Source: a virus
Lineage: Duplodnaviria; Caudoviricetes
IMG/VR virus record: IMGVR_UViG_3300010376_000002
Location: 1-64,000 of that record
Length of the DNA stretch: 64,000 nucleotides
Strand: one strand, 5' to 3'
Part shown: positions 1 to 64,000 of the stretch, piece by piece
How the letters are laid out: each line of letters starts with the position of its first letter
Numbering within the stretch: position 1 is the stretch's first letter
Position numbers and translations under genes: made by a program
The notes under the pieces: generated by a model
Database searches by the model: none
Seen by the model: the letters and a program-made list of their open reading frames with translations, nothing else
Told to the model about the DNA's origin: nothing

Positions 1-1396
1 TGGACAAGGTGGACAAGGTGGACAATCCGGACAAAACCAGAATCCACTGGGCAGCTACTTACGGAACTTGTTCGGCGGCCAACCCGGCGGAACTGGTGCA
101 TTTGGAACCGTGGGCGACTTTGGCACTTCTGCGGCTTCGGCTGGAGCCGCCGGTTCTTTGGGCTCACTCGATCTCGGAGTAGGTGCACCGTTAGGCGGGA
201 CCGACATCAGCAAAGATCCCGCAGTCGGTCAACCGGTCGGCAGTCCTGACGAGATTTACAATCCCGAAGGCTACTATTATCCCCAACCCGTACAACCAGC
301 ACCACCGCAGTACGCAGGCACCGGCTTTGCGAGTCCTTCGACAACCGAAAGCGGAGTTGTCCCGATTCCGGCCTCGAGAACCGATGCTATCCTCAATCCG
401 GTTGTGGCTCGCTCTGAGTCCGGTGCTCCCTCTCCTACGCAACGCGGATTCGGAGCTCCGCCACAACAGGCACCTGCTAATGTTTACGTTCCGCCTGTAA
501 CTCCGACTCCCGCTGTTACTGCCGTGAAACCCGGTACTCTCACTGCGGAGGATTACGCTCGCCTCGCCAGCGGAGTGGCTGAAACGCCAAGGCAGGCGAT
601 GACGAACTTGAAGCAGCCCGCAGCGAATCAACCAGCCAATGTTTATATTCCCCCTGGAGGCGCCGCCGGCGAGCAACCTACTTTTGCTTATGGTGCTGCG
701 GATCCGAACGCCGTCTACCATCCTTTCGCCGCTGCCGTCGCCCATGCTGCGGCTAGAGGACATCATCTCGATCCGCGAACCGGACTCGATCCGCGCTTCA
801 CCGCGACCGTGCCCCGCGCGCAATACGGACCGGCTCCGCGGGCGCAACTGGTCCAAATGCCGCCCAGCTACGCCGCGACTGGTGCTCAGCAAACCAACGC
901 TCAAAACCCGAGTGGCGGAGGCTTTTTCAACACCGTGGCTAACATTTTCCGAAACGCTCTCGGTGTTGCTTTCACCCATCCAGAAGGTGGCAAAATAATT
1001 CAGCAACCGGCTAAGAAATCTGGAGGTGCTTCGACAACCGGCACCGCACGAACAGGCGGAGTCAATACTGGCGGCTATGATTGGTATCATTCCGGTGGAG
1101 GCATGCTCCAACCGATGGTCGTTGGCGCGCAAACTCAGCATAACGCGGGAGTCGGAGCTCCGCTCGGCGGCACGGATATTTCGAAGAATCCCGAGGTCGG
1201 TCAGATGGCGGGCGTTGAATCTGCACTCGGTGCCGGAAGTGCCGGGAGCGAGCTCGGTGGAATAATTTCGAGCTTTTATAAAAACGTCCCGAATTTCGCG
1301 TTTTCCAACCCGAGCGTCGGTCAAGTCAATCCCGCTTACTTCGTCCCGCCTCAGTTGTCAGGAAACCAAGGAGGCGTGTTGCCCTACACGGTCTAG
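1..1396 (+). CDS. 5'-truncated low-complexity G/Q/P/A-rich protein, putative internal virion (ejection) protein
   Basis: Frame is open from nt 2 (GQGGQGGQSGQNQNPLGSYLRNLFGG...), so the true start lies before the window; it heads a run of similar + strand ORFs. Function is inference. Confidence 0.6.
   Translation, partial: GQGGQGGQSGQNQNPLGSYLRNLFGGQPGGTGAFGTVGDFGTSAASAGAAGSLGSLDLGVGAPLGGTDISKDPAVGQPVGSPDEIYNPEGYYYPQPVQPAPPQYAGTGFASPSTTESGVVPIPASRTDAILNPVVARSESGAPSPTQRGFGAPPQQAPANVYVPPVTPTPAVTAVKPGTLTAEDYARLASGVAETPRQAMTNLKQPAANQPANVYIPPGGAAGEQPTFAYGAADPNAVYHPFAAAVAHAAARGHHLDPRTGLDPRFTATVPRAQYGPAPRAQLVQMPPSYAATGAQQTNAQNPSGGGFFNTVANIFRNALGVAFTHPEGGKIIQQPAKKSGGASTTGTARTGGVNTGGYDWYHSGGGMLQPMVVGAQTQHNAGVGAPLGGTDISKNPEVGQMAGVESALGAGSAGSELGGIISSFYKNVPNFAFSNPSVGQVNPAYFVPPQLSGNQGGVLPYTV
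2..37 (+). repeat. 9-bp tandem repeat GGACAA(GGT/TCC/AAC) x4, coding GQ-G
   Basis: Seen directly: ggacaaggt ggacaaggt ggacaatcc ggacaaaac. Confidence 0.85.
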
Positions 1397-1399
1397 CCT

Positions 1400-2029
1400 A
1401 TGCCTCAATCCCCACTTCCGGCGCCGATGGCGCGAGTCCAAGTGCCGAACCTTATAACGCCAATCGTCGCAGGAACGCCATCGCCTCCGAATTTGCCAGG
1501 ACAGCAATTGCCTGACTACGCCGCACGCGCGAAGGAAGGCGTGGAAGCAGGTCAACAACTGCTCAAGTCGCATAAAATCGCTTCGCAATCGGCCGCGCAG
1601 GCCGCAGCCTTCGATTACCAGAAGCAACTCTACGATCAGTACAAGACCTATTCGAAATGGGTCGATTCCCAACCCTGGAGTCCGGACAAGAAAGCTGCCT
1701 ACATCAGTATTTGGGGCACGCTCCACGGAATGAGCTTTAACACCGAAATGGGCGGCTCGGTCAATCCACAGGCTTATGCTGCACCTTTCATGCAAGCCTA
1801 TCAGCAACGCGTGATCGCCGGCAATGTTCCTCAAGGCACAAACGCAGGTAACGACATTGTCAATGCTTTCAATTTTGGTTTGCCAGGACCAGGGACACCG
1901 CGGAATGCGCCATTGCAAAACAATCAGCAACAGAATCCACCAGTTCAGCAGAATCCGCCGCAACAACAAACTCCGGACAACTCGCAAAGCGGAGTCGTCG
2001 GTTACGGCAATACGGTAATTGGAGATTAG
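1400..2029 (+). CDS. hypothetical P/Q-rich protein, putative internal virion protein
   Basis: 209-aa ORF starting 3 nt after the upstream stop, same composition as its neighbours. Confidence 0.6.
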   Translation: MPQSPLPAPMARVQVPNLITPIVAGTPSPPNLPGQQLPDYAARAKEGVEAGQQLLKSHKIASQSAAQAAAFDYQKQLYDQYKTYSKWVDSQPWSPDKKAAYISIWGTLHGMSFNTEMGGSVNPQAYAAPFMQAYQQRVIAGNVPQGTNAGNDIVNAFNFGLPGPGTPRNAPLQNNQQQNPPVQQNPPQQQTPDNSQSGVVGYGNTVIGD

Positions 2030-2033
2030 CTTT

Positions 2034-3578
2034 ATGCCTGCTGCACCGGCACCTTTTGATTACTCGACTAGCGGTAGCTACGGCATCGAAGGTCCGTCAC
2101 GCGATTGGACTTCAGACCGAATTAGCAAGTTTGACCAGCAATACCAGCAGGATCAAAAAAACTTCGCCCATTATCTTGATCGCGATAGCAAAGGCAATCC
2201 GGTATCAGTGCCGGTTTACGGAGGTCAACGAGGCTATCACGTCCGACTAGCCAACGGCCGTGAAGGATTAATGTGGGGGGTTCCGAACGATCCGTTCCAA
2301 GTCACCTTTCAAGAAACTAACGTGCCGCCGGAACAACAGAAACGGGAGATCATTCCGATTCGGCCGGGCGCCGAGCATTACGCCGAAATGTTGGGCACAG
2401 TCAGGGACACAACTAACCCTCGGACCGGACAACCAATTACCATCCAACCTGGCAGTGTCGGTGATTTGGTCAGTAAGGCTAACAGCCTGGGATTCGCCGA
2501 AAAAAGCGTAAGTCGGCAAAACGAAGCTGCGCAAGTGACGCAGCAATGGCGCAACGCGATGAATCTCGATCACGCGTTCAATACGGTTGAAGAGTTAGTC
2601 AAGAAAATGGGTCCGGAAACAATCAAAGCTCAGCAGGCTTGGGCCGAGAAAGCTTCGTCACTTACCGGTGAAGGTGCTTTAGATCCTAACCATCAAGACT
2701 TTCTTAAATTGCTGAAAGCTCTCTCGGTCGTCAGTCAGTATGGCGGTTCGGCCGGAGCAGGGCTAGATCAACCTACCGTGGCGGGAGCAATTGGTACTAC
2801 AGTCAGTGGTTTAGGCGGAGGATTCTTCCCTAAATGGCAAGGACTAGCAGACGGTCTTAAGCTAATCAAATCCGGTGATCTCAACGTTTACGACGTTGCT
2901 GCCAATGTGCATGGCGCACGTCTATTAAATCTCCAGAATGCCGTCAACGAGGTGGGTCAGCGAAGTCACGATTATACGCTCCCGCTTTCGGAGCAGACTC
3001 TGCAACAGGCGGCTAAACAAGGGGCAAAGTTGGAATCTGGCTTGCTCGGACCAAAGGATGCACTGAAAAGCGGTGATGACTCGCAAGATCCAAATCGGCC
3101 GAGCATCTTCGATTACGAAGTAGCCCAGCACCAAGAGGCTGGACTTGCGCGAATGTTTCCAGGGACATCTCCAACAAATCAACCCACAAAGGCGACTGTT
3201 TCGCAGCCTGAATTCCAAGCATTACCTCCAGAGCAACGAGCACTGACGATGCCGAATCAAAGTGCTTGGCAATACCTGAACAATCCTGCCAATGCCCCAA
3301 TGGCGAAAGCAGCACCGGAGGCAACTCCTGCATCTCCGGCCGTGACCGTGCCAGCACTTGCTCAAGGTGGCATCGTGACGCGACCGACTCTCGCTCTGAT
3401 TGGCGAAGCTGGACCGGAGAAAGTCACGCCGATGACGGCTCCGATGGCGCAAACGCAATCACCGGCAATGCAGATCGCTCAAAACATGCCGACGCTCTCA
3501 GCTCAAGAACACGTCAATGCATTACCGGCCGGTTCACCGTTTCGATGGAACGACGGGCTGACCTACGTAAAGGTTTAA
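2034..3578 (+). CDS. putative internal virion protein carrying a tape-measure-type LAxGGIVTxPTLAxIGEAGPE motif
   Basis: Motif VPALAQGGIVTRPTLALIGEAGPEKVTP at ~3348-3434; ATG at 2034 preferred over the TTG at 2019. Confidence 0.65.
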   Translation: MPAAPAPFDYSTSGSYGIEGPSRDWTSDRISKFDQQYQQDQKNFAHYLDRDSKGNPVSVPVYGGQRGYHVRLANGREGLMWGVPNDPFQVTFQETNVPPEQQKREIIPIRPGAEHYAEMLGTVRDTTNPRTGQPITIQPGSVGDLVSKANSLGFAEKSVSRQNEAAQVTQQWRNAMNLDHAFNTVEELVKKMGPETIKAQQAWAEKASSLTGEGALDPNHQDFLKLLKALSVVSQYGGSAGAGLDQPTVAGAIGTTVSGLGGGFFPKWQGLADGLKLIKSGDLNVYDVAANVHGARLLNLQNAVNEVGQRSHDYTLPLSEQTLQQAAKQGAKLESGLLGPKDALKSGDDSQDPNRPSIFDYEVAQHQEAGLARMFPGTSPTNQPTKATVSQPEFQALPPEQRALTMPNQSAWQYLNNPANAPMAKAAPEATPASPAVTVPALAQGGIVTRPTLALIGEAGPEKVTPMTAPMAQTQSPAMQIAQNMPTLSAQEHVNALPAGSPFRWNDGLTYVKV

Positions 3579-4021
3579 CGCTTCCTAAAGACTTCTTCTT
3601 GAGTCTGTTGAGTAGGAGGCTGATAACGCGGCTGAAGCGCGCCCAAAAGACATGCGCCAAGTATCCAGATCACGGGAATCAGAAGGATAATCGCGGTGAT
3701 TTTCAAATCGAAGAAAAACATTCGGCGTTGCCAATCGAAAAGCTCGTATCCGAGTCCTTTAAATCTGTTCCCTGAATCTCTCATGTATTGCCGCTGGTCA
3801 ATGTCGGCTTGAGATAAACCGTAGCGTGGCGTTTCAACCCGCTCGAGCGTGAGTACCTCCGACTCCTTGAATCTCGCACGCAATCCCATTACTTCGATCA
3901 CTAACTTGTCCGGATCAGCATCCGGTAAACATTTGAGCACAGCTGCGGCTTCCGCCCGCGGAACACGTAACGTCGAAACGAGTATTTCTTCTGCGAGCGC
4001 ATGATTAACTGTCCAAGGCAT
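3575..4021 (-). CDS. hypothetical membrane protein (one C-terminal TM helix)
   Basis: ATG at 4021 lies 5 nt downstream of a -10 box; hydrophobic stretch ITAIILLIPVIWILGACLLGAL. Confidence 0.6.
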   Translation of the reverse strand: MPWTVNHALAEEILVSTLRVPRAEAAAVLKCLPDADPDKLVIEVMGLRARFKESEVLTLERVETPRYGLSQADIDQRQYMRDSGNRFKGLGYELFDWQRRMFFFDLKITAIILLIPVIWILGACLLGALQPRYQPPTQQTQEEVFRKR

Positions 4022-4026
4022 AGCTA

Positions 4027-4055
4027 ACACTAGCTCACTAAAGGAAATAATGCAA
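4027..4055 (-). promoter_or_regulatory. sigma70-type promoter TTGCAT-N17-TAGTGT, leaderless
   Basis: Reverse complement reads cTTGCATtatttcctttagtgagcTAGTGTtagctATG. Confidence 0.6.
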
Positions 4056-4104
4056 GCTATTAGCTTTGTGCTAAACTTGGAGTGAATCACCAATTCAAGA
4101 ATCC

Positions 4105-4362
4105 ATGAAACAGAACGAACAACAATTGCGCGACGAGCAGCCTCCTTTTACGGTGGTGGTGCAGAGCGGCGAGCGGGTGAAAGTCCGCAGCTATGATCAT
4201 ATTGATTTTCCTCCACTGGAAGACGAAGACGGCAACGATTTAACCGACAGCCAGCGAGCCGACTTTTTCAAAGTCTGGGGTAACGGACTCAAATACCGAT
4301 GGGTAGCGTTCGGCGCAATCACAACCATAGAGGGTAGTGCGCCCAAAAACGAGGTGGCATAA
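4105..4362 (+). CDS. small hypothetical protein (PFTVVVQSGERVKV motif)
   Basis: 85-aa ORF; resembles small PFxxxxxxGxxxxV proteins that I associate with PVC-superphylum genomes (recollection, unverified). Confidence 0.6.
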   Translation: MKQNEQQLRDEQPPFTVVVQSGERVKVRSYDHIDFPPLEDEDGNDLTDSQRADFFKVWGNGLKYRWVAFGAITTIEGSAPKNEVA

Positions 4363-4366
4363 CGGC

Positions 4367-5209
4367 TTAAGCCGGAGGCGCCTTGCCAAAGACTTGCGTT
4401 CGCGGAGCAGTCGGATTGACGTGCGCTCGGAAAAGCCGGCCGCGGTGCGCGCCTTCTCCCATCCAACGGAAAAGCGTTCCTGGCGCTAACTTCGCGTATT
4501 CCTCGAGCGTTGATATCTCCGGAACCGTACCTGCGGCCTGCGGCGGCCGAGGTGCTGATGGCGGGGGTGGCGCTGCGGTCGGAGCACTTGGTGCTTGCGT
4601 CATCGGTGCCGGTTGTGGCGTGAAAGCGCGCAGCATATTGAATGGCACCTTGGGCTTTTGCGCCAGTTGCACGCCTTCCGGACCCGGGACTCTAGGAACC
4701 GGCGTTTGCACCGGTGTTCCTTCCGGACCGACCGTCGTAACTGTGCCTTGCGGTTCTGGTGCGCTCGGTGCCGGCGGACGCTCCGCCTTGCGTGTAGGAG
4801 TAAAAGCTCGCAGCATGCTCGGTTTCTTCGCGATCGGCGCCGGCGGTGGTGCGGTTCCCGAGGCTGCGCCCCATGTTGCATACGGCGTAGCGCTCGGAGG
4901 CGTCTGACTCGGACGCATTGTGCCAGTCATCACGGGCGCTACAGCTGCGGTTGCTGCGCTTTGCGTCGCGCTAGGCGCGTTTAAAGGTACTGCTCCTTGT
5001 GGGGCGCCAGGTGCCGGAGCCACGCGCGCATTTTGGCGTCTACGCGCGGCGAGCGCTTGACCCAAAATCTGGCCTGAGTCATGACCCTGGATTGCTCCGA
5101 TAAGCTTTTGCGCTTCCTCTGTGGGTGTACCCATCATAACGAGTGCATCATGAGCATCTTTATGTGCGCTCGAGGGAAACACCGGCAGATCTTTGGTCTT
5201 CCTCGCCAT
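4367..5209 (-). CDS. protein with RuvA-C-terminal-like helical N-terminus, Pro/Ala linker and short C-terminal domain
   Basis: Start overlaps the upstream stop (TAATG at 5207-5211); DAHDALVMMGTPTEEAQKLIGAI...QILGQALA fits the RuvA_C pattern; MLRAFTP occurs twice. Confidence 0.6.
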   Translation of the reverse strand: MARKTKDLPVFPSSAHKDAHDALVMMGTPTEEAQKLIGAIQGHDSGQILGQALAARRRQNARVAPAPGAPQGAVPLNAPSATQSAATAAVAPVMTGTMRPSQTPPSATPYATWGAASGTAPPPAPIAKKPSMLRAFTPTRKAERPPAPSAPEPQGTVTTVGPEGTPVQTPVPRVPGPEGVQLAQKPKVPFNMLRAFTPQPAPMTQAPSAPTAAPPPPSAPRPPQAAGTVPEISTLEEYAKLAPGTLFRWMGEGAHRGRLFRAHVNPTAPRTQVFGKAPPA

Positions 5210-5886
5210 TAGGCTGCTGGAATCAATAGTAGCGCTTTTTCCCGCTGTTGCTCGAGATGTTTGACGCAACGCAAATGCGGTTCTTCGGCTTCTTGCTCCT
5301 GGGCGAGCTTAAGCAGAATCGGATAACCGCTCTCGATCGAGGCCAAAACCTCTTCGCGTGAAGCAGCCCGTCCCTGTGCATACCAACCCAGGTGATGCGG
5401 TTCACCGCTGAGCCGGAACAGCCAACCATTGGCCACTTTCTCTAGGTGATAGTTTTTCGTCGTACACGTCCACAGGAGCGCTACCCCAGGATTGCGCGCA
5501 ATCATGTTGCCTGGCACCGCGGCTTGCATTTCTTGGGGCGGCCGGTCCTTTTGCCGGCGCGCGTAATCCGGATTGATCATGAAAGGGCAAACTTTTACTG
5601 CGTATTCCATGCATTCACGGTGACCGGGCGGATCTCCCGCTAACCTGTTGAGCGCGCACATCGGCCCGATGCCAAACGTCCGATACGTCCCAAGCTTGCC
5701 GCCGCAACACCAACACAAATCTTTGTTCACGCATGTCACCCACGCGTCTTTGCCTGCCATCCGAAATTCGTACTCGCCCTCCGGAGTTCGGTATTCCTTG
5801 TCTACGAAAAATGGGACGGGCAAACCCCATTTCTCACTGAACGGTAGAGAGAGCATGCGCTCCGGAATCGGAATGTCAGGTTTCAT
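5209..5886 (-). CDS. conserved phage Cys/His-rich (Zn-binding) hypothetical protein
   Basis: GLPVPFF, CWCCG, GPMC, PPGHRECMEYAVKVCPF motifs typical of a widespread phage family. Confidence 0.7.
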   Translation of the reverse strand: MKPDIPIPERMLSLPFSEKWGLPVPFFVDKEYRTPEGEYEFRMAGKDAWVTCVNKDLCWCCGGKLGTYRTFGIGPMCALNRLAGDPPGHRECMEYAVKVCPFMINPDYARRQKDRPPQEMQAAVPGNMIARNPGVALLWTCTTKNYHLEKVANGWLFRLSGEPHHLGWYAQGRAASREEVLASIESGYPILLKLAQEQEAEEPHLRCVKHLEQQREKALLLIPAA

Positions 5887-6178
5887 CGTAAGCAGCTAAA
5901 GCCGAGAGCAAAACTCTGTAAAGCTTGCGCTCCGCAGTCAGGTCGGTGCCTTGAGTGGTTGCTTCTAAATGATCGACCAATTTGCGAATGGATTCGACGA
6001 TATCGTCGGCAGTTACGGCGAGCGCTCCGGTTGTTGTCGTCTTAACGGTTTCGGAGCGCTCACCGTCCGATGAAGTTCGATTTAACCTGTCCTCTTTGAG
6101 CACCATTCGCCCGAGCTTGGTATCAAAAACGTAGACCTTGCCGCGGGGCGAATACTGCCGGCCAATTGGGGTTCGCAT
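5876..6178 (-). CDS. hypothetical protein
   Basis: ORF overlapping the next gene in the same minus-strand run. Confidence 0.5.
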   Translation of the reverse strand: MRTPIGRQYSPRGKVYVFDTKLGRMVLKEDRLNRTSSDGERSETVKTTTTGALAVTADDIVESIRKLVDHLEATTQGTDLTAERKLYRVLLSALAAYDET

Positions 6179-6225
6179 AAAGCATTCTCTTGCCAAGGCT
6201 GCCGAACCCTGTCAATCCGTCAAGA

Positions 6226-6468
6226 ATGAAAACCGAGCTGTCCTTTGGCCGCCTTTTGCTTGCTTACAAGGAGGAACTCGGCTGCACGCGAGAAGAAATG
6301 GGTTTTATCCTAGGGGTCAGCGCACGCACATTTGATCGTTGGGCGCATGAGGAAACACGTCCGGAATGGGCGTTGGCAGAAGAAGGGGCAATAACCAGGC
6401 TCCAGGCGATTGTTGATCGAAGAAAACCAACTGAAGTGATTATGCCTAAAACCAAGTGGGCTGAGTAA
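6226..6468 (+). CDS. XRE/Cro-type helix-turn-helix protein
   Basis: LLLAYKEELGCTREEMGFILGVSARTFDRWAHEETRP matches the HTH_3 pattern. Confidence 0.75.
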   Translation: MKTELSFGRLLLAYKEELGCTREEMGFILGVSARTFDRWAHEETRPEWALAEEGAITRLQAIVDRRKPTEVIMPKTKWAE

Positions 6469-6471
6469 ATC

Positions 6472-6660
6472 CTACTTCTCTCGTTTCACTACTATGGCGC
6501 CGTGCATGAGCTGCGAGCGGCCGCCTTTGGAATTGGCCGCTTTGTTCTCCAGAGTACGCAGGATGAAACTGTGATCGATGTACAGACGGACGCGAACAAC
6601 CTTGCCGTCTTCGCGTAAGACTTGCCCCCAGCAAATAGGTTTAGGTTCAGGTTTTCTCAT
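6472..6660 (-). CDS. small hypothetical protein (MRKPEPKPICWG...)
   Basis: ATG at 6660 overlaps the TGA of an upstream 46-aa ORF (ATGA overlap). Confidence 0.55.
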   Translation of the reverse strand: MRKPEPKPICWGQVLREDGKVVRVRLYIDHSFILRTLENKAANSKGGRSQLMHGAIVVKREK

Positions 6661-6797
6661 AAGCCGATATCGTCGAGGTAGCTGTAGTAAAGAGGAGCTT
6701 GTTGGGGAGAGACGGCGCGCAGCCAGCGCACCGTCCACATTTGGACCTGATAGCGTTCTACCAAGTCCCGATAGTTATAGGTGAGAATCCACTTCAT
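6657..6797 (-). CDS. 46-aa ORF not in the track (MKWILTYNYRDLVERYQVQMWTVRWLRAVSPQQAPLYYSYLDDIGL)
   Basis: Translated by hand; follows a promoter repeat and is coupled to the next gene by an ATGA overlap. Confidence 0.5.
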   Translation of the reverse strand: MKWILTYNYRDLVERYQVQMWTVRWLRAVSPQQAPLYYSYLDDIGL

Positions 6798-6806
6798 AAG
6801 AAGAGA

Positions 6807-6835
6807 AGATTCGCTCACCAAAGGAAATAATGCAA
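6807..6835 (-). promoter_or_regulatory. promoter TTGCAT-N17-GAATCT (second copy of the 4033-4056 element)
   Basis: 24-bp near-identical repeat of 4033-4056 with 1 mismatch. Confidence 0.5.
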
Positions 6836-6870
6836 GACAAATCTTAGGGGAAAGAAACTAAAGATTTTTC

Positions 6871-6899
6871 TTGAAGTATATTCTTGGCAGCCCTATCCT
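6871..6899 (+). promoter_or_regulatory. promoter TTGAAG-N17-TATCCT driving the rightward small-ORF cluster
   Basis: 17-nt spacing; ATG 8 nt after the -10 box; divergent from the 6807-6835 promoter. Confidence 0.5.
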
Positions 6900-6907
6900 G
6901 CTCGTAG

Positions 6908-7144
6908 ATGAACATCTCTCCTGATCATTACGCCGATTGGCTCGAATCCGAGTTGACTGGTTTCTACGACCGCGAAAACGGTCGGACTGACGAAGATCCG
7001 CAAAGCTTTACCGGTGAGGACGGTGACGAACCGGACCTCACTTGTCCGCTTTGCGGCGGTGCCGAAGCAGCCTGGAGTGGCATCCTAGGCAACACCTTTC
7101 ACTGGTGCTGCCGCGCTTGCGGATTCACCCAATACCAAGATTAA
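6908..7144 (+). CDS. small Zn-ribbon protein
   Basis: CPLCGG...CCRACG. Confidence 0.65.
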   Translation: MNISPDHYADWLESELTGFYDRENGRTDEDPQSFTGEDGDEPDLTCPLCGGAEAAWSGILGNTFHWCCRACGFTQYQD

Positions 7145-7148
7145 CCTT

Positions 7149-7577
7149 ATGCCCAACCAAACTTCTTCTCATCACTACGAAGTCTACGCCGGCCGCGAAA
7201 TCGCGCTCTGGAAAGAGCACGTCGCGCCGGAGAAACCCGTCTCCAAAACCGGCAAACCGCTTCAAGGCGGGATCGAGCGCTACATCTGGATCGGCTACGT
7301 TGGGGATACCTGTGTCGCCCACGAATGCGGTTGGCAGGGCGGCACGAAGCATGAGGCACTTAATCAGTGCCGGGACTTTGCTCACAGACTACAGAGAACG
7401 GCCAAGCAAGCCGTCGCGGTAACGGAAGCTTTGGCTTTCTCAGACGAAACGGAATGGTTCCCCATTCCGGAGTTCGTCGCCGACCTACACGATTTAACTC
7501 TCAGCACTGACGAAGTGCTTAAACGCTATCTGGCCGCACGTCGGCAGGTAGGAATTGAGATCGGAGCAGAAGTCTAG
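7149..7577 (+). CDS. hypothetical (early-gene-like) protein
   Basis: Tightly packed + strand ORF. Confidence 0.6.
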   Translation: MPNQTSSHHYEVYAGREIALWKEHVAPEKPVSKTGKPLQGGIERYIWIGYVGDTCVAHECGWQGGTKHEALNQCRDFAHRLQRTAKQAVAVTEALAFSDETEWFPIPEFVADLHDLTLSTDEVLKRYLAARRQVGIEIGAEV

Positions 7578-7590
7578 AAAGGAGAATCAA

Positions 7591-7797
7591 ATGGAAGCAC
7601 TCGAAAAATTTATCCAAAGCCTGAAGCAGCAACGGGAGTTCGCCGCGAAGTACGACTCGCAGTACTGCCAGGGTTACCATCAAGGTCTTCAGCATGCCGT
7701 AGAACTCGGTGAGGTCTACCTCAAGGCTGAGCAAGACAAAACTGCGCTACAGGCCACTGTGGATCGCCTAGAGGCGCAGCTAGAGAAAGTGGGTTAA
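7591..7797 (+). CDS. small coiled-coil hypothetical protein
   Basis: GGAG 6 nt upstream of ATG 7591 (MEALEKF...). Confidence 0.65.
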   Translation: MEALEKFIQSLKQQREFAAKYDSQYCQGYHQGLQHAVELGEVYLKAEQDKTALQATVDRLEAQLEKVG

Positions 7798-7847
7798 CAG
7801 GGATCCGCTCCCTCGGAACTGAGACAACTGGGGGAGCGGGATTCTGT
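7798..7847 (+). terminator. GC-rich hairpin after gene end (possible terminator)
   Basis: ccgctccc (7807-7814) pairs with gggagcgg; no clean U-tract. Confidence 0.35.
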
Positions 7848-7873
7848 GAACCAAACAACCCTCACAGAGCACA

Positions 7874-8314
7874 ATGATGAACAACCCATTTGAACACGAA
7901 TACACCGTTTGCTGGCGCCGAAAAGGCGACCGAGTTGATTACCAACCGAACACCGCTAACGCCGTCACTCGATGGCTCGGCCGAGATCCGCAAGCTAGCC
8001 GCAGGCTACCGTGCGGTTGCGTCGGCACTTGCGACAGTCGTGCCCATGACACTGCGTGGAATTGGGACGGGACGCCGGACGGGAATTACGACCATCTGTT
8101 GGGCCACTTTGCAATCGTGCCGAGCGATAAAGACGGTCCGATTCCCGGTCCGGTTTTCGGACTCGGTGAGACACGTGACGATGCTTGGAGTGCCTATCAC
8201 TTCTGGCGCCGTGAACGCAATATGCCCGAACTACCGACAACATGCGTGCGTGTCACTCCCGAATCCTACGCTTTGGTAGAAGCAGGAGACGTCTACGCTT
8301 GGGAGGAAGAATGA
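7874..8314 (+). CDS. hypothetical protein
   Basis: 146-aa ORF with ATGA overlap into the next gene. Confidence 0.6.
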   Translation: MMNNPFEHEYTVCWRRKGDRVDYQPNTANAVTRWLGRDPQASRRLPCGCVGTCDSRAHDTAWNWDGTPDGNYDHLLGHFAIVPSDKDGPIPGPVFGLGETRDDAWSAYHFWRRERNMPELPTTCVRVTPESYALVEAGDVYAWEEE

Positions 8315-8562
8315 GTAGACCCGATTGGCCCGATAGTGACCCGGCCGATATGGCACCCGAGAACGCACGCAACGTGCCGCAATCTGCTTTTCGGATCGTA
8401 GCCGAACCGGAGTTTCACTCCAGCTATCCCGGTTGCCCTCTGGTCTACCATTGGGTCGATTGCGAAACCGGCGAAGCCCATTACCAGAAAAACGGCTTGC
8501 CGTGGCAATTTCGTTCGGCCGCTCTTCGAGACGCGATGCAATACGATTGGCCTGAAGAATGA
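8311..8562 (+). CDS. hypothetical protein (MSRPDWPDSD...)
   Basis: ATGA overlaps at both ends, GGAGG upstream. Confidence 0.6.
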   Translation: MSRPDWPDSDPADMAPENARNVPQSAFRIVAEPEFHSSYPGCPLVYHWVDCETGEAHYQKNGLPWQFRSAALRDAMQYDWPEE

Positions 8563-8771
8563 AGAAAAAAGTTGTACCGAGGTGGGATGCCGAGGGCAGG
8601 CCGTGGCAACCGCCGACTCACTTTGTCGTCGAGCATCTAGATCGGCACGGGCGGCCGCCCATTGAATGCGTGTTCGACAGCCTCGATAAAGCGCTGCGCG
8701 AGATTGAGGTCAGCGTGCAACACGGGGCTTGGCTTCGCATTCGGCCGATCTGGAAAAACGAGAACAACTGA
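8559..8771 (+). CDS. hypothetical protein
   Basis: ATGA overlap with the upstream gene. Confidence 0.55.
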   Translation: MKKKVVPRWDAEGRPWQPPTHFVVEHLDRHGRPPIECVFDSLDKALREIEVSVQHGAWLRIRPIWKNENN

Positions 8772-8802
8772 CGGGACATCCGCAGACGTCCCGAACCAAG
8801 CA

Positions 8803-8898
8803 ATGCAGGACGAGAGAAGTAAATATTGGCTGAGCGAAGTGTTCTGGGCACTCATTGTGTTTCTAGTCATCGCTCTCGCCTTGAAAATTTTTCACTAG
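8803..8898 (+). CDS. 31-aa single-TM peptide
   Basis: MQDERSKYWLSEVFWALIVFLVIALALKIFH. Confidence 0.45.
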   Translation: MQDERSKYWLSEVFWALIVFLVIALALKIFH

Positions 8899-8955
8899 CC
8901 GAAAGGCAATGTTGACGAACCCAACCACAAATCTTTGCTAATTTGTTCATCGGCC

Positions 8956-9006
8956 GCGGCCGGAGCCTCACTGTGTGGGGGGAATCCTCCGGCCGCGCGC
9001 TTTTTT
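8956..9006 (+). terminator. intrinsic terminator-like hairpin
   Basis: 10-bp stem gcggccggag/ctccggccgc followed by gcgc and T6. Confidence 0.6.
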
Positions 9007-9039
9007 ATGACACAAGTAACCAATTGGAAACCAACCAGA

Positions 9040-9216
9040 ATGACCAACGAAATCGACGAACTAAGGAACCGAGTCGCAGATCTTGAACAGCTGCTCAACG
9101 GCGCGCGAGCACGGATCAATAACTTAGAAGAGCAGCTGATATGGATAGCAGGCAAGGTGAGTGTAGTGCCGGATTTCTCGATTAATCGAGGCAACACCGA
9201 ACCGAGGACCGATTAA
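9040..9216 (+). CDS. small coiled-coil protein
   Basis: MTNEIDELRNRVADLEQLL...; TAATG overlap with the next ORF. Confidence 0.55.
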   Translation: MTNEIDELRNRVADLEQLLNGARARINNLEEQLIWIAGKVSVVPDFSINRGNTEPRTD

Positions 9217-9422
9217 TGCCAAGACAACCAACCTACGGCGAAGTTGCCTACGTGACCTTTCATAAGCTCCGCGGGATCGCCGAACAGATGATCCCCTGGG
9301 ACGATGTAACAGAGGAGTCCCAGCATCTTTGGGAGAACACCGCGGCCGCAGTCATCGTGGTATTTTGGAAAAAGCAGCTTGAGCTTGGCCGCCAAACCTC
9401 AATACCGGAGCAACCAAAGTGA
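9216..9422 (+). CDS. hypothetical protein
   Basis: Coupled start/stop; YGEVAYVTF...PWDDV..ESQHLW pattern seen in small phage proteins. Confidence 0.55.
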   Translation: MPRQPTYGEVAYVTFHKLRGIAEQMIPWDDVTEESQHLWENTAAAVIVVFWKKQLELGRQTSIPEQPK

Positions 9423-9495
9423 CGTTTTTAGCCGGCATCTTTTGCGGAGTAGCCGCTTGCCTGGTTGTCGCTTTGCTCCGCGACATCGCCAGGCG

Positions 9496-9909
9496 TTAGA
9501 GATGAACGACAATTGTCTCGGTAAGACTTTTCAATCCGCTTACCGAGTCCTTGACGTAGAACAGATAGTTGCCGGCTTTCGAGCCCATGGTGTAGCCGGG
9601 ACTGACTAATTGGGTCGGATTGGAAAAAGTCGTCGGCAGGGCTTTGTTTGCCGTCGAATCCCAGATCTGACTGGTCTTCGAGAAATTGCTCCCCACTAGA
9701 ATCAAATTCATGTTTGACTGATTCACTCGGGCCTTGATCGGCTGGATGCTCAAGACCTTCGGAGCCAACGGAGTCGGATTCGTGGGTGGCTTGTAGCTCG
9801 GGCCTTTAGGCACCTGCGGCTTAGGAATGTTGCCGCCCTTAAGTTTGACCGGGCCACGCTCAACCGACAACTGCACGCACTGATAACATCCGTAGAGATC
9901 CTGCGGCAT
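9496..9909 (-). CDS. IPT/TIG (Ig-like) domain protein
   Basis: PKVLSIQP...LILVGSNF...TTFSNPTQL...AGNYLFYV matches an IPT/TIG fold; ATG 9909 preferred. Confidence 0.6.
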   Translation of the reverse strand: MPQDLYGCYQCVQLSVERGPVKLKGGNIPKPQVPKGPSYKPPTNPTPLAPKVLSIQPIKARVNQSNMNLILVGSNFSKTSQIWDSTANKALPTTFSNPTQLVSPGYTMGSKAGNYLFYVKDSVSGLKSLTETIVVHL

Positions 9910-10280
9910 GAACCCTAGTATGCCGTACAAAACCGACAAAACCAAGCAGTACAATTCCGACCAGCACGATTCCAAAAAAGCAGGACAAAACCGACTTTTT
10001 GCCTCGAAAGTCGGAATCGTACGTATAAAACCGGAATCGTCCCCTTGACGGCTATTGGGGTGTAGTAACACTAAGAGACGTTAGCTCACTGGTAACCTGA
10101 ATTTTGTTTCCGCTCTCTTTGGTCTTTTCAGAAGCTTGCTAACGTTTCATGAGTAGTTAGCACACTAAGCAGAAACCCTCTTAAGCTTAGCTTGTGGCGT
10201 AGCCCAACGTTCAGGGCTTTTACAGTATGGCCACGGATGGGATAAGGCGTTAAACTCGAGCCTGGAACGAGGTAACGCCT

Positions 10281-11711
10281 ATGCGGCCGCAAGTTTACGC
10301 CCAATCCATGTATGGCGATTTTCCGCCAGGGGATATAGCACCCCAGCCATTCAAGCTAAACTTTCAACCCCAGAGCGCTAACGGCAAAGTCATCCTTCCC
10401 AAAGGGATGATCATTTTGGCGTTGCCCCAAAGTGGGCAAGAGCAACCGGTTGATTCAGTGATTTACACCGGAAAGTTGGCTAACGGAGTCAGCTTGCGGG
10501 ACCAGTGGAAGCTAATCCAACCCAACAACCACACTTGGAACTGGAGTTACTTCGATTCGGAAGTCGCCAACGCTCAAGCGGCCGGTAAAAGCGTGATGCT
10601 CCGAATCAATACCCAGGATGGCAGTTGTCCTGGGTGGGTCAAAAACCAAGTAACCAACGTCATCGACACTAATAGCGGTACTCAGGTCCAATTGTGGTGG
10701 GATCCGACCTACATCGCTTTAAGCCAAGCCTTGTGGCAAGCCGCCGCCGCCCGCTACGCAAACGTTCCTTGCGTCAAATACATCGCGATGAACCCGCCTT
10801 CGACCGGTGGCGGCGACTGGCAGGTTCCCTATCAAAATGCCGGCAACTGGAAAACCACAACCAACTGGAATATCCCCGCAGTAGGCTCAACGGTGAATCT
10901 TTTGCCGGCGGCCGGTAACCCTCCGATCTACCAAGGTTCGTACGTGCTCGTTCAGGGCACCGCCGGCTACATGGGTTGGTTCTACGTTTTCAACGTCAAC
11001 GGTTCGAGCAACGCACCAACTAGCATCGATATCCAGAACCAAGGCACGCCCGCTTACGCACCGACGCCTAACGCGGCACCGGGAACTTCTGTGCCAAGCT
11101 CGATGGGCTTGAGCCAGAACATGATCTTTAACTGGACCCAGGTCTACGGCTACACCACCCAAAACCTGCTGGGCGGCATTATGGCAGTAGCAGACACTCA
11201 GTTCAAAGCCTTCCCGCGCCAGCACTTCAGCATGAGTTTTGGGACCAATGGCGGCTTGGACACTGCCGTTAACCCTGCTTACACCAACCAAACCGCAGCT
11301 CAGATGATTGCCAACGCCTGCTACACCAAGTATGGCAGCAGGTTTTCGATGGCTAAGAACGGGATGAAGGCGAACACGCCTTGGCCTAACGCTAACGCCG
11401 GCACGATTTGGGAGATCTTTAACCTGTGTCCTTACATTAATCGGGAAGCCCAATTTTTCTGGTGGAGTGCGGGCGATCCGACCTACCTCAATAACGGAGG
11501 TGTTCCGGCCGATCCGGTCTTAGTCCTGCAACAAAGCGCTCAGATTGCGGCCGCTTACGGCGTAAGCAGGTTGGAATACTACATGCAAGACGTCGAACTC
11601 TTGCAAAGCTGCAACATCGTCTTTCGGCAAATGCCGTTGATTGCGCAATCCAGAACCTCCTTCACTCCGCGCACTATCGGCTATCTCGGACCCAATAAGA
11701 TCGGAGTTTAA
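10281..11711 (+). CDS. glycoside hydrolase clan-A-like (GH42/beta-galactosidase-like) TIM-barrel protein with an inserted beta domain
   Basis: WKLIQP..HTWNWSYFDSEVANAQAAGKSVMLRI, PGWV, WWDPTY, AARY motifs; RLEYY near the C-terminus. Confidence 0.6.
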   Translation: MRPQVYAQSMYGDFPPGDIAPQPFKLNFQPQSANGKVILPKGMIILALPQSGQEQPVDSVIYTGKLANGVSLRDQWKLIQPNNHTWNWSYFDSEVANAQAAGKSVMLRINTQDGSCPGWVKNQVTNVIDTNSGTQVQLWWDPTYIALSQALWQAAAARYANVPCVKYIAMNPPSTGGGDWQVPYQNAGNWKTTTNWNIPAVGSTVNLLPAAGNPPIYQGSYVLVQGTAGYMGWFYVFNVNGSSNAPTSIDIQNQGTPAYAPTPNAAPGTSVPSSMGLSQNMIFNWTQVYGYTTQNLLGGIMAVADTQFKAFPRQHFSMSFGTNGGLDTAVNPAYTNQTAAQMIANACYTKYGSRFSMAKNGMKANTPWPNANAGTIWEIFNLCPYINREAQFFWWSAGDPTYLNNGGVPADPVLVLQQSAQIAAAYGVSRLEYYMQDVELLQSCNIVFRQMPLIAQSRTSFTPRTIGYLGPNKIGV

Positions 11712-11713
11712 CC

Positions 11714-12406
11714 ATGGCTTACGGCTACGTTGGCGATGCGACTCCCGATAACAATAGTCTCTTAGGAATCGGGAATTCGAAGTTCGCTCTTAAGCCAGGT
11801 AGCCTGATCCCAGAATATTCGGCCGCATTAACTTTAGCCGAAGCCAAACGGCGCGGCCTCGATACTTCCAAAGGCGTCGCCTCGGGCGAAGAGTTCAGCT
11901 ACAAAGGCAAAACCTACCGTTGGGATGATACCTTTGGCGGCGACTCTAGTTACGTCGACGTCTACACGCCTGATCACGCTCCGGATAAAGGCGTAAGCGC
12001 AGGTGAAATCGCCCGGCAAAGCGCGGTCGCTGCGAAACGGCCGGGAGCAACCGACGCACAGATCCGCGGTGCCACTCCGAGCCAACCGCAAACCGTTACC
12101 GTCAAGAAAACGCCGGAACAACTCCATCAGGACACGACCTACCACGTCGACTCCAACGGCGAGAAGCACGACACCGAAACCGGCGACATTGTTTCCGATG
12201 ACGAAGCGGCTGAACGAGCTCGAGCCGAAGAAGAAGTAAAGCAGCAACAGCAACCGGTTGTGGAACCAGAATCGCCTCCGGTCCGCATCATTACTCCACA
12301 ACCTGCGGTGACTTTTGGTACGGTTCCAAAAGCTCCTATAAGCCCCGCTGGCGCGCCGGTCGCACCGGTAATGCCAATAGCCCCATTTGGAACTCAAAAT
12401 GCCTGA
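11714..12406 (+). CDS. putative 3D/RlpA-like double-psi-barrel protein with acidic and Pro-rich tail
   Basis: GKTYRWDDTFGGDSSYVDVY resembles the 3D-domain DTG...ID(V)Y motif; assignment tentative. Confidence 0.45.
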   Translation: MAYGYVGDATPDNNSLLGIGNSKFALKPGSLIPEYSAALTLAEAKRRGLDTSKGVASGEEFSYKGKTYRWDDTFGGDSSYVDVYTPDHAPDKGVSAGEIARQSAVAAKRPGATDAQIRGATPSQPQTVTVKKTPEQLHQDTTYHVDSNGEKHDTETGDIVSDDEAAERARAEEEVKQQQQPVVEPESPPVRIITPQPAVTFGTVPKAPISPAGAPVAPVMPIAPFGTQNA

Positions 12407-15400
12407 GGAGCTTCCAGCTAGCGCACAAGAGGTCACGGGAGGTTACCTGCCGGAGTTATGGGATGCGTATTTAGCTGAGATCGAAAAAGCCAACGGACTC
12501 CCGGCCGGGACGCTGCGTACGCTTGCCCGACAAAAAGACGTGCCAGTGCAAGCGCTTAATCCTCTTGGCGTTATGAGCAAAGAGGGACCGATGTCACGAT
12601 TCGACTCATTTAAAGAAGCTCAAAGTGCCATCGCGCAACATGCGAAATCTTTAAGCCAAACGCCGGTACAAGCTCAAGTCGGCGGACCACCCGAAACGGC
12701 CGCACGGGCTGCTTCACCTCCGCCAGGCGCAGCGCTCCTTGATCCGATCACGCGGGAGGAAATGCAAGATGCCCACTCCAAAGCCCAAATTGCTCACGCA
12801 GATCCAGAAGAGGCTTACCACACTGCAATTAACGATATTCTCACTACTCATTCTCAGCGTCTTGAGCCGAACGATTTTCGAGTGGCGCGCCGGATTAATC
12901 CGGATACGGGATCGGACCGATTAGTTGGCGCCTACATGGTGCCGGGAGATCCCATCAACGAGGGAATGACCCGCGGCCTTTCGCCGGAAGACAAAGCAAA
13001 ACTGCCTTGGATTTCACAAGCGATTCTCGCCGGCCGCGCACTCAACTTCCTCTATGGAAGCGCCGAACAAGAAGATCCCACAAAACGCGCAACGGCCGAA
13101 GCTCGGCGCGCGGAATACTCCGTTTCCAGTGCGGCACAACGGATTGCCGGCGAAACCGAGCAACAGAAGTCGCTCATCACGATGATTCCGGAACAACTGG
13201 TAGCGACTCAGCCAAAGTGGGACAAGAAAGAGGGGCGGCCGATCCCTTCCAACACGCTCATGGAAGGATTTGGAAGCGATAAAGCGCTCAACAACTCCGA
13301 GCACATTTTTAATGCGGCGAAACAAACCGGAACCAAGATCGCTTACCAGGGTCGCAACGATCCGAATTATCTGCCGGCGTTCGTGCATTACATCCAGAAT
13401 CAAGCGCACGGTTATCGCGGCGACGGAAGCGGTCCCGACGTGGATGAAAGCGGACAACCGAATCAGATTTGGCTCAAAGACCAGCAACGGCCGGGACCGC
13501 AATACGTTCCGCATCTGTTAAGCAGGCCGCAGGCTGAATTCATTCACGCGAGTCTTAACATCGTACCGGGAAAGAAAGTCGGCTCCGAATCCGGAGCTCC
13601 GTCTTTTGCCGAGCACGCGAAATGGTTGCAACGCATTAACCGGGCCTATGCGGGGCATGACCCTGGCATGAACGCTCTGCTCGACGAACTCGACCGCAAG
13701 ATGCCGCAGGTGCCGCAACGTCGGAAAAACCGAAAGACGGGCGAGATCGAGCCGACCGGCAAAATGTTGTCTTGGCGTAAGGGAGTCTTGGAACCGACTT
13801 GGCGCGCGCACAGAGTCGAACTGATGGAGCATCCGGAAGCCGGCGCCCAAGCAATGCGCGAAACGGCCGCACCGGAAGCCGCCTTCCAGCAAGCTCCGCA
13901 TTATCGGCGCACCACGGCCGAATTCGAGAATCCGCCTTCTGAAGGTGAAGTCGGTAGCTACGCCAGGTCGCCTGATCCGGAGATCCATCATGCGCGCCAC
14001 CATGATGAATGGGGATGGAAACACCAATCGACTCCGATTGAACAGGATCCGCTCATCGGCGCACCAATCGGTGCCGGCGATGAGAAGATCACCCACGCTG
14101 CACTCCAGTATCCGAGCGGTAAGCGCTATCTTGGTATTAATCATGCAGAAGCATACTGGCGAGCCGACCAAGCAGGAGAACCAGGAGGCGACGTTGCAGA
14201 ACAAGGTTTCCATACCAATCACGGGAGATTTATCAGCCGAGTAGAAGCTTGGAAGGTCGCGAAAAAAGCAGGTCAAGTAAGCAAGCCGACTATAAAGACG
14301 GTGGAGTCCGTTCCAATAGGTTCTCCGTGGCTTGACGCTGAGCATTTCGATCCAGAGCGCTTTACTAAGCCCAGTGAAGGCGAAGTCGGTAGCTACGAAA
14401 CCGCAGAACAACCCACGGCCGCAGCAAAACCAATCTACGCTTTCCGAGGCGGAGGCTTTAATGCCGAAAAGATGGGCAGCACCCCTCAATTTCGCGGCAA
14501 CGGCGTTGCTTGGTTTACGCCGCAGCACGAACCCGCGCAGATCTACGCTAACCGTGCCGCCGACACCGCTAAAGAACTGGCAGATGAAGGTGTATGGGAG
14601 CGAGATCCCGAGGCCGAGACGCCTTACGTCGGTCATTATCAGCTCGACATTAAGAACCCCTTCGATATGTCGCAGCCGCTCACTAAGGAGTTCCTCACCA
14701 AGTTCAACAAAGAATGGGATCGCGACAGGAAAGAGAAAGGCTTCGAACTACTGCCGAAGGACCGAACGAAGTTCATTCTAGGACAATACAAAGCCGGACT
14801 GCCACGATTAAGGGAACGGGGCTTGGATGATTCGATCTTTAATTCTCGCGGAGTAGTCACTAGCGGCACCGATGCGATCTGGCGCCGGATCCTTAAGCGC
14901 ATGGGTTATGACGGAATCTATTTTCATGGACCCGATCCGATTCGACACAAAGAGCATAGCTACGAAAAACATTACGCTCAGTATGCCGCTTTCGATCCCG
15001 AACAGGTAAAAGACTTGCCGCAGAATGCCGAAGTCGGCAGTCCGGAGACACGCTTTACACCGGGACCGGCGCAGCCAGGTCTAATCGGTGCCGAAGCCGC
15101 TCAGCAAGGCGCAAGCGCTCCGATGCCGCAACCGGCCGAACCGCAAGGCGGACAGATGCTCAGCGATTTTGAGCCAGGGGAGGAAGGCGGAGGGGCCGGT
15201 ATGGAGTTCGCCAGCCCGTCGATTCGCGAAGGGATGAAGCTCGCCGGCGCAAAGAAAGCGCTCGGAAGCGACGTCCACGCTAGTTACAAGGACTACGTCA
15301 CCCGTTTGGAGCGCGACGCTGCCGCACAAAGTCAGACTCGGCCGGCGGAAGTTCGGGACGCACTTGGAAGCTGGACCGACGGCGCCGAGAATTCGTTGCG

Positions 15401-17462
15401 AAGCGTTTACGACGATCAAGACGCGGAGACCAGGCGCATTGTTTCCTCTCTCAAAGGGTTGCATTCGGCTCAGAAAAACGTCCTCAATTTTCGATACGAT
15501 CCCGAGGGACCGCACTTCATGTATCACCTCGGATTCAAGTACGATAGCCCCGATAAGGTTGCTAAGTTGCTTGAAGAACACGGGTTAAGCTTCCGCACGC
15601 TTGAAGGAGGCAAAGGGCAACCGGTATGGGCGCACATCGTAGACAAGGATAAAAGTGCAGTAAATGGTATCGACAAGCTATTCGAGGGAGGGCATATTAA
15701 TCAAGCCTATCGGCGCCTCGGGCATGCCGAGATGCTCGGAGATCCAAATGAAACATCAAGAGAAGACGCCGCGACAGCTTTCAGACGAACTCTGCAAGAA
15801 GCACGGGATAAAGACGCTCAACGACAAGGGCGGGGAGGATCACCTAGTGTACCGTGGTGGGAACCGTACTGGCGCGAAGCCGAAGAAAACTTCCAAAAGC
15901 TAAGAGCTTCTGACGAGTACGAGAACCAGCAGGTCGCTCAAGACTATAAGCAGTCAGCCGCCGACCTAAACGATATCCCGCCTGAACAAAAGGCGAAGCT
16001 CGCCGAATATCAACACCGGGCAAAAGACTGGATAGCAAACGAAGGCAAGAAATGGGAGGAGGAAAACCCCCAATGGCATCGTCAAACGATGTACGCCTAT
16101 CTGCTCGGCAAGAATAACTTCCCGATCGATCCGGAAACCGGTCAACCGCGGATCAATATGACGAAGGCGGATATCGCCGCGCACGTCGAACGGATGCACA
16201 AAAAGCTCGATTTTTCTAAGCCGAGCCATCGGGAAAAAGCGGCCGAGATGATGCTCTACGACATGATGCATTCTCTCGCCGGCAGTTTCCGCGGCGATCC
16301 AAGTGCGGCTTATGGATGGTATGACCGTGCCGTCTCGAAGACCTTCGACAAAATGGAGGAAGTCGCGCCGAAAATTAAAACCGATCCGCTGCACAACTTG
16401 GCTTTCCGACTAGGACTAGCGATTACTAGCCAAGGCCAGAAGGTGCCCGAAAACGCGGAAAGTTCCTGGCATACCTACAACTACTGGCAGCAGCACCAGA
16501 ACGACGCTAGACCTTTCCCAGAATCCAACGAGCACATTGGTGCCGGCGGAAAAGAGATCACCCAGATTGAAAACAATTTCCGCAAAGTGAACGACCTTTG
16601 GGAGAAGTACGGACCCGAGGCTGTTAACGATATTCTCACCTCAAAGATGTCGGTCAAAAAGCTCAAGGAGAAGTACGGCTTAGACGTCAGTGGCGAGGCA
16701 AAAGCTTACGAGGTCCGCGGTGCCATGGGGCTCGGACCCAAGATTGGCGCCTTCTTCTCAAACTTGAGCGGGATCTTCGATCCGGTAACGATGGACCGGT
16801 GGTTCGCTAGACAAATGAATTTCTATGGTGGTGACATGTTTGGTTTCTCTGAAACGCCGATGAAAAAGGGCACCAAGGATTACGCACCGCACCTCGATGA
16901 CTTGGAGAAACTCCTTGAGTCACCGGAAGCGATGAAGTCGGCCGGCCCGGAGGAGATCAAAAAAATGCGTGCCGAGATCGCAAAATTGCGCGCCGTGCCC
17001 GAGGGCAAGATGACTCGCAATAAAGCGAAGAAATTAGCTCCGGAAATCCACGCTTGGGCAAAACGAGCAACTGGAGTTTACGGTCGCAGTTACGCCGGCC
17101 AAGAAGACAAACCGCAACGTTCTTTCCATCCTGACTTCGATACTCCGGAAAACGGACTCGCTAAACGGATGCACGAAAACGTCACCGATCTCGCTGATGC
17201 TCCGCGCAACTCTGGCGAGCGAGACGCTTTTCGCAATATTGTCGGTGAACGCGTTGAAGCGATGCTCAAAGCGCATGGCATTCATTTAACTAACGCCGAC
17301 AAGCAAGCGGTTCCCTGGTTCGACATCAAGGACGTATTCAGGTTAGCAGGCTCAAATGCCTTGACTAACGTGAATTACCTTGACGCAGCTTACACGCTAG
17401 TGCGTCGTATTAAGCAGGGTTTAATCCCTAACTTGCTAGAACCTGAGGCAAAAGCAGCATGA
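12399..17462 (+). CDS. giant polyvalent protein (lysozyme-like N-terminus, ART-PolyVal-like ADP-ribosyltransferase, HhH-GPD-like C-terminal domain), probably virion-ejected
   Basis: ~1690 aa; NPLGVM..RFDSFKEA; FRG..WFT..DIKNPFD..GYDGI..AFDPEQVK; GLGPKIG..TMDRWFAR. Confidence 0.7.
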   Translation: MPEELPASAQEVTGGYLPELWDAYLAEIEKANGLPAGTLRTLARQKDVPVQALNPLGVMSKEGPMSRFDSFKEAQSAIAQHAKSLSQTPVQAQVGGPPETAARAASPPPGAALLDPITREEMQDAHSKAQIAHADPEEAYHTAINDILTTHSQRLEPNDFRVARRINPDTGSDRLVGAYMVPGDPINEGMTRGLSPEDKAKLPWISQAILAGRALNFLYGSAEQEDPTKRATAEARRAEYSVSSAAQRIAGETEQQKSLITMIPEQLVATQPKWDKKEGRPIPSNTLMEGFGSDKALNNSEHIFNAAKQTGTKIAYQGRNDPNYLPAFVHYIQNQAHGYRGDGSGPDVDESGQPNQIWLKDQQRPGPQYVPHLLSRPQAEFIHASLNIVPGKKVGSESGAPSFAEHAKWLQRINRAYAGHDPGMNALLDELDRKMPQVPQRRKNRKTGEIEPTGKMLSWRKGVLEPTWRAHRVELMEHPEAGAQAMRETAAPEAAFQQAPHYRRTTAEFENPPSEGEVGSYARSPDPEIHHARHHDEWGWKHQSTPIEQDPLIGAPIGAGDEKITHAALQYPSGKRYLGINHAEAYWRADQAGEPGGDVAEQGFHTNHGRFISRVEAWKVAKKAGQVSKPTIKTVESVPIGSPWLDAEHFDPERFTKPSEGEVGSYETAEQPTAAAKPIYAFRGGGFNAEKMGSTPQFRGNGVAWFTPQHEPAQIYANRAADTAKELADEGVWERDPEAETPYVGHYQLDIKNPFDMSQPLTKEFLTKFNKEWDRDRKEKGFELLPKDRTKFILGQYKAGLPRLRERGLDDSIFNSRGVVTSGTDAIWRRILKRMGYDGIYFHGPDPIRHKEHSYEKHYAQYAAFDPEQVKDLPQNAEVGSPETRFTPGPAQPGLIGAEAAQQGASAPMPQPAEPQGGQMLSDFEPGEEGGGAGMEFASPSIREGMKLAGAKKALGSDVHASYKDYVTRLERDAAAQSQTRPAEVRDALGSWTDGAENSLRSVYDDQDAETRRIVSSLKGLHSAQKNVLNFRYDPEGPHFMYHLGFKYDSPDKVAKLLEEHGLSFRTLEGGKGQPVWAHIVDKDKSAVNGIDKLFEGGHINQAYRRLGHAEMLGDPNETSREDAATAFRRTLQEARDKDAQRQGRGGSPSVPWWEPYWREAEENFQKLRASDEYENQQVAQDYKQSAADLNDIPPEQKAKLAEYQHRAKDWIANEGKKWEEENPQWHRQTMYAYLLGKNNFPIDPETGQPRINMTKADIAAHVERMHKKLDFSKPSHREKAAEMMLYDMMHSLAGSFRGDPSAAYGWYDRAVSKTFDKMEEVAPKIKTDPLHNLAFRLGLAITSQGQKVPENAESSWHTYNYWQQHQNDARPFPESNEHIGAGGKEITQIENNFRKVNDLWEKYGPEAVNDILTSKMSVKKLKEKYGLDVSGEAKAYEVRGAMGLGPKIGAFFSNLSGIFDPVTMDRWFARQMNFYGGDMFGFSETPMKKGTKDYAPHLDDLEKLLESPEAMKSAGPEEIKKMRAEIAKLRAVPEGKMTRNKAKKLAPEIHAWAKRATGVYGRSYAGQEDKPQRSFHPDFDTPENGLAKRMHENVTDLADAPRNSGERDAFRNIVGERVEAMLKAHGIHLTNADKQAVPWFDIKDVFRLAGSNALTNVNYLDAAYTLVRRIKQGLIPNLLEPEAKAA

Positions 17463-17782
17463 GCGATATTCATTTCGAGAACGAACCGGAAATGCCCTCC
17501 GAGATGCAGGAGCATTTGTTAAAGGCCGTGGCGCATCATCGCGGTCACGAACCCGAACATCCCGGCATGTATACCGGCCCGCAAATGCTGGTTGAGGAGA
17601 AATTGCGCGAGATCGGTCCAGGGCAATCGGCGCCTCCGCCGGGACCGTTGCCGCCGCAAGAAGTGGTTGAGCAACCGCAGCAGCAAAAGAAAGGCAAGCC
17701 GCCGGCCCAACCGCACGGGCAAACGCCAGCGGCGGCCGGAGCTGCGGCCGTTCAGCCGGAGCAACCGGAAGGGAACTTCTGA
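17459..17782 (+). CDS. P/Q-rich hypothetical protein
   Basis: ATGA overlap with the giant ORF. Confidence 0.6.
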   Translation: MSDIHFENEPEMPSEMQEHLLKAVAHHRGHEPEHPGMYTGPQMLVEEKLREIGPGQSAPPPGPLPPQEVVEQPQQQKKGKPPAQPHGQTPAAAGAAAVQPEQPEGNF

Positions 17783-18141
17783 ACGTCAGCCATTTAACCG
17801 CTAGCGAACGGATCGAGCGAATCGTTGAGCGAGTCCGTTGGGAGGCTCGTAGGAAAAACAAGGGAGCGCTTTTCCATTTGGTCGTGCGCTATTGGGAATT
17901 GGAAACCGACACCCAACGAGCGCTGGTGATGTGGGATCGGCCGCGGACCAAAACGACTTTCTACGCCAAAGGCGCCCGTGATGCGCTTGGCTATGCAATT
18001 GCAGTACTCATGAAGTACAAGCATCGTTGCCCTGGAGTGACGCTCGATGAGGTCGGTGCTGCGATTCAAGAACTCAATAAATCGCAGATGTTTAACGGCG
18101 CGCGTTCTGAGCACTTGCCAGTGCCGGCCGGGATAGCGTAA
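17779..18141 (+). CDS. hypothetical protein, probable CTG start
   Basis: Frame of track ORF 17878 stays open back to a CTG overlapping the upstream TGA (CTGA). Confidence 0.5.
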   Translation: MNVSHLTASERIERIVERVRWEARRKNKGALFHLVVRYWELETDTQRALVMWDRPRTKTTFYAKGARDALGYAIAVLMKYKHRCPGVTLDEVGAAIQELNKSQMFNGARSEHLPVPAGIA

Positions 18142-18165
18142 AGAGAATAGTCACAGATAATAATA

Positions 18166-18522
18166 GTGACTGACGACGCTATACTTAGACGAATCTACGG
18201 CAGCTGGAGCCGGAACCTGCACGAGTGGTGCCTTTCGCAGCTCGGTCAGCGAGTCGATTCGTATGCGCACTTCGGAAATCCGGATTGGACCTTCTCGATC
18301 TACTCCGGTCGCGCAGTGATCGAGATTTCCGATGCCGGGATCCCGCGTTACGTCCGACCACCAGGGGAACGGTCTTTTACACTCATCCTTCCGCGCGGCC
18401 GCGACAACCCGAGCGAAGAACACGTTAACGAGATCTTCCGTCAAATCTGTCTGGGAGCAGCCCGCGTTATGCAAATCGATCTCGGCAAAGTTCAACTCGA
18501 ATCCAATGAGCATACTGACTGA
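18166..18522 (+). CDS. hypothetical protein
   Basis: Packed + strand run. Confidence 0.55.
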   Translation: MTDDAILRRIYGSWSRNLHEWCLSQLGQRVDSYAHFGNPDWTFSIYSGRAVIEISDAGIPRYVRPPGERSFTLILPRGRDNPSEEHVNEIFRQICLGAARVMQIDLGKVQLESNEHTD

Positions 18523-18664
18523 CGACGATAAAAAGCAGCTGATAGAATATCTCTTGGAGCATGCTCCCAAAGACGCCATGATCGTAGTCACGATTTTGAC
18601 CGAGGAAGGCGCCATCACCTTCACCAACATCACCTTCACCAAGACAGAATTTCCCTGTGAGTGA
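18506..18664 (+). CDS. small hypothetical protein (MSILTDDDKK...)
   Basis: Overlaps both neighbours. Confidence 0.45.
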   Translation: MSILTDDDKKQLIEYLLEHAPKDAMIVVTILTEEGAITFTNITFTKTEFPCE

Positions 18665-18872
18665 AGTGCTTGAGATTTACGTGGTTTACGAAGATCCGAA
18701 GGATTTTCCCGGTAAGTTAGTCCTGAGACGTTGGGTCGGCTTAACGCCGGATCCGGAGCCTCTGATCGTGGCGACTGAACTCAAAGAAATACGCGAAACA
18801 ATTCCCGATCACTGCGTTCCAATTAATCGCTTCGATGACGATGATGCTAAGATCAAGGAAGTATGGATTTAA
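18657..18872 (+). CDS. conserved small phage/plasmid protein
   Basis: IYVVYEDPKDFPGKLVLRRW...R..DDD..I.EVWI pattern. Confidence 0.65.
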   Translation: MSEVLEIYVVYEDPKDFPGKLVLRRWVGLTPDPEPLIVATELKEIRETIPDHCVPINRFDDDDAKIKEVWI

Positions 18873-19234
18873 AGGGTCAGATTATGAATCTAAGTGGCTA
18901 CGTGTTCTGTAAACAATATCGGCCGGCGTTCTTCGAAGGATTTGAGGATGAGGAAGGCTACGTTCGGACCGTTGACGAATTGCTTGCGATGCCTTTTATC
19001 AAGCGTTGGAGCGACGGCGAAGCTAGCCCAGGCTTTACCCGTTTCAGCGTCTCCTGGCCTTACAGCACCGACTATCCCGATTATCACCATCTGATGGCGG
19101 AGATTAACGATAACCAACAATGGTGGGTCGTCGCGCTTCTGAAAGGGCCGCACGACCATCCGATTTTCCAAGAAATGCCTGAGTGGCATTCACCACGAAA
19201 AGATGCCGATCGAAACTCTACTGCTTGCGAATAA
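18863..19234 (+). CDS. hypothetical protein
   Basis: Packed ORF; start could be 18884. Confidence 0.55.
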   Translation: MDLKGQIMNLSGYVFCKQYRPAFFEGFEDEEGYVRTVDELLAMPFIKRWSDGEASPGFTRFSVSWPYSTDYPDYHHLMAEINDNQQWWVVALLKGPHDHPIFQEMPEWHSPRKDADRNSTACE

Positions 19235-19520
19235 GCCGGTAAAATTTAAGAGCTGTCCGAAGTGCGGAGCTGAGCCGTTCGATCCTTTCTTGCGCGGCCA
19301 AATCCAACGCACTCAACACAAGTATCTCGGATTCGGTCCGCGGCAGGATTACTGCGCACTGATCTGTTGGCGATGCAAAGAGGTCGTCGGTTACGAATCT
19401 CCGCCATCGAATGCGCCATGCTGGCAACCCAATTTCGATTGGCATGTGATCTGGCTAGCCTTGGTTATTTTCGCCATGATGGGGCTCGCTATTTACTTGT
19501 TTTCCACAAGAGCCGGATAG
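19203..19520 (+). CDS. Zn-ribbon plus TM-helix protein
   Basis: CPKCG...CWRC then a hydrophobic C-terminus. Confidence 0.55.
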   Translation: MPIETLLLANKPVKFKSCPKCGAEPFDPFLRGQIQRTQHKYLGFGPRQDYCALICWRCKEVVGYESPPSNAPCWQPNFDWHVIWLALVIFAMMGLAIYLFSTRAG

Positions 19521-19531
19521 CATGTTGGGCT

Positions 19532-20671
19532 ATGCCCAACGGTAATAATTCTTCCCCCGTCGCGCAGCTGTTCCTACCTGAAGAGACGCGGCAAATCCTT
19601 CGTAAGAGCGCTCTATGCTCGAAGCTTTCGGACGACCAAGCTGCCTATTTTTTTGAAGTTTGCGAAAGAACAAAGTTGGATCCGTTCACCGGAATGATCC
19701 GGCCGGATATCCGAAAACGGAAACTCGAAGACGGCAGTTACGAACCGGTGATGCTGATTATTACGACCTTGCAAGGCTTGCGCGGAATCGGTGACCGCAG
19801 CGGATTGCTTGACGGTGAGAGCGAGATCGAATGGACCGGCGTAAACGGCGAGTGGCATAACGCCTGGCTGCCCAAGGAACCGCCGATCGCAGCTCGAGCA
19901 AGCATCTATAGAAAAGACCGGACTCATCCTCAGACTGAAATCGTGCGTTGGGATGCCTTTTGTCAGTTCGTGTACAACAAAAAAGGCGAACCCGTACCAA
20001 ACGCTTTTTGGGACAGGATGGGTTCGCATATGCTGGGCAAATGCGCGCGCGCGGCCGGTTACCGCGGAGCGTTCCCGAACTTGTGTAGCAACCTCTACAT
20101 CACCGAAGAAATTCACGAAGAACTCGATAAAGATTCAGAAGAAGCAATCGAAGCTGAAATGACACGCAGAGCCCGAGCCGACAAGACGTACTGGGAAGAG
20201 GAAAATAAGAAGGGCAACTTCTCCATCGATCAGCAGCAGCAACGCGAGAAAGGGGAAATAGCATCGATGGGAACCTCGCCAAAGCTGACTGATCGCAAAG
20301 TGGCTCAAACTGAAAAGACCGGTGCAGAACTTTTCGCTGGTGCGCGCACTGCTCCGCTGCCGGCACCTTTGCCAAGTGAGGCCACTACTTTGCCAAGTGA
20401 AGAGACCACTTCTCCAACTAACCTCATCGATATGGGCGGTTGGCAGAATTTTGTGATAACCCGAATTCAGCTTTTCAAGGGGCGCACAGTCGCTAGTCTA
20501 ACGAAGAACGAGATGGACGGACTCCAAGGTTTGATGGAAAAACTCAAAGCTTCTTGGGGCGGCTTAGATGAGGATTTCAAAAACCACTTCAACGCAATCC
20601 AGGCTCGCATGGATGACGACTACCAAAAAGAGCTGGATAAGATGGCGGCAGGCGATTTCCAATTGACGTGA
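19532..20671 (+). CDS. bet: phage single-strand annealing recombinase, Bet/RecT family
   Basis: FFEVCERTKLDPF, GLRGIGDRSGLLDG, PIAARASIYRK, W..MGSHMLGKCARAAGYRGAFP..LYITEE. Confidence 0.85.
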   Translation: MPNGNNSSPVAQLFLPEETRQILRKSALCSKLSDDQAAYFFEVCERTKLDPFTGMIRPDIRKRKLEDGSYEPVMLIITTLQGLRGIGDRSGLLDGESEIEWTGVNGEWHNAWLPKEPPIAARASIYRKDRTHPQTEIVRWDAFCQFVYNKKGEPVPNAFWDRMGSHMLGKCARAAGYRGAFPNLCSNLYITEEIHEELDKDSEEAIEAEMTRRARADKTYWEEENKKGNFSIDQQQQREKGEIASMGTSPKLTDRKVAQTEKTGAELFAGARTAPLPAPLPSEATTLPSEETTSPTNLIDMGGWQNFVITRIQLFKGRTVASLTKNEMDGLQGLMEKLKASWGGLDEDFKNHFNAIQARMDDDYQKELDKMAAGDFQLT

Positions 20672-21198
20672 ACCCAGACCTAGAAAGATGGCTTAATGAG
20701 GGTCTAGCAGAAGCGGTTGCCGGCGTCCCCGAGCCACCTCCTGCGCCGGCAGCAGCTCAAGGGCCAAAGCGCAATACCAAGCACGGTGGTGTCGTTCGTA
20801 GCACGACAACTCGAGTCTTAAGCGGACAAATTGCTAATCCCGTCGCTAATCCCAAAGCTCCGGCTCAAGCAGCCCGTCCAGTCAAAACCGTCGCGCCTCC
20901 GACTCCGGAAGAGGAACTCAAAGCCGAAAACCCTGCCTTAGCCATCCCTTCGATGATGACCGGCATGGATTACGATTCTCGGAAAAACGGCGCCCGGCCG
21001 AATCCGAATTCGTTTGTGGAATCAGCACCCAACCCAACTCCGGAGGTTGCAGAGGCGCCTTTAAGTTGGGCAACGACCCTCAAAGATCTCTACGATCGCA
21101 CTGTTCGCCGCGGTGGCCTTTATCACGTTGGTAATTCGATGGTTGTCGTCTCAGTCCAAAAACTCAAGCCTCGGGCGTTGTCTGTACCGGAGCATTAA
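20668..21198 (+). CDS. Pro/Ala-rich hypothetical protein
   Basis: GTGA overlap with bet. Confidence 0.55.
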   Translation: MNPDLERWLNEGLAEAVAGVPEPPPAPAAAQGPKRNTKHGGVVRSTTTRVLSGQIANPVANPKAPAQAARPVKTVAPPTPEEELKAENPALAIPSMMTGMDYDSRKNGARPNPNSFVESAPNPTPEVAEAPLSWATTLKDLYDRTVRRGGLYHVGNSMVVVSVQKLKPRALSVPEH

Positions 21199-21544
21199 CG
21201 CTCGCCAAAAAATCGCTGATCTTTTGCAGATTATCGGGATTAGGTACGTACTTTTTCTCGAGCCACGTCCGCACCGTATAGGTGCTTACTCCAATCGTCC
21301 TGGCTACCATGTTTACGTGTAGCTTTTGTCGCTTCATCGCCTCGCGCAGAGCGTTCACCAAGTTCCCGCTTGGGCTAGGTTCTTCGATCGGTTCCGAACC
21401 ATTGTTGGCTTGGTCGCCCGCTGCATCGTGCAAGAACTCAATCGCTTTAGCTACCGCTTCAATGCGATTCTTAGCCCATACGTCAGGGAACATCAGTTGA
21501 GCAACGCGCCTTGCCTGCTCCTTGGTAATCATTGCCATTGCCAC
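21164..21544 (-). CDS. XRE-type HTH transcriptional regulator
   Basis: LREAMKRQKLHVNMVARTIGVSTYTVRTWLEKKYVP..DNLQKI. Confidence 0.75.
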   Translation of the reverse strand: MAMAMITKEQARRVAQLMFPDVWAKNRIEAVAKAIEFLHDAAGDQANNGSEPIEEPSPSGNLVNALREAMKRQKLHVNMVARTIGVSTYTVRTWLEKKYVPNPDNLQKISDFLASVNAPVQTTPEA

Positions 21545-21570
21545 TCCATTAAAACGCCTGGCGCCTGCCT

Positions 21571-21996
21571 ATGCAAATTCTCCCAGAAAACATTTTACGC
21601 TGCATGCACCCTGAAGACCTAAGGCTCTACGCCAAGGGACAACTGACAGCCGAGCAAGCCATAGACAAATACTGCGCCCGCGAAGAAAAAAACCTCCACA
21701 AGAAATTCGAAAATTGGTGTTTGCTCAATCGCGAGTACCTAGACTATAGCCATGCAAGGATGGACAAACCGACCACCAACGAGGTCGGATTATTAGACTT
21801 TCACGTTTGGACAGCTCAGCATCATTGCTTCGTTGAATTCAAGTCTGAACACGGTAGAACCTCGCCGGCGCAGGAAAAATTTATCCAGAATCAATTACGC
21901 CTGGGCGTTCCGGTTTTGGTGAGCACCTCCTTTTCTGCGGCAACTGGTTTCGTCCGGCGCCAGTTGCACGTCTCAATTGTCGAGATCGGCACGTGA
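21571..21996 (+). CDS. VRR-NUC (PD-(D/E)xK) nuclease
   Basis: GLLDF...FVEFKSEHGRTSPAQEKF...GVPV. Confidence 0.8.
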   Translation: MQILPENILRCMHPEDLRLYAKGQLTAEQAIDKYCAREEKNLHKKFENWCLLNREYLDYSHARMDKPTTNEVGLLDFHVWTAQHHCFVEFKSEHGRTSPAQEKFIQNQLRLGVPVLVSTSFSAATGFVRRQLHVSIVEIGT

Positions 21997-22260
21997 ACGC
22001 GCCGGCCGTTTTTTGGTTTGGACGAAATCGCGCCGACAGGATTTACAAACCGGATGAAAAACCCATTTGCCATGAGAAGCAGGCATCCCAGTCTGCTCCC
22101 ATTCGCTGCCGCACTCGGTGCAGGTTGTCCATTTTTTGGCCCATTGAGAAACGGGACCACGCGTTCCACCCATGAAAGAAATCCAACGGATCTCAAGTTC
22201 AGTCTCAGGCTTGCGCTCACCCGTCATTAACGCTACGAAAGTTTGTAAATCGTCAGACAT
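21973..22260 (-). CDS. Zn-ribbon hypothetical protein
   Basis: CTECG...CKSC. Confidence 0.5.
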   Translation of the reverse strand: MSDDLQTFVALMTGERKPETELEIRWISFMGGTRGPVSQWAKKWTTCTECGSEWEQTGMPASHGKWVFHPVCKSCRRDFVQTKKRPARSRADLDN

Positions 22261-22299
22261 GAATAATTACCCATAACATTTTTCTTAAGTAAAAAAAGC

Positions 22300-23787
22300 A
22301 TGAGAACCGATGTAATTGTTAAGACGTGGTGGAACGACCTCTGTTGGGTCAGTTATGCACTCAAGTTCCTCCTGAAAAACTGGAAAGAGCCGAACTCGAA
22401 TTTTATCGTTCTAGCTGACGAGAATTGTCACAAGGTAATCAAGACTTGGGGCTTCCCTTCGAGCGTGAAGTATTACTACTTCCGACCTTGGCCGGATGGG
22501 AACGGCTTCCAGCAGTACCTCACGTTTCTGTCTGACCACGTCAGTGACGCTGATTTCTTCGCGATCTTTGACAGTGACATCATGCTCATCGAGCCCATGC
22601 AGGTTAGCGACCATATGATCGACGGAAAACCGATTATCTGGTTCAACCGTTATGATTCCTTTTCGACTCCCAGTGACATGGAGAAGGTATGGGGTCCGGT
22701 CACAGAGCGCTGGCTAGGAGTTAAACCTTACGCCGACTACATGGTCCGCTTTCCCTTCCTTTACCGGGCGAGCACGATTGCCAATGTGCGCCGATTCATT
22801 ACCGCTAAGACCGGACACGGCTTGGAGGATAGCCTCTATAGCACTACGCCTTATAAGCCGGAAAACTTTTTCAGTCATCCTTTCAAACTCTCGGAGCACA
22901 ATCTGATCGGGTTTTACGCCCAGTTGCACGAAGCCGATCAATACGCCTTCTGCGATATCGAGGGGACTTCACCCTGGCAGCAACGCTATCGGCATTATCA
23001 TAGCTGGACCCAGTGGAGCACCGAGCGGATGCGGGAGCTGGACAATCTCTATCTGATGGGCATCGAGAATCCAACTCCGGAGGATCAGATTATGCAGACA
23101 CCGCAAGGATATTGGGTCTTGAGGCGCGATACGCATATCAGTCGGTGGGTCGAACAAACCGGACGCCTGGATCACGACCAGACTGTCCTCCAGCAACTCC
23201 GGCAGTATATCCGGCCGGGCTCGACCGTGATCGATGCCGGTGCCGCGATTGGCGATCATACCGTGTTCTATCTCGACTCTGTCGGCGAAACGGGAAAGGT
23301 CTACGCCTTTGAACCTCACCCCCTCCAATACCTGTGCCTCGTTCGAAACTGCCCACGGGCGCTTTGTTATCCAGAGGCTCTAGGTGAGACTTTCGGCAAG
23401 GTCCACCTCTTTCACGAACCCGATGTAGTTGCTGGTTCGCGCCTAATCGATCCTAAACTCCAGTGGCCGATGACCGAGTGCGACCGCGTACTTCTGGATG
23501 ACGTCGTCCTAGAAAAGAATGATGTCTCCTTCATCAAGATCGACGTCGAGGGTTGTGAACCGGAAGTTTTGCGCGGAGCTCGGGAGATCCTCAAACAGAG
23601 CCGACCCACAATCTGGTTTGAGCAAAATCCAGAAGCTTTACGGCGCCAAGGTCACTCAATCGACGAGATTCGGAATTTGATTAGTGAACTAGGTTATCGC
23701 GTAGTCCGATTCTATCCCGATGGTTCCAGTTGGCAGGGTAGTCCTGATCAAAAATCCCAGTGCGACGTTCTCTGTGCGCCCGTATGA
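22300..23787 (+). CDS. glycosyltransferase-like domain fused to an FkbM-family methyltransferase
   Basis: N-terminal FDSD motif; C-terminal VIDAGAAIGDHT, YAFEP, FIKIDVEGCEPEVLRGA. Confidence 0.8.
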   Translation: MRTDVIVKTWWNDLCWVSYALKFLLKNWKEPNSNFIVLADENCHKVIKTWGFPSSVKYYYFRPWPDGNGFQQYLTFLSDHVSDADFFAIFDSDIMLIEPMQVSDHMIDGKPIIWFNRYDSFSTPSDMEKVWGPVTERWLGVKPYADYMVRFPFLYRASTIANVRRFITAKTGHGLEDSLYSTTPYKPENFFSHPFKLSEHNLIGFYAQLHEADQYAFCDIEGTSPWQQRYRHYHSWTQWSTERMRELDNLYLMGIENPTPEDQIMQTPQGYWVLRRDTHISRWVEQTGRLDHDQTVLQQLRQYIRPGSTVIDAGAAIGDHTVFYLDSVGETGKVYAFEPHPLQYLCLVRNCPRALCYPEALGETFGKVHLFHEPDVVAGSRLIDPKLQWPMTECDRVLLDDVVLEKNDVSFIKIDVEGCEPEVLRGAREILKQSRPTIWFEQNPEALRRQGHSIDEIRNLISELGYRVVRFYPDGSSWQGSPDQKSQCDVLCAPV

Positions 23788-23788
23788 G

Positions 23789-24580
23789 CTAACCCGGTCC
23801 TCTTAAGACGCGGCTACCTAAAACGCTCGGAACTTTTGCCGGATTGCGGCCGCGGAGTAAATGCGTACGTGCTAGTCCTCTCGCGGTCGCATCTTTGACT
23901 CCATGAAGAAGCGCCGGTCGAACTCCGTTTTTGGAAACAGTTTTCCATTCCGGCTCCGTAAGCAGCTTACGCCGGTAGTAAGAGGTGATGAGATTAGTGT
24001 CCTGGGCTTGCGAATTGATAAACTCTCGGTGATGAAAGTCCCACGCCGTAGTAATGGGAGTCTCGAGCAAGTGCGGCCAATCTTTCGCTAGCCAAACCGG
24101 AAACATCGCGTTGCCGTTGATGTGTCGCGGGATCCCGCCTTCGGCCTCTTGATCGTGCACGTTGCCGACGACCGGCTTAGAGCGTTCGTCATATTCCTTT
24201 TGCAAAAGTTCAATCCAGTTTGTCTGTAAGGGACAGCAATCCGGCTCAAAAGTCAGCACCCCTTGCTCAGTGATATCGCCAGCATGAAAAAGCCTTTCGA
24301 CGTCTTTCATCGTGCTAGCCCACAGAGCGTTCGAACCGGCCGGCCAGCCCGTGGCGTAAAGCTCCGCTTCGGTCGCCCAAACTCGGTTATAGCACTTCGA
24401 GAGAAATGTTTGAGCGGTCCAAATCCGCGATCGTGGAGTGTCTTTGCGATACACGATTAGCCACGCCGGCGGATCCGGAGTCGGATGGTCCTGCTCGAGC
24501 TCACCAATCAGTTTCGCAAGGTCCAAGAATGCGTCGCAATCAATGGGGCAAACTTGCAAAGCGAACAGAACAGAACTCAT
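23789..24580 (-). CDS. GT-A-like glycosyltransferase-related protein
   Basis: GWPAGSN, FEPDCCPL..NWI, HINGNAMF, AWD motifs. Confidence 0.55.
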   Translation of the reverse strand: MSSVLFALQVCPIDCDAFLDLAKLIGELEQDHPTPDPPAWLIVYRKDTPRSRIWTAQTFLSKCYNRVWATEAELYATGWPAGSNALWASTMKDVERLFHAGDITEQGVLTFEPDCCPLQTNWIELLQKEYDERSKPVVGNVHDQEAEGGIPRHINGNAMFPVWLAKDWPHLLETPITTAWDFHHREFINSQAQDTNLITSYYRRKLLTEPEWKTVSKNGVRPALLHGVKDATARGLARTHLLRGRNPAKVPSVLGSRVLRGPG

Positions 24581-24638
24581 ACCTGCAAGAGAAAAATACC
24601 GAACTCGACGACGTCAAGAAAAAGTCGTACGATCAGAC

Positions 24639-24875
24639 ATGGCTCTCAAACCTGTCCCTCAACCGTGGACGCTGCTAGCGGTTCAATGCCCGCTAAATCC
24701 AGCACAACCCCAGAATGTCAACTTAGGGCCAGGCTCTAATCCTGGCAGTTGGACTGGTTATCCCAAACCGGAAAGAACTGGACCTACAATGATCCCGCCG
24801 GGATGCGCGCCAGGACTACCACAGATTAACTTCACCGGTCCTTGGCAACCATATCCGGCAACCGCGCACGGCTAA
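24639..24875 (+). CDS. small Pro-rich protein
   Basis: Heads the structural + strand run. Confidence 0.5.
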   Translation: MALKPVPQPWTLLAVQCPLNPAQPQNVNLGPGSNPGSWTGYPKPERTGPTMIPPGCAPGLPQINFTGPWQPYPATAHG

Positions 24876-24881
24876 ACCCTG

Positions 24882-25718
24882 ATGGGCGGCTGGAGTACTT
24901 TCGGCGCCGGTAAGTTTTTGCAGGCACTGCTTGGTAACCAAGCAACTGGAGTGCCTGCAACTTGGTATTTCCAGCCGATGATCACCGCTCCGACCTTTGC
25001 CGGCGGAGGCAGCCCTTCTATCCTCGTTCCACGGCTAGGGCTTCTCCCAAACACTAGCAACTTCAGCGCAGCCACCGGCACCGGCACCGTCACGGGCGCT
25101 AACGCAATCCCGTTGACCTTTCTTACCGCTAGCGCTGGCACCCAGGAAATCTGGACCGCTATCGGGCTCTACGACGCAAACGCCGCTGGCAATTTCTACG
25201 CTTGGTGGAACATCCCGGCCGGTCAGCAACCCACGGTCAACCAGGGCACCCAATACCAGGTCGCGATCGGTAACCTAAAATTTGCCCTTACTTCCGGTGC
25301 CGGAGGCGGAGTGAGCGACTTCGCCATGAAAGCGCTCATCAACAATTTTTTGCAGAAAGCGGCTTTGGGCGCACCGGCTAGCTGGTATCTGGGAGGTTAT
25401 ACCGCCAATCCAACTAGCGCCGGAGGCGGCACTGAGTCGACCAGAACCGGCTATGCTAGAATCGCTATCGGCAATGACTTGACTCATTTTGGTGCGCCAG
25501 GTGGCACGCTAAACGTCAGCGTTACCAATCTATTAGCCTCAATTTTCGCGGCTCTTGGCGGTGCCGGCACCGAGACTTGGACCGGCTACGGACTCTTTGA
25601 TGCACCTAGCGCTGGCAATATGTGGCTTTGGAGTCCGGTCACTAACATCGTAGCAGGCAACGCTAGCGTCATCACTTTCCCGGCCGCTTCTATCGGCTCA
25701 ATTTTAACCAGTTCATAA
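24882..25718 (+). CDS. phage tail/fibre-associated protein, two tandem copies of one domain
   Basis: Each half has WY...TA.PT.AGGG..., N...F..., W...GL.DA..AG(N).W. Confidence 0.7.
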   Translation: MGGWSTFGAGKFLQALLGNQATGVPATWYFQPMITAPTFAGGGSPSILVPRLGLLPNTSNFSAATGTGTVTGANAIPLTFLTASAGTQEIWTAIGLYDANAAGNFYAWWNIPAGQQPTVNQGTQYQVAIGNLKFALTSGAGGGVSDFAMKALINNFLQKAALGAPASWYLGGYTANPTSAGGGTESTRTGYARIAIGNDLTHFGAPGGTLNVSVTNLLASIFAALGGAGTETWTGYGLFDAPSAGNMWLWSPVTNIVAGNASVITFPAASIGSILTSS

Positions 25719-25730
25719 GCAGCCTGGGTT

Positions 25731-26564
25731 ATGGCTAACACTGTCGTCCAAACCAAGAGCACGACTGCCCAGCCTGCTTCCAGTGCCGCGCCTACGCTGG
25801 CTTTTGCTAGCAACAACACCTCTGGCAATGCCCTGATTGTCACGGTCGCCGTCCAGACTCAAACCGTTACCGGAGTCAGTGATTCTCACGGTCAAACCTA
25901 CACGCTAGATAAGTCAGGAACCGGCGGTGGCTGGAATCTTTACATCTACCGGTTCTTCAATTGCCGCGGTGGCGCGTGCACCGTCACAGTCAACTTGAGC
26001 GCAGCGACGGCTAACGTCAAAATCACCATTACCGAGTTAGCTGCTACCGCAGGCATGGTCTTTTGGGGCGTCGACGTCACCGGCAGCCTCACCGGCACCG
26101 GCACCGCAGTGAGCTGCGGTCCTTTTACGACCACTAAGCCTAACGATGTCATAATCGCCACTTCGATGAACTCAGGTCCACAGACCACAACTGTGGGCAG
26201 CGGTTATACGACACTTGGCGCGCAATGGACGGCAGGCAACCCCGATGAATACCAGATCTTGACCGCAACTGGTTCGCAAACCCCATCGGCCACTCTGGCA
26301 GCTTCAGCAACCTGGGGAATGATTGCGGTGGCTTATGCGGCCCAGACTCCTACCGACTCAGGATCGCTGACTGCGACCGAAGCCACCTCAACGCCGGCTA
26401 GCGCTCCCTTCATCGGAGTCAATTCCGGCGCACTAACCGCACTGGAAAACAGCTCGAGTCCGCCATCGCACCCGACCGTTACAGGGACAGCACCGCTGCC
26501 TCCTGTTTCACAAGCCCAAAACCAAGATGGATGGCCCGGCGAATTCTCGTCTGGTGGTTGGTAG
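25731..26564 (+). CDS. Thr/Ala/Gly-rich virion beta-domain protein
   Basis: VVQTKS..F.SNNTSGNALIV.V..VSDS.G.TY pattern, shared with the N-terminus of the 61311 ORF. Confidence 0.6.
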   Translation: MANTVVQTKSTTAQPASSAAPTLAFASNNTSGNALIVTVAVQTQTVTGVSDSHGQTYTLDKSGTGGGWNLYIYRFFNCRGGACTVTVNLSAATANVKITITELAATAGMVFWGVDVTGSLTGTGTAVSCGPFTTTKPNDVIIATSMNSGPQTTTVGSGYTTLGAQWTAGNPDEYQILTATGSQTPSATLAASATWGMIAVAYAAQTPTDSGSLTATEATSTPASAPFIGVNSGALTALENSSSPPSHPTVTGTAPLPPVSQAQNQDGWPGEFSSGGW

Positions 26565-26587
26565 CCTCTTAGGCTAAGCACAAGTCA

Positions 26588-28444
26588 ATGGAACGAGGCG
26601 CCACAGCCTCGAGCAGTCCCTATTTGCTCGATCAGCTTCGCGAAACGCTCGGTGACGGCTCCGACGAAGACCGGCTCCAGGCTGTCCGGATGATCGAGCC
26701 TCGGTGCGAGCAACTAGTACAAGCCGACGCTTTTCTTTGGGCGGTTGTGAGTCGGATGCTGCGAGCCAACCGCTTGCGCGCGGTCGCTAAGCTCATTTGG
26801 ACTCTCGAGCTTTTCGACGAACGACCCGAATGCGTCGCGCAGATCTGGAGAACGATTTTCAACGAACCGAAAACGATTCTCCTCGGTTGCGGTTCGGCCG
26901 GCAAAACTTACAGCTCCGCAGCTTGGTTCTTGTTGGATTGGTTGCGGGATCCGCAGTTCACCAACACGAAGGTAATTTCAAGCACGGCCGGGCACGCAAA
27001 ATCAAATGTATTCAGCACACTGCACAAGCTTCACGAAAGCTCGCGAATCCGCTTACCGGGAATTCGCCTTGATGGTTTCATTGGGCTCAATAGCCAGAAT
27101 AGACACGCAGGCATATCCCGCGTCTCGATTCCACCAGGCGCCTCAGGCCGCGGAGCTCTCCAAGGATTTCACCCAATTCCGCGAACCCATCCGGATCCGA
27201 TTTTTGGACAGGTTGGACGAGTAAGAGCTTTCATCGATGAAGGCGAGGAGTGCCCGGTCGGACTTTGGAAGGGCATCGATAATATGCTGCTCAGTTTGCA
27301 TGGAACTGACCTCATTAAAATCTGTTCGGCTTGCAATCCGCGTGACGTGCTTTCGCCGCTCGCGATGTATGCGCAGCCGCAGCAAGGCTGGACGCGAGTA
27401 AAGGTCGACGTCGATAAGGAATGGTACTCAACCGAGAACTGGAAAGTCTTGCGAATCGATGGTTGCGACCTAGAAAATGTGAGGGAACGCAAGCTGATCT
27501 ACCCGGGATTCATGACGTTCCCAGGTTACGAAAACCTGCGTCTGAAAGCGGGCGGTAATACGCCTGAATATTGGACGATGGCGAGGGGCATGTACCCGCT
27601 TGAGGGCGCGGCTAACACCGTCATTCCGATCGCGTTTTTGGACGAGCTCGTCGGCACTCTGCTTTTCGTCGGACAAGTCGTTCCATGCGGTGCGATCGAT
27701 GTCGCCTTTGAGGGCGATGACGAATGTATTTTCTGCGCCGGCCGCTACGGTCAGGCGACGGGTTGGCGCGACCCGCTCACCGGCAAAGTGCATTTCTTCG
27801 AAGGTGGCAATCGGTACTGCTTGCAAGTCGATCAGTTTTTCACTTTCCCCAAGCTGCGCACCATCGCTCTCGCTCAAGAGGTGATGGACCTCTGTAAAAA
27901 GCTAGCGATTCAGCCAGAATGGTTCTGTTGCGACCGAACCGGAGTCGGAGTCGGACTACACGACGCTCTGATTGCTTCCTGGGATCCCGAGACTATGGGC
28001 ATAAACTGGGGGCAAGATGCGACCGAGCGCAAAATTCTCGAGGACGATACGACCGTCGCAATCGAGGAGTTCGAAGGCATCAGCTGCGAAATGTACATGG
28101 CGATGCGTAGGTGGATCGAATTCAGCTACATGCGAATCGCTCCGAGCCTGGATTCCGGCAAGCTTTTCAAAGAAATGACTTCGCGAAAATACGAACAAAC
28201 CGGCAAAGGTCCGACCGGTTTAGGCCGAGTCCGGCTCCAGCCGAAAAAAGAATTCAAACGGCTATACGGCTGGAGTCCGGACCGGTGCGACGCATTGGTT
28301 ATGCTGCTCCACGTCTGCCGAATGCGCGGCCCAGAACGCGCGCGCATGGCACTCCGGAGCCGAGTTACTCGCCGGCCGTTCGCAAGAACCGGCATTATCG
28401 AGAAGTCGCAGATTCTGCGTTGGGATCCGAAGCTGGATGCATAA
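26588..28444 (+). CDS. terL: terminase large subunit
   Basis: Walker A GCGSAGKT, Walker B FIDEGEE, ACNP coupling motif, RNase H-like AIDVAFEGDD and SPDRCDAL. Confidence 0.9.
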   Translation: MERGATASSSPYLLDQLRETLGDGSDEDRLQAVRMIEPRCEQLVQADAFLWAVVSRMLRANRLRAVAKLIWTLELFDERPECVAQIWRTIFNEPKTILLGCGSAGKTYSSAAWFLLDWLRDPQFTNTKVISSTAGHAKSNVFSTLHKLHESSRIRLPGIRLDGFIGLNSQNRHAGISRVSIPPGASGRGALQGFHPIPRTHPDPIFGQVGRVRAFIDEGEECPVGLWKGIDNMLLSLHGTDLIKICSACNPRDVLSPLAMYAQPQQGWTRVKVDVDKEWYSTENWKVLRIDGCDLENVRERKLIYPGFMTFPGYENLRLKAGGNTPEYWTMARGMYPLEGAANTVIPIAFLDELVGTLLFVGQVVPCGAIDVAFEGDDECIFCAGRYGQATGWRDPLTGKVHFFEGGNRYCLQVDQFFTFPKLRTIALAQEVMDLCKKLAIQPEWFCCDRTGVGVGLHDALIASWDPETMGINWGQDATERKILEDDTTVAIEEFEGISCEMYMAMRRWIEFSYMRIAPSLDSGKLFKEMTSRKYEQTGKGPTGLGRVRLQPKKEFKRLYGWSPDRCDALVMLLHVCRMRGPERARMALRSRVTRRPFARTGIIEKSQILRWDPKLDA

Positions 28445-29192
28445 AAGTTCGCAACATCGCCTCCCTTACTTCCTCATGCTGAAGGCAAGCGAAATTAACG
28501 CACTGCGTAACCTGCTCCACTGTCAGTTCAGCTATTCGAATCCGTTCTATAATTTCGGCTTCCAACGAGTCCATCTGATATCTCTGCCAAGCGTAGCTTT
28601 GCAGGCGATCGCGTAAGACCGATAAAGGCTCCTGATCAGGATCTTCGACCTCTTCGCCTTTTTCTTTCAGTTCAGCCTCTACTTCCGGCGGAGGAGGCAC
28701 CTTAACCCCACGATCCGATCCGAAATAGGATCCTGAAGGTGCTCCGTTGCTTGTTCCTAGGCTGCTCTCAACGTCAATCACTTCCGCACGTTTGCGCTTT
28801 CGCGACTTGCCTTCGGATTCTTCCCTCTCCGAGATCCATCTCAACGCTCCGGCGATCGTTGGAATTTGATCCAATTCCAACGGCCTCTGTTGACTTTCAA
28901 GCCTAGCAATCAGGAATGATCGATTAACTGCTAGCCTCATACATACCCTTATTGTGGTCATTCCAATTTTCCCTTCAAAGTTGTCACGTAGCCACTTTTC
29001 CCAACCATTACCCCGTTCATACTTCTCTATTCGCTCACGTGCCTTGATAAACCAGTCTCCACGAGCAAGAGCTCTCCAAAAGATATCGCCGAGAGCCATT
29101 GAGTCCTGCTGAATTCCAGCTATGACTGCCCTTATCTCTTCAGGCATAATCGGACCCTCTTCTTTGGCCTCTTTATCTGCTAGCGCATTCAT
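28395..29192 (-). CDS. DUF3102-like DNA-binding protein
   Basis: GDWFIKARE...GWEKWLRDNF..IGMTTIRVCMRLA. Confidence 0.6.
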   Translation of the reverse strand: MNALADKEAKEEGPIMPEEIRAVIAGIQQDSMALGDIFWRALARGDWFIKARERIEKYERGNGWEKWLRDNFEGKIGMTTIRVCMRLAVNRSFLIARLESQQRPLELDQIPTIAGALRWISEREESEGKSRKRKRAEVIDVESSLGTSNGAPSGSYFGSDRGVKVPPPPEVEAELKEKGEEVEDPDQEPLSVLRDRLQSYAWQRYQMDSLEAEIIERIRIAELTVEQVTQCVNFACLQHEEVREAMLRTFMHPASDPNAESATSR

Positions 29193-29437
29193 CAGTTAAG
29201 GGAATTATCAATTAAGGGAAAAGCTAGCGCCGCAATTGCCTGGAGTTCGGCATCCATGGCTCGAAATTCCTGGGGGAGCATTCCATCCTTATCTCTGTAT
29301 TTTGCCATTAAGGCGTCCCACTCCAGCTTTTGTTTTCGCGTCTCTCGTAGGTCGGCTTGATTCTTAGCGACCCGCCTTATAATTTCGTCGATCTCCTTCT
29401 GAGAAATCGGACCGTTTTTTGGATCGTCAGTTTTCAT
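29192..29437 (-). CDS. hypothetical protein
   Basis: Coupled overlaps on both sides. Confidence 0.55.
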   Translation of the reverse strand: MKTDDPKNGPISQKEIDEIIRRVAKNQADLRETRKQKLEWDALMAKYRDKDGMLPQEFRAMDAELQAIAALAFPLIDNSLN

Positions 29438-30231
29438 TTATAGAATCGCGGACGCGTCTTACGGGTAATCTTGAGTCCAGGGAACCACCCATCACGAAAT
29501 TGCTCACCGGCTTTTTCACGGCGTTTAATTTCGCGAGTAAACCAAACGTCATTGGCTATCATTTCAACAGCTTCCGCAGGAAGCTTAGCTGCGAGCACCC
29601 GGTTCTCGATCTCAACCTCGTAGTAAACCTCGACTCCTAAACCCTTGTCAGTTTCGGATCTGGCATCGACCTCTTTAGCCGCCTTTGACAGTTCTTTGGC
29701 GGCTTGAGCTGCGGCCCGCTTCTGCGCGGAACCAGTAGCGTATTTCGCCTCGTGTTCTTTTTCCCTGGCTCGAGCTTCTAAGCGTTCCCTTTCAGCTCGT
29801 TTGCCAGTCTCCACTTTATCTATCCAAGCAGTTACTCGACCTCTCAGAGTCGACGACAACATTTCTAACTGCCGACTCATCGGCATAACCGCTCCGTTGA
29901 TCTGACTTAAAACCCTCTGCCAGGGTTCCCGTTGTTCCTTCTCTAGATTCTTTAACCTAGCGATAGTGTGGTCGACGGCTGAATGCGCCTCAATGCAACG
30001 TTGTTTCTGACCCTCGTTACGGATGATTTGGTCCTCCCTTCGACCGGTTTCTAAGGCTAACTCGCACTCAGCTTGAGTATCCCGACTGAGATAGACATCT
30101 TTGAATATGGGCGGCTTGTTTGCAGTCGCGCCATTCTTGTAATTAAGTTCGAATTTGACTAAATCGTCATTCATGGCTCTTGGTCCGTAACACCGAAGCA
30201 AAATTGATTCAAGATTTTTATCTTGCATCAA
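29434..30231 (-). CDS. phage coiled-coil protein (paralog of 33792-34646)
   Basis: KEQREPW..., charged coil, YEVEIEN...PAE...PGLKI. Confidence 0.65.
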   Translation of the reverse strand: MMQDKNLESILLRCYGPRAMNDDLVKFELNYKNGATANKPPIFKDVYLSRDTQAECELALETGRREDQIIRNEGQKQRCIEAHSAVDHTIARLKNLEKEQREPWQRVLSQINGAVMPMSRQLEMLSSTLRGRVTAWIDKVETGKRAERERLEARAREKEHEAKYATGSAQKRAAAQAAKELSKAAKEVDARSETDKGLGVEVYYEVEIENRVLAAKLPAEAVEMIANDVWFTREIKRREKAGEQFRDGWFPGLKITRKTRPRFYK

Positions 30232-30497
30232 TAGCTTATCCTGCTAGCGTTGCCTTGCACGGTAAAAGCTAGCGAGGAAGAACCAACCGCAGTCCGCCAG
30301 TGTCCCGAATAAGTCGCCAGTGCGAGAGATCCTCTAGAGATCCAGTGCCAGAGCGCAGTGACGAGTGCAACATAAGCCGGTGATGTCGCTACTATCCGTA
30401 CGATTCATGGCAAGGTAAGGCCAAACCTTGGGCATTCCCCTTGATCACGGGAATGCCCTCTTTGCTTTTTTGCTCTGATTTCATAGCTTCGCTCATC

Positions 30498-31610
30498 ATG
30501 CTGAACGAGGCAGATTTTCAAGAATGGGCGCAAGCTTATGCAAGATGGCACGCAGCCGATTACGTATCCTGGCGCGAGCACCTTATTCAAACTCTCCCGG
30601 CCCTTAAAGGCATCCCTCTAGGCAAGCTAACCGAGGACGAGATTGACAAAAAGATTAAACCCTTTGTCTCCAAGCTCGCCGGAAAATATAAGCAAGTGAA
30701 AGCGCAGCCAGGTCAGCGCACGCAACAGGAAATGCAGTTTATTGCCGACTACGGTTACTCGCAGTACGCGATCGCGCACCTTGATCACTACCGAAAAGAA
30801 AAGGCCGGTGCGACACCCGCCGCACCGGCTCCTCCTAAGGCAAAGATCGATTTGCAGATCGCCGAAGAGACTAGCGAAGCGTTGGCACCCGTCAACAATA
30901 ATGGCGAACTTGTTGGCGCCGACATGGTTCTAAGCTTTCTGCGGACGCAAAGGCAGGAGTTACTCAATCATTCCAAAGACCTCGATCAGTTGGCGAAAGA
31001 AATTAAGAAGGCGAAGGAAATCGAGAGACTGGCGAAGTTAGCCGGCGACATCGGAGAGAGTAAAGAAATCGCAATCGAGGCGAGCGCTTGGGAATGTGAT
31101 GCCAGGTTCGAGGTTTCGCGGATCATCAATCTGCGCCGAGAAGAGGGCGAAATGTCGGAGGCGGGCCGCGCAGGCAAGAGAAGCGGGACTCCTCTAAACA
31201 AGGTTCTGCCGGAAAAGACGGATCGAAATTGGAATGCAATCCTTTCGCCTCTTACGCCAGAGGAATATCAACAACGGCTCAAATCCGGCTTAGAAGAAAA
31301 AACGTTAAGTAAAAAGACGTTTTCGCTTAAAAAACCTAAGAGCCCTTCGAAGGGCTCTTCTAAACAAAGCTTCGTTGACCCTCACCAGCACCTAATCAAT
31401 TTTCTATGCGACGTCAGGGACAATCCCTCCTACTACCCGATTGAAGGCGAAGAAGGGATTACGAGTTGGACAGAATTGCCGAAATTTGTCCAAAACTTCC
31501 CTAGGGCAACGGCTCTCCGAGCTATTTTGTTTTTGAAGCACGCTCAAGAGAAACTGCATCCGAAACCCGAGCCAGCAGCCGAGCCTGCGCAGTCGGAACC
31601 CTTCCCGTAG
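30498..31610 (+). CDS. hypothetical helical protein
   Basis: ~370-aa ORF divergent from the 30231 operon; no confident family. Confidence 0.65.
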   Translation: MLNEADFQEWAQAYARWHAADYVSWREHLIQTLPALKGIPLGKLTEDEIDKKIKPFVSKLAGKYKQVKAQPGQRTQQEMQFIADYGYSQYAIAHLDHYRKEKAGATPAAPAPPKAKIDLQIAEETSEALAPVNNNGELVGADMVLSFLRTQRQELLNHSKDLDQLAKEIKKAKEIERLAKLAGDIGESKEIAIEASAWECDARFEVSRIINLRREEGEMSEAGRAGKRSGTPLNKVLPEKTDRNWNAILSPLTPEEYQQRLKSGLEEKTLSKKTFSLKKPKSPSKGSSKQSFVDPHQHLINFLCDVRDNPSYYPIEGEEGITSWTELPKFVQNFPRATALRAILFLKHAQEKLHPKPEPAAEPAQSEPFP

Positions 31611-31617
31611 AACAAAA

Positions 31618-31633
31618 TGTTCTACGTGGAACA
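31618..31633. promoter_or_regulatory. parS-like palindrome TGTTCTACGTGGAACA plus adjacent half-site (31637-31646)
   Basis: 1 mismatch to TGTTCCACGTGGAACA (canonical parS, TGTTNCACGTGNAACA); intergenic between convergent genes. Confidence 0.65.
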
Positions 31634-31673
31634 TTTGTGGAACATTAGTCATCCGGCAGGTCATTCGCTTTGG

Positions 31674-32018
31674 TCATCCCTCGAAATGCTTTTGGCGGAT
31701 GTATTCGATCTTCTCCTGCACCCGGATGCAATCGCGCCGGTCCATCGTCTCAGCGTGCTTGTCGGCTAGCTCGAGCACTCGAGTAAGGTTCTCGCGCCGT
31801 TGTTCTTGGGTGAGTTCACCGTGCGTATGCGGCAACTCCCGCTTCGGAAGCCGAACGCCGACAGCATTAACGATCTCGGCGTTCATCACATCCATGAGGT
31901 AGCCTTCGCCAAGTGAAACCCCTTCCTCCGACTTGATGTGGAAACTCGGCAGCTCGTTCGCCGGCCGACGTTCAATCATTTTGCCGCTCTCTTTGTCGTA
32001 GATGTAGACTTTCTTCAT
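31674..32018 (-). CDS. hypothetical protein
   Basis: Packed minus-strand run with ATGA overlaps. Confidence 0.55.
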   Translation of the reverse strand: MKKVYIYDKESGKMIERRPANELPSFHIKSEEGVSLGEGYLMDVMNAEIVNAVGVRLPKRELPHTHGELTQEQRRENLTRVLELADKHAETMDRRDCIRVQEKIEYIRQKHFEG

Positions 32019-32233
32019 GCTGATGGCCGCCGGAAGCTTTCGTCGTAAACGCGGACCAGGGTTGGACGAATCTGGTCCAGGCTTGCGTCTATCTTTGCAA
32101 TTTGGGTCGCGGTTAGCTGACCGCTGTGACGCACATCGAGCAGAGCGGAATAAAGAAAGCCGACTATGAAAGCTAGGCGGGAGGTGTACTCGGTGTCGGT
32201 CAGCGGTCTGGGTTCTTCAGTCTCAGCGCTCAT
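32015..32233 (-). CDS. hypothetical protein
   Basis: ATGA overlaps. Confidence 0.55.
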   Translation of the reverse strand: MSAETEEPRPLTDTEYTSRLAFIVGFLYSALLDVRHSGQLTATQIAKIDASLDQIRPTLVRVYDESFRRPSA

Positions 32234-32676
32234 CTCTTCTCTCGTTGCTGTTTGAGGATTTCGTCCAGCATTTGCCCGGTTTCTTCGCTGCCCGGCTCAA
32301 TCACGCGAATCTGGTCAACGAATTCTCCTTCTCCGCGGGCGACCTTCTCTTGGTGCCGCTTGGTCATTTCCTCCATCACCTCGTCGGCTAGGTCGTCGCG
32401 AGCCTTGATAATCTCGGCCCGGTTCGGTTCATCAAAAATGAATACGATCCCTAGGCAATCGACGACACCCACTGCGTCGACCTGAAAAAGCAGACAGTAA
32501 GCAAATTGGAGATTTTCATCGACCCGGTATTCATTGATCACCGGCGCCGAAGCGAGAACCCTTCGGCCGGGCACTGCGACCTCCTTGCGCACCTCTTCCA
32601 TCTCCTGTTCCAGTCTGAATAGCCTTACCCAGAATGGCGCCTGCGCTTTGCTGTTAACTAAGATTTTTAGCTTCAT
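32230..32676 (-). CDS. hypothetical protein
   Basis: Start MKLKILV at 32676 preferred. Confidence 0.55.
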   Translation of the reverse strand: MKLKILVNSKAQAPFWVRLFRLEQEMEEVRKEVAVPGRRVLASAPVINEYRVDENLQFAYCLLFQVDAVGVVDCLGIVFIFDEPNRAEIIKARDDLADEVMEEMTKRHQEKVARGEGEFVDQIRVIEPGSEETGQMLDEILKQQREKR

Positions 32677-32893
32677 TGCCCATCGCTTCGAGTGCGTCGT
32701 GAACCACCGGACCTTCAAGCTTATCGGCTAATAGCCTCAACTTTGCCGGCAGTGCCAAGAGAGTCATCGGATCAGTTTCGCAAGACATGCCTGTTCCTTT
32801 GATCCCGTCCAGTACTAGGAGAATCACTCCTTTTGCTTTTAGCTCCTCTGCGAGCTTCTTAGTCTCTTCGTCGTATTTACCAGCAGCTAGCAT
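32654..32893 (-). CDS. conserved small phage protein (GKYDE...VILLV.DG..G.G.S)
   Basis: Motif pattern plus overlap with the upstream stop. Confidence 0.55.
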   Translation of the reverse strand: MLAAGKYDEETKKLAEELKAKGVILLVLDGIKGTGMSCETDPMTLLALPAKLRLLADKLEGPVVHDALEAMGNEAKNLS

Positions 32894-33339
32894 TGTTGTT
32901 CTCTCTTCCATCGGCCGCGGAACCAAGGTTCGAGCTCGATCACGCGCAGCATTTGTTTTACGTAGTCGTCTGGGTTTAGCCGTTCTTCCCATGATTCAAA
33001 CTGTAGTCGGAGATCATTGATTAAAAATTCAGCGTCGAATCCAACCGACACTGTGTTTTCACCGGCACGCTCAAAGAGCAGGGCATAGCCGAAAACCCAA
33101 TGGGGACCGACATTAAACGTCGGAAGGTCAGGGTTCCGATACCTACCGTTGTCGTCGCACCAAACGTCAATAATGATCTCTCGGCCGTTGTCGTTCGCCT
33201 CTATTACACCGATGCCTAGCTCATCACTTTGAATAGCTTGGCGCCACGCCGACAACTCTTCGTCGATCTGGAGTGGGCATGCCTCCCTCTTCCATGGATC
33301 GATGTACCAAGTCCAAAGCAGCTTATTTGTGCTCTCCAT
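32887..33339 (-). CDS. DUF3846-like hypothetical protein
   Basis: WYIDP...WCDDNG..PTF..GYALL pattern. Confidence 0.55.
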   Translation of the reverse strand: MESTNKLLWTWYIDPWKREACPLQIDEELSAWRQAIQSDELGIGVIEANDNGREIIIDVWCDDNGRYRNPDLPTFNVGPHWVFGYALLFERAGENTVSVGFDAEFLINDLRLQFESWEERLNPDDYVKQMLRVIELEPWFRGRWKREQQC

Positions 33340-33505
33340 CGATTAGGGAAGGCTCTTTGGTCTGCAAATACGACCACTGCATCAGTTCAAATACAGTCGA
33401 TACGGATGGGCGAACCTCTGGGTTGTGCGTGATCCAATCCGCCAAAAGCTCATCGAAAGCTCGGTGCAGTTCTTCATGTCTTTGGATGTGTTCTTCTCTG
33501 GTCAT
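33323..33505 (-). CDS. small hypothetical protein
   Basis: RH.ELHRAFDELLADWI pattern; overlaps. Confidence 0.55.
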   Translation of the reverse strand: MTREEHIQRHEELHRAFDELLADWITHNPEVRPSVSTVFELMQWSYLQTKEPSLIDGEHK

Positions 33506-33795
33506 TTTGGCACCTTACCCACTGCTTCAGGCGGGAAGGTTATTCCTTTACCCTTCACCCACTCGGCGCAAGTAAAGTCACCTCCGTCCGTAATGATTAT
33601 CCTCTCGACCCAGCCAATTGCCGTGACCGGACGTTTGATCAGGCTTGCGAACAATTCCATTGCCGGTCCTGGCATCAGAAAACGCCACTCGTCTTCTGTG
33701 TGTGAACTCCCGTCCCGATAAAACACGTAGACTGAGAACTCCGGCCGCTCCGCTTCGTAGTCTATTAGCTCTTGCCAGATAGGGTTGGAATTCAT
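33502..33795 (-). CDS. hypothetical protein
   Basis: FSVYVFYRDGS...VERIIITDGGD..C.EW..GKG pattern. Confidence 0.6.
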   Translation of the reverse strand: MNSNPIWQELIDYEAERPEFSVYVFYRDGSSHTEDEWRFLMPGPAMELFASLIKRPVTAIGWVERIIITDGGDFTCAEWVKGKGITFPPEAVGKVPK

Positions 33796-34646
33796 TCGCT
33801 CTCCTCTCCGTGAATCCGGATTGCCGCAGCTCCCTTGAAAGAGGTCCGACTATGCTTTCGAATCACGAGGCCCGGCACCGAAAGCGGTTTGCCTTGATCG
33901 TCGAGGCTTTTGGCGAGTGCTTGAGCCAACCCCTGCCGGAGTTCGATTTTAAGGAGGTCGCGATGCTGCGCGAATACTAATGCCTCGTCGACCATTTCGA
34001 CTTCGTAGCGAGTGAATCCGGAGCTTCCCGGTGCCTTCGGAAGCGGCAGGTCCGGCTTGCTCAGTGGAACGTTTTCCTTCTCCAATTGAAGGGATATTTG
34101 CGCGCTCTCGATTTGGCCGGCGAGTTTGTTCTCCGCCTTAGTGTGATTGCTTTTTTCTACGAGGTCGTCAGTCATCTTCGCGCGTAAGCGCTCCTGTTCC
34201 CGCTGACGTTCCAGCTCCGCGATTCGCGCCTTGGCTTCGGCCTCTTTGCGGTCCGCTTCGGCTTTGGCTTTCGCCTCTTCCATCTCCTTTTCCCGCCGAA
34301 GACCATCCGTGAAAGCGCTGACCACCTGATCCATGCGCTGATACTGTTCCTCGAGCGGTTTGTAGAGTTCGTTAAAGAGGTTGTCCAGTGCTCGCTGAAT
34401 CGCGAGTAGAGGCGCCTTTGCCGCGTCGTAATTTGCCCTGAGTCCTTTCATTAACCCTTTGAGCTCTCCGCCTATCAACCCCGCTTGATTGTGCGTCTTA
34501 GCGTCTTTGACTTTAGTTATGACCTTCGCGCGGGCGATGACAGAATTCATTGCCACTATCGCTTGGTCCGGCCTGAGAACCTCAAGGTCGTCAGTTTGGA
34601 GTGGCTGCCCTTTGACGAGCACCAAACTTATGTTGTTGCTACTCAT
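33792..34646 (-). CDS. phage coiled-coil protein (paralog of 29434-30231)
   Basis: AAKAPL..QRALD.LF..PLE, charged coil, YEVEMVD...VPGLVI. Confidence 0.7.
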   Translation of the reverse strand: MSSNNISLVLVKGQPLQTDDLEVLRPDQAIVAMNSVIARAKVITKVKDAKTHNQAGLIGGELKGLMKGLRANYDAAKAPLLAIQRALDNLFNELYKPLEEQYQRMDQVVSAFTDGLRREKEMEEAKAKAEADRKEAEAKARIAELERQREQERLRAKMTDDLVEKSNHTKAENKLAGQIESAQISLQLEKENVPLSKPDLPLPKAPGSSGFTRYEVEMVDEALVFAQHRDLLKIELRQGLAQALAKSLDDQGKPLSVPGLVIRKHSRTSFKGAAAIRIHGEESE

Positions 34647-34703
34647 GAGGCTTTACGGTACTGGAGTGAGATTTGTTCTGCAATTTTTTCCTTGAACAAT
34701 ATT

Positions 34704-35168
34704 ATGTCTGAAGCTTACGACTCTTCCTTGGACACGATGGAGCACATCAAACAGGTGCGAACCTTTCTCGATGAGATTGTCCGCAATATCCAAACGCGCG
34801 CCCGAGTCCACGATGCCAGCAAACTCGAAGAACCTGAGAAGTCCGCCTTTGATACGATGACTCCAAAGCTCAAAGGCACGACGTACGGGAGCGAGGAGTA
34901 TAAATCCGCTCTCGCGGAAATGCGCGGCATTCTAAAGCATCATTACGAGGCCAATAGCCACCATCCCGAATACTACATCAACGGGATTGGAGGCATGAGC
35001 ATGCTCGACTTGCTCGAAATGCTGGCGGATTGGAAAGCGGCCGGCATGCGCCATCTGGATGGCGGTTCACTTGAGCGGTCGCTCCGAATCAACAAGGACC
35101 GGTACAAGATTCCTGATCCGCTTTTCAACCTGTTGTACTTAACTGCGAAAGAACTCAAATGGATGTAG
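34704..35168 (+). CDS. HD-superfamily-like protein (DUF5662-type)
   Basis: HI..V, VHDASK, HHY..NSHHPEY, EMLADW.AA. Confidence 0.75.
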   Translation: MSEAYDSSLDTMEHIKQVRTFLDEIVRNIQTRARVHDASKLEEPEKSAFDTMTPKLKGTTYGSEEYKSALAEMRGILKHHYEANSHHPEYYINGIGGMSMLDLLEMLADWKAAGMRHLDGGSLERSLRINKDRYKIPDPLFNLLYLTAKELKWM

Positions 35169-35350
35169 AAGCCTTAATTAACGATCTCAGAGAACTGACC
35201 AAAGCACAGACCGAAGCACTCCATGCGCTGCGCGACATTTGCGCACTCCAAGGCGAACGTATCAAACTTTTGGAGGACACAGTCTATGAAAGAAAAGGCC
35301 GAACAACTGACGAAACAAATTCTGGAGATCCTGCGGGATCATTACCTTAG
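35159..35350 (+). CDS. small coiled-coil protein
   Basis: Overlaps both neighbours. Confidence 0.45.
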   Translation: MDVEALINDLRELTKAQTEALHALRDICALQGERIKLLEDTVYERKGRTTDETNSGDPAGSLP

Positions 35351-35558
35351 CGCCGGCCAATTCAAGCGCGAGAATGTTTACGAGGCTTTGGGCGCGCTAG
35401 GAATCGCAGTAGCCGTCACGGTGGAAGGCTGCGGCGATCCGGAGGCTGTCGAATACTTCAACGATGTCGTGCAAAGGCAGCGTGACGAAATTGTTGCTAA
35501 CTCGGCCAAAATAATCTCAGAGGGACTAGCGGCCGAGCAAGACCCAGAACTAAACTAA
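35286..35558 (+). CDS. hypothetical protein
   Basis: GAGG upstream of ATG 35286. Confidence 0.5.
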   Translation: MKEKAEQLTKQILEILRDHYLSAGQFKRENVYEALGALGIAVAVTVEGCGDPEAVEYFNDVVQRQRDEIVANSAKIISEGLAAEQDPELN

Positions 35559-35606
35559 ACTAACTGCTTGCATGCCTAGCTTGCTAGCGTTAGCCCTGTC
35601 GTTGTT

Positions 35607-36170
35607 ATGCCAATACTTGACGTCTGTATTGTAGGCAAAGCTTACCTCCCAGAAATTGGGGGAGGTCCAATTATTCCGCCAACGCCAGGACAGCCTCCAG
35701 GCATTTGGGGGCCGACCGATCCGCGTCCGACTCCACCAATTCATATCCCGCCAACACAACCGGGACAGCCTCCAGGCATTTGGCCACCCAGTGGGGTAGT
35801 TACCCCACCCATTTATTATCCTCCGGAAATTTGGCCAACTCCACCGGCTAAACCTCCGCTCGGTATCTGGGGCGGTGCACCGTTGCCGGTGCCGACTCCG
35901 CCGATCTATATCCCGCTTCCGCCGGATAGCGATCTCAAACCGGAACATCCCATTGTGCTGCCGCCGGGAACAATCCCTGGATTTCCGGCTCACCCGATAG
36001 TCATCGTCCCGCCACCGCCAGCCGATGGCGGAGTTAAGCCACCGCCACCAGAGGGAGGCTGGGGGTATTCACCCGAACATGGGTGGGGTTATTTTCCCCC
36101 GCAGAGCGATAAACCGCAGCCGGCACCGACGCCGCCAAATCCTGATGCGCCTCACGTAGAGCCGCACTAA
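35607..36170 (+). CDS. proline-rich repeat protein (PPGIW / PTPPIYIP repeats)
   Basis: Exact 21-bp repeat at 35688-35708 and 35763-35783. Confidence 0.7.
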   Translation: MPILDVCIVGKAYLPEIGGGPIIPPTPGQPPGIWGPTDPRPTPPIHIPPTQPGQPPGIWPPSGVVTPPIYYPPEIWPTPPAKPPLGIWGGAPLPVPTPPIYIPLPPDSDLKPEHPIVLPPGTIPGFPAHPIVIVPPPPADGGVKPPPPEGGWGYSPEHGWGYFPPQSDKPQPAPTPPNPDAPHVEPH

Positions 36171-36171
36171 G

Positions 36172-36360
36172 TCATTTCTCCGTCATGCTCTTGAACGCAA
36201 GCTCTCGAGCATGACGCGCAGCTTTAACCCCTCGGGCGAAACTCGCACTCGCTTCCTCTTCGTCGCCTGGGGGGTTAGTAATTAAGCGATCATAGAGATT
36301 GTGGTAGAGTTTCACGATCACTTCCTCGTAGCCATGTTCGACGCAATCCCGGTCACTCAT
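36172..36360 (-). CDS. hypothetical protein
   Basis: ATGA overlap. Confidence 0.55.
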   Translation of the reverse strand: MSDRDCVEHGYEEVIVKLYHNLYDRLITNPPGDEEEASASFARGVKAARHARELAFKSMTEK

Positions 36361-36710
36361 GGAGTGATATTACTTCCGAATGACTGTTTCTTAAACTTCT
36401 CCTGATTCTGTTGAATCGTCTGAAGCAATTCTTTGTGGTCATCCAGAATCTGAGTCTGCCCGTTTAAGATCTGCGCCTGATTATTGAGGTTGGCTCTCAT
36501 GCTGTCTTCAAAATCATCCATGGTTTTATGCAGCTCCCGAATTTTGGTCAACGCTTCCTGTTGCTCGTAGCTCAGACTACCTTTGTTGCGCTCGCTCAAC
36601 ACAAGGTTGCCACCGCCGGTGACCAAGATAAGCACCAGTGTCGGCCAATCTAACTTGCCGCCGCTGATGATTTTCCCGATGCCGGTTTTGTCGTTACCGT
36701 TTTCACTCAT
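36357..36710 (-). CDS. single-TM plus coiled-coil protein (possible holin/lysis accessory)
   Basis: WPTLVLILVTGGGNLVL followed by heptad repeats; function is a guess. Confidence 0.5.
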   Translation of the reverse strand: MSENGNDKTGIGKIISGGKLDWPTLVLILVTGGGNLVLSERNKGSLSYEQQEALTKIRELHKTMDDFEDSMRANLNNQAQILNGQTQILDDHKELLQTIQQNQEKFKKQSFGSNITP

Positions 36711-36745
36711 TTACCAGCAACGCGTTCCATTGCATCTGCATCATA

Positions 36746-36988
36746 TCAGAAACCCGTTGCTACGTGGTGAGCTTTTCTGTGGCAGTTCCAGCAAAGAGCC
36801 GCCCAGTAATCGGTATCCAGTAACCAGCGGCCGAAGCGGCCTTTCTTGTGATGGATCTCCGCAGAGCGTTTCTTGGCGCAAGCTTCGCAAATTGGATGCT
36901 CGTTCAGAAATGCTTTCCGCAGCTTCGAATATTCGCGCAGTTGTGCAGCTCGCTTCTTACTGACGGGTTTGAGGCGAGTCCGTTTCAT
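36746..36988 (-). CDS. small HNH endonuclease
   Basis: CEAC...EIHH...LCWNCH. Confidence 0.75.
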   Translation of the reverse strand: MKRTRLKPVSKKRAAQLREYSKLRKAFLNEHPICEACAKKRSAEIHHKKGRFGRWLLDTDYWAALCWNCHRKAHHVATGF

Positions 36989-37176
36989 CGATATTGATCA
37001 CGTCTAGACGCCATTTCATCGGATGCGAACTTTCCACGTCGCCCAAATCACCGCATTGCTCGCGCACATCAAAACGTCTCGGTAGAGATACCAATAGGTT
37101 TGCCAATAAAGATCACCCAGAACCAACCCCAGGTTAGCTATACAAAGGGCACCGGAAGCAATTAGCATCCAGGGTC

Positions 37177-37467
37177 TTATCCGCTGCGCCCAGTTCTTTC
37201 CTCCGCCTCCAAAATCGCCTCTGTCCATTGTCGAACACGTACTCCGTTCTCTTTGGCAAGCAGTTCGTTGACCTGATCGATCAACTGTTGGTTGAAGGAT
37301 TTGAGATCCTCGGGATTAGCTCCTTGCGCAACTGACTTTAGATATGCGTCTTGAAGCGTTTTCTCGACTCGCTCAAGACTGGTTGCGGTGACGCTGCCAG
37401 CGATGAGGTTGCTGATTTCGCGATATCGTCGCGCACGGTGGAGATGACGCAACAGTTCGTAGATCAT
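37177..37467 (-). CDS. hypothetical protein
   Basis: 96-aa ORF in a minus-strand run. Confidence 0.5.
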   Translation of the reverse strand: MIYELLRHLHRARRYREISNLIAGSVTATSLERVEKTLQDAYLKSVAQGANPEDLKSFNQQLIDQVNELLAKENGVRVRQWTEAILEAEERTGRSG

Positions 37468-37545
37468 CGAACCGGCGCCGTTTTCTGAGCCTTAATCGAC
37501 TTGGCCGGCTCAGCTTTCTTCATCTTCTGAGCCGCCTTAGTCCTA

Positions 37546-37920
37546 TTAAACGTTCGCAGTTTTGGTTGTCTTTGCTTTTCCATGTCCTCGCTTCAGGTGT
37601 TTTCGGCTTCCTATTTCGCGGCGTTCGGCAGCCCGTGCCGCTTTGGCGGCTCGGCGTTCATTTGCTTTCTCTACGTCCCGATGGCCCTTTTTCCAGACTC
37701 GGTAACCCTGTTCTCCGTGCGGTCCCTCCGCTTCTAAAATTCGGACTTTAACGCCGATACTGCGCGCAAGCTCGTAAAGCGCTTCGCGCCTTTTGGGCGA
37801 GAAAAAGGATTCCTCGAGCCGCATAGTGAGCAATTTGTTGTGCTCCTCTGAGGCGTGGCGCCCACGGGTCTCGATTGTTTCTATCCCACTTTCGATAGGG
37901 TATTCGTATTGGTTGGTCAT
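37546..37920 (-). CDS. basic hypothetical protein (AbrB/ribbon-like N-terminus possible)
   Basis: YPIESGI...GIKVR..EG.QGYRVW then Lys/Arg-rich tail. Confidence 0.55.
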   Translation of the reverse strand: MTNQYEYPIESGIETIETRGRHASEEHNKLLTMRLEESFFSPKRREALYELARSIGVKVRILEAEGPHGEQGYRVWKKGHRDVEKANERRAAKAARAAERREIGSRKHLKRGHGKAKTTKTANV

Positions 37921-38047
37921 AGATTCTACGGTAAAAAATATTCAGTGCGATCGGATCGGTTATCCGACCGGAACGCCGGCCAAAGCTGTAATCGATCCCA
38001 GATTGGTAATCACCTCGGGTCACAGTACAGGGTTGCACACCTCGGAT

Positions 38048-38076
38048 TTGCCTGCAATTATTCTCTTGCATATTAT
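38048..38076 (+). promoter_or_regulatory. promoter TTGCCT-N17-TATTAT, leaderless
   Basis: ATGs at 38082/38085 fall at the expected transcription start. Confidence 0.55.
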
Positions 38077-38084
38077 TCATGATG

Positions 38085-38642
38085 ATGAAATCCGCTGTTC
38101 AGAGAAAGGGCCGCCACTTCCAGGGAATCCCCGTGCGCGAAGCACGAGCAGATATATTGGTTCAACCTTCGAAAGCCGACATCGAAAAATCGACTCGCCG
38201 CGATCCGGAAAACTGCGCATATGCCGTCTGTTGCCGGCGCATGTTTCAGACTCGCAGAGCGTTTGTCTATTCCGGTGTCGCCTACGTAGAGGTCTTAGAC
38301 GAAACCGGTCATCCGATAATGGAGCGCTACGTCATTAGAAATAGCGCTAAGGATTGGATGAGAGACTATGACGACGATCAACCAGTTAATCCAGGCGGAT
38401 TCGTCTTACACAAACCTCCGAAAGGCTACACGCTAGAATGGAAACATCGCTATGGTAAACGGTGGCAAAAGGCCAATCCGGACAAAAGGAAGCTTTATGG
38501 GCAGCGTTCCTGGGCTAAACAAAAGGCGGCACGCAAAGCGCCAAAAGCCAAACAGATCAACGGCTTTTCATTCCGCGATGGAACGGGATGCGTTCGATTT
38601 TTGGGCACGCATGACGGAATGATCACCACAAGGCGGGAGTAG
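38085..38642 (+). CDS. hypothetical protein
   Basis: RRDPENCAYAVC...AYV...RY pattern. Confidence 0.6.
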   Translation: MKSAVQRKGRHFQGIPVREARADILVQPSKADIEKSTRRDPENCAYAVCCRRMFQTRRAFVYSGVAYVEVLDETGHPIMERYVIRNSAKDWMRDYDDDQPVNPGGFVLHKPPKGYTLEWKHRYGKRWQKANPDKRKLYGQRSWAKQKAARKAPKAKQINGFSFRDGTGCVRFLGTHDGMITTRRE

Positions 38643-38649
38643 ATGACTT

Positions 38650-39264
38650 ATGGATCCCTTCGACGAACCTCTGAGAGAACTGACGCTCGAAGAGTACAAT
38701 CAACTAAAGAGAGAAAGCGAGGACGTACCTCTCGAGATCGTCGAAGACTCCCGGCCGCTGAAGACCGGTCGGCAGATATGGGACTTGGCGTTAAAAGGCA
38801 AAAACCGGGATCAAATAGCTCAGAAGCTTAAGATCGATACTGATTTCCTTGATGAGGCTCTCTCGACTTATCGGACTCGCCTGGCTCTCAGTATCGAAAC
38901 CTATCGCTTGTTGGATAACGAACGGATCGACCGCTTAATCGCTTATTGGTTGCCGCTTGCGATGGAGGGCGCCATCACCGTCGAACGGATCCGGGCCGGC
39001 GAAGTTTTTCGCGAAGACGATTTCGATATCCCGCTTAAAGCGAGCGCATTCTGTATCGGTGCCATGGAAAAGAGAATGAAAATTCTCGGCGCCACGGCCG
39101 GGCTGCTCGGCGGATCAGAAAGTGACAAACCTCATTCCGAGAGGAATATTGTTGTCTGGTTACGCGAAGTTCTCCCCTCCATCGAAAAGATAACCCAAGA
39201 ATTAGACGGAGGTCATAATGGCAACCAACCCCACGGAAACGGATCCCAGCAAAGCTCCTCCTGA
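38650..39264 (+). CDS. terminase small subunit-like HTH protein
   Basis: HTH (IWDLALKG.NRDQIAQKL) plus ERIDRL...W.LA..G...A...MEKRMKILG. Confidence 0.55.
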   Translation: MDPFDEPLRELTLEEYNQLKRESEDVPLEIVEDSRPLKTGRQIWDLALKGKNRDQIAQKLKIDTDFLDEALSTYRTRLALSIETYRLLDNERIDRLIAYWLPLAMEGAITVERIRAGEVFREDDFDIPLKASAFCIGAMEKRMKILGATAGLLGGSESDKPHSERNIVVWLREVLPSIEKITQELDGGHNGNQPHGNGSQQSSS

Positions 39265-39481
39265 TGTGGCAATTAAGCCGGTCAAGGGCAGCTCGAACGT
39301 TGCCGCGGTAGGCTATCATAAGCCTACAGGCGCGCTACACGTGGTATTCCATTCCGGAGGGCATTACGTGTACCAGCACGTAACGCAAAGCCTGTTCGAC
39401 CGTTTTATGAAGGCCGATAGCAAAGGCAACTTTCTGCACAAGCACATTAAAAACCGGCACCGCTTTTTGAAAGTCCTTTAG
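39218..39481 (+). CDS. KTSC domain protein
   Basis: V.GSSNVAAVGY...L.V.F.SGG.Y.Y..V...F..ADSKG.F. Confidence 0.9.
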   Translation: MATNPTETDPSKAPPDVAIKPVKGSSNVAAVGYHKPTGALHVVFHSGGHYVYQHVTQSLFDRFMKADSKGNFLHKHIKNRHRFLKVL

Positions 39482-39766
39482 GGACACCACACTTTCTCTG
39501 TCGGACTCGCCTTGTGATCTGCCAAACTCCTCGCATCATGCGCTCAGTAGCTTCTCCGTAGCAGTGCTTGGGATCGAACTTTTTCCAGAAGACGTCAAAC
39601 AGAGGGTCAGGCACCGACTTGTGGTGCTTGAGTTCCATCGCGCAACGCAATAAGGGCATCCCCTGATAGAAATTTCAACAATTTTCTGCGAAGAGTGGTC
39701 TCGTTCCTGCTCGGAATACATTACGAATATTTAACTTGAATCGCAAGGCATTGGCTAGTAGCAAGC

Positions 39767-39795
39767 TTGCAAGGCTTGCTCGCTTGCGATAACCT
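39767..39795 (+). promoter_or_regulatory. promoter TTGCAA-N17-TAACCT for the helicase
   Basis: 17-nt spacing; ATG 12 nt after the -10 box, no SD. Confidence 0.6.
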
Positions 39796-39807
39796 CACTT
39801 AAAGCCC

Positions 39808-41373
39808 ATGGACTTAAGACCTTACCAGCAACTCGCTGTTAGAGAGTCCTTAGCAGCTTGGGAAAACTGGGATAGGATTCTCGGCGTTGCCGCTACCGGC
39901 GCAGGGAAAACAGTCATTGCCTCGCACCTTTTCCGTCAACGATTGTCTTTAGGTCCATGCCTTTTCATCGCTCATCGCAAAGAGTTGCTCTCTCAAGCAA
40001 GGGACAAAATTTATCGGGTTAATAGCGAGACGAACTGGAGATTCCAGATCGGACTTGAGCAGGCCGAAATTCGAGCGTCGACTCAAGACGACGTTGTTGT
40101 CGCGTCGGTTCAGTCTTTGCATCTGAACCGGCTCCAACGCTGGGACCGCAACCACTTCCGCACCTGCGTTATCGACGAATGCCATCGTTCGACCTCGAAA
40201 TCCTATCAGCAGATTCTCAATCACTTTGTCGATTGCAAGACCCTGGGAATCACCGCAACACCGGACCGGAGCGATCAGCGATCGCTGGGAGAGGTCTTTG
40301 AACATATCGCGTTTGAGATTGGGTTGATTGGATTGATCGACGACCATTGGCTTAGCCCAATTCGTGTCGAACAAATCCCTCTCCAGATTGACGTATCCGA
40401 GGTCGGCTTAGACAACCAAGGTGATTTAGACGCTAGCGAACTTGAGCACGTATTAGAGCCATATCTGGGCGCTTTGGCGGCTGAAATCGCCGCCCGGCCG
40501 GAGCGCAAAACGCTCGTTTTCCTTCCGCTCGTGAAACTGAGCCAGGAGTTCGCCGAAATCGCTCGTGACTTAGGAGTGGCGGCCGAGCATATCGACGGTT
40601 CGTTCAAGGACGACGAACGCAAAGCCGTACTCCAACGCTTTCACGATGGCGACACCCGAGTCTTAAGCTGCGCCATGTTGCTTGCCGAAGGTTATGACGA
40701 ACCCTCGGTGGACGCTATTTGCGTCTTTCGTCCGACGCAAAGCCGGAGCCTCTATGCGCAGTGTGTCGGTCGCGGCACACGCATCTGCGACGGAAAAGAG
40801 AACTTGCTAATTCTGGATCCTTTGTGGCTTTCCAGTGAACACTCGTTGATTAAGCCGGCTAGCCTCATCGCGAAGAGTGAGGCTGAATCAGAGGCAATTA
40901 CGGAATTGCTCGCTGGGGAACCGGATTTACTCTCGGCTCAACGTAAAAACGATCGGATCAATCTCGAACTGGTTCGGCAACGGGCTGCGGCACTCGCGGA
41001 ACGCGCGGCCGCGATGGCAAAACGTCAACGCCAGGTATTTGATCCGCTCGAATTCGCCAGCGTTTTAAGCGATCCAGAATTAGCAGATTTCGAAGGGACC
41101 ATGCACTGGCACTTTGAGGACGTGTCGGATAAACAGGCGACACTCCTTCAGACCTACGGCGTGAACGTGGATGCGGTTCAGAATAAAGGGCACGCGTCCA
41201 AAATTCTGGGCAAATTGATTGGGCGCCAGCGGCAAGACCTCGCGACTTTCAAACAACTGCGCTGGCTTGTGAAATATAATTATCCCGAGGCAGAGAAAGC
41301 CACTTTCAAGGAGGCGAAAGCCTTTTTGGATCGTCGGTGGGGCAACCGGGATCGACAGTTAAATTTAGTATGA
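39808..41373 (+). CDS. superfamily II DExH helicase (Irc3/UvsW-like)
   Basis: ATGAGKT, IDECH, TATP, HIDG, LAEGYD, QCVGRGTR. Confidence 0.9.
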   Translation: MDLRPYQQLAVRESLAAWENWDRILGVAATGAGKTVIASHLFRQRLSLGPCLFIAHRKELLSQARDKIYRVNSETNWRFQIGLEQAEIRASTQDDVVVASVQSLHLNRLQRWDRNHFRTCVIDECHRSTSKSYQQILNHFVDCKTLGITATPDRSDQRSLGEVFEHIAFEIGLIGLIDDHWLSPIRVEQIPLQIDVSEVGLDNQGDLDASELEHVLEPYLGALAAEIAARPERKTLVFLPLVKLSQEFAEIARDLGVAAEHIDGSFKDDERKAVLQRFHDGDTRVLSCAMLLAEGYDEPSVDAICVFRPTQSRSLYAQCVGRGTRICDGKENLLILDPLWLSSEHSLIKPASLIAKSEAESEAITELLAGEPDLLSAQRKNDRINLELVRQRAAALAERAAAMAKRQRQVFDPLEFASVLSDPELADFEGTMHWHFEDVSDKQATLLQTYGVNVDAVQNKGHASKILGKLIGRQRQDLATFKQLRWLVKYNYPEAEKATFKEAKAFLDRRWGNRDRQLNLV

Positions 41374-41728
41374 AGGCTGGGCGGGATAAGGTCGGCAGAG
41401 GCAAGCTCAGCTATGGCATGGCTTGGTATGAAAAAGATGTCGCGGCGAGGGACCGCACAGAGCCGGTAGTCAGACGACGGTCTGGCATAAGCATTGCCGC
41501 TCGGAGCCTGCGCTAACGTGGCGCAGGCATCCCTCCGATTTTATGAAGTTTTGGTTCCGAGAGAGCACCAAAGGCCGGTTTGCCTCGTTCCATTGCTGCT
41601 TACCGGATTAACGAAGCCGCTGGCAGGATCATGTGCAGTGATCGTCTGCCAGCGGCATCTCTCATGAAGGGCTTCTGTCCAAATTCTGAACTAGCAAAGA
41701 ACTCGCTTGAGCGCTAGCCTCAAAGCTC

Positions 41729-42013
41729 ATGGGACGAGCAAAAATCGGCACCGGAACGCTGACTCCTTTCAAGAAGGGCGGCACCGGGAGCGAATCAATC
41801 GGCGGCTCAACCAGTAGGGAAGAGAGTGGACAACGCAAAGGTTTCACTAAGAAGATCTATTGCGATAAAGCCTCTCAATCGGTTACGAAACTTGTGCCGT
41901 TCTCTGACTCCGGCAGCGGAGGTCGCAATACGGGCGAAGGCGGAGTTCCGAACTTCCGCGTTCGCGATAACGGGATCAAGAACCCTGGTGGATACAGAGC
42001 ATTTCGTAAGTGA
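41729..42013 (+). CDS. small basic Gly-rich protein
   Basis: GTGA overlap with the next gene. Confidence 0.5.
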   Translation: MGRAKIGTGTLTPFKKGGTGSESIGGSTSREESGQRKGFTKKIYCDKASQSVTKLVPFSDSGSGGRNTGEGGVPNFRVRDNGIKNPGGYRAFRK

Positions 42014-42534
42014 GCGAAGAAGAAGAGGTTTGGAGAGCAATACCAGGGCTTGAGAATTATCAAGTCTCCAGCTTTGGTCGTATCTATTCGATGCCCAGAA
42101 TCACGCTGCTAGGGCGACCGTTCAAAGGCAGATTATTGGGCCAATACGTGAATAACAAAGGTTACAAAACGGTCAGCATCCAAGGTAAGACTTATGCCGT
42201 CCACCGATTGGTGGCGCTAGCCTTCCTAGGACCACCACCAGAAGAAATGGTGGTGGATCATGGCGATACCGATAAGACAAACAATCATTTCTCTAACCTC
42301 GAATACGTCACTGCGAAAGAAAATGTCGACAGAGCGGTAAAAGCCGGAAGATATGCTGCAAACGGCTGTCCAGCTGGAGAGCGGCATCCAAATGCGTGTC
42401 TAACTGATGCCCAAGTCCGAGATCTCCTTCATCTTGGCATGGAGGGGATGAAACCAAAAGACATCGCCACACATTTCGGAATATCCAGAAGTCATGTTTA
42501 CACGCTACTGTCTGGAAAAAAGAGAAAGGTATAA
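42010..42534 (+). mobile_element. NUMOD4-HNH homing endonuclease gene
   Basis: EVWRAIPG.ENYQVSSFGRI (NUMOD4), VHRLVALAF, VDH.D.DK.NN..SNLEYVT, C-terminal HTH. Confidence 0.9.
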
Positions 42535-42539
42535 ACCCT

Positions 42540-42773
42540 ATGGCTAGTGGAGATTGGGGCGGTGGTGGAGCAAGTCAGATTCCGCGCATGGTCAGCCGAA
42601 ACATCAATGTGACCAAGAAAGCCACGGTGAGCCGGCCGGCGCGCCAGGAACCTCAAGGCGATTCGCCTCCCCTGAAATATTATCCGAGTTCCATCTATTA
42701 TAAGGAACCCGTGGATCGGGACTTCGCGAAAAACCGGGCAGCGGCAAACGGGCGCACGAAGCACGGGAGATAG
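42540..42773 (+). CDS. small basic hypothetical protein
   Basis: Packed run. Confidence 0.5.
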   Translation: MASGDWGGGGASQIPRMVSRNINVTKKATVSRPARQEPQGDSPPLKYYPSSIYYKEPVDRDFAKNRAAANGRTKHGR

Positions 42774-42774
42774 T

Positions 42775-42963
42775 ATGGCTGAGAAAAAGAAATGGATGGC
42801 GGAGGCTTTTAAGAATGCGCACGGGCAGCTCCGTCGCAAAACCGGCGCCAAACCTGGCAAACCAATTGCCGCTTCCAAGCTCGAAAAAGCGACCCATTCC
42901 GAAAGCACAAAGACTAAGAGACAAGCCGTTTTAGCCCAGACTGCACGTCGAGCTAATCGATGA
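42775..42963 (+). CDS. conserved small basic phage protein
   Basis: KKWM..AFK...G.L...G...GKPI..SKL.KA...K.QA.LA pattern. Confidence 0.65.
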   Translation: MAEKKKWMAEAFKNAHGQLRRKTGAKPGKPIAASKLEKATHSESTKTKRQAVLAQTARRANR

Positions 42964-43601
42964 TGAGAGTTATCTCAGGAATGACCCCCCCAGGTGGTTG
43001 GCATTTCCGGCAGAAGTTGGTGTCTCAGCCGGCGCGGCCGCGGGCGCAAGTCATCGGAGCGATGAGTTATGAGCAATTGGTCGAGAATGTATTTCAGTTC
43101 CGGCTCAATAACCTCGAGATGGTTCCTAGCGGCACAGCAACTCGTGAACAAGCAGAGCAAGACATCGCTTTCTATATCTGCGGACACTGGAGACACAACT
43201 GCACCGGCTCCGCAGCTGAACTTGCAAACGCTGGCAAGACGCCTCCGCCAGTTAAACATTACCCTCGACCGATTAACCGAATTGAGGACTGGCTTACCGT
43301 CTTAACTGAAAGGCCGCTAAAATGGGTGGACCAAGCTCGAGCAAGCGAACGAGCGCAGGTCTGTCTCAAGTGCCCGATGAACCAACCCTGGAGCGTCGGA
43401 AGTTGCAAACCTTGCAACGCCAATGTGGACCGCAGGGAGAAGCTGATCCGCGGCAGCCGATCAACCGGATTGGAACCCAAGCTCAAAGGATGTGTCTCCT
43501 TCGGCACTTTGCTCGTGCTCAGCATCTGGCTCGAAGACGACTTTACCGGCCCGAGACGGCAGCCGCCGGCGGAATGCTGGAAACTGACTGAAAAACGATG
43601 A
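42960..43601 (+). CDS. Cys-rich phage protein
   Basis: PPGGWHF, RAQVC..CP.N, C..C, L.GC, P..CW. Confidence 0.65.
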   Translation: MMRVISGMTPPGGWHFRQKLVSQPARPRAQVIGAMSYEQLVENVFQFRLNNLEMVPSGTATREQAEQDIAFYICGHWRHNCTGSAAELANAGKTPPPVKHYPRPINRIEDWLTVLTERPLKWVDQARASERAQVCLKCPMNQPWSVGSCKPCNANVDRREKLIRGSRSTGLEPKLKGCVSFGTLLVLSIWLEDDFTGPRRQPPAECWKLTEKR

Positions 43602-43744
43602 TCACTTTGGAAGATCTTAAGCAACGCACTGACTGGGAAATTCGAGCGATGACCCTTATCCAGCTAACCCGAATCGCCACTGCTCTGGAAGATATCGAGG
43701 TAGCGCTAGGAGCAATTTCGGATCGTATTCGTGAAAACGACTGA
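43598..43744 (+). CDS. 48-aa coiled-coil peptide not in the track
   Basis: MITLEDLKQRTDWEIRAMTLIQLTRIATALEDIEVALGAISDRIREND; ATGA overlap. Confidence 0.5.
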   Translation: MITLEDLKQRTDWEIRAMTLIQLTRIATALEDIEVALGAISDRIREND

Positions 43745-43753
43745 AGCTGCCGT

Positions 43754-44140
43754 ATGAGCGAAAAGATCCCGCCGGAGCCTAAAAACACCATCTGCATAGA
43801 CTTCGATGGAGTGTTAGCGGAGTACGACGGATGGAAAGGCGAAGAGCACTTCGGTTTTCCGATAGCTGGCGCCATCGACTTCGTTCGCGACCTGGTGAAC
43901 GCCGGTTACCAAGTATGTATCTGGACAACGCGCGCGAGTCGCGAAGGCGGCAGACGAGCATTGCAAGGTTGGTTTACCAAGCACGGGATGGATGAGACAA
44001 GGATTTCGCGACTCTGGTTTAGTGATGTGAAATTTCCCGCGATCCTCTACATCGATGACCGAGCCTATCGTTTCGATGGCATCTTTCCGACTCTGAAAGA
44101 GATCGACAATTTACGACCTTGGTGGGATAAAAAAGCGTAA
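43754..44140 (+). CDS. HAD-superfamily phosphatase
   Basis: IDFDGVL, WTTR, K, YIDD motifs I-IV. Confidence 0.85.
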   Translation: MSEKIPPEPKNTICIDFDGVLAEYDGWKGEEHFGFPIAGAIDFVRDLVNAGYQVCIWTTRASREGGRRALQGWFTKHGMDETRISRLWFSDVKFPAILYIDDRAYRFDGIFPTLKEIDNLRPWWDKKA

Positions 44141-44160
44141 GGTTACACATCTAGGACATC

Positions 44161-44200
44161 GCAGAAGGACGTGCCGTCAGCAGCACGTCCTTCTTGCTTT
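44161..44200 (+). terminator. intrinsic terminator
   Basis: Perfect 12-bp stem agaaggacgtgc/gcacgtccttct then tgcttt. Confidence 0.75.
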
Positions 44201-44231
44201 CGGCCGCCATACTACTAAATACATATAAAGC

Positions 44232-44345
44232 GCGCGGTAGTAGGAACGTATCTGCCGGTCACTTCGGATCATCGGCGTTGAGCTTGAAATTCTGGATAGC
44301 TGGCGTGAACGGGTTCCTCGGATGGGCAACCATTCGCCGCGCACC
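44232..44345 (+). ncRNA. candidate structured ncRNA with an acceptor-stem-like terminus ending ACC
   Basis: GCGCGG/CCGCGC, AGGAAC/GTTCCT, TATCT/GGATA helices, 6-7-bp GCAA-tetraloop hairpin, followed by T6. Confidence 0.6.
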
Positions 44346-44351
44346 TTTTTT

Positions 44352-44476
44352 GGGTCTGATTGGTAGAGTGAGGGTTGCGCCAGGAAAGCGCGATGACTTA
44401 AGCATCAGCGTCCTAGCAGACTGTAAGGTCGTCAGAAACAGCGTAGCCACTGAGGGTTCGATTCCCTCCAGATCCA
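44352..44476 (+). ncRNA. mini tmRNA-like RNA (tRNA-like domain only, Ala identity)
   Basis: GGGTCTG/CAGATCC-A acceptor stem with G3-U70, GAGGG-TTCGATT-CCCTC T-arm, stemless D region, 8-bp P2-like helix. Confidence 0.75.
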
Positions 44477-44542
44477 CTCTTTGTTTGATTTCAGCTCCGA
44501 CCGCGCGCAAGATCGTTTCTTGGAACGAGGCTTCGCTGCGCT

Positions 44543-46981
44543 ATGCCTGACACCTATTCCCCCGCTACGTCGTACGGACCAGGTGGTATCGGTCAATTTA
44601 ACCCACCCGAACTCAACGCAGCGGGACGTCCGACTAGCAAGCCGATCTCAAGTGCTCAACAGGCTTATTCGCTCTATCTGCGGTTCAAAAAACAAAACCG
44701 CGCGCGCGCAAACCGGAACAAAATTATTGCCGATGTGTATAACGGCAAAAGTCCTTACGACCAAAAGGAACTCGACGACCAGAACCAGGGCTGGCGCAGC
44801 AATATGTCGACCCAGTTCCTTTCTTCGATCGTTGACCGCGTCACGCCTCGTTTCACCGGCGCCATTCACGATATCAAATATCTGACCGCGGCCGAACTGC
44901 CAGACAGCTACGACGACTATCAGAACAAGTCCGAGCTGTACCAAATGAAGACGACCGAATTGATTAGGAAGTGGTCTGGCTGGACCGACTTCGTTCAACG
45001 CGTCGTCACCGAGGATGTGCTCCAGGGCTACACCATGGCTGCGAATATCGATGAGCATAATTGGCGGCCGCGGACCTATCGCCAGGAGGATGTGTACTTT
45101 GATGAACAGACTAGCCAAGACGTTCATAGGCTCGATTGCTTCTGTATTGAGCAAGATTTTTTCATTCACGAACTCATCTCCCTGCTCGAAGAGCCGGAGA
45201 CGACTGAGCGCGCCGGGTTCAACGTCGAAAACTTAAAATACGCGATCGAACACGCGATGCCGCCACGCGATGATTTGCCGTCTGATCCGCGGCAACTCTC
45301 TGATATGGCACGGGAAGCCTCGCTTTATTTCTCCTGGCATAAAGCCTCAAAAATGATCCAAACGGTTCACGTTTTTGTTCGGAATTATGTTGGTGGAATA
45401 GATCACTGGTGGGTTAACCGCGGCACCGGTCCGCAAGGGTCGACCGGTGTCGGACCGATGACTAACGATAACGTTGGCGGAGGTGAAGAATTATTCTTTG
45501 GCGACTCCGTTGCCGAGCTAATGGAAGACATAATTACCTTGTTTACCTTCCAATCTGGCAACGACCGGCTTTTTGGTAGTAAAGGGTTAGGGAGATTGTT
45601 AGTTAACATCGCAATTTCGATCGAACGTGAACGTAATTTATATTTCGACCAACAGTATATAGCCGGCTTACTCATCGGCACGGCCGAAGAAAAAGACATT
45701 CCATTTTTAGCGCCGAAGGTGCTCTCACCTTTCTTGATCCTACCTAAAGGGTTCGAACTGATGGCGCAACAATTGCAGTTTAATCCCGAGGCGTTTGCAG
45801 GTCTTGATAACAAACTCACCGCCATCTCAGAAATCATCGCCGGCACTTTCATACCCGAGCAAATTCAAGCCAGCGGACAAGTCGGACAAAGCGACAAGAC
45901 AGCCACTGAAGCAACTATTGACGCAACTCGTGAACAGGAGATTCGTCAGGGTATTTTAAATAGGTGGTGGAATCAGTTTACGCACTTGGTTAGTCAGATG
46001 CAGCGGAGGATTTACACTCCGCTTAACATACGGGCTGCGCTTGCTTTCGCCGAGGCACGCGACGAAGCGATAACGGCCGGACTGAAGCTCGTCGACCAAG
46101 AGATGATGGAACGTCTTTTGAAAATCGATCCGGCCGCGGGCGAGAATTATACCACTGCTCCTCCCTACGGGCGTGCTGACGGCGAAGCTGTTCAAACCAT
46201 AGTGCAGTTGCTAGACGCTGGGTTAGCTCCCGATGAAATCCTCTTATTAGCTTATACGCCGGCCCAGGAATACAATACGAATGTCGGTGCAATCGAGGAT
46301 AACAAGCTCCTGCAATTCGCGATGCAGGCACTCGCAAATCCCTACTGGGACCAAGGAAAATTAAATTTCGAAGCGGGCGCGGCAATGATCGGATATCGAC
46401 GGGCGAAAGACTTGTTCGTGGGTGATCCATCGATGTCGACTAACCTGGAACAACAGCGAGCGCAATACTCCGAATTCACCGACATGACCCAAGGTCAAGC
46501 GATGCCCGTCTCCGACCGCGACGATCACGTGCAGCATATGACTGCATTAAATCAAAAAATGATGGCATCGCTCAACACGATGAGGGAGATCCCGCCTGAG
46601 GTGATTCCAGAACAAGACCTCAACACGATGAAGTTGGCGCTACTTCACGGTGAGGCGCACGTGCAGGCCGAGAACAAAAAGAACTCTTCTATCAAATCCG
46701 GCGGCAAGGGTAAACGGACCAAAGAGATACAACCACTCGCCGCTCAGCTCGGTGAAGCTAACAAAGTCTTTGAAGCGATTTTAAATAACCGCGCGAAAGC
46801 TCAAGCCGCCCAAGCAATGGCTAATCCGATGGATCGGTCAATGCAACCTCCGGCGCATACTTGGCCATCAGGACAGCCGGCTCCGCTACCTCCTGGCACC
46901 AGGCATGGCATCGGAGGAATGCCCACCTCGCTTCCGCCGGCGACACCCAACCCCGCTACTGGAACCACTGTACCCGCTTGA
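44543..46981 (+). CDS. portal (head-tail connector) protein, putative
   Basis: 812 aa; YNGKSPY..EL...QGWRSN, FG.KGLG, E.TATE patterns; followed by a scaffold-like gene. Confidence 0.7.
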   Translation: MPDTYSPATSYGPGGIGQFNPPELNAAGRPTSKPISSAQQAYSLYLRFKKQNRARANRNKIIADVYNGKSPYDQKELDDQNQGWRSNMSTQFLSSIVDRVTPRFTGAIHDIKYLTAAELPDSYDDYQNKSELYQMKTTELIRKWSGWTDFVQRVVTEDVLQGYTMAANIDEHNWRPRTYRQEDVYFDEQTSQDVHRLDCFCIEQDFFIHELISLLEEPETTERAGFNVENLKYAIEHAMPPRDDLPSDPRQLSDMAREASLYFSWHKASKMIQTVHVFVRNYVGGIDHWWVNRGTGPQGSTGVGPMTNDNVGGGEELFFGDSVAELMEDIITLFTFQSGNDRLFGSKGLGRLLVNIAISIERERNLYFDQQYIAGLLIGTAEEKDIPFLAPKVLSPFLILPKGFELMAQQLQFNPEAFAGLDNKLTAISEIIAGTFIPEQIQASGQVGQSDKTATEATIDATREQEIRQGILNRWWNQFTHLVSQMQRRIYTPLNIRAALAFAEARDEAITAGLKLVDQEMMERLLKIDPAAGENYTTAPPYGRADGEAVQTIVQLLDAGLAPDEILLLAYTPAQEYNTNVGAIEDNKLLQFAMQALANPYWDQGKLNFEAGAAMIGYRRAKDLFVGDPSMSTNLEQQRAQYSEFTDMTQGQAMPVSDRDDHVQHMTALNQKMMASLNTMREIPPEVIPEQDLNTMKLALLHGEAHVQAENKKNSSIKSGGKGKRTKEIQPLAAQLGEANKVFEAILNNRAKAQAAQAMANPMDRSMQPPAHTWPSGQPAPLPPGTRHGIGGMPTSLPPATPNPATGTTVPA

Positions 46982-47232
46982 AAACCCATTGGACGAATGA
47001 CGATCGAGCCGCTTTCCGCGAATGGCTCCAAGAAAACCTAGGCCAAAAGTTCTTACGCTATCTCCAAGAACAACTTCCCGAAACACCGGAAGGTTTCGAT
47101 CAAATGCAAATGGCTAGCTACGGCTTTGAGGTCCGCGGCTACCAAAAACTTCTGACTAAGATCGAGGAGATGAGTCGGTTGCCGTCGCCCGTCGTGGCAC
47201 CCGCCCAGTTCGTCGACACCCTGAGGGACTAG
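46978..47232 (+). CDS. small helical protein after the portal
   Basis: TTG start overlapping the portal TGA. Confidence 0.6.
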   Translation: MKTHWTNDDRAAFREWLQENLGQKFLRYLQEQLPETPEGFDQMQMASYGFEVRGYQKLLTKIEEMSRLPSPVVAPAQFVDTLRD

Positions 47233-47235
47233 CCT

Positions 47236-48546
47236 ATGTCAAGCAGTCTCGGCTCTACGATTCCCGTTACGCGGGATCCAAACTACCAAGTCACCACCAG
47301 GGAACAGGCACTCGACCTAGAAAAAGCCTTCGAGACAGCCTTTGGCGATAACGCCGAACCGCCGAAGGAGGAACCAAAAGCTCCTCCGGAACCGGAGCCA
47401 AAGGAAACGCCGCTGGTTGAAACGCCCGAGCCGAAGGAACCGGCAGAACCACCTCCGGCCGCACCTAAGCTTAGTCCGGAAACGCCGCCGGCCGAACCGC
47501 TGGCGCATCCTGATGACGAACCGGACGAGGAGCTCGATCAAATCCGAATCGGCGCCGATGCTCGGCCCGAGACGATCGAAGTCGTCCGCACGCTTCGCGG
47601 GATGGTAAAGACCGATAAGAAGCAGATTAAAGAGCTTCAACGGCGCCTGGAAACCCAAGACGGAGAGCTTAGTACTTTGCGCACGTCGGTGCGACCGGTC
47701 GCGGATCCGACTGTGCAAGCGGAGCTCACCGAACTTCGGACTTTTAAGCAGCAGCATCAGATTTTCGATGACACTGGCTATCACGCAGAATTCGAGCAGC
47801 CCGTCCGACAAATCTTCGATGAGATTATTAAGGACGTAGTCAATCTCTCGGTCGATAAAGATCAGGCGGCCGAATGGGAAAAGCAGATGCGCTCGGCCGG
47901 CCCGGATCGCTTAGACAGAACCTATTGGAACGAAGGAGTCATCAACCAGTGTGGCGATCCGCTGCATCGGGAACGTCTTATCCGCAAAGTCTTGAGCCTG
48001 ATGGATGCTCAAGAGAAGCGTAACGAATTCCGGACTAAAGTTGCGGCGCAGCCTGATGGCTATCAGCAATATCGCGACCAGCAAGCTAAAAACTATTGGG
48101 GGCAATTTACCACCGAAGCGACGGACGAAGCTATCAAGCTCGCTCCCACATTGGGTGAATGGGCCTCTCCCAAAGACGTTACTCTTGCCAAGAGTGCCAC
48201 GGAGCGTGCTGCTTTCGAAGCGCACAACAAAGAGTACAAAGAGTGGGAAGACCTCTTTCAGAAAGTGCTGACAGAAGTTGCTACGCAGGGTCCGCGCGGA
48301 ATGACTCGAGTCGCGCTTTCGGCCGTTGCCGGCGAAAGATTTCGTCGCGAACGCGATGCCGCGAACGCGAAAATTACCAAGCTTCAGGCGGAGCTCAAAA
48401 CCGCCCAAGACGAACTCAATAAAATCGCGGGCGCCCGTTCACGCGTTTCCACGGTTAGTTCCGGCACCTCCACTAGAACCGAGACACCGCGAACTAAGTT
48501 AGGGCAAAGCGTGGCAGACGCCTTCAAGGAACACTTTGGATCATGA
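47236..48546 (+). CDS. scaffolding-like protein
   Basis: Acidic P/E-rich N-terminus, long coiled coils, basic C-terminal tail. Confidence 0.6.
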   Translation: MSSSLGSTIPVTRDPNYQVTTREQALDLEKAFETAFGDNAEPPKEEPKAPPEPEPKETPLVETPEPKEPAEPPPAAPKLSPETPPAEPLAHPDDEPDEELDQIRIGADARPETIEVVRTLRGMVKTDKKQIKELQRRLETQDGELSTLRTSVRPVADPTVQAELTELRTFKQQHQIFDDTGYHAEFEQPVRQIFDEIIKDVVNLSVDKDQAAEWEKQMRSAGPDRLDRTYWNEGVINQCGDPLHRERLIRKVLSLMDAQEKRNEFRTKVAAQPDGYQQYRDQQAKNYWGQFTTEATDEAIKLAPTLGEWASPKDVTLAKSATERAAFEAHNKEYKEWEDLFQKVLTEVATQGPRGMTRVALSAVAGERFRRERDAANAKITKLQAELKTAQDELNKIAGARSRVSTVSSGTSTRTETPRTKLGQSVADAFKEHFGS

Positions 48547-49388
48547 GCACTGCCTTACCCGCTATGTTCCCTCCGGATGCCGAGGAATCCGTTGACCTCG
48601 AGCAATCGAATTTCTCCATGGCGCACCGGAAACCTTCCTACCCGGTGACGATTATGATGCCGTACGTCGACGGCATCCGCGGACCTGTCGTCGCCTCCAT
48701 GCTCTACTATGCGAAGCATTTGGATATCGGGTTCGAGTTAGTTGGTAATACGTTAGTAGCCCAAGCTCGCAATGAATTAGTTGGTCGGTTTCTGCGTTCA
48801 AACGCTGAATGGTCATTCTGGGTCGACAGTGACGTTTTCATCCCTTACGGCAAAGCCGATCCGTTCATCGGCTACACCAGGATTCAGAAGGGACGAAACT
48901 TCGCGGAGCACAACACGCTTCTCCGAATGATGAGTCACAACAAAGCTTTAGTCGGAGGCGTTTACGCCGGCCGATTTCGCGGAGCTCCGCTTACTATCCA
49001 ACCAGACTTGGAACCGCGAAACGTGCACGACCAGCAAGTGAGCCACGCACTGAGAGAGGGCAAGCCGGCCGGCGGCTTGCACCCCGTCAATTGGGTTGCC
49101 GCCGGGCTAATGTTGGTTCACCGCGCGGTGTTCGAAAAGATCGCGGAAGCTTTTCCCTTCGAGCCGACCTATCCTAAGCAGAACTATCCCTACTTTATTC
49201 AAACCGATCGAGTAGGAGAAGACGTGTACTTTTGTCAGCAAGCCAAAGCTTGCGGAATTCAACCGTATCTCGACACTGAAGTGCGCGCCGGCCACATCGG
49301 ACTCTCCTTTTTCATGCCGGAGGATTCGACACCGATCATTCCGTTACGCGGCAACCGGCCGGTCGCTCCGCCTCCACCACAGGAATGA
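48543..49388 (+). CDS. GT-A (GT2-like) glycosyltransferase
   Basis: ARN, WVDSD (DxD), GGVY, AAGLMLVHR.VFE, GEDVYFC, GHIG. Confidence 0.85.
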   Translation: MSTALPAMFPPDAEESVDLEQSNFSMAHRKPSYPVTIMMPYVDGIRGPVVASMLYYAKHLDIGFELVGNTLVAQARNELVGRFLRSNAEWSFWVDSDVFIPYGKADPFIGYTRIQKGRNFAEHNTLLRMMSHNKALVGGVYAGRFRGAPLTIQPDLEPRNVHDQQVSHALREGKPAGGLHPVNWVAAGLMLVHRAVFEKIAEAFPFEPTYPKQNYPYFIQTDRVGEDVYFCQQAKACGIQPYLDTEVRAGHIGLSFFMPEDSTPIIPLRGNRPVAPPPPQE

Positions 49389-49392
49389 AGGA

Positions 49393-49653
49393 GTGCATTC
49401 AGTAGAGTTGACTTCAGAAGAGCAGAAATTCTTACTGGCAGCACTTAAGGCGCATGCCTGTAATCAGCTCGTAGTCTCGGTGAGCAACTGGTTTGGAGTT
49501 GGTTGCAATTCGGAAGCTGACGTCAGCATGATCGAAGAAGAACTGATTAACAGCCTACGTTGGAAACTGAGCGAGAAGATCTCCTCGGAAGCGAGACAGT
49601 GGAGCGAAATTCTCCCTGACTTCCATGAGGTAGCTGGACACGTTGCTGCTTAA
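49393..49653 (+). CDS. hypothetical protein
   Basis: Last ORF of the + run, converges on the 49650 ORF. Confidence 0.4.
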   Translation: MHSVELTSEEQKFLLAALKAHACNQLVVSVSNWFGVGCNSEADVSMIEEELINSLRWKLSEKISSEARQWSEILPDFHEVAGHVAA

Positions 49654-50993
49654 TTCTGCTCGATTATCGTCATCGGAGAATCGCTCTCGATTGTTATCCG
49701 ATGTTTTTGCGCCGGCGTAGGTGTCGGCGTAGGTGTCGGCCGCGGAGGAGTGGGTGTCGGCTGCGGCGTGGGTGTCGGAGTCGGCTGCGGTCCACCACCA
49801 CCGCTTACTGGCCCATACTCATCAGTCGGCAAATCATTAGAAGGATGAGGGTATTGGAAAGGATGATAGGAGTAAGTGGTGCCACTGTTATCCGTTTTGA
49901 GCTGCCATTTTTTCATAGTCCCAGGCTGAGAGTCACTCACGAAATAATCCCGGTTGAGCACCACGTTCTCACCAGCACCCACTTTCATCGGGGTTCCGTC
50001 AAATTGGAAATTGTTCCAAATGTAGACGGGACTTGGATTCTGATTGATCCCGCGCGCGAGATACAACGGCTGAGAACCACCGTTTTCGTCGTACATGTGA
50101 ATGATGCCGTTACCCCACAAATTGGACCCTTCCACGTGACAGTCGAACACCACGCCACTGCCACCGCGCAGAGCGAAATAATCGCCTTGGTTCATCCCGG
50201 CAAAATCGCCTTCGGGCGGCGGCACATAAAAGGTAATGTCGTAGAACTCGAACCATCGTGCTCCCACTGATCCTGGCGTCCCATGCTGGTCGATATGGCT
50301 GCCCTTGCAGATATCGTGGCGCATCACCGTGCGGCTACCGTAATAGCCTTGTAGCGCTGCTGTGCCCCAAAAGTAGTCGTCTTGCAGTGGGTTCTTGCTG
50401 AACGTGCAATTCTCGACATAGAGCGCTTCGTCGGTGCCGGGATGCACATCGTCTTTCCAGCCTGCTGTATTCCCAGCACCGAGACCGAAGTTATGGATCA
50501 TCTCCGAGGCTCCTCCTCCGCTGAACGTACAGTGATCGACTAGACCTTTACCGTTGCCGCCAGTCTGGAAAAAGATCGATTGGGCAGTACCGCCATCGAA
50601 GGTGCAATTGTAAACCCTAAAGGTGGCTGCGTTTGGATTGCTGCTGATTTGCAGGTTGAACTGGTTTGTCCAAGCGATTCCATCCACGATAACTGGCGAA
50701 GCATCACAGGTCAGATTACATACAAAATGATAATTCTGCGGTGTCACCGTTTCCACGGTGGTTTTATCGACGCCCGCGCCTTCCAGCCGAACACCGCGTG
50801 GACCGTTGACATAGGTAGTCCACTCGAATTTCCCGGCCGGGATCTTGACTGTGGCGCCGCTCGGTGCGGCGTTTAGTGCCGCTTGCACGTCACTTGCGCT
50901 GCCATTGGTGGTATAGACGTTACCGCTTTTGGTAAAGCCTGGACTTGCGTGAGCCAGGGCTAAGAAAAAGAAGCTAACTAGGAACGCTTTCAT
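49650..50993 (-). CDS. secreted right-handed beta-helix (pectin-lyase-like) protein with PT linker
   Basis: Signal peptide MKAFLVSFFFLALAHA, DVQAALNAA..G.TV.IPAG cap, repeated N-C-T-F/D-H-C-T-F rungs. Confidence 0.75.
   Translation of the reverse strand: MKAFLVSFFFLALAHASPGFTKSGNVYTTNGSASDVQAALNAAPSGATVKIPAGKFEWTTYVNGPRGVRLEGAGVDKTTVETVTPQNYHFVCNLTCDASPVIVDGIAWTNQFNLQISSNPNAATFRVYNCTFDGGTAQSIFFQTGGNGKGLVDHCTFSGGGASEMIHNFGLGAGNTAGWKDDVHPGTDEALYVENCTFSKNPLQDDYFWGTAALQGYYGSRTVMRHDICKGSHIDQHGTPGSVGARWFEFYDITFYVPPPEGDFAGMNQGDYFALRGGSGVVFDCHVEGSNLWGNGIIHMYDENGGSQPLYLARGINQNPSPVYIWNNFQFDGTPMKVGAGENVVLNRDYFVSDSQPGTMKKWQLKTDNSGTTYSYHPFQYPHPSNDLPTDEYGPVSGGGGPQPTPTPTPQPTPTPPRPTPTPTPTPAQKHRITIESDSPMTIIEQN
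49712..49790 (-). repeat. Pro-Thr linker repeat
   Basis: ggcgtaggtgtc x2 and related units; PQPTPTPTPQPTPTPPRPTPTPTPTP. Confidence 0.85.
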
Positions 50994-51035
50994 TTGGGCT
51001 TGCTCGCACCTATCTGCTCCCTGAGCAAGCTACAG

Positions 51036-53126
51036 TTATAAGACTTGCGGAAAACTGTTTCCGTAGGTGCTCCGCGGCCACTGTAAAGTGATTGTCTGAT
51101 GCGGATAGCGCGCCCGCCATTCGTCATCCAACATGTCGACCGCGAGATTGATTTGGTCCATGGCGATCTGGACCGGCGCCGTTGGCATTAGCGTATTCAT
51201 CGCACTTCCCCCCCCCGCGGTACGAAGCGCAGCGACGCCGGTCAAAGCTTGGATAATCGCTTCGCGCGAGCGCACGTGTAAGGGATCAGTTAGCTCGCTG
51301 ATTTTGAGCCAGTTTTTCTTATATCTCAGCCTCACCCGTTTACACATCGTGCCGACCCTGATGATCCGATATTGCGGTTCAGTGTCCCACGGCCAATAGA
51401 GCGCGATGAAGTTTGTTTGCGGATAGTTGGTTTGCCAATTAGTGTTGCCGTCCCAGATCCCGGTCGGAGGAGGAAGAACAATTGGCGGCGTGGCTTGAAG
51501 TGCGAATGGATTAGTCGCGAAAAGGTTGAGAAATCCGAAGGTCGGATCTTTGGTCACCCGTTCGACTTGGTCGAAAATCTGTTTCGAAGGAGTGGTACGA
51601 TTCGAGTAGCAGGGAATATCGACACCCCAAGTTCCGCGAGAATTCAGTACGGGCTGGTCTTGGTAATAGCCGTAGACCGTAATTGTGGCGCCATTGTCCT
51701 GGGGGAGCTCGGGCACGGCAAAAAGCTGCGCCGGCCCTTTCAAGCGAAAAGCGAGCGGAGTCGAACCTTGCTCTTCCCAACCTTTTGCTAAGCGATTGGA
51801 TCCATTGATGCGCGTAAAGGAACAGTTGGCACTCGTATATGGATCGCTCGGCCAGACACTCGAGCCTTGAGTTGCAGCGAGCTGCGGCCAAGGCACCCAT
51901 TGGTTCGGATCCTGATCGAGGTCGCCAAACTCGCCCATGCCGGCGTAAGAAAATTCGAACCAAGGCGAATGATAGGCGCCGATCGTTCGATTGATGTTCA
52001 TCGCCAGCACCGTGTCGACGTACCGCGGTAACGCCACGTAATAATCGTCGTCCGCGCGCAAGGTAACAACGCCAGTGAGCGAGTCCCAGTATTGGCATTT
52101 GTTATACAACACCTCCATCGTCGACGTAATCCGATCGAAAATCTTCTGCCGGCCGATCGGACCGAAGAGCCGCGCAGCATCATCATAAACGTCCGCGACG
52201 ATCACGACGTCTCGCTGACCAATCGTGAGATTGAGAGCACTGGAAACCTCGGTGGTAGCGCTCGCCGCGATGTATTGGTTGCGGGCGGCTTGCTCTTCAG
52301 TCAGAAGCTGAACCGCGATCGCCTCGGTTTGCTGCGCCAGGTCGAAGTGCACCTCGTCCTCATACTTGATAGTCTGGCACTGCATGATAACGGCCTGCGA
52401 CGAATTCAGCGGAATCACGTCCAGAAGCGAGGTGATCTTCATGGTCTTCCGCCTGGCGAGCATCCGAACCGAGACTGCTTTCTGGCTCAGCTTGATACAG
52501 CTGAACTCCGGAAGTGTGACCTCCGGATAGTAATAGGCCAAGATGTAGGGACCGGCCGATAAAGTCACAGTTCCCACGGTTACCGGTTTCACGACCTCAA
52601 TCACTCCGTAGACATTCTGCGACGGCGCCGCCACGGTGCCGGCCGGCGCGATCGGAAGCTGGATCACGTAGTCGTTCGCACTCTTGGTTCGGATCTTGAC
52701 GTTGAGTTCGAGAGCTTCGTCCGCTTCGGAGTCACTCGTTGCCGTCAGTGCCCAACCGCCGCGCGGGAATCGCCGCTGAATGGGAGAAGTGAGCCGGTCC
52801 TGCCACTGCCAGCCTGCCTCGAGGTCGGACGATCCTGGCCCATTCATTTGGAATTCATAGAGCGTGTTATGACTGAAAGCAGGGTTGCCGTTCAGGTTGC
52901 AGCGAATGGGCTTTTCGATCTGGTAGGGTAGATAGACGTAATAGCTTTGCTGGACTGGCAGATCCAAATAAATCTGAAGCGGATCAAAGGTGACGCTGCC
53001 GGCGGCCGCACAAACTTTCCGCGCCAAGGTTTCCACGGCACGTGTCAGAACGCCGAACAAGTAGGGTTGGTCGCATCGACCCGTCACTTGTTCGACTTCG
53101 CCAATAATGTCTCCGACTAAAATCAT
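51036..53126 (-). CDS. head-tail adaptor/tail tubular-like protein with internal duplication
   Basis: Two similar halves (V.D...., YV.LP......N.N...H..(Y/F)EF...G.G). Confidence 0.55.
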   Translation of the reverse strand: MILVGDIIGEVEQVTGRCDQPYLFGVLTRAVETLARKVCAAAGSVTFDPLQIYLDLPVQQSYYVYLPYQIEKPIRCNLNGNPAFSHNTLYEFQMNGPGSSDLEAGWQWQDRLTSPIQRRFPRGGWALTATSDSEADEALELNVKIRTKSANDYVIQLPIAPAGTVAAPSQNVYGVIEVVKPVTVGTVTLSAGPYILAYYYPEVTLPEFSCIKLSQKAVSVRMLARRKTMKITSLLDVIPLNSSQAVIMQCQTIKYEDEVHFDLAQQTEAIAVQLLTEEQAARNQYIAASATTEVSSALNLTIGQRDVVIVADVYDDAARLFGPIGRQKIFDRITSTMEVLYNKCQYWDSLTGVVTLRADDDYYVALPRYVDTVLAMNINRTIGAYHSPWFEFSYAGMGEFGDLDQDPNQWVPWPQLAATQGSSVWPSDPYTSANCSFTRINGSNRLAKGWEEQGSTPLAFRLKGPAQLFAVPELPQDNGATITVYGYYQDQPVLNSRGTWGVDIPCYSNRTTPSKQIFDQVERVTKDPTFGFLNLFATNPFALQATPPIVLPPPTGIWDGNTNWQTNYPQTNFIALYWPWDTEPQYRIIRVGTMCKRVRLRYKKNWLKISELTDPLHVRSREAIIQALTGVAALRTAGGGSAMNTLMPTAPVQIAMDQINLAVDMLDDEWRARYPHQTITLQWPRSTYGNSFPQVL

Positions 53127-53311
53127 CGTGCGATTGGAACATGCCCCAAAAGACCGATCAAAACATAGATGACGTACACGACAAAAATGACAACACAGAC
53201 CACCCGAATAATCTGTGCGAAGGGCGCCAAGAATGGCAGCTGATTAACCACCCAAATGACCAACCCCAAGATGATCGCTACGATGACCAAGTATAGAAGG
53301 GTCGCGATCAC
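53123..53311 (-). CDS. small two-TM membrane protein
   Basis: LLYLVIVAIILGLVIWVVNQLP...P...IIRVVCVVI. Confidence 0.7.
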   Translation of the reverse strand: MIATLLYLVIVAIILGLVIWVVNQLPFLAPFAQIIRVVCVVIFVVYVIYVLIGLLGHVPIAR

Positions 53312-53664
53312 TTCTTCTCTTCTTTTTTCTCCTCTTTCTTGGATTCGCCTAGACCGTGTTTTTTCGCGGCCGCATCGACCTCGTCCCGTGTCGACGGTTT
53401 CTGTTTTGCCTCGCCTTTGTGCGGCGTGACGTCGTGAATGTCCAAGTCGTAATTATGCGTCTGTTTCCCGCCCGGTTCGTCGCGACACTCGTGTCCGCGG
53501 CAGTGACCTTTGATGTGGGCTTCGAAAGGTTTGCCGGCCTCGATACCGGAGAGCTCGCCGGGCAGGTGGTGCAAGAACAAGCTAGGCGCAACTTCGTCGC
53601 TTCCGTTATCTTTTAGCACCTTAGAGAGTTCTTTCTCCGAAGGTCGTTTTCTGGTGACTTTCAT
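53308..53664 (-). CDS. hypothetical charged protein
   Basis: ATGA overlap supports start 53664. Confidence 0.55.
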   Translation of the reverse strand: MKVTRKRPSEKELSKVLKDNGSDEVAPSLFLHHLPGELSGIEAGKPFEAHIKGHCRGHECRDEPGGKQTHNYDLDIHDVTPHKGEAKQKPSTRDEVDAAAKKHGLGESKKEEKKEEKK

Positions 53665-53957
53665 AACGTGCTCCAATCGATTGGCTTGTAAGGCAACGGA
53701 TCCAGATCGTTCTCGCTCGCCGCACCAACAACCATATTGCGTTGCCACTCCGAAGCGTGAAACCCAGTGAAATCGAATGGACCAGTTCGGTCCTCTTCTG
53801 GTAGCCACCAATGGTGTTTCTCGATGATCGGCAAATGCGGATACTTGAGCTCGAGTCCTTTGCGGACGTACGGAACGGGCGCCGCCGGAGACTTTTTCAG
53901 TCCAAAGAGCGCAGCTAAGCCGCCCAAAAACAGACCTAAGAATGATCGACGTTTCAT
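53661..53957 (-). CDS. small protein with a twin-arginine signal
   Basis: MKRRSFLGLFLGGLAAL. Confidence 0.6.
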   Translation of the reverse strand: MKRRSFLGLFLGGLAALFGLKKSPAAPVPYVRKGLELKYPHLPIIEKHHWWLPEEDRTGPFDFTGFHASEWQRNMVVGAASENDLDPLPYKPIDWSTL

Positions 53958-54163
53958 CGCTTCTTAGAACGAAACCCTCCTTTGGGTTTTTTCGCAATGT
54001 TATGCAAGTCAGCGGCCGGGATATCTCGCGCGATTCGCGCGGCTGACTTCGAGTACTTTGGCGAGACTTCGCCTTTCTGAATCCCGCGCGCGATCCCCAT
54101 TATTTTCTGTTGGGGCGCCGTGGTCTTCTTGCCGTGTATTGTGCCTTTTGCTTTGCCTGGCAT
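53954..54163 (-). CDS. small basic protein
   Basis: QQK.MGIA..IQKG...S..A..IA..I....L..IA pattern; GGAG upstream. Confidence 0.6.
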   Translation of the reverse strand: MPGKAKGTIHGKKTTAPQQKIMGIARGIQKGEVSPKYSKSAARIARDIPAADLHNIAKKPKGGFRSKKR

Positions 54164-54172
54164 GGTGAACTC

Positions 54173-54460
54173 CTATTCGTCGAATACGAGATGCAGGGCA
54201 CTAGCTATCTTCCCATTGAGTAACGCTCTTTCTTGGTCGCGCCCGTGGCGGAAGGCGAGCAGGTAAATCTGCATCACCGCAAGCAGAGCCTTGCGCTCAA
54301 AAGTGACAATGCCAGCATCGAGCCCAAAAAGCTCTCGATCCCCTTTCAGATAAAATTTTACGCCACCGGTTTCGTTTCGTACCACGAAGTTGCCACTGTC
54401 GAGTTCGATCCTCTCGACCAACTCGTCGTTCTCAAGACTGGTTTGAATTTCACTGCTCAT
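54173..54460 (-). CDS. hypothetical protein
   Basis: ATGA overlap. Confidence 0.55.
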   Translation of the reverse strand: MSSEIQTSLENDELVERIELDSGNFVVRNETGGVKFYLKGDRELFGLDAGIVTFERKALLAVMQIYLLAFRHGRDQERALLNGKIASALHLVFDE

Positions 54461-55749
54461 GCAATCTTTCTTACGTAATCCCAGGCTACGTAGCCACTGG
54501 AATTCGCTTGATTGCTGTTGGCGTTATCGAAATCCAGAATCATATGATCCGGATAGTTGTTGTTCAGGCTTGGACCACCATTAAAGATTTCGGTGTAAAA
54601 GAGCGTCCAGTTCCATCCATCGTTAGAAAGCCAGATTTGCAAATTGCCGCCGAAAAGGCCGATTTTTACGCGAAGGTCCAAACCGGTCATAACGAATTGC
54701 TGCCCATTATTGATCGGACCTCCGCCGATCCCGATGTTTGTACTCGGACCATTGGTCGCCCAAGCGGTTAAAAAATAGAGACTCGCAGCAATGCCGCTAG
54801 GAGGATAAAAGGTTTGAGCCTCTATTAAGAAACCAATTGATCTAGTCGTCGAAAAGGTCAGTCCAAGATGGACATCCAGATAGTTCGAATTACCCGCAGT
54901 GGCAGGCGCATACGGGTTCATCTGGAACCGGAACTTAAATTGAAACTGAAACCCGGCCGCAAGCGGAGGATTTGCGCCAGTTCCGAAAGCTTGGCTGAGC
55001 TGAATCTTAGTGTGTCCAGTCGTACCGAAGGGTTGCACCATCTGGTAATACGTGGGCTGGAGCAAACCTGTGGTTGTGCCGGCGCTATTGCTCGGAGTCC
55101 ATTTTGAACTCAGACTCGTGCCGGTGAATTCATCGTCGTAAACGCTAGGACTAAGCGGAGCTTGTAAATCCCCGTAGTCACTGGTCGCGCCCGGTAAAGG
55201 ATGAACGTGGTTATCGCCTCCGACATAGGAGTTGACTTGCCCGTCAAGCTGCGCGAGCCAGCCAGGCGCAGTGGCACTAGCTAGGGCAACTCCATCGCTG
55301 CCGCCCGGCAAGTGAGTTGAACCGTGGGGCAGGGGAGTGAATGCGGCCGGAATCCCAGAGATATGAGACCAATCACTGGGAAAGACTGTCGGTTGGTTAG
55401 CAACCTGCGACCATTGGGTCGGAAAATAGGTCGGCAGATTAATTAACTGGAGATAGTCGCTAGGAGAAAAAGTCGCAGGTTTACCAGTGACACCGCTCCA
55501 GGGCACACTGTTAGCCGCATTAGCCAAAGGCACCGATCCTCCTGCGGCCAAGTTATCAGCGGTAATCGCGTGGTCGACCTTGCCCGCGACATTGCTTGGA
55601 GCGTAGACACTTTTTAACATGTCTCCACCTCCTGGCCCGCTGCCGGTCGTTGCAACTGTGATCGAGGTAGCGGTTTCGGTCAGGTTGATGCCGGAGCCGC
55701 CCAGCAAAGCCTTGAGAGGTAAATAAACGCCAGCTTGTGCAAGTCCCAT
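54457..55749 (-). CDS. tail fibre/receptor-binding protein with a lectin-like C-terminus
   Basis: GDMLKSVY, W..(V/I).(G/N).P repeats, HGSTH..GGSD motif, DEF.G..L..KW ConA-like start. Confidence 0.65.
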   Translation of the reverse strand: MGLAQAGVYLPLKALLGGSGINLTETATSITVATTGSGPGGGDMLKSVYAPSNVAGKVDHAITADNLAAGGSVPLANAANSVPWSGVTGKPATFSPSDYLQLINLPTYFPTQWSQVANQPTVFPSDWSHISGIPAAFTPLPHGSTHLPGGSDGVALASATAPGWLAQLDGQVNSYVGGDNHVHPLPGATSDYGDLQAPLSPSVYDDEFTGTSLSSKWTPSNSAGTTTGLLQPTYYQMVQPFGTTGHTKIQLSQAFGTGANPPLAAGFQFQFKFRFQMNPYAPATAGNSNYLDVHLGLTFSTTRSIGFLIEAQTFYPPSGIAASLYFLTAWATNGPSTNIGIGGGPINNGQQFVMTGLDLRVKIGLFGGNLQIWLSNDGWNWTLFYTEIFNGGPSLNNNYPDHMILDFDNANSNQANSSGYVAWDYVRKIA

Positions 55750-55755
55750 ATGATT

Positions 55756-56511
55756 TTAGAGGGTTTGAATTGCTCCGACGAAAAACTTAAAACCGACCTG
55801 AACCGTGAAGTTCACTAATCCCGGCGTGTCTAAGACCAGGCGCCAGCTCAGCGAGTTCGCTGCGGCCGGGAACATCATCAATAGAGAGGCCGAAGTTAGG
55901 ATCGGACGCAGTAGATAGTTTTTTGCGTTCATCACACTGATGTCAGTGGATGCGGTTGCTGCAATCCAACTCGAGCTCGTCACGTCATAAACGTCAAAGT
56001 GGACCGTTCCAGCCGGCGCGGGGGCTTGGCTTGCGTCGTAGAGATAAGCCATGTCCACCGCGTAAACGCCAGGCACAGGGTTATTCAGCGTACCGGTAAA
56101 AAGCGTAGCTCCTGCTCCTGCACCCGCGCTCACGGTCGCCTTACCTTCACTGCGCAAGAGCATCTGCGATCCGAGACTCGAGTGAAAGATCAAGTCGCCA
56201 CCGAGAAAATCAGTTGGAGCACCGCTGCCGGCCGGACACAAACCGTCTTGGGTGGTTGTGGCGACAGGAATCGGATCGTCTCCGTTGGCAAGATGCTGAA
56301 TACCGTGAATTGGCAGATTCAGTGCGGTAATCGCAGTGAGCGCTTTATCGACCGTGCCGGGCTGCCCGTTCGTCGCGTAGACCGACTTGAACATGTAGTC
56401 GCTCAGATCGGCCGCGGGTTGCATCACGACCAAGGGCAAACAAGGAGTATCGCCAAAATCCGTTGGCATCGGCGTTTCCACGACATCAGCTCTCGTAAAT
56501 CGGGAAGGCAT
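55756..56511 (-). CDS. tail fibre-like protein
   Basis: MFKSVY and HGIQH..GDDPIP.ATT..DGL motifs shared with the neighbour. Confidence 0.6.
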   Translation of the reverse strand: MPSRFTRADVVETPMPTDFGDTPCLPLVVMQPAADLSDYMFKSVYATNGQPGTVDKALTAITALNLPIHGIQHLANGDDPIPVATTTQDGLCPAGSGAPTDFLGGDLIFHSSLGSQMLLRSEGKATVSAGAGAGATLFTGTLNNPVPGVYAVDMAYLYDASQAPAPAGTVHFDVYDVTSSSWIAATASTDISVMNAKNYLLRPILTSASLLMMFPAAANSLSWRLVLDTPGLVNFTVQVGFKFFVGAIQTL

Positions 56512-56518
56512 AAAAATG

Positions 56519-57013
56519 TTATCTCATTAATCGAGCGATTGCGGCTTGCTGGGCGCCGAGTGCGGTCGGACCCGGCGGAGGAATGACGGTGCCGCTCGAC
56601 AGATCAATGTTGGTTGAAGGTAGAAAATCGATCTCGCCGCGTTTCATGGTTTGAACGACTCCTCCAGGCGAGCGGGATTTGCAGTCAAAAGCATAACGAC
56701 CCTCTGGCACCTGGGCGGTGAGATCGCCCAACACAATTAAGGCAGTCCAACCGCAAGCTCCGTGATACTCGGTCCACGCCGTCACCAATAAATTGGTCGG
56801 ATCAGTCGGATCCATGGACGCTTTGACCACAAAATAAAACGAATACCCGGTGACATCAGGAGTCATCGGGCAATCGCAAAAGACTTCGATAAAGAACGCA
56901 AGCGTGTCTCCCTGGACAACCTGCCAGCGTTCGTTTTCGTAAACGTCACCCTCACCCATCCAGAATGGGCGCATTGGTTGAGTTGGCGCGCACACTGAGT
57001 AGATTCCATCCAT
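56519..57013 (-). CDS. BppU-N-like structural/adaptor protein
   Basis: GDT...DVTGYSF.F.VK...D, TA..P.G.Y..D......G...T...G.I; ATG 57013 preferred. Confidence 0.6.
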   Translation of the reverse strand: MDGIYSVCAPTQPMRPFWMGEGDVYENERWQVVQGDTLAFFIEVFCDCPMTPDVTGYSFYFVVKASMDPTDPTNLLVTAWTEYHGACGWTALIVLGDLTAQVPEGRYAFDCKSRSPGGVVQTMKRGEIDFLPSTNIDLSSGTVIPPPGPTALGAQQAAIARLMR

Positions 57014-57014
57014 A

Positions 57015-57506
57015 ATGGCAAGTAATTTAAAGCCGTTGATTGAGATGAAAGGGCAACAGTTCGGCAGATGGTCTGTCACGAATGAAGACCACGTGATTGT
57101 TCACAAGCAAGCTTACTGGCTTTGTATCTGCGAATGCGGTACGAGGCGATTTGTCGCGGGCCAAAATTTGCGAAACGGCAAATCTCTTAGTTGCGGGTGC
57201 CTTGCGGTCGAGAGGCATCCGAACAAAGGAGGATGGAGTAACCATCCCTTGTACCAGCTGTATTGCAGCATGATTAAGAGGTGCGAAAATTCGCGCTCTG
57301 TTTCCTATAAATGGTACGGAGCACGTGGAATCACTGTTTGCAAACGCTGGCGAAAATCTTTCGGTAATTTTCTGCAAGACATGGGTGAAAGACCTTCGCC
57401 TGAACATTCGCTTGATCGCAAAAGAAATGACGGTCCTTATTCGCCCGAGAATTGTCGATGGGCGACTGCTCGCGATCAACGTATGAATCAAAGACGGCAT
57501 AAGTAA
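57015..57506 (+). mobile_element. free-standing HNH homing endonuclease gene, antisense to the structural operon
   Basis: FGR.SV, W.C.CECG, SCGC, M..RC.N, YG.RGI.VC.RW, SLDR..NDG.YSP.NCRWAT. Confidence 0.9.
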
Positions 57507-57508
57507 GT

Positions 57509-57570
57509 GCCCAGCTCCTAACAAACTGTTGGACGAGGACAGTTTGACAACGAAGAGACAGGAGCTGGGC
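57509..57570. terminator. nested hairpin between convergent HNH and capsid genes
   Basis: 11-bp gcccagctcct/aggagctgggc enclosing 8-bp caaactgt/acagtttg. Confidence 0.55.
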
Positions 57571-57616
57571 TGCTCCGGTTTACTACGCTTGCTGCTTCGA
57601 ACATTCTCCTAACCAG

Positions 57617-58873
57617 TTAGATGGTTAAGCTAATTCCGCCTCCGGTTCCGGTAGTACCCGGATAACCTAAGCAGGTAGCAAAACCAAAGTCTGGTTGACA
57701 TCTTTGGTAGATAATAGGAATCACCGCATGCGGGCGTTCGGGCCTATACGCACGTGTTACTTGATACAGGTGGTAGCCAAAATCGCCAAAGGCGTTACAG
57801 TCGTTATCCCTCAGCACGACGAACTCAAGCTCTCCTTGACTATACTGCGGCGGAAATTTCCACTCACCCGCGCCCGTGTATTGTTCCGGAACTAACCGGC
57901 GGAAACTATTACTAAACACCATGAAAAGAACTTCATACATAGCATTTAGATAGTCAGGGTTAGCTCGCGCGCCGATACCTTTACTAACTTGCACTGCAAT
58001 TTCGGGCTCAATGAAGTCAGGAATTAACTGACCATTTAACAAACCGAAAGTGTTAAAGCGCAGAGGCTGCTGATCGATGCCTAGGGCGACCCCCTGGTAC
58101 GGTCCAGACCAGGTGTAGCCTGTTAAAGTCTCTTCACCAAGCGTGTATTTACCCGTGGTTAATGCACGCATATCGTACCTGACATTCAGGTCCGCGCGTA
58201 AGTTATCAATGATATCAGCACCCGCAATTACCTTAACAATGGTGCCGGCTTCGCTCTCAAACGGTTCGCAGAGTAGGTTCTCATGCGCCCACGTTTCTAC
58301 GTACTTCAGGAAGGGGAACGTAACCGCTGTGTCCGGCGGCGTATCGTCGTTCATGCTAACATCGATCGCTTGCACATCTCCACTAACCATCTGCGGGAAA
58401 GTGTAGGTAGTGTTACATTTGATCTTAACACCACTGCGCAAAAACAATTGGCTCCTAACATCAATGTTAAGAAAATATAACATTTGTTTTTGCAGCGCAT
58501 CTTGGGTAGCAGAATAACTACCTTGGAAAGCCGACCGCATTTGCTTAATGCAAACTTTTGGTCCGCGGCCGCGCACAGTTCCTAACTTGGTAGTATATTC
58601 TGTACTACCCGTTTCGGCCACCTGCCCGAGGTCCGCGCATGAATCCACATCGTTGAAGAAAGTGGGTAATACTAACGAATGTCCTAACACCGGACGTTCC
58701 ATCACGATGTTACGTTGTTCGTCACTAACAGCGCTCTCGAACACTCCGCCATCGAGCACGTCCGCGTAAGGTGCCCGCCTCATCAGGAGCAAGGTAATGT
58801 TACCAACGAGACGTAAAATATCGCGTGAGGCAAAATCGATAACTGCCGCAGGGCTAAGTAGGCAATCGCCCAT
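57617..58873 (-). CDS. major capsid protein, putative
   Basis: 418 aa, heads the structural operon, AT-rich leader, distinct codon usage, RGP.VC and P..NP.Y..A.YE patterns. Confidence 0.7.
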   Translation of the reverse strand: MGDCLLSPAAVIDFASRDILRLVGNITLLLMRRAPYADVLDGGVFESAVSDEQRNIVMERPVLGHSLVLPTFFNDVDSCADLGQVAETGSTEYTTKLGTVRGRGPKVCIKQMRSAFQGSYSATQDALQKQMLYFLNIDVRSQLFLRSGVKIKCNTTYTFPQMVSGDVQAIDVSMNDDTPPDTAVTFPFLKYVETWAHENLLCEPFESEAGTIVKVIAGADIIDNLRADLNVRYDMRALTTGKYTLGEETLTGYTWSGPYQGVALGIDQQPLRFNTFGLLNGQLIPDFIEPEIAVQVSKGIGARANPDYLNAMYEVLFMVFSNSFRRLVPEQYTGAGEWKFPPQYSQGELEFVVLRDNDCNAFGDFGYHLYQVTRAYRPERPHAVIPIIYQRCQPDFGFATCLGYPGTTGTGGGISLTI

Positions 58874-58918
58874 ATATAAAAATTTCTGTTGAATTAAAGG
58901 GGTTAAAAGTGCGAACGA

Positions 58919-59052
58919 AGACCTCGACTTCCGCGCCTGCGGAGCAAGGTTGATTTCGGCACCCGCTTGTTACGCCGCGGCGACCGGCGGACTCGAGTCG
59001 TTTCTGAAAGGCCGGGAACGAGCCTCGTCAAAGATCCCGTGCTGAGAGGTCT
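58919..59052 (-). promoter_or_regulatory. structured 5' leader of the capsid gene
   Basis: 7-bp closing helix AGACCTC/GAGGTCT with internal hairpins. Confidence 0.45.
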
Positions 59053-59152
59053 ACTCCTCCTTTTGCTCCTTGACAAGAGCTTTTAGTTTGCGCTTAGCTC
59101 GGGATTGCACGCGATTGTTTGTAGATTGGTTATTCCCTGAGTGTTTCATCAT
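59051..59152 (-). CDS. 33-aa basic peptide not in the track
   Basis: MMKHSGNNQSTNNRVQSRAKRKLKALVKEQKEE; TAATG overlap. Confidence 0.4.
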   Translation of the reverse strand: MMKHSGNNQSTNNRVQSRAKRKLKALVKEQKEE

Positions 59153-59364
59153 TAGAGGTCGAGTCTCTGAGTGGGCTCGACCTCTCGCGCTTTAAGGAAA
59201 AGCTTCGGCTTGCCCGGCCGCACGATCACTCGGTAATAGCGTCCGGTACGCGGAATGTGCGCGGTTGGTTCCCGGTGCTGACCGTGAACGAAGACCTTTA
59301 GCCCTTTGTAGGACCGTGTCTCGTTGTACCACTTCCAGAAATCTTTCTCTCTGAGCAGCCTCAT
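59152..59364 (-). CDS. small basic hypothetical protein
   Basis: 70-aa ORF coupled to the next. Confidence 0.5.
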   Translation of the reverse strand: MRLLREKDFWKWYNETRSYKGLKVFVHGQHREPTAHIPRTGRYYRVIVRPGKPKLFLKAREVEPTQRLDL

Positions 59365-59426
59365 TCCACAAAAGACTTGAGCTTCGACCTTGGTGGCGTG
59401 TCAATAGGGATCGGAACGAGGCTCTT

Positions 59427-61304
59427 ATGGCTTACCCTGCCAACGCTCGCATACCGGTGCAGGACCGTTACTGGATCCAGGGCGCCAACTCCCTCGTCTT
59501 TCCGACCGACCTTCCGCAAGGCCAATACTATTGGGCCGAGAACCTAGTCAACCGCGGAGGCGTGATGCAAACTCGCTCCGGCCGCAATCGCATCTTCAGC
59601 TTGCCGGGCACGCGCGCGCAAGGAATCACGATCTACCGTCCCTATCGCGAGAAAGAACAACTTGTGTGGTCGGTAGACGGTCAGATTTTTTGGTCCGAAT
59701 ATCCCTTCACGAAGTATTCGGCGATCACGAAAAGCCAAGTCGCCTTCTACAAACACGCACCGCGCGTTTATTTCTGTCAGGCGCGCCAAGGCGTAAAGCT
59801 CAATATCGATGGTTCGCTCACCCTTCTGCCGCAACCCCAGGATATATTGATGATGCAGGATGGTTTTACGGCTAGCGCTGCCTACATCGCTACCTCTAGC
59901 ACGGCTCCGCTGCAAGCTGCCCACAACCAGCCCGCAGCACCCTGGCTCCAGTGTCCGACCGGCACGATCATGTTCTATAGCGGCAACCGACTCTGGGTCG
60001 CGTACCAAGAAACCATTTACGCTAGCGACCTAGACAACCCGAACAGTTTCTCGGAACGCACCTATTTAGCCGAAGCCGATGGATTCAAACTGCCAGAGCC
60101 GTGTACGGGGATGCTCGAGATTGCCAGCGGTCCGACTGAGCTAGCTTCGCTCCTAGCCTTTAGCCCATTTACGATTACGAGCTTACTCTCGAACGTTTTG
60201 GATAGGACTCAGTGGCAGAATACTGCCAATTTCCAAACCATTATCTCGCGCGATTACGGCAACGTGGCGCCGTTTCTGGTTGCGAACCAATTCGGACTTC
60301 CGTGGTTCTGGAGTGAAGTCGGACTTCTGTCGCTCGACGTTGCCCTGAACCAATACGGATCTTCGGCCGTGAATCCTCGCGACATGGAGATGCTGCGTTC
60401 TAAGGACAACATCTCGGCTTTCGCGGCACCTAATATCTGCGGAGTCGCCTTCGAGAATTTCCTGCTTGTCAGTGTGCCGAGTGGGTCACGTTACAACCGC
60501 CAAACTTGGGTCATGGACGGGGCACCGCAAGCGCAGCTCAACGGTGGTGCCGGCCGATGCTGGACCGGTATCTGGACCGGCGATTATCCGGTGCAATATG
60601 CGACCGGCGAGATCCAAGATGTCCCTAGGTGCTTCCACATTGGATACTCCTGCCAACCCGAGCCGGATCCAGCCGGCAATATGTGTCAAATTCACATTTG
60701 GGAGGATTTTATCGGCCGGCGAACCGATCAAATCGACGGACAAGACACTCCGATTGAGTGCTCGTGGGAATCAAAAATTTTCGAGGTCAGTCAAGTTGGC
60801 GAGTTGATTCGCTTTAAGTATGTCGAGATCGATTGCGTCGAAATCTTGGGCACTGTCGCATTGCAGATCTTCTACGCCGGCATCAAAGGCCACTACCGGC
60901 TTTGTTATTCGATGATTCTTTCAGCTGATGAAGGCTTGCCTGGCTGCGATGAGTTTCCTCTCTGGACCTATCAAGGGCTGGCTACCGACACCGTTTTCGA
61001 AAGTTTCCGGCCGCAGGTCCGGACCGTCCGCACTCCAGATTTCTCTGGCTCGGCGGCCGAAGACGATGGATGCAGCGACACGTGCGGAATCGAATCGGAC
61101 TATCAGCACAACGTCGACCGCGGCTTTCAGATCTTGATCAACTGGCAGGGTAGAATGGGAATCAGGGAAATGCGCCTTTTTGTTGAAAATTACCCTCAAC
61201 CTGGGGTTGGCAGGTGCACTCCCACTGAGACAGGCGAAGTGAATATTGTCTCTGCTGTCGGTTGTCTGCCGCCTCCGAAAGTCTGCCAAATAGTGGTGCC
61301 GTAA
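59427..61304 (+). CDS. tail nozzle/stabilisation protein (P22 gp10/T7 gp12-like), putative
   Basis: 625-aa beta-rich ORF; G.NS...P..LP..QY.WAEN..NRGG...TR.G start and NRLWVA...IY.SD typical of podoviral nozzle-like proteins. Confidence 0.6.
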   Translation: MAYPANARIPVQDRYWIQGANSLVFPTDLPQGQYYWAENLVNRGGVMQTRSGRNRIFSLPGTRAQGITIYRPYREKEQLVWSVDGQIFWSEYPFTKYSAITKSQVAFYKHAPRVYFCQARQGVKLNIDGSLTLLPQPQDILMMQDGFTASAAYIATSSTAPLQAAHNQPAAPWLQCPTGTIMFYSGNRLWVAYQETIYASDLDNPNSFSERTYLAEADGFKLPEPCTGMLEIASGPTELASLLAFSPFTITSLLSNVLDRTQWQNTANFQTIISRDYGNVAPFLVANQFGLPWFWSEVGLLSLDVALNQYGSSAVNPRDMEMLRSKDNISAFAAPNICGVAFENFLLVSVPSGSRYNRQTWVMDGAPQAQLNGGAGRCWTGIWTGDYPVQYATGEIQDVPRCFHIGYSCQPEPDPAGNMCQIHIWEDFIGRRTDQIDGQDTPIECSWESKIFEVSQVGELIRFKYVEIDCVEILGTVALQIFYAGIKGHYRLCYSMILSADEGLPGCDEFPLWTYQGLATDTVFESFRPQVRTVRTPDFSGSAAEDDGCSDTCGIESDYQHNVDRGFQILINWQGRMGIREMRLFVENYPQPGVGRCTPTETGEVNIVSAVGCLPPPKVCQIVVP

Positions 61305-61310
61305 ACCGCC

Positions 61311-64000
61311 ATGAATCTCGTCCAGTTTTCAGCCACCAGTACCTTCGGTCAGGCTAATATCGCTGGCGATATGCTCGTGGCAATCATAGGTGCACAACCT
61401 GCGGTCACGGCAGTCCATGATTCAGCCGGGAACACTTATACCCAGGCTTATCTCTATTCCGGCACTCCGGTAAGCGGATACGATATTAGTGTTTGGGTCT
61501 GCTATTCGTGTGTCGCTCACGCGAGCGGCAACGTTGTCAGTCTAACCGGCGGCACCTCAAACCAGACTGTGGTTTATGAGGTCAAACCAGACTTCGCGGC
61601 TACCTTTGGCTCAGCGGTGGGAGTGCAAGCCAACAGCACGGTTAGTAATCCTTCCATCGGTCCTCTAGCCGTCCCAGCTAACAGCTTTGTGCTCCTGGGT
61701 GGCTTTCCCGGCTCGATTGCCGGGTTAGTTCCTTCGACGGGTTGGACTATCGAAGTGGGAGGCGCATTCGGCGACCAATCCGCCTGGATGATCTCAGTAG
61801 CAGGCGGCAGTACCAGTGTCCAGATAACCAGCGCCGGCCGCAATCCTAACGCCTTGGTCTTGGTCGCTCTTACCGAGACCTATGCTCCGACTCAAACTCC
61901 GCCCGCCCAAGGCACGATTGTTCTTGGGTCTGGCTTTAAAGATCAACTGGGCGCGGCCCAACCAAACTTGAGTGACGCGAATGCTTGGACCCGTTGGGAT
62001 AATCCCGATTCGACCGGCATTGACTACGTCTACTGTGATGCTGGGGTTGCCGTTAATCCTACGAGCGTCAAATTCTCGGCGCGTGCAACTCGGGAAGCAG
62101 GAACAGTCGGCGCAAAACTCCAAGCGAGTAACGATGCGACCTGGGCAACCGGAGTGGTTACTCTTTGGCAAGTCAGTGCTGCGCCTACCTGCGGGACGCT
62201 GCTCAACGGCTTTAGTATGGCCGCTTACTCTGGTTACACTTGGCGGTATTACCGTTGGCTAGTGCCCAATGGTCAAACCACGGGATTAGCAGATCTGGAG
62301 TTCTACGGCTATTACGCTAGCGGTGTAAATGGGCAGTGCGCGCCCGTCGCGATTACTAATTTCAATGGAACGACGGGAGGCTTTTACGATGCGCCAGTCC
62401 GAGTGCGGATGAGTTGTCCGACTACCACGGCCACCATTCGCTACACCACTGACGGCACCAACCCGCAAAGTTCAGGCACGGCCCAGACGTATACTGGGCC
62501 AATTGTTATTAGTACTAACACTACGATTCAAGCCTGCGCTACCCTTACGGGTTTGGCTGCTTCTCGGGTTACAGCTGCCAGTTATTACATCAACGTGATT
62601 AGTGTCGGACAGGGCGCAGCCGACATCCAGCATGAAGTGACTCGAGGCGGCTATCGGTGGTTCGCCATGGGTATTCAGCTGATGTTCAATCCTCCGGATG
62701 GACTCTGGTATGCGTACGGGCAGAACAACGACATGGTCGGTTTTAATACCGAGGGGAACGCCGGCGTTAATGTTTACTCCTCGCCTGATCTCCGAAACTG
62801 GTCCTTTGTCGCCAATGTGATGCGTCCAGCAGCGACTTGGACAGCACCAAACAATTTCCCTAACCGGACCGCAGTCCTTTACTGTGCGGCCAATGGTACT
62901 TACGTGGCGTGGCAGCAAACGGCGTATACGCCATACACGATGTATGTCTGGACGGCGACCAGTCCCGGCGGCCCTTTCACCTTGAACGGTGGTGCGACTG
63001 GCTACGAAGGTTCCCGTCCCACTATTGATGGCTTTACGCCAGGCGGCGACATCAAGACTTGGTTGGATGGATCTACTGGAAAAGCCTACCTGATTTTCAA
63101 TGCTGGCGGCTCGATGGAAATCTGCCAGTTAACTCCTGATTTCGTTAATTCGGCCGGATCGCCCAATTACGTGCAGTACGAAATCATGGGCGGTTCGAAT
63201 CCAGGCGGACCAAATCCTTTCTCGAATACTCCCGAAGGGTACTCGATGTTCAAAATCGGCTCGACCTATTATTGGATGGCGTCGATGCCTCAAAGCGTAT
63301 TGCCGGGCCTGAACCAATGCGTCGAGGGTTCGAGTCCGCTCGGTCCTTGGAGTGCTCCTTATAATCCCCTGCAACCGGATAGCGGCTCAACCGGCTCGGG
63401 CGGAAACTCTGGGTACAGTCCGAACATTTACAGCCCGTCCAATCAATACGGCTTCGACGGTCAGAATGGAGGTCTTTGGGTTATCCCGGGCCGAACCAAC
63501 GGCTACATATGGCTAGCGGAACGCTATGACGCTGCCTCGAGCACTTGGCCCAATGCCAGCGATACCACCGCCCATTACCATCTGCTCATTCTGCCAATCA
63601 AACTAGATGCGAGTAATCATCTTAAAATTACTTGGCTTCCACAATGGTCATTTGACACCGAGATGCCCCAAGGGACAGGGCAACCGGCCGCTCCGAGCGC
63701 TCTAACTCTGGGCGGTACTCCCACGAGCGTTTCACTTACTTGGGTCAATAACGCCACACAAGGTTATGCTCTTTACCTGGATCGTGCTGCGGACTCCGGC
63801 TTTAGCGTCAATCTCGTCAGCGAAGTCCTGAACGCAGGACAGACCAGTTTTACCGATACGATCCCTGGGACGACCTATTACTATCGAGTTAGAGCCGTCA
63901 ATGCCAGCGGTTCGTCAATCTCGAATGTCGTCTCAACCGTTCCGCCGGCCGCAGCAACTTATTATGTTAATGCAACTGCTGGGAATGATTCCGCCAACGG
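61311..64000 (+). CDS. 3'-truncated multidomain tail spike: virion beta domain + CBM32/discoidin-like + CHB_HEX_C + GH43 propeller + Fn3 + start of a beta-helix
   Basis: Hand-translated ORF with no stop to the window end (absent from the track); IRYTTDGTNP, YSSPDLRNW, SPGGPF, PEG..MFK.G..YY, YYYRVRAVN, YYVNATAGNDSANG. Confidence 0.8.
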   Translation, partial: MNLVQFSATSTFGQANIAGDMLVAIIGAQPAVTAVHDSAGNTYTQAYLYSGTPVSGYDISVWVCYSCVAHASGNVVSLTGGTSNQTVVYEVKPDFAATFGSAVGVQANSTVSNPSIGPLAVPANSFVLLGGFPGSIAGLVPSTGWTIEVGGAFGDQSAWMISVAGGSTSVQITSAGRNPNALVLVALTETYAPTQTPPAQGTIVLGSGFKDQLGAAQPNLSDANAWTRWDNPDSTGIDYVYCDAGVAVNPTSVKFSARATREAGTVGAKLQASNDATWATGVVTLWQVSAAPTCGTLLNGFSMAAYSGYTWRYYRWLVPNGQTTGLADLEFYGYYASGVNGQCAPVAITNFNGTTGGFYDAPVRVRMSCPTTTATIRYTTDGTNPQSSGTAQTYTGPIVISTNTTIQACATLTGLAASRVTAASYYINVISVGQGAADIQHEVTRGGYRWFAMGIQLMFNPPDGLWYAYGQNNDMVGFNTEGNAGVNVYSSPDLRNWSFVANVMRPAATWTAPNNFPNRTAVLYCAANGTYVAWQQTAYTPYTMYVWTATSPGGPFTLNGGATGYEGSRPTIDGFTPGGDIKTWLDGSTGKAYLIFNAGGSMEICQLTPDFVNSAGSPNYVQYEIMGGSNPGGPNPFSNTPEGYSMFKIGSTYYWMASMPQSVLPGLNQCVEGSSPLGPWSAPYNPLQPDSGSTGSGGNSGYSPNIYSPSNQYGFDGQNGGLWVIPGRTNGYIWLAERYDAASSTWPNASDTTAHYHLLILPIKLDASNHLKITWLPQWSFDTEMPQGTGQPAAPSALTLGGTPTSVSLTWVNNATQGYALYLDRAADSGFSVNLVSEVLNAGQTSFTDTIPGTTYYYRVRAVNASGSSISNVVSTVPPAAATYYVNATAGNDSAN

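What the first reader, a model, noticed from the sequence alone, without database searches (positions are those of the whole stretch)
44232..44345. Second structured RNA with the same topology immediately upstream
Seen: terminal helix GCGCGG(44232-37)/CCGCGC(44337-42) followed by ACC and T6; an inner helix AGGAAC/GTTCCT; TATCT/GGATA; a GCCG/CGGC hairpin with a TTCG-containing loop; and a 6-7-bp hairpin with a GCAA (GNRA) tetraloop in the T-arm position. The tetraloop types indicate the + strand. The topology (acceptor-like stem, short linker, long helix enclosing hairpins, T-position hairpin, NCC end) parallels the mini-tmRNA 6 nt downstream. The pair sits between a strong terminator (44161-44200) and the portal ATG, after an AT-rich -10-like patch. 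Inference: a two-RNA cassette of tRNA mimics processed from one transcript.
Basis: partly seen in the sequence, partly recalled or inferred. Interest (0 to 1): 0.75.

Follow-up and report, generated by a model that had tools for sequence, protein, structure and literature searches.

The report
New phage tRNA-end mimic RNA
The flagged stretch is a real, conserved structured RNA gene: one of 12 distinct members of a rare soil-phage RNA family, absent from Rfam, that copies the amino-acid-accepting end of a tRNA, but what it does is unknown and its pairing with the neighbouring mini-tmRNA is peculiar to this phage.

Summary
Window 44232-44345 (+) folds into a three-way junction. It has a 7-bp closing helix P1, a 6-bp helix P2, a long arm, a 6-bp GCAA-capped hairpin P4 stacked on P1, then ACC and six U.

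I found 11 further distinct homologues in uncultured phage contigs. The helices are kept by compensatory changes: 94.5% of cells pair against 76% in shuffles, and 16 of 26 pairs change on both sides. No reading frame is shared. Rfam 15 and ARAGORN do not recognise the element.

Features that were not part of any search pattern are conserved:
- G at +1 in 12/12.
- U at -1 in 10/12.
- A purine-C-C tail in 12/12, followed by A in 7/12.
- P1+P4 = 13 bp in all nine GNRA-capped members.

These are the published recognition determinants of bacterial RNase P. An internal loop, GUAUCU / GUGAACGG, sits in the long arm.

The mini-tmRNA-like neighbour occurs only in this phage, so the "two-RNA cassette" is not a conserved unit.

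Best reading: a tRNA acceptor-arm mimic matured by host tRNA-processing enzymes. Its function is unknown.

The parts
43754..44140 (+). 128-aa HAD-type phosphatase-like gene. Together with the RNA region it forms an insertion of about 940 nt relative to related phages.
   Evidence: PHROG hits phrog_1238 (4.5e-16) and phrog_415, polynucleotide kinase (3.9e-06). Relatives L002-L005 go directly from the Cys-rich gene to the 812-aa gene. A homologue lies 3.3 kb from the family member in G012.
44161..44197 (+). Strong GC-rich hairpin ending the upstream gene block (terminator-like; its T tail is weak).
   Evidence: Fold -25 kcal/mol, z -3.2. Not called by the consensus terminator scan.
44208..44231 (+). 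AT-rich leader, a possible promoter or 5' leader. Position -1 is C at 44231.
   Evidence: Sequence. No sigma-70 consensus match. The other members also have AT-rich leaders, with U at -1 in 10/12.
44232..44238 (+). P1 5' strand (GCGCGGU), the acceptor-like helix. G at +1.
   Evidence: P1 covaries across the family: 5 of 7 pairs change on both sides.
44239..44241 (+). J1/2 linker (AGU). It is purine-rich in all members.
   Evidence: Alignment A6.
44242..44247 (+). P2 5' strand (AGGAAC).
   Evidence: Pairs with 44313-44318. Compensatory changes in G001 and G006.
44248..44253 (+). Core internal loop, 5' strand (GUAUCU).
   Evidence: Identical in all 12 members, but it was part of the search patterns.
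44254..44304 (+). P3 and the variable apical arm. The base of P3 pairs 44254-44258 with 44300-44304.
   Evidence: The arm shrinks to a 3-bp stem with a 5-nt loop in L206.
44305..44312 (+). Core internal loop, 3' strand (GUGAACGG).
   Evidence: Identical in all 12 members, but it was part of the search patterns.
44313..44318 (+). P2 3' strand (GUUCCU).
44320..44335 (+). P4 hairpin: GGAUGG, GCAA loop, CCAUUC. It sits in the T-arm position and stacks on P1 with no linker.
   Evidence: 5 of 6 pairs change on both sides. P1+P4 = 13 bp in all nine GNRA-capped members.
44336..44342 (+). P1 3' strand (GCCGCGC).
44343..44351 (+). Single-stranded ACC tail (44343-44345) followed by U6. The U-run is also the 5' leader of the next RNA.
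   Evidence: A purine-C-C tail in 12/12 members, followed by A in 7/12 and U in 5/12.
44352..44479 (+). Neighbouring mini-tmRNA-like tRNA-like domain. It is a separate finding and not part of the family.
   Evidence: Rfam tmRNA 23.2 bits, below the gathering score of 47. The only match among five records searched with the tmRNA model, which included G001 and G006. No tmRNA match in the other member loci at gathering thresholds.
44543..46981 (+). This is plausible from synteny but unconfirmed.
   Evidence: No Pfam, PHROG or PDB sequence hit. Its homologue in G006 follows TerL, a small gene and the Cys-rich gene.

Best explanation
Window 44232-44345 encodes one member of a small, uncatalogued family of phage non-coding RNAs, about 72-111 nt from +1 to the last base of P1.

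Shown:
- A three-way junction in which the closing helix P1 stacks on a capped hairpin P4, giving a 13-bp rod.
- A third arm carrying the internal loop GUAUCU / GUGAACGG and a variable tip.
- A single-stranded purine-C-C(-A) 3' tail.
- One copy per phage, with sporadic presence among close relatives.
- A position mostly in intergenic gaps of the late or structural gene region, co-directional with the neighbouring genes.

Inferred:
- The P1-P4 rod with its RCC(A) tail mimics the acceptor/T-arm half of a tRNA.
- The RNA is cut out of phage transcripts by host tRNA-processing enzymes. RNase P would cut between -1 and G+1 (44231/44232). The 3' end would be trimmed back to ACC and completed by the host CCA-adding enzyme.
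- The resulting stable small RNA acts through its conserved internal loop, which either binds a still unknown protein or docks the P4 tetraloop.
- It presents a generic, non-decoding, probably non-chargeable tRNA end to whatever reads tRNA ends.
- In this phage it is probably the first of two tRNA-type RNAs in the leader of the transcript that runs into the 812-aa gene.
For: A real, conserved RNA:
- 12 distinct sequences from 14 phage contigs.
- 94.5% of cells pair against 76.2% in shuffles (0 of 500 shuffles reach it).
- 16 of 26 pairs change on both sides.
- Slid controls pair at 39-50%, with covariation 0.05-0.11 against 0.497.
- Every member folds into the same architecture.
- Model R2 scores the window copy at 78 bits. 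It gives no other hit at E<=0.01 in about 1.4 Mb of other fetched phage and metagenome DNA.

Not coding: the frame of the 118-aa ORF carries stops in 10 of the 11 other members, and indels break the frame.

Plus strand: conserved G-U pairs, and the minus strand does not fold better than shuffles.

tRNA-end mimicry, from features outside the, 61 patterns that retrieved the nine subfamily-2 members:
- G+1 paired with C in 12/12.
- U(-1) in 10/12 and A(-2) in 8/12.
- R-C-C tail in 12/12, then A in 7/12.
- P1+P4 = 13 bp in 9/9 GNRA-capped members, even though the split shifts (7+6 here, 6+7 elsewhere).

The review PMC4919922 states that bacterial RNase P:
- pairs its L15 GGU with the substrate's 3' RCCA,
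- prefers U(-1) and A(-2),

tRNA-type neighbours occur in two lineages:
- The mini-tmRNA-like domain lies 6 nt downstream here.
- In L170 a tRNA-Met lies 265 nt upstream. Its gene likewise ends ACC followed by UUUU. A second acceptor-stem RNA ending ACCA lies just downstream.

The phage encodes no CCA-adding enzyme, SmpB or RtcB, so host enzymes would have to act.
Against: - No expression or end-mapping data exist. No RNA run is listed for this stretch.
- RNase P cleavage and CCA completion are inferred from sequence determinants only.
- The hairpin has a tetraloop or an A-rich loop, not a T-loop. The elbow contact that RNase P and the CCA-adding enzyme use is therefore missing, and the rod is 13 bp rather than 12.
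- U(-1) could pair with the purine at position 73. That would extend P1 and leave only CC(A) single-stranded.
- The U-run after the tail in 10 of 12 members also fits a terminator reading.
- The uniformity of the core is partly an ascertainment effect, because every member was retrieved with patterns that contain it.
- No binding partner or phenotype is known.
- With only 12 sequences from related soil phages, shared ancestry inflates the shuffle statistics.
Confidence: 0.55

Rival explanations
1. It is a cis-acting transcription terminator or attenuator. GC-rich P1 plus the U-run stops transcription ahead of late genes. The conserved inner fold acts as a terminator-embedded aptamer for a ligand or an antiterminator protein.
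For: - P1 is GC-rich and a U-rich run follows within 3-4 nt in 10 of 12 members.
- The element is mostly co-directional and intergenic, just upstream or downstream of TerS-, portal- and head-type genes.
- In G001 it ends a plus-strand gene block that faces convergent genes.
- A conserved internal loop inside a closing helix is how aptamers look.
Against: - The conserved spacer is R-C-C(-A), not part of the U-tract.
- Two members (L188, L167) lack a U-run.
- The consensus terminator scan calls nothing here.
- A closing helix that spans 70-110 nt is a poor kinetic terminator.
- In G006 the element lies antisense to both flanking genes.
- G+1, U(-1), A(-2) and the constant 13-bp rod are not explained.
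Confidence: 0.15
2. One reading: an obligate two-RNA cassette in which this RNA works together with the mini-tmRNA, for example in or against trans-translation.
For: - The two RNAs are 6 nt apart on one strand between a hairpin and the next gene.
- Both have a 7-bp closing helix and A73.
- L170 also shows a tandem arrangement with a second acceptor-stem RNA.
Against: - The tmRNA model matched only this phage among five records searched, which included family members G001 and G006.
- No tmRNA match appeared in the other member loci at gathering thresholds.
- One family copy per phage, in varied contexts.
- The L170 partner is a different RNA without a T-loop.
- This RNA lacks G3:U70 and a T-loop, and the phage has no SmpB.
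Confidence: 0.07
3. It is a packaging-associated RNA analogous in role to phi29 pRNA: a three-way-junction RNA that works with the portal or terminase.
For: - It is a three-way junction of about 100 nt.
- Several members lie within about 1.3 kb of TerS-, TerL- or portal-type genes. Examples: upstream of the 812-aa gene here, next to TerL in G006, 15 nt after a portal in L181/L164, and 4 nt before a TerS-like gene in L206.
Against: - No Rfam pRNA match.
- Close relatives with the same packaging genes lack the RNA (G002, G004, G018-G022), which does not fit an essential motor part.
- G001 and L211 carry it elsewhere.
- Module boundaries are general hot spots for accessory genes.
- The tRNA-end features are unexplained.
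Confidence: 0.05
4. It is a new self-cleaving ribozyme, with a conserved internal loop in a three-way junction, that cuts at the 5' edge of P1.
For: - A conserved loop, covarying stems and small size.
- Intergenic position in phage operons, and sporadic, mobile-looking distribution. In L181 the element is flanked by a 19-nt direct repeat.
Against: - No match to any Rfam ribozyme class, even at E<=10.
- The RCC(A) tail, U(-1) and G+1 fit RNase P recognition without invoking a new catalyst.
- No assay has been done.
Confidence: 0.05

Closest known systems
Acceptor/T-stem minihelix substrates of bacterial RNase P, and natural tRNA-like RNase P substrates (as reviewed in PMC4919922)
   Same: - A coaxial acceptor-like helix plus capped hairpin.
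- G+1:C72, U(-1), A(-2).
- A single-stranded R-C-C(-A) 3' end that could pair with the L15 GGU of RNase P RNA.
   Different: - This is a natural phage gene with a third, long arm bearing a conserved internal loop.
- The rod is 13 bp, not 12.
- Cleavage has not been shown.
Canonical tRNA (Rfam RF00005) and the tRNA-like domain of tmRNA (RF00023)
   Same: A 7-bp closing helix, a purine discriminator, a CC(A) end, a hairpin stacked on the acceptor helix, and tRNA-type genes as neighbours in two lineages.
   Different: - No D-arm, T-loop or anticodon loop, and no G3:U70.
- Not detected by ARAGORN or Rfam.
- No conserved aminoacyl-tRNA synthetase identity pairs in P1, because positions 2-5 covary freely.
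Small stable tRNA-associated RNAs of phages (T4 species 1 and 2 RNAs, T5 small RNAs; from my own knowledge) and other phage tRNA mimics noted by this scan (e1-5661922, e1-5741287)
   Same: Phage-encoded, non-decoding RNAs with tRNA-like ends of unknown function, sometimes adjacent to tRNA genes.
   Different: - No sequence or model relationship was found.
- This family keeps only the acceptor half and adds its own conserved internal-loop arm.
- It sits in late or structural regions of 50-80 kb soil phages, not in tRNA clusters.
phi29 pRNA (Rfam RF00044)
   Same: A three-way-junction RNA of about 100-120 nt encoded by a phage, and here often near packaging genes.
   Different: No Rfam match, not universally present among close relatives, and a tRNA-like 3' end.

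Membership tests
The new family defined here (model R2) | A P1/P2/P4 three-way junction with the GUAUCU / GUGAACGG internal loop and an R-C-C tail. | tested here: met
   The window copy scores 78.1 bits, E 2.3e-19, and is the only hit in the window. The architecture is shared by all 12 members.
Canonical tRNA (RF00005) | A cloverleaf with D-arm, anticodon arm and 7-nt T-loop. | tested here: not met
   ARAGORN finds 0 genes in the window. No Rfam tRNA match, even at E<=10. The hairpin loop is GCAA.
Canonical tRNA (RF00005) | A 7-bp acceptor stem, a discriminator base and a CCA 3' end. | tested here: inconclusive
   A 6-7 bp P1 plus purine-C-C in 12/12. The final A is encoded in 7/12 but not here, where the tail is ACC followed by U.
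tmRNA tRNA-like domain (RF00023) | G3:U70 alanine identity, a T-arm with T-loop, and a match to the tmRNA model. | tested here: not met
   Position 3:70 is G-C here and varies across the family. The tmRNA model matches only 44352-44479, not this element.
Bacterial RNase P substrate (functional class) | Sequence determinants: U(-1), A(-2), G+1, a 3' RCC(A) tail, and an acceptor-like helix stacked on a hairpin. | tested here: met
   Family counts are given. The determinants are as listed in PMC4919922. This copy itself has C at -1 and G at -2.
Bacterial RNase P substrate (functional class) | Actual cleavage at the -1/+1 bond. | not testable with these tools
Intrinsic (Rho-independent) terminator | A GC-rich hairpin with a short loop, followed immediately by a U-tract. 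| tested here: not met
   The consensus scan finds none in 43600-44700. The 'loop' would be about 97 nt, the U-run starts 3 nt after the stem, and it is absent in L188 and L167.
phi29-type pRNA (RF00044) and all other Rfam 15 families, including ribozymes and Y RNAs | A match to the family covariance model. | tested here: not met
   No match at gathering thresholds in the window or in 11 member loci. Nothing overlaps the element at E<=10.

The most novel reading that the evidence does not exclude
The RNA is a dedicated tRNA-end mimic. It is excised by RNase P and capped with CCA. It then acts either as a decoy or competitor for host factors that read tRNA acceptor ends (for example acceptor-end-targeting toxins or defence nucleases, or RNase P itself), or as RNase P-dependent 'punctuation' that sets the ends and stability of late-gene mRNAs. 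Its conserved internal loop would recruit a specific, still unknown protein.
Probability: 0.2. Interest if true: 0.8.

Novelty: new variant of a known kind. Interest (0 to 1): 0.62.

Why it matters
Phage genomes are known to carry tRNAs and a few unexplained tRNA-like RNAs. This finding adds a structurally distinct family supported by covariation. The family keeps only the part of a tRNA that processing enzymes read and couples it to a conserved internal loop.

If RNase P and the CCA-adding enzyme really mature it, it would be a natural minimal substrate. It could also show how phages exploit or interfere with host tRNA-end biology, or how they shape late-operon transcripts.

The family is small and sharply defined, so the idea can be tested directly in vitro without a cultured host.

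Tried and rejected
**Searches that found nothing**
- Rfam at gathering and E-value thresholds, and ARAGORN, gave nothing for the element.
- blastn against 50,697 deposited phage genomes gave no match.
- The region upstream of the 812-aa gene in five related phages has no cassette.
- Relatives of the G006 phage, found through TerL, lack the element at that locus.
- Model R2 found nothing in four bacterial genomes, nor in samples of 151 genomes each from two phyla. Only the top candidates were scored, so this means 'not found in those searched'.
- The 812-aa protein was not found in 301 genomes of one phylum, so the host remains unknown.
- Relatives cannot be drawn for a virus record.
- Literature searches by keywords and by core sequence strings found no description of this RNA.

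**Pattern scans**
- The strict pattern in metagenome and genome collections returned only chance hits inside coding genes.
- A pattern on the 3' core plus P1 returned only chance hits.
- A P1-only pattern returned 114 stretches. They were conserved coding regions of GC-rich phages plus an unrelated odd tRNA-like group, and none scored with R2.

**Candidate partner proteins**
- The 93-aa protein next to the G001 copy is not tightly linked to the element.
- The Cys-rich protein of about 200 aa near three copies is a syntenic core gene of this phage group, not a specific partner.
- The HAD-phosphatase-like gene is present in only 2 element-bearing records.

**Sequencing runs**
- No RNA holder is listed. 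DNA contigs of at least two soil metagenome runs carry the element identically, which adds nothing on expression.

**Ideas considered and dropped**
- The internal loop as a kink-turn, sarcin-ricin or decoding-site mimic. The resemblances are partial and I could not test them.
- Aminoacylation. No conserved identity pairs are present in P1.

Full report
**1. What is in the window**

The plus strand from 44232 to 44351 reads as follows:
- GCGCGGU (P1, 5' strand), then AGU.
- AGGAAC (P2, 5' strand), then GUAUCU.
- A 51-nt arm, then GUGAACGG.
- GUUCCU (P2, 3' strand), then C.
- GGAUGG-GCAA-CCAUUC (P4).
- GCCGCGC (P1, 3' strand), then ACC, then U6.

RNAfold gives this three-way junction at -47.9 kcal/mol. 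The z-score is -3.36, and 1 of 200 shuffles folds as well. The reverse strand is unremarkable, with z -0.8.

ARAGORN finds no tRNA or tmRNA in the window. Rfam 15 finds nothing at gathering thresholds. At E<=10 the only relevant Rfam match lies next door: a sub-threshold tmRNA hit at 44352-44479, scoring 23 bits against a gathering score of 47.

A strong hairpin at 44161-44197 precedes the region. The simple consensus scan sees neither a sigma-70 promoter nor a canonical terminator.

The window belongs to a 73.8-kb uncultured virus record with direct terminal repeats. The sequence occurs in soil metagenomes.

**2. Relatives with the same downstream gene lack the region**

Five phage contigs encode a protein about 75% identical to the 812-aa gene product. 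In those that reach upstream, a Cys-rich gene of about 200 aa runs almost directly into that gene.

In the window the same two genes are separated by about 940 nt. This stretch holds a 128-aa HAD-phosphatase-like gene, the hairpin, this RNA and the tmRNA-like element. The region is therefore an insertion.

**3. The element has homologues elsewhere**

A BLAST search of those relatives' whole records found a 48-nt match in one of them, G001, about 7 kb from its copy of the 812-aa gene. Reading it showed the same RNA:
- The same P1 and the same GUAUCU and GUGAACGG blocks.
- P2 changed from AGGAAC/GUUCCU to GCGAGC/GCUCGC.
- P4 rebuilt with different base pairs.

Pattern scans of the viral collection, filtered with covariance models, then gave 12 distinct members in 14 contigs.

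Pattern scans of the metagenome and genome collections gave only chance hits in coding DNA. So did scans built on P1 or on the 3' half.

**4. The structure is under selection**

On the model-fitted alignment of 10 distinct sequences:

| Measure | Observed | Control |
|---|---|---|
| Cells forming standard pairs | 94.5% | 76.2% in shuffles (0 of 500 reach the observed value) |
| Pairs with changes on both sides | 16 of 26 | shuffle mean 8.0 |
| Pairing after sliding partners 1-3 columns | 94.5% unslid | 39-50% |
| Covariation score | 0.497 | at most 0.106 when slid |

P1, P2 and P4 each carry compensatory pairs. The caveat is that the alignment is fitted to the model and the sequences are related. 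Even so, each member independently folds into the same architecture.

Conserved G-U pairs identify the plus strand as the RNA strand.

No frame is open across members. The frame of the window's 118-aa ORF has stops in 10 of the 11 other members, and indels are not multiples of three.

Model R2 is specific. It finds the window copy at 78 bits and nothing else at E<=0.01 in about 1.4 Mb of other fetched DNA.

**5.

The family supports P1, P2 (AGGAAC/GTTCCT) and the capped hairpin.

It does not support TATCT/GGATA. GUAUCU is one strand of the internal loop shared by all members. GGAUA lies in an apical insert that only this copy has.

It does not support GCCG/CGGC either. The conserved helix P3 pairs 44254-44258 with 44300-44304.

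The apical arm is dispensable. In L206 it shrinks to a 3-bp stem with a 5-nt loop.

The hairpin loop is GNRA in 9 of 12 members. In G001 it is a 6-nt loop, and in L167 and L206 it is an A-rich loop of 8-10 nt.

**6. The tRNA-end signature**

The features below were outside the, 61 patterns that retrieved the nine subfamily-2 members. The window copy, G001 and G006 share an identical P1 and tail, so they add little independent evidence on +1 or the tail.
- G at +1, paired with C, in 12/12.
- U at -1 in 10/12. The window has C.
- A at -2 in 8/12.
- The three bases after P1 are purine-C-C in 12/12.
- The next base is A in 7/12 and U in 5/12.
- P1+P4 is exactly 13 bp in all nine GNRA-capped members, although the split differs (7+6 here, 6+7 elsewhere).

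A review of RNase P (PMC4919922) states three things about the bacterial enzyme:
- It pairs the GGU of its L15 loop with the substrate's 3' RCCA.
- It prefers U(-1) and A(-2).

The family thus carries the full known sequence signature of a bacterial RNase P substrate on an acceptor/T-arm-like rod.

Positions 2 to 5 of P1 covary freely. No aminoacyl-tRNA synthetase identity set is therefore conserved. This is an inference.

The phage encodes no CCA-adding enzyme, SmpB or RtcB. Any maturation would have to use host enzymes.

**7. Context**

There is one copy per phage record. The RNA is absent from close relatives, including nearly complete ones, so it is an accessory gene.

It lies mostly in co-directional intergenic gaps of late or structural regions:
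- Upstream of the 812-aa gene in the window.
- Next to TerL in G006, where it is antisense to its neighbours.
- 15 nt after a portal gene in L181 and L164.
- 4 nt before a TerS-like gene in L206.
- After head-closure and sheath genes in L211.

In L181 a 19-nt direct repeat that duplicates the end of the portal gene flanks the element, which suggests insertion.

The tmRNA model matched only this phage among five records searched, which included G001 and G006. No other member locus gave a tmRNA match at gathering thresholds.

tRNA-type neighbours do recur once. In L170 a tRNA-Met lies 265 nt upstream, and its gene also ends ACC followed by UUUU. A second RNA with a 7-bp closing helix and an ACCA tail follows the family member directly.

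**8. Interpretation**

The best-supported reading is a phage small RNA that mimics the acceptor half of tRNA and is matured by tRNA-processing enzymes. Its conserved internal loop would be the functional site.

What is shown is the conserved structure and the sequence signature. Processing, stability and function are inferred.

The rivals each explain fewer of the conserved features, and some facts speak against each of them. They are a terminator-embedded aptamer, an obligate pair with the mini-tmRNA, a pRNA-like packaging RNA and a new ribozyme. They are listed with their evidence in the rivals section.

The uniformity of the core is partly due to how members were found, so its true conservation needs a full model search.

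**9. Novelty**

I found no Rfam family, no deposited phage genome match and no paper describing this RNA.

Phage tRNA-like RNAs as a kind are known, and this scan has noted other designs on other DNA. This family is a distinct variant. It keeps only the acceptor half, has a 13-bp rod and adds its own internal-loop arm.

This scan had not noted this element before on other DNA.

Noticed in passing
L170:3102-3181 (+), also L170:2659-2734: Directly after the family member in L170 lies a second RNA of about 76 nt. It has a 7-bp closing helix (GUCGGGG/CCCCGAC), a three-way-junction fold and an ACCA tail, but lacks the family's core. A tRNA-Met gene 265 nt upstream ends ACC followed by UUUU, like the tail of the window element.
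   Followed up: partly
L055:1474-1569(-), L063:9345-9455, L073:3654-3750, L093:1090-1184(-), L122:3740-3833(-): Phage contigs (four of 93-98 kb, one of 38 kb) carry 94-111-nt tRNA-like genes. They have normal D- and T-arms but a long two-tier arm in place of the anticodon arm, and a mismatch at 1:72. ARAGORN calls only one of them (tRNA-Arg CCG), and Rfam calls none at gathering thresholds.
   Followed up: partly
L170:3035-3050, L169:5525-5540, L167 (apical loop of the element): Three family members with different stems share an apical loop containing UCACCUCCUUUCC, which matches the anti-Shine-Dalgarno 3' end of 16S rRNA. Other members, including the window copy, lack it.
   Followed up: no
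L181:2226-2244 and 2382-2400: A 19-nt direct repeat (95% identical) flanks the element. The first copy is the 3' end of the portal gene, which suggests the RNA gene arrived by insertion with target duplication.
   Followed up: partly
window 42960-43601; L010:1556-2182(-); L169:4151-4747(-): A conserved Cys-rich protein of about 200 aa (several CxxC-type motifs; no Pfam or PHROG hit for the two copies scanned) sits just upstream of the 812-aa gene in this phage group. Its function is unknown.
   Followed up: partly
window 43754-44140 and G012:23184-23531: A stand-alone HAD-type phosphatase-like gene, with a weak polynucleotide-kinase-phosphatase PHROG hit, is part of the same insertion as the two RNAs. 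A 44% identical copy lies 3.3 kb from the family member in another phage. None was found in the eight element-less relatives searched.
   Followed up: partly
window 44352-44479: The mini-tmRNA-like element (G3:U70, true T-loop, sub-threshold Rfam tmRNA hit) matched only this phage among five records searched with the tmRNA model. Its gene ends A-CUC, so CCA is not encoded.
   Followed up: partly
window 42010-42534; L007:1690-1995(-): HNH endonuclease genes lie 1.7 kb upstream of the window copy and 140 nt downstream of the G001 copy. This may be relevant to how the region moves.
   Followed up: no

Follow-up and report, generated by a model that had tools for sequence, protein, structure and literature searches.

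The genome of a soil phage carries, at positions 44352-44476 (+) of the window, i.e., the 64,000-nt stretch of the viral record that was analysed, a 125-nt tRNA-like element whose architecture is that of the tRNA-like domain (TLD) of tmRNA and whose sequence does not belong with those of the tmRNAs. An earlier note on this DNA had described a mini tmRNA-like RNA with alanine identity and no tag reading frame, and each of the sequence features was confirmed at its coordinates. The note had also held that no phage RNA class of this form had been described, which is incorrect: the 'TLD only' RNA of phage DS6A is already published (PMC4131195, PMC11915505), and the element is an unusual putative variant of the published phage TLD-only RNAs, not a new class. 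Our preferred explanation, which we hold tentatively on the analysis as a whole, is that the element is a real, tRNA-derived and gene-like RNA, an anticodon-less alanine-type mimic that would be chargeable and non-decoding and may interfere with tmRNA-SmpB.

Anatomy and detection of the element

The 5' strand of the acceptor stem, GGGTCTG (44352-44358, with G3 at 44354), forms seven of seven pairs, including G3-U70, with the 3' strand CAGATCC (44469-44475), which is followed by the discriminator A73 (44476; T70 is at 44473). The T-arm GAGGG-TTCGATT-CCCTC (44452-44468) is stacked straight onto the acceptor 3' strand. The D region ATTGGTAGAGTGAG (44359-44372) comprises 14 nt of the tRNA D-loop type without a D-stem, and contains a GG that could dock on the T-loop. 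It leads into the 5' strand GGTTGCGC (44373-44380) of a P2-like helix, which pairs over 8 bp, two of them G-U, with GCGTAGCC (44441-44448); between the two strands lies a distal insert of 60 nt (44381-44440). The 3-nt linker ACT (44449-44451), found in the place of GGAC in tmRNAs, connects P2 to the T-arm, and all of these parts are on the + strand. The element has no anticodon loop, and as CTC follows directly after A73, it has no encoded CCA. Its leader, directly 5' of G1, is U6 and its trailer is U-rich.

The acceptor, P2 and T helices were all recovered by MFE and centroid folds, with P2 extended to 10 bp with one bulge. The centroid fold also gave the two insert hairpins proposed in the earlier note, one at 44389-44410 (+) with 7 bp, a bulge and the 7-nt loop ACTTAAG, and one at 44419-44430 (+) with a GTAA tetraloop. 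The fold stability z-score of the element is only -1.8. A hairpin that the note had pointed out as a competitor of P2, GCGC at 44377-44380 with 44388-44391, is real, and the T-stem sequence GAGGG has a second copy at 44370-44374. By eye, the sole reading frame of the insert is a four-codon frame at 44402-44416 (GCA TCA GCG TCC TAG, encoding ASAS). We also observed an 8-nt direct repeat, TGAGGGTT, at 44369-44376 and 44451-44458, 82 nt apart, of which the first copy spans the end of the D region and the start of P2 and the second the linker and the 5' strand of the T-stem. This repeat provides an alternative pairing partner for CCCTC, and may mark the place where a shorter minihelix received an insertion.

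As a chance control we searched 200 dinucleotide shuffles of the window for a T-arm with a fully paired (7/7) acceptor immediately after it, G3-U70 and A73 included. This alanine-type architecture occurred 0.01 times per shuffled window, which indicates that the element is tRNA-derived and not a chance match. Standard detectors did not recover it. ARAGORN in default, intron and tmRNA modes and at lowered thresholds made no credible call on the element; with introns of up to 3000 nt it returned none at default thresholds and implausible models only at lowered ones, so that a canonical or intron-containing tRNA, the identity against which the earlier note had set its own reading, was not found, and the element has neither a D-stem nor a 7-nt anticodon loop (U33). 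The tmRNA mode of ARAGORN, one of the checks proposed in the note, made no tmRNA call and, including lowered thresholds, found no tag peptide and no pseudoknot-bearing tmRNA on the element. A second check, Infernal against Rfam, gave nothing convincing on the element at gathering thresholds; in E-value mode the tmRNA model (RF00023) aligned with the T-arm alone (model positions 347-363) at 11.7 bits, below the gathering score of 47. An ORF that spans the element (44194-44550) looks non-coding and is uncalled by public gene callers, and no promoter-like site for the element was detected in our scan.

Relation to tmRNA, tRNA-Ala and TLD-only RNAs

The two ends of the element are those of an alanine-accepting tRNA-like domain. 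Its 3' 24-mer AGGGTTCGATTCCCTCCAGNTCCA, with position 69 left free, has at least 120 matching stretches in representative bacterial genomes; among the matches listed, 93 were annotated by ARAGORN (88 as tmRNA, three as tRNA-Ala and two odd), and the tmRNA genes among them come from Bacteroidales and soil Acidimicrobiales/Microthrixaceae. The first 13 nt agree with tmRNA 5' ends at 11 of 13 positions, including A8, which is U8 in tRNAs. Also shared with the tmRNA TLD are the 7-bp acceptor with G3-U70 and A73, the canonical T-arm and a stemless D loop followed by P2. The tmRNA signature GGWTTYGAC...GGAC (UUCGAC/GGAC) is absent: the element reads GGTAGAGTGAG ... CCACT, and keeps signature residues by position only, namely Y18-G19-A20 and one linker A. 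In tmRNA, G19 of this signature contacts and stacks on SmpB (PMC8363625). The D loops of tmRNAs read AYYGGWTTYGAC, unlike that of the element, in which GATTGGTAGAG is a common canonical tRNA D-loop sequence. The element also contains no pseudoknots and no tag reading frame as in tmRNA, and the RF00023 covariance model matches its T-arm and does not span both ends. Thus, of the mini tmRNA-like identity suggested in the note, the layout and the 3' end, found mostly in tmRNA genes, hold, whereas the sequence signature and an Rfam match beyond the T-arm do not.

A tRNA gene also matches at the 3' side. A marine tRNA-Ala(TGC) at a metagenome locus (L144) is identical to the element over the 25 nt of the T-arm and acceptor 3' end and over GGGTCTG, and likewise encodes no CCA; it has a D-stem and an anticodon arm, whereas the element has neither. 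Given this identity, the element may descend from either a tmRNA or a tRNA-Ala. Separately, we noted five elements of 69-72 nt in bacterial MAGs (L040:169-237(-), L105:2398-2466(-), L064:1708-1776(-), L125:4656-4724(+) and L138:7472-7543(-)) that lack a D-stem and have G3-U70 and the same T-arm as the window element. They come from Acidimicrobiales, Rhodobacterales, Chloroflexota and Acidobacteriota, are not called as normal tRNAs by ARAGORN, and have as neighbours ordinary chromosomal genes (RNR, DnaG, transketolase) or IS transposases.

The closest described counterpart is from a phage. Hudson, Lau & Williams (2014) list 'Mycobacterium phage DS6A (TLD only)' (PMC4131195; tmRNA Website tmID 11587), and we located this gene, which is unannotated in GenBank, between gp33 and gp34 (L010:28478-28557; JN698994). 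Its 80 nt comprise GGGGCCG, a 14-nt D region, a 5-bp P2, a 20-nt hairpin, a 4-nt linker, the T-arm and CGGCTCC-A, with no CCA. The geometry that the earlier note had recognised, a tmRNA tRNA-like domain without a tag frame, matches the DS6A layout: both RNAs are phage-encoded and intergenic, and have a 7-bp acceptor with G3-U70, A73, a 14-nt stemless D region, P2, a linker of 3-4 nt and a canonical T-arm, with no CCA and no tag frame, and both are missed by ARAGORN. DS6A differs in its length of 80 nt, its 20-nt inner hairpin and its retention of tmRNA motifs (UCGAC, GCAC/GGAC), and it aligns with the Rfam tmRNA model end to end (34.7 bits, E 1e-12), whereas the element is 45 nt longer (125 nt), with a two-hairpin insert of 60 nt and a tRNA-type D loop. 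Phage DS6A also encodes an RtcB-like RNA ligase and MazG.

A first metagenome scan for the element gave zero matches, and a second returned tRNAs, tmRNAs, six DS6A-type TLD-only genes and a two-T-arm element described below. The six genes (L148:4248-4325, L159:3043-3122, L165:1218-1295, L179:8698-8774, L180:895-971(-) and L188:847-923(-)) are 77-80 nt long, have the same acceptor GGGTCTG/CAGATCC as the element and no CCA, and contain a conserved inner hairpin AAAGCCGCACGCGG, in place of which the element has its unrelated 60-nt insert. A covariance model built on five members, DS6A and four of the metagenomic relatives, has 10 of 23 pairs covarying. With six metagenomic relatives and this covariation, the published DS6A singleton becomes a family. 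The model gave 90 bits for two members outside the build, which are sequence-identical to one inside it, and 18.9 bits for the element, over 44418-44476 only; as the model penalises the long insert, the latter result concerns sequence membership and not architecture. The element thus shares the DS6A-type layout (acceptor, a D region of ~12-14 nt, P2, short linker, T-arm, A73 and no tag) and departs from the family in length and inner hairpin. Tag-less tRNA-like domains are also listed among the tmRNAs of mitochondria and Mallomonadaceae plastids, next to DS6A (PMC11915505). These CDS-less RNAs resemble the element in having a tRNA-like domain without a tag frame, but they are organellar, often permuted, far shorter (~65 bp in the plastid case) and co-occur with SmpB, which the phage does not encode.

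The two-T-arm element (L171:2978-3117(-), metagenome contig Ga0070746_10008238) is a distant structural relative of 140 nt that lies in an intergenic position on a phage contig with replication initiator, SSB and small terminase genes; the protein encoded downstream of it has no relative in IMG/VR. We know of no description of such an RNA. Its inner unit is circularly permuted, and runs from the T-arm through CGGCTCC-A, a 7-nt loop, GGGGCCG and the D loop ATTGGTAGACGTGA to an 8-bp P2. Its outer unit has a GGGTCTG/CAGATCC-ACCA acceptor, ending in CCA, and a D-arm-like hairpin. The two units share one 8-bp helix, making this a 'double-headed' alanine-type tRNA mimic. The inner unit scores 32.2 bits (E 4e-5) with Rfam tmRNA_permuted, short of the gathering threshold. 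In a single pairwise alignment parsed by hand, the D loop of the inner unit is identical to that of the element at 13 of 14 positions, and all 20 acceptor, P2 and T pairs are kept, although both partners differ in six of them and one partner in three; within P2, all eight pairs are kept although five are changed. G3-U70 is also kept in the inner unit, in an acceptor that lay outside the search pattern, and both units, like DS6A, have G3-U70 and A73. The inner unit thus resembles the element in its near-identical D loop, 8-bp P2, linker of 2-3 nt, G3-U70 and compensated stems, and differs in being permuted, nested in a second acceptor/T-arm unit and without the 60-nt insert. This comparison lends modest support to a constraint on the layout and the D loop.

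Genomic setting and distribution

The host record is a complete virus of 73,818 bp from soil metagenomes, with direct terminal repeats. Its phage genes include those for a RecT-like protein, a large terminase, a Gp80 podophage fibre-protein domain, a helicase and an HNH endonuclease, and searches for SmpB, a CCA-adding enzyme, RtcB, a tyrosine integrase and a serine recombinase found none encoded in the complete phage. The element is the sole tRNA-related sequence of the 73.8-kb genome, with no canonical tRNA and no other Rfam family; T-loop-like 11-mers at 51757, 63192 and 63327 lie inside coding sequence and are without stems.

Downstream, on the same strand, an 812-aa gene begins with an ATG 66 nt after the end of the element. 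It is a putative portal gene with no match in Pfam, PHROG or NCBIfam, and has relatives at ~75% identity in five IMG/VR contigs. In four of these related phages (L002-L005), ~40 nt separate the end of the orthologue (56% identity) of ORF 42960-43601 from the 812-aa gene's counterpart directly downstream, which defines 43602-44542 (+) as an accessory insertion of 0.9 kb, missing from these relatives, with a HAD-like ORF, a hairpin, a structured stretch (44232-44345) and the tRNA-like element. The ORF (43754-44140, +; 128 aa) encodes a HAD-IIIA-like phosphatase that weakly resembles the HAD domains of polynucleotide kinase/phosphatase and of RNA repair, and no homologue of this protein between 46% and 100% identity was found among 5.8 billion proteins. 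No tRNA-like element was found beside HAD-protein homologues in the phage neighbourhoods examined. On the contig of a further homologue, P0002, the HAD gene is followed by a gene-free gap of 548 nt. After the HAD ORF in the window comes a perfect 12-bp hairpin followed by TTGCTTTC (44163-44194, +), a possible terminator that a consensus terminator scan did not call.

Further structure was noticed just upstream of the element, at ~44229-44351 (+), where the fold z-score is -2.4. Its terminal helix is GCGCGG/CCGCGC, after which come ACC and T6; there is also a long inner helix, and a GCAA-loop hairpin of 6 bp adjoins the 3' strand. Alternatively, GCGCGCGG at 44230-44237 can pair with CCGCGCGC at 44501-44508, which would enclose the upstream RNA and the element, i.e., the whole non-coding block. 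An HNH/NUMOD4 homing-endonuclease-like gene at 42010-42534 (+) of the window lies 1 kb upstream of the accessory insertion and may be relevant to its arrival.

Searches for diverged copies of the element returned none. Blastn and tblastn against 50,697 phage records gave no useful homologue, the element is missing from L002-L006 and from the whole records of the four relatives L002-L005, and pattern scans of IMG/VR (D loop with T-loop, the 3' 25-mer and the D-loop motif) gave chance coding matches or canonical tRNAs only. The 60-nt insert had no homologue in any search made. With relatives that lack the element and a HAD protein without homologues in the 46%-100% range, the insertion is a singleton. 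Identical copies of the element occur in soil metagenomes of three studies (at least three runs); four soil DNA runs are identical wherever they cover the region, and so provide no variants to compare. The runs listed as containing the sequence include no RNA data set.

Candidate roles

The absence of the element from related phages raises the possibility of an inert remnant, i.e., a tRNA-Ala or tmRNA gene that came in with the insertion and is now decaying, after loss of its D-stem 5' strand and of its anticodon or mRNA part. This would fit its singleton status, the canonical tRNA D-loop sequence fused straight to the acceptor, the 25-nt 3' end identical to that of the CCA-less tRNA-Ala, the TGAGGGTT repeat on either side of an 82-nt segment, a possible trace of an insertion event, and the failure of every detector. 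A decaying gene is harder to reconcile with at least 20 intact base pairs in three helices and a retained G3-U70, with a D-stem-less layout that recurs in DS6A, the six metagenomic genes and L171 with compensated pairs, and with its unchanged sequence across the soil metagenomes of three studies (at least three runs), and we consider it unlikely while giving it real weight. A role in cis is also conceivable. The t-elements of plant mitochondrial mRNAs and mascRNA-type mimics are acceptor/T-arm mimics in longer transcripts that are cut by RNase P and RNase Z, and such tRNA-like processing signals have no need for alanine identity elements. The element resembles them as an acceptor/T-arm mimic; in this case the two cuts would set the mRNA 5' end for the 812-aa gene, and the RNA would have no role in trans. 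The co-orientation of both flanking genes, the 66-nt distance to the ATG, the U6 leader and U-rich trailer, and the GCGCGCGG/CCGCGCGC pairing around the non-coding block are compatible with such a signal. Yet G3-U70 and A73, which it would not need, are kept in the element, both L171 units and DS6A, and relatives without the element express the orthologous gene, which makes a processing signal rather improbable.

Other readings invoke different partners. The element and the L171 inner unit might form a separate, undescribed lineage of phage alanine-type mimics, in which the D loop, AUUGGUAGA(C)GUGAGG, is of the tRNA type and the distal module can be swapped (two hairpins in the element, a second acceptor/T-arm head in L171). 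Such RNAs would act not as an SmpB sponge but on another partner that reads acceptor ends, e.g., by diverting defence toxins that modify tRNA ends, perhaps with the help of the HAD-like phosphatase; we regard this reading as doubtful. We attach little probability to a more general decoy for host defence toxins or enzymes acting on tRNA acceptor ends or elbows, perhaps again with the phosphatase. The acceptor and T halves are intact and share the accessory insertion with a HAD-IIIA-like protein weakly similar to RNA-repair HAD domains, but no tRNA-like element adjoins the HAD homologues of other phages, and the phage lacks an RNA ligase (RtcB) and a CCA-adding enzyme. A minimal working tmRNA, rescuing ribosomes with no tag or with the very short tag ASAS, appears very unlikely. 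The four-codon frame begins with GCA and ends with a stop (44402-44416), and natural 2-aa tags have been reported (PMC11915505), but the frame lies inside a predicted stem and is of a kind likely to arise by chance in 60 nt, and there is neither a pseudoknot nor a tmRNA call even at lowered thresholds. Hardly credible, finally, is a phage attachment site (attP) with a sequence taken from the 3' end of a tRNA or tmRNA gene of the host. Many tmRNA genes do end almost exactly as the 3' 24-mer of the element, but the complete phage has direct terminal repeats and neither a tyrosine integrase nor a serine recombinase, and an attP would not need the 5' acceptor strand, D region and P2 that are also present.

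We return to the chargeable alanine-type mimic that we tentatively prefer. For it we count the intact helices, a layout that equals DS6A part for part and recurs in metagenome relatives, and the absence of a called gene across the element; against it stand the relatives without the element, the lack of the tmRNA signature and of diverged close homologues, the scan that found no promoter-like site, the T-arm-only Rfam match, the partial 18.9-bit match to the DS6A-type model, the z-score of -1.8, the GAGGG duplication and the GCGC hairpin that competes with P2. On this model, a transcript of the accessory insertion would be processed by RNase P, which would cleave behind the U6 leader to leave G1 as the 5' end, and by a 3' nuclease trimming back to A73, before the host CCA-adding enzyme completes the end. 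AlaRS could then charge the RNA through G3-U70 and A73. Since such an RNA would be unable to decode, it would most likely compete with host tmRNA for SmpB, AlaRS or EF-Tu, and trans-translation may be dampened during infection. The competition model draws on an analogy: Mao et al. (2009; RNA Biol 6:355), as cited by Hudson et al. (2014; PMC4131195), found tmRNA to be inhibited by a similar TLD-only molecule, synthetic or expressed, and according to the 2025 tmRNA database paper, DS6A's own form inhibits endogenous tmRNA in E. coli (PMC11915505). As these two sources present it, the likeness to the element lies in the proposed action, a TLD that competes with tmRNA, perhaps by titration of SmpB; the RNA used in that E. 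coli work had a different sequence, and the D-loop residues of the element differ from those that contact SmpB.

Phage RNAs limited to a likeness of the chargeable half of a tRNA or tmRNA have been published from one phage, with scant functional follow-up. By itself the element, a singleton recognised from its nucleotide sequence, adds a variant and no new principle. It shows that a sequence lacking the tmRNA signature and bearing a large additional domain can have this layout; as both ARAGORN and Rfam miss it, it makes a case for architecture-based searches. If TLD-like phage RNAs do block or re-route ribosome rescue, they would represent a phage takeover strategy directed against translation quality control.
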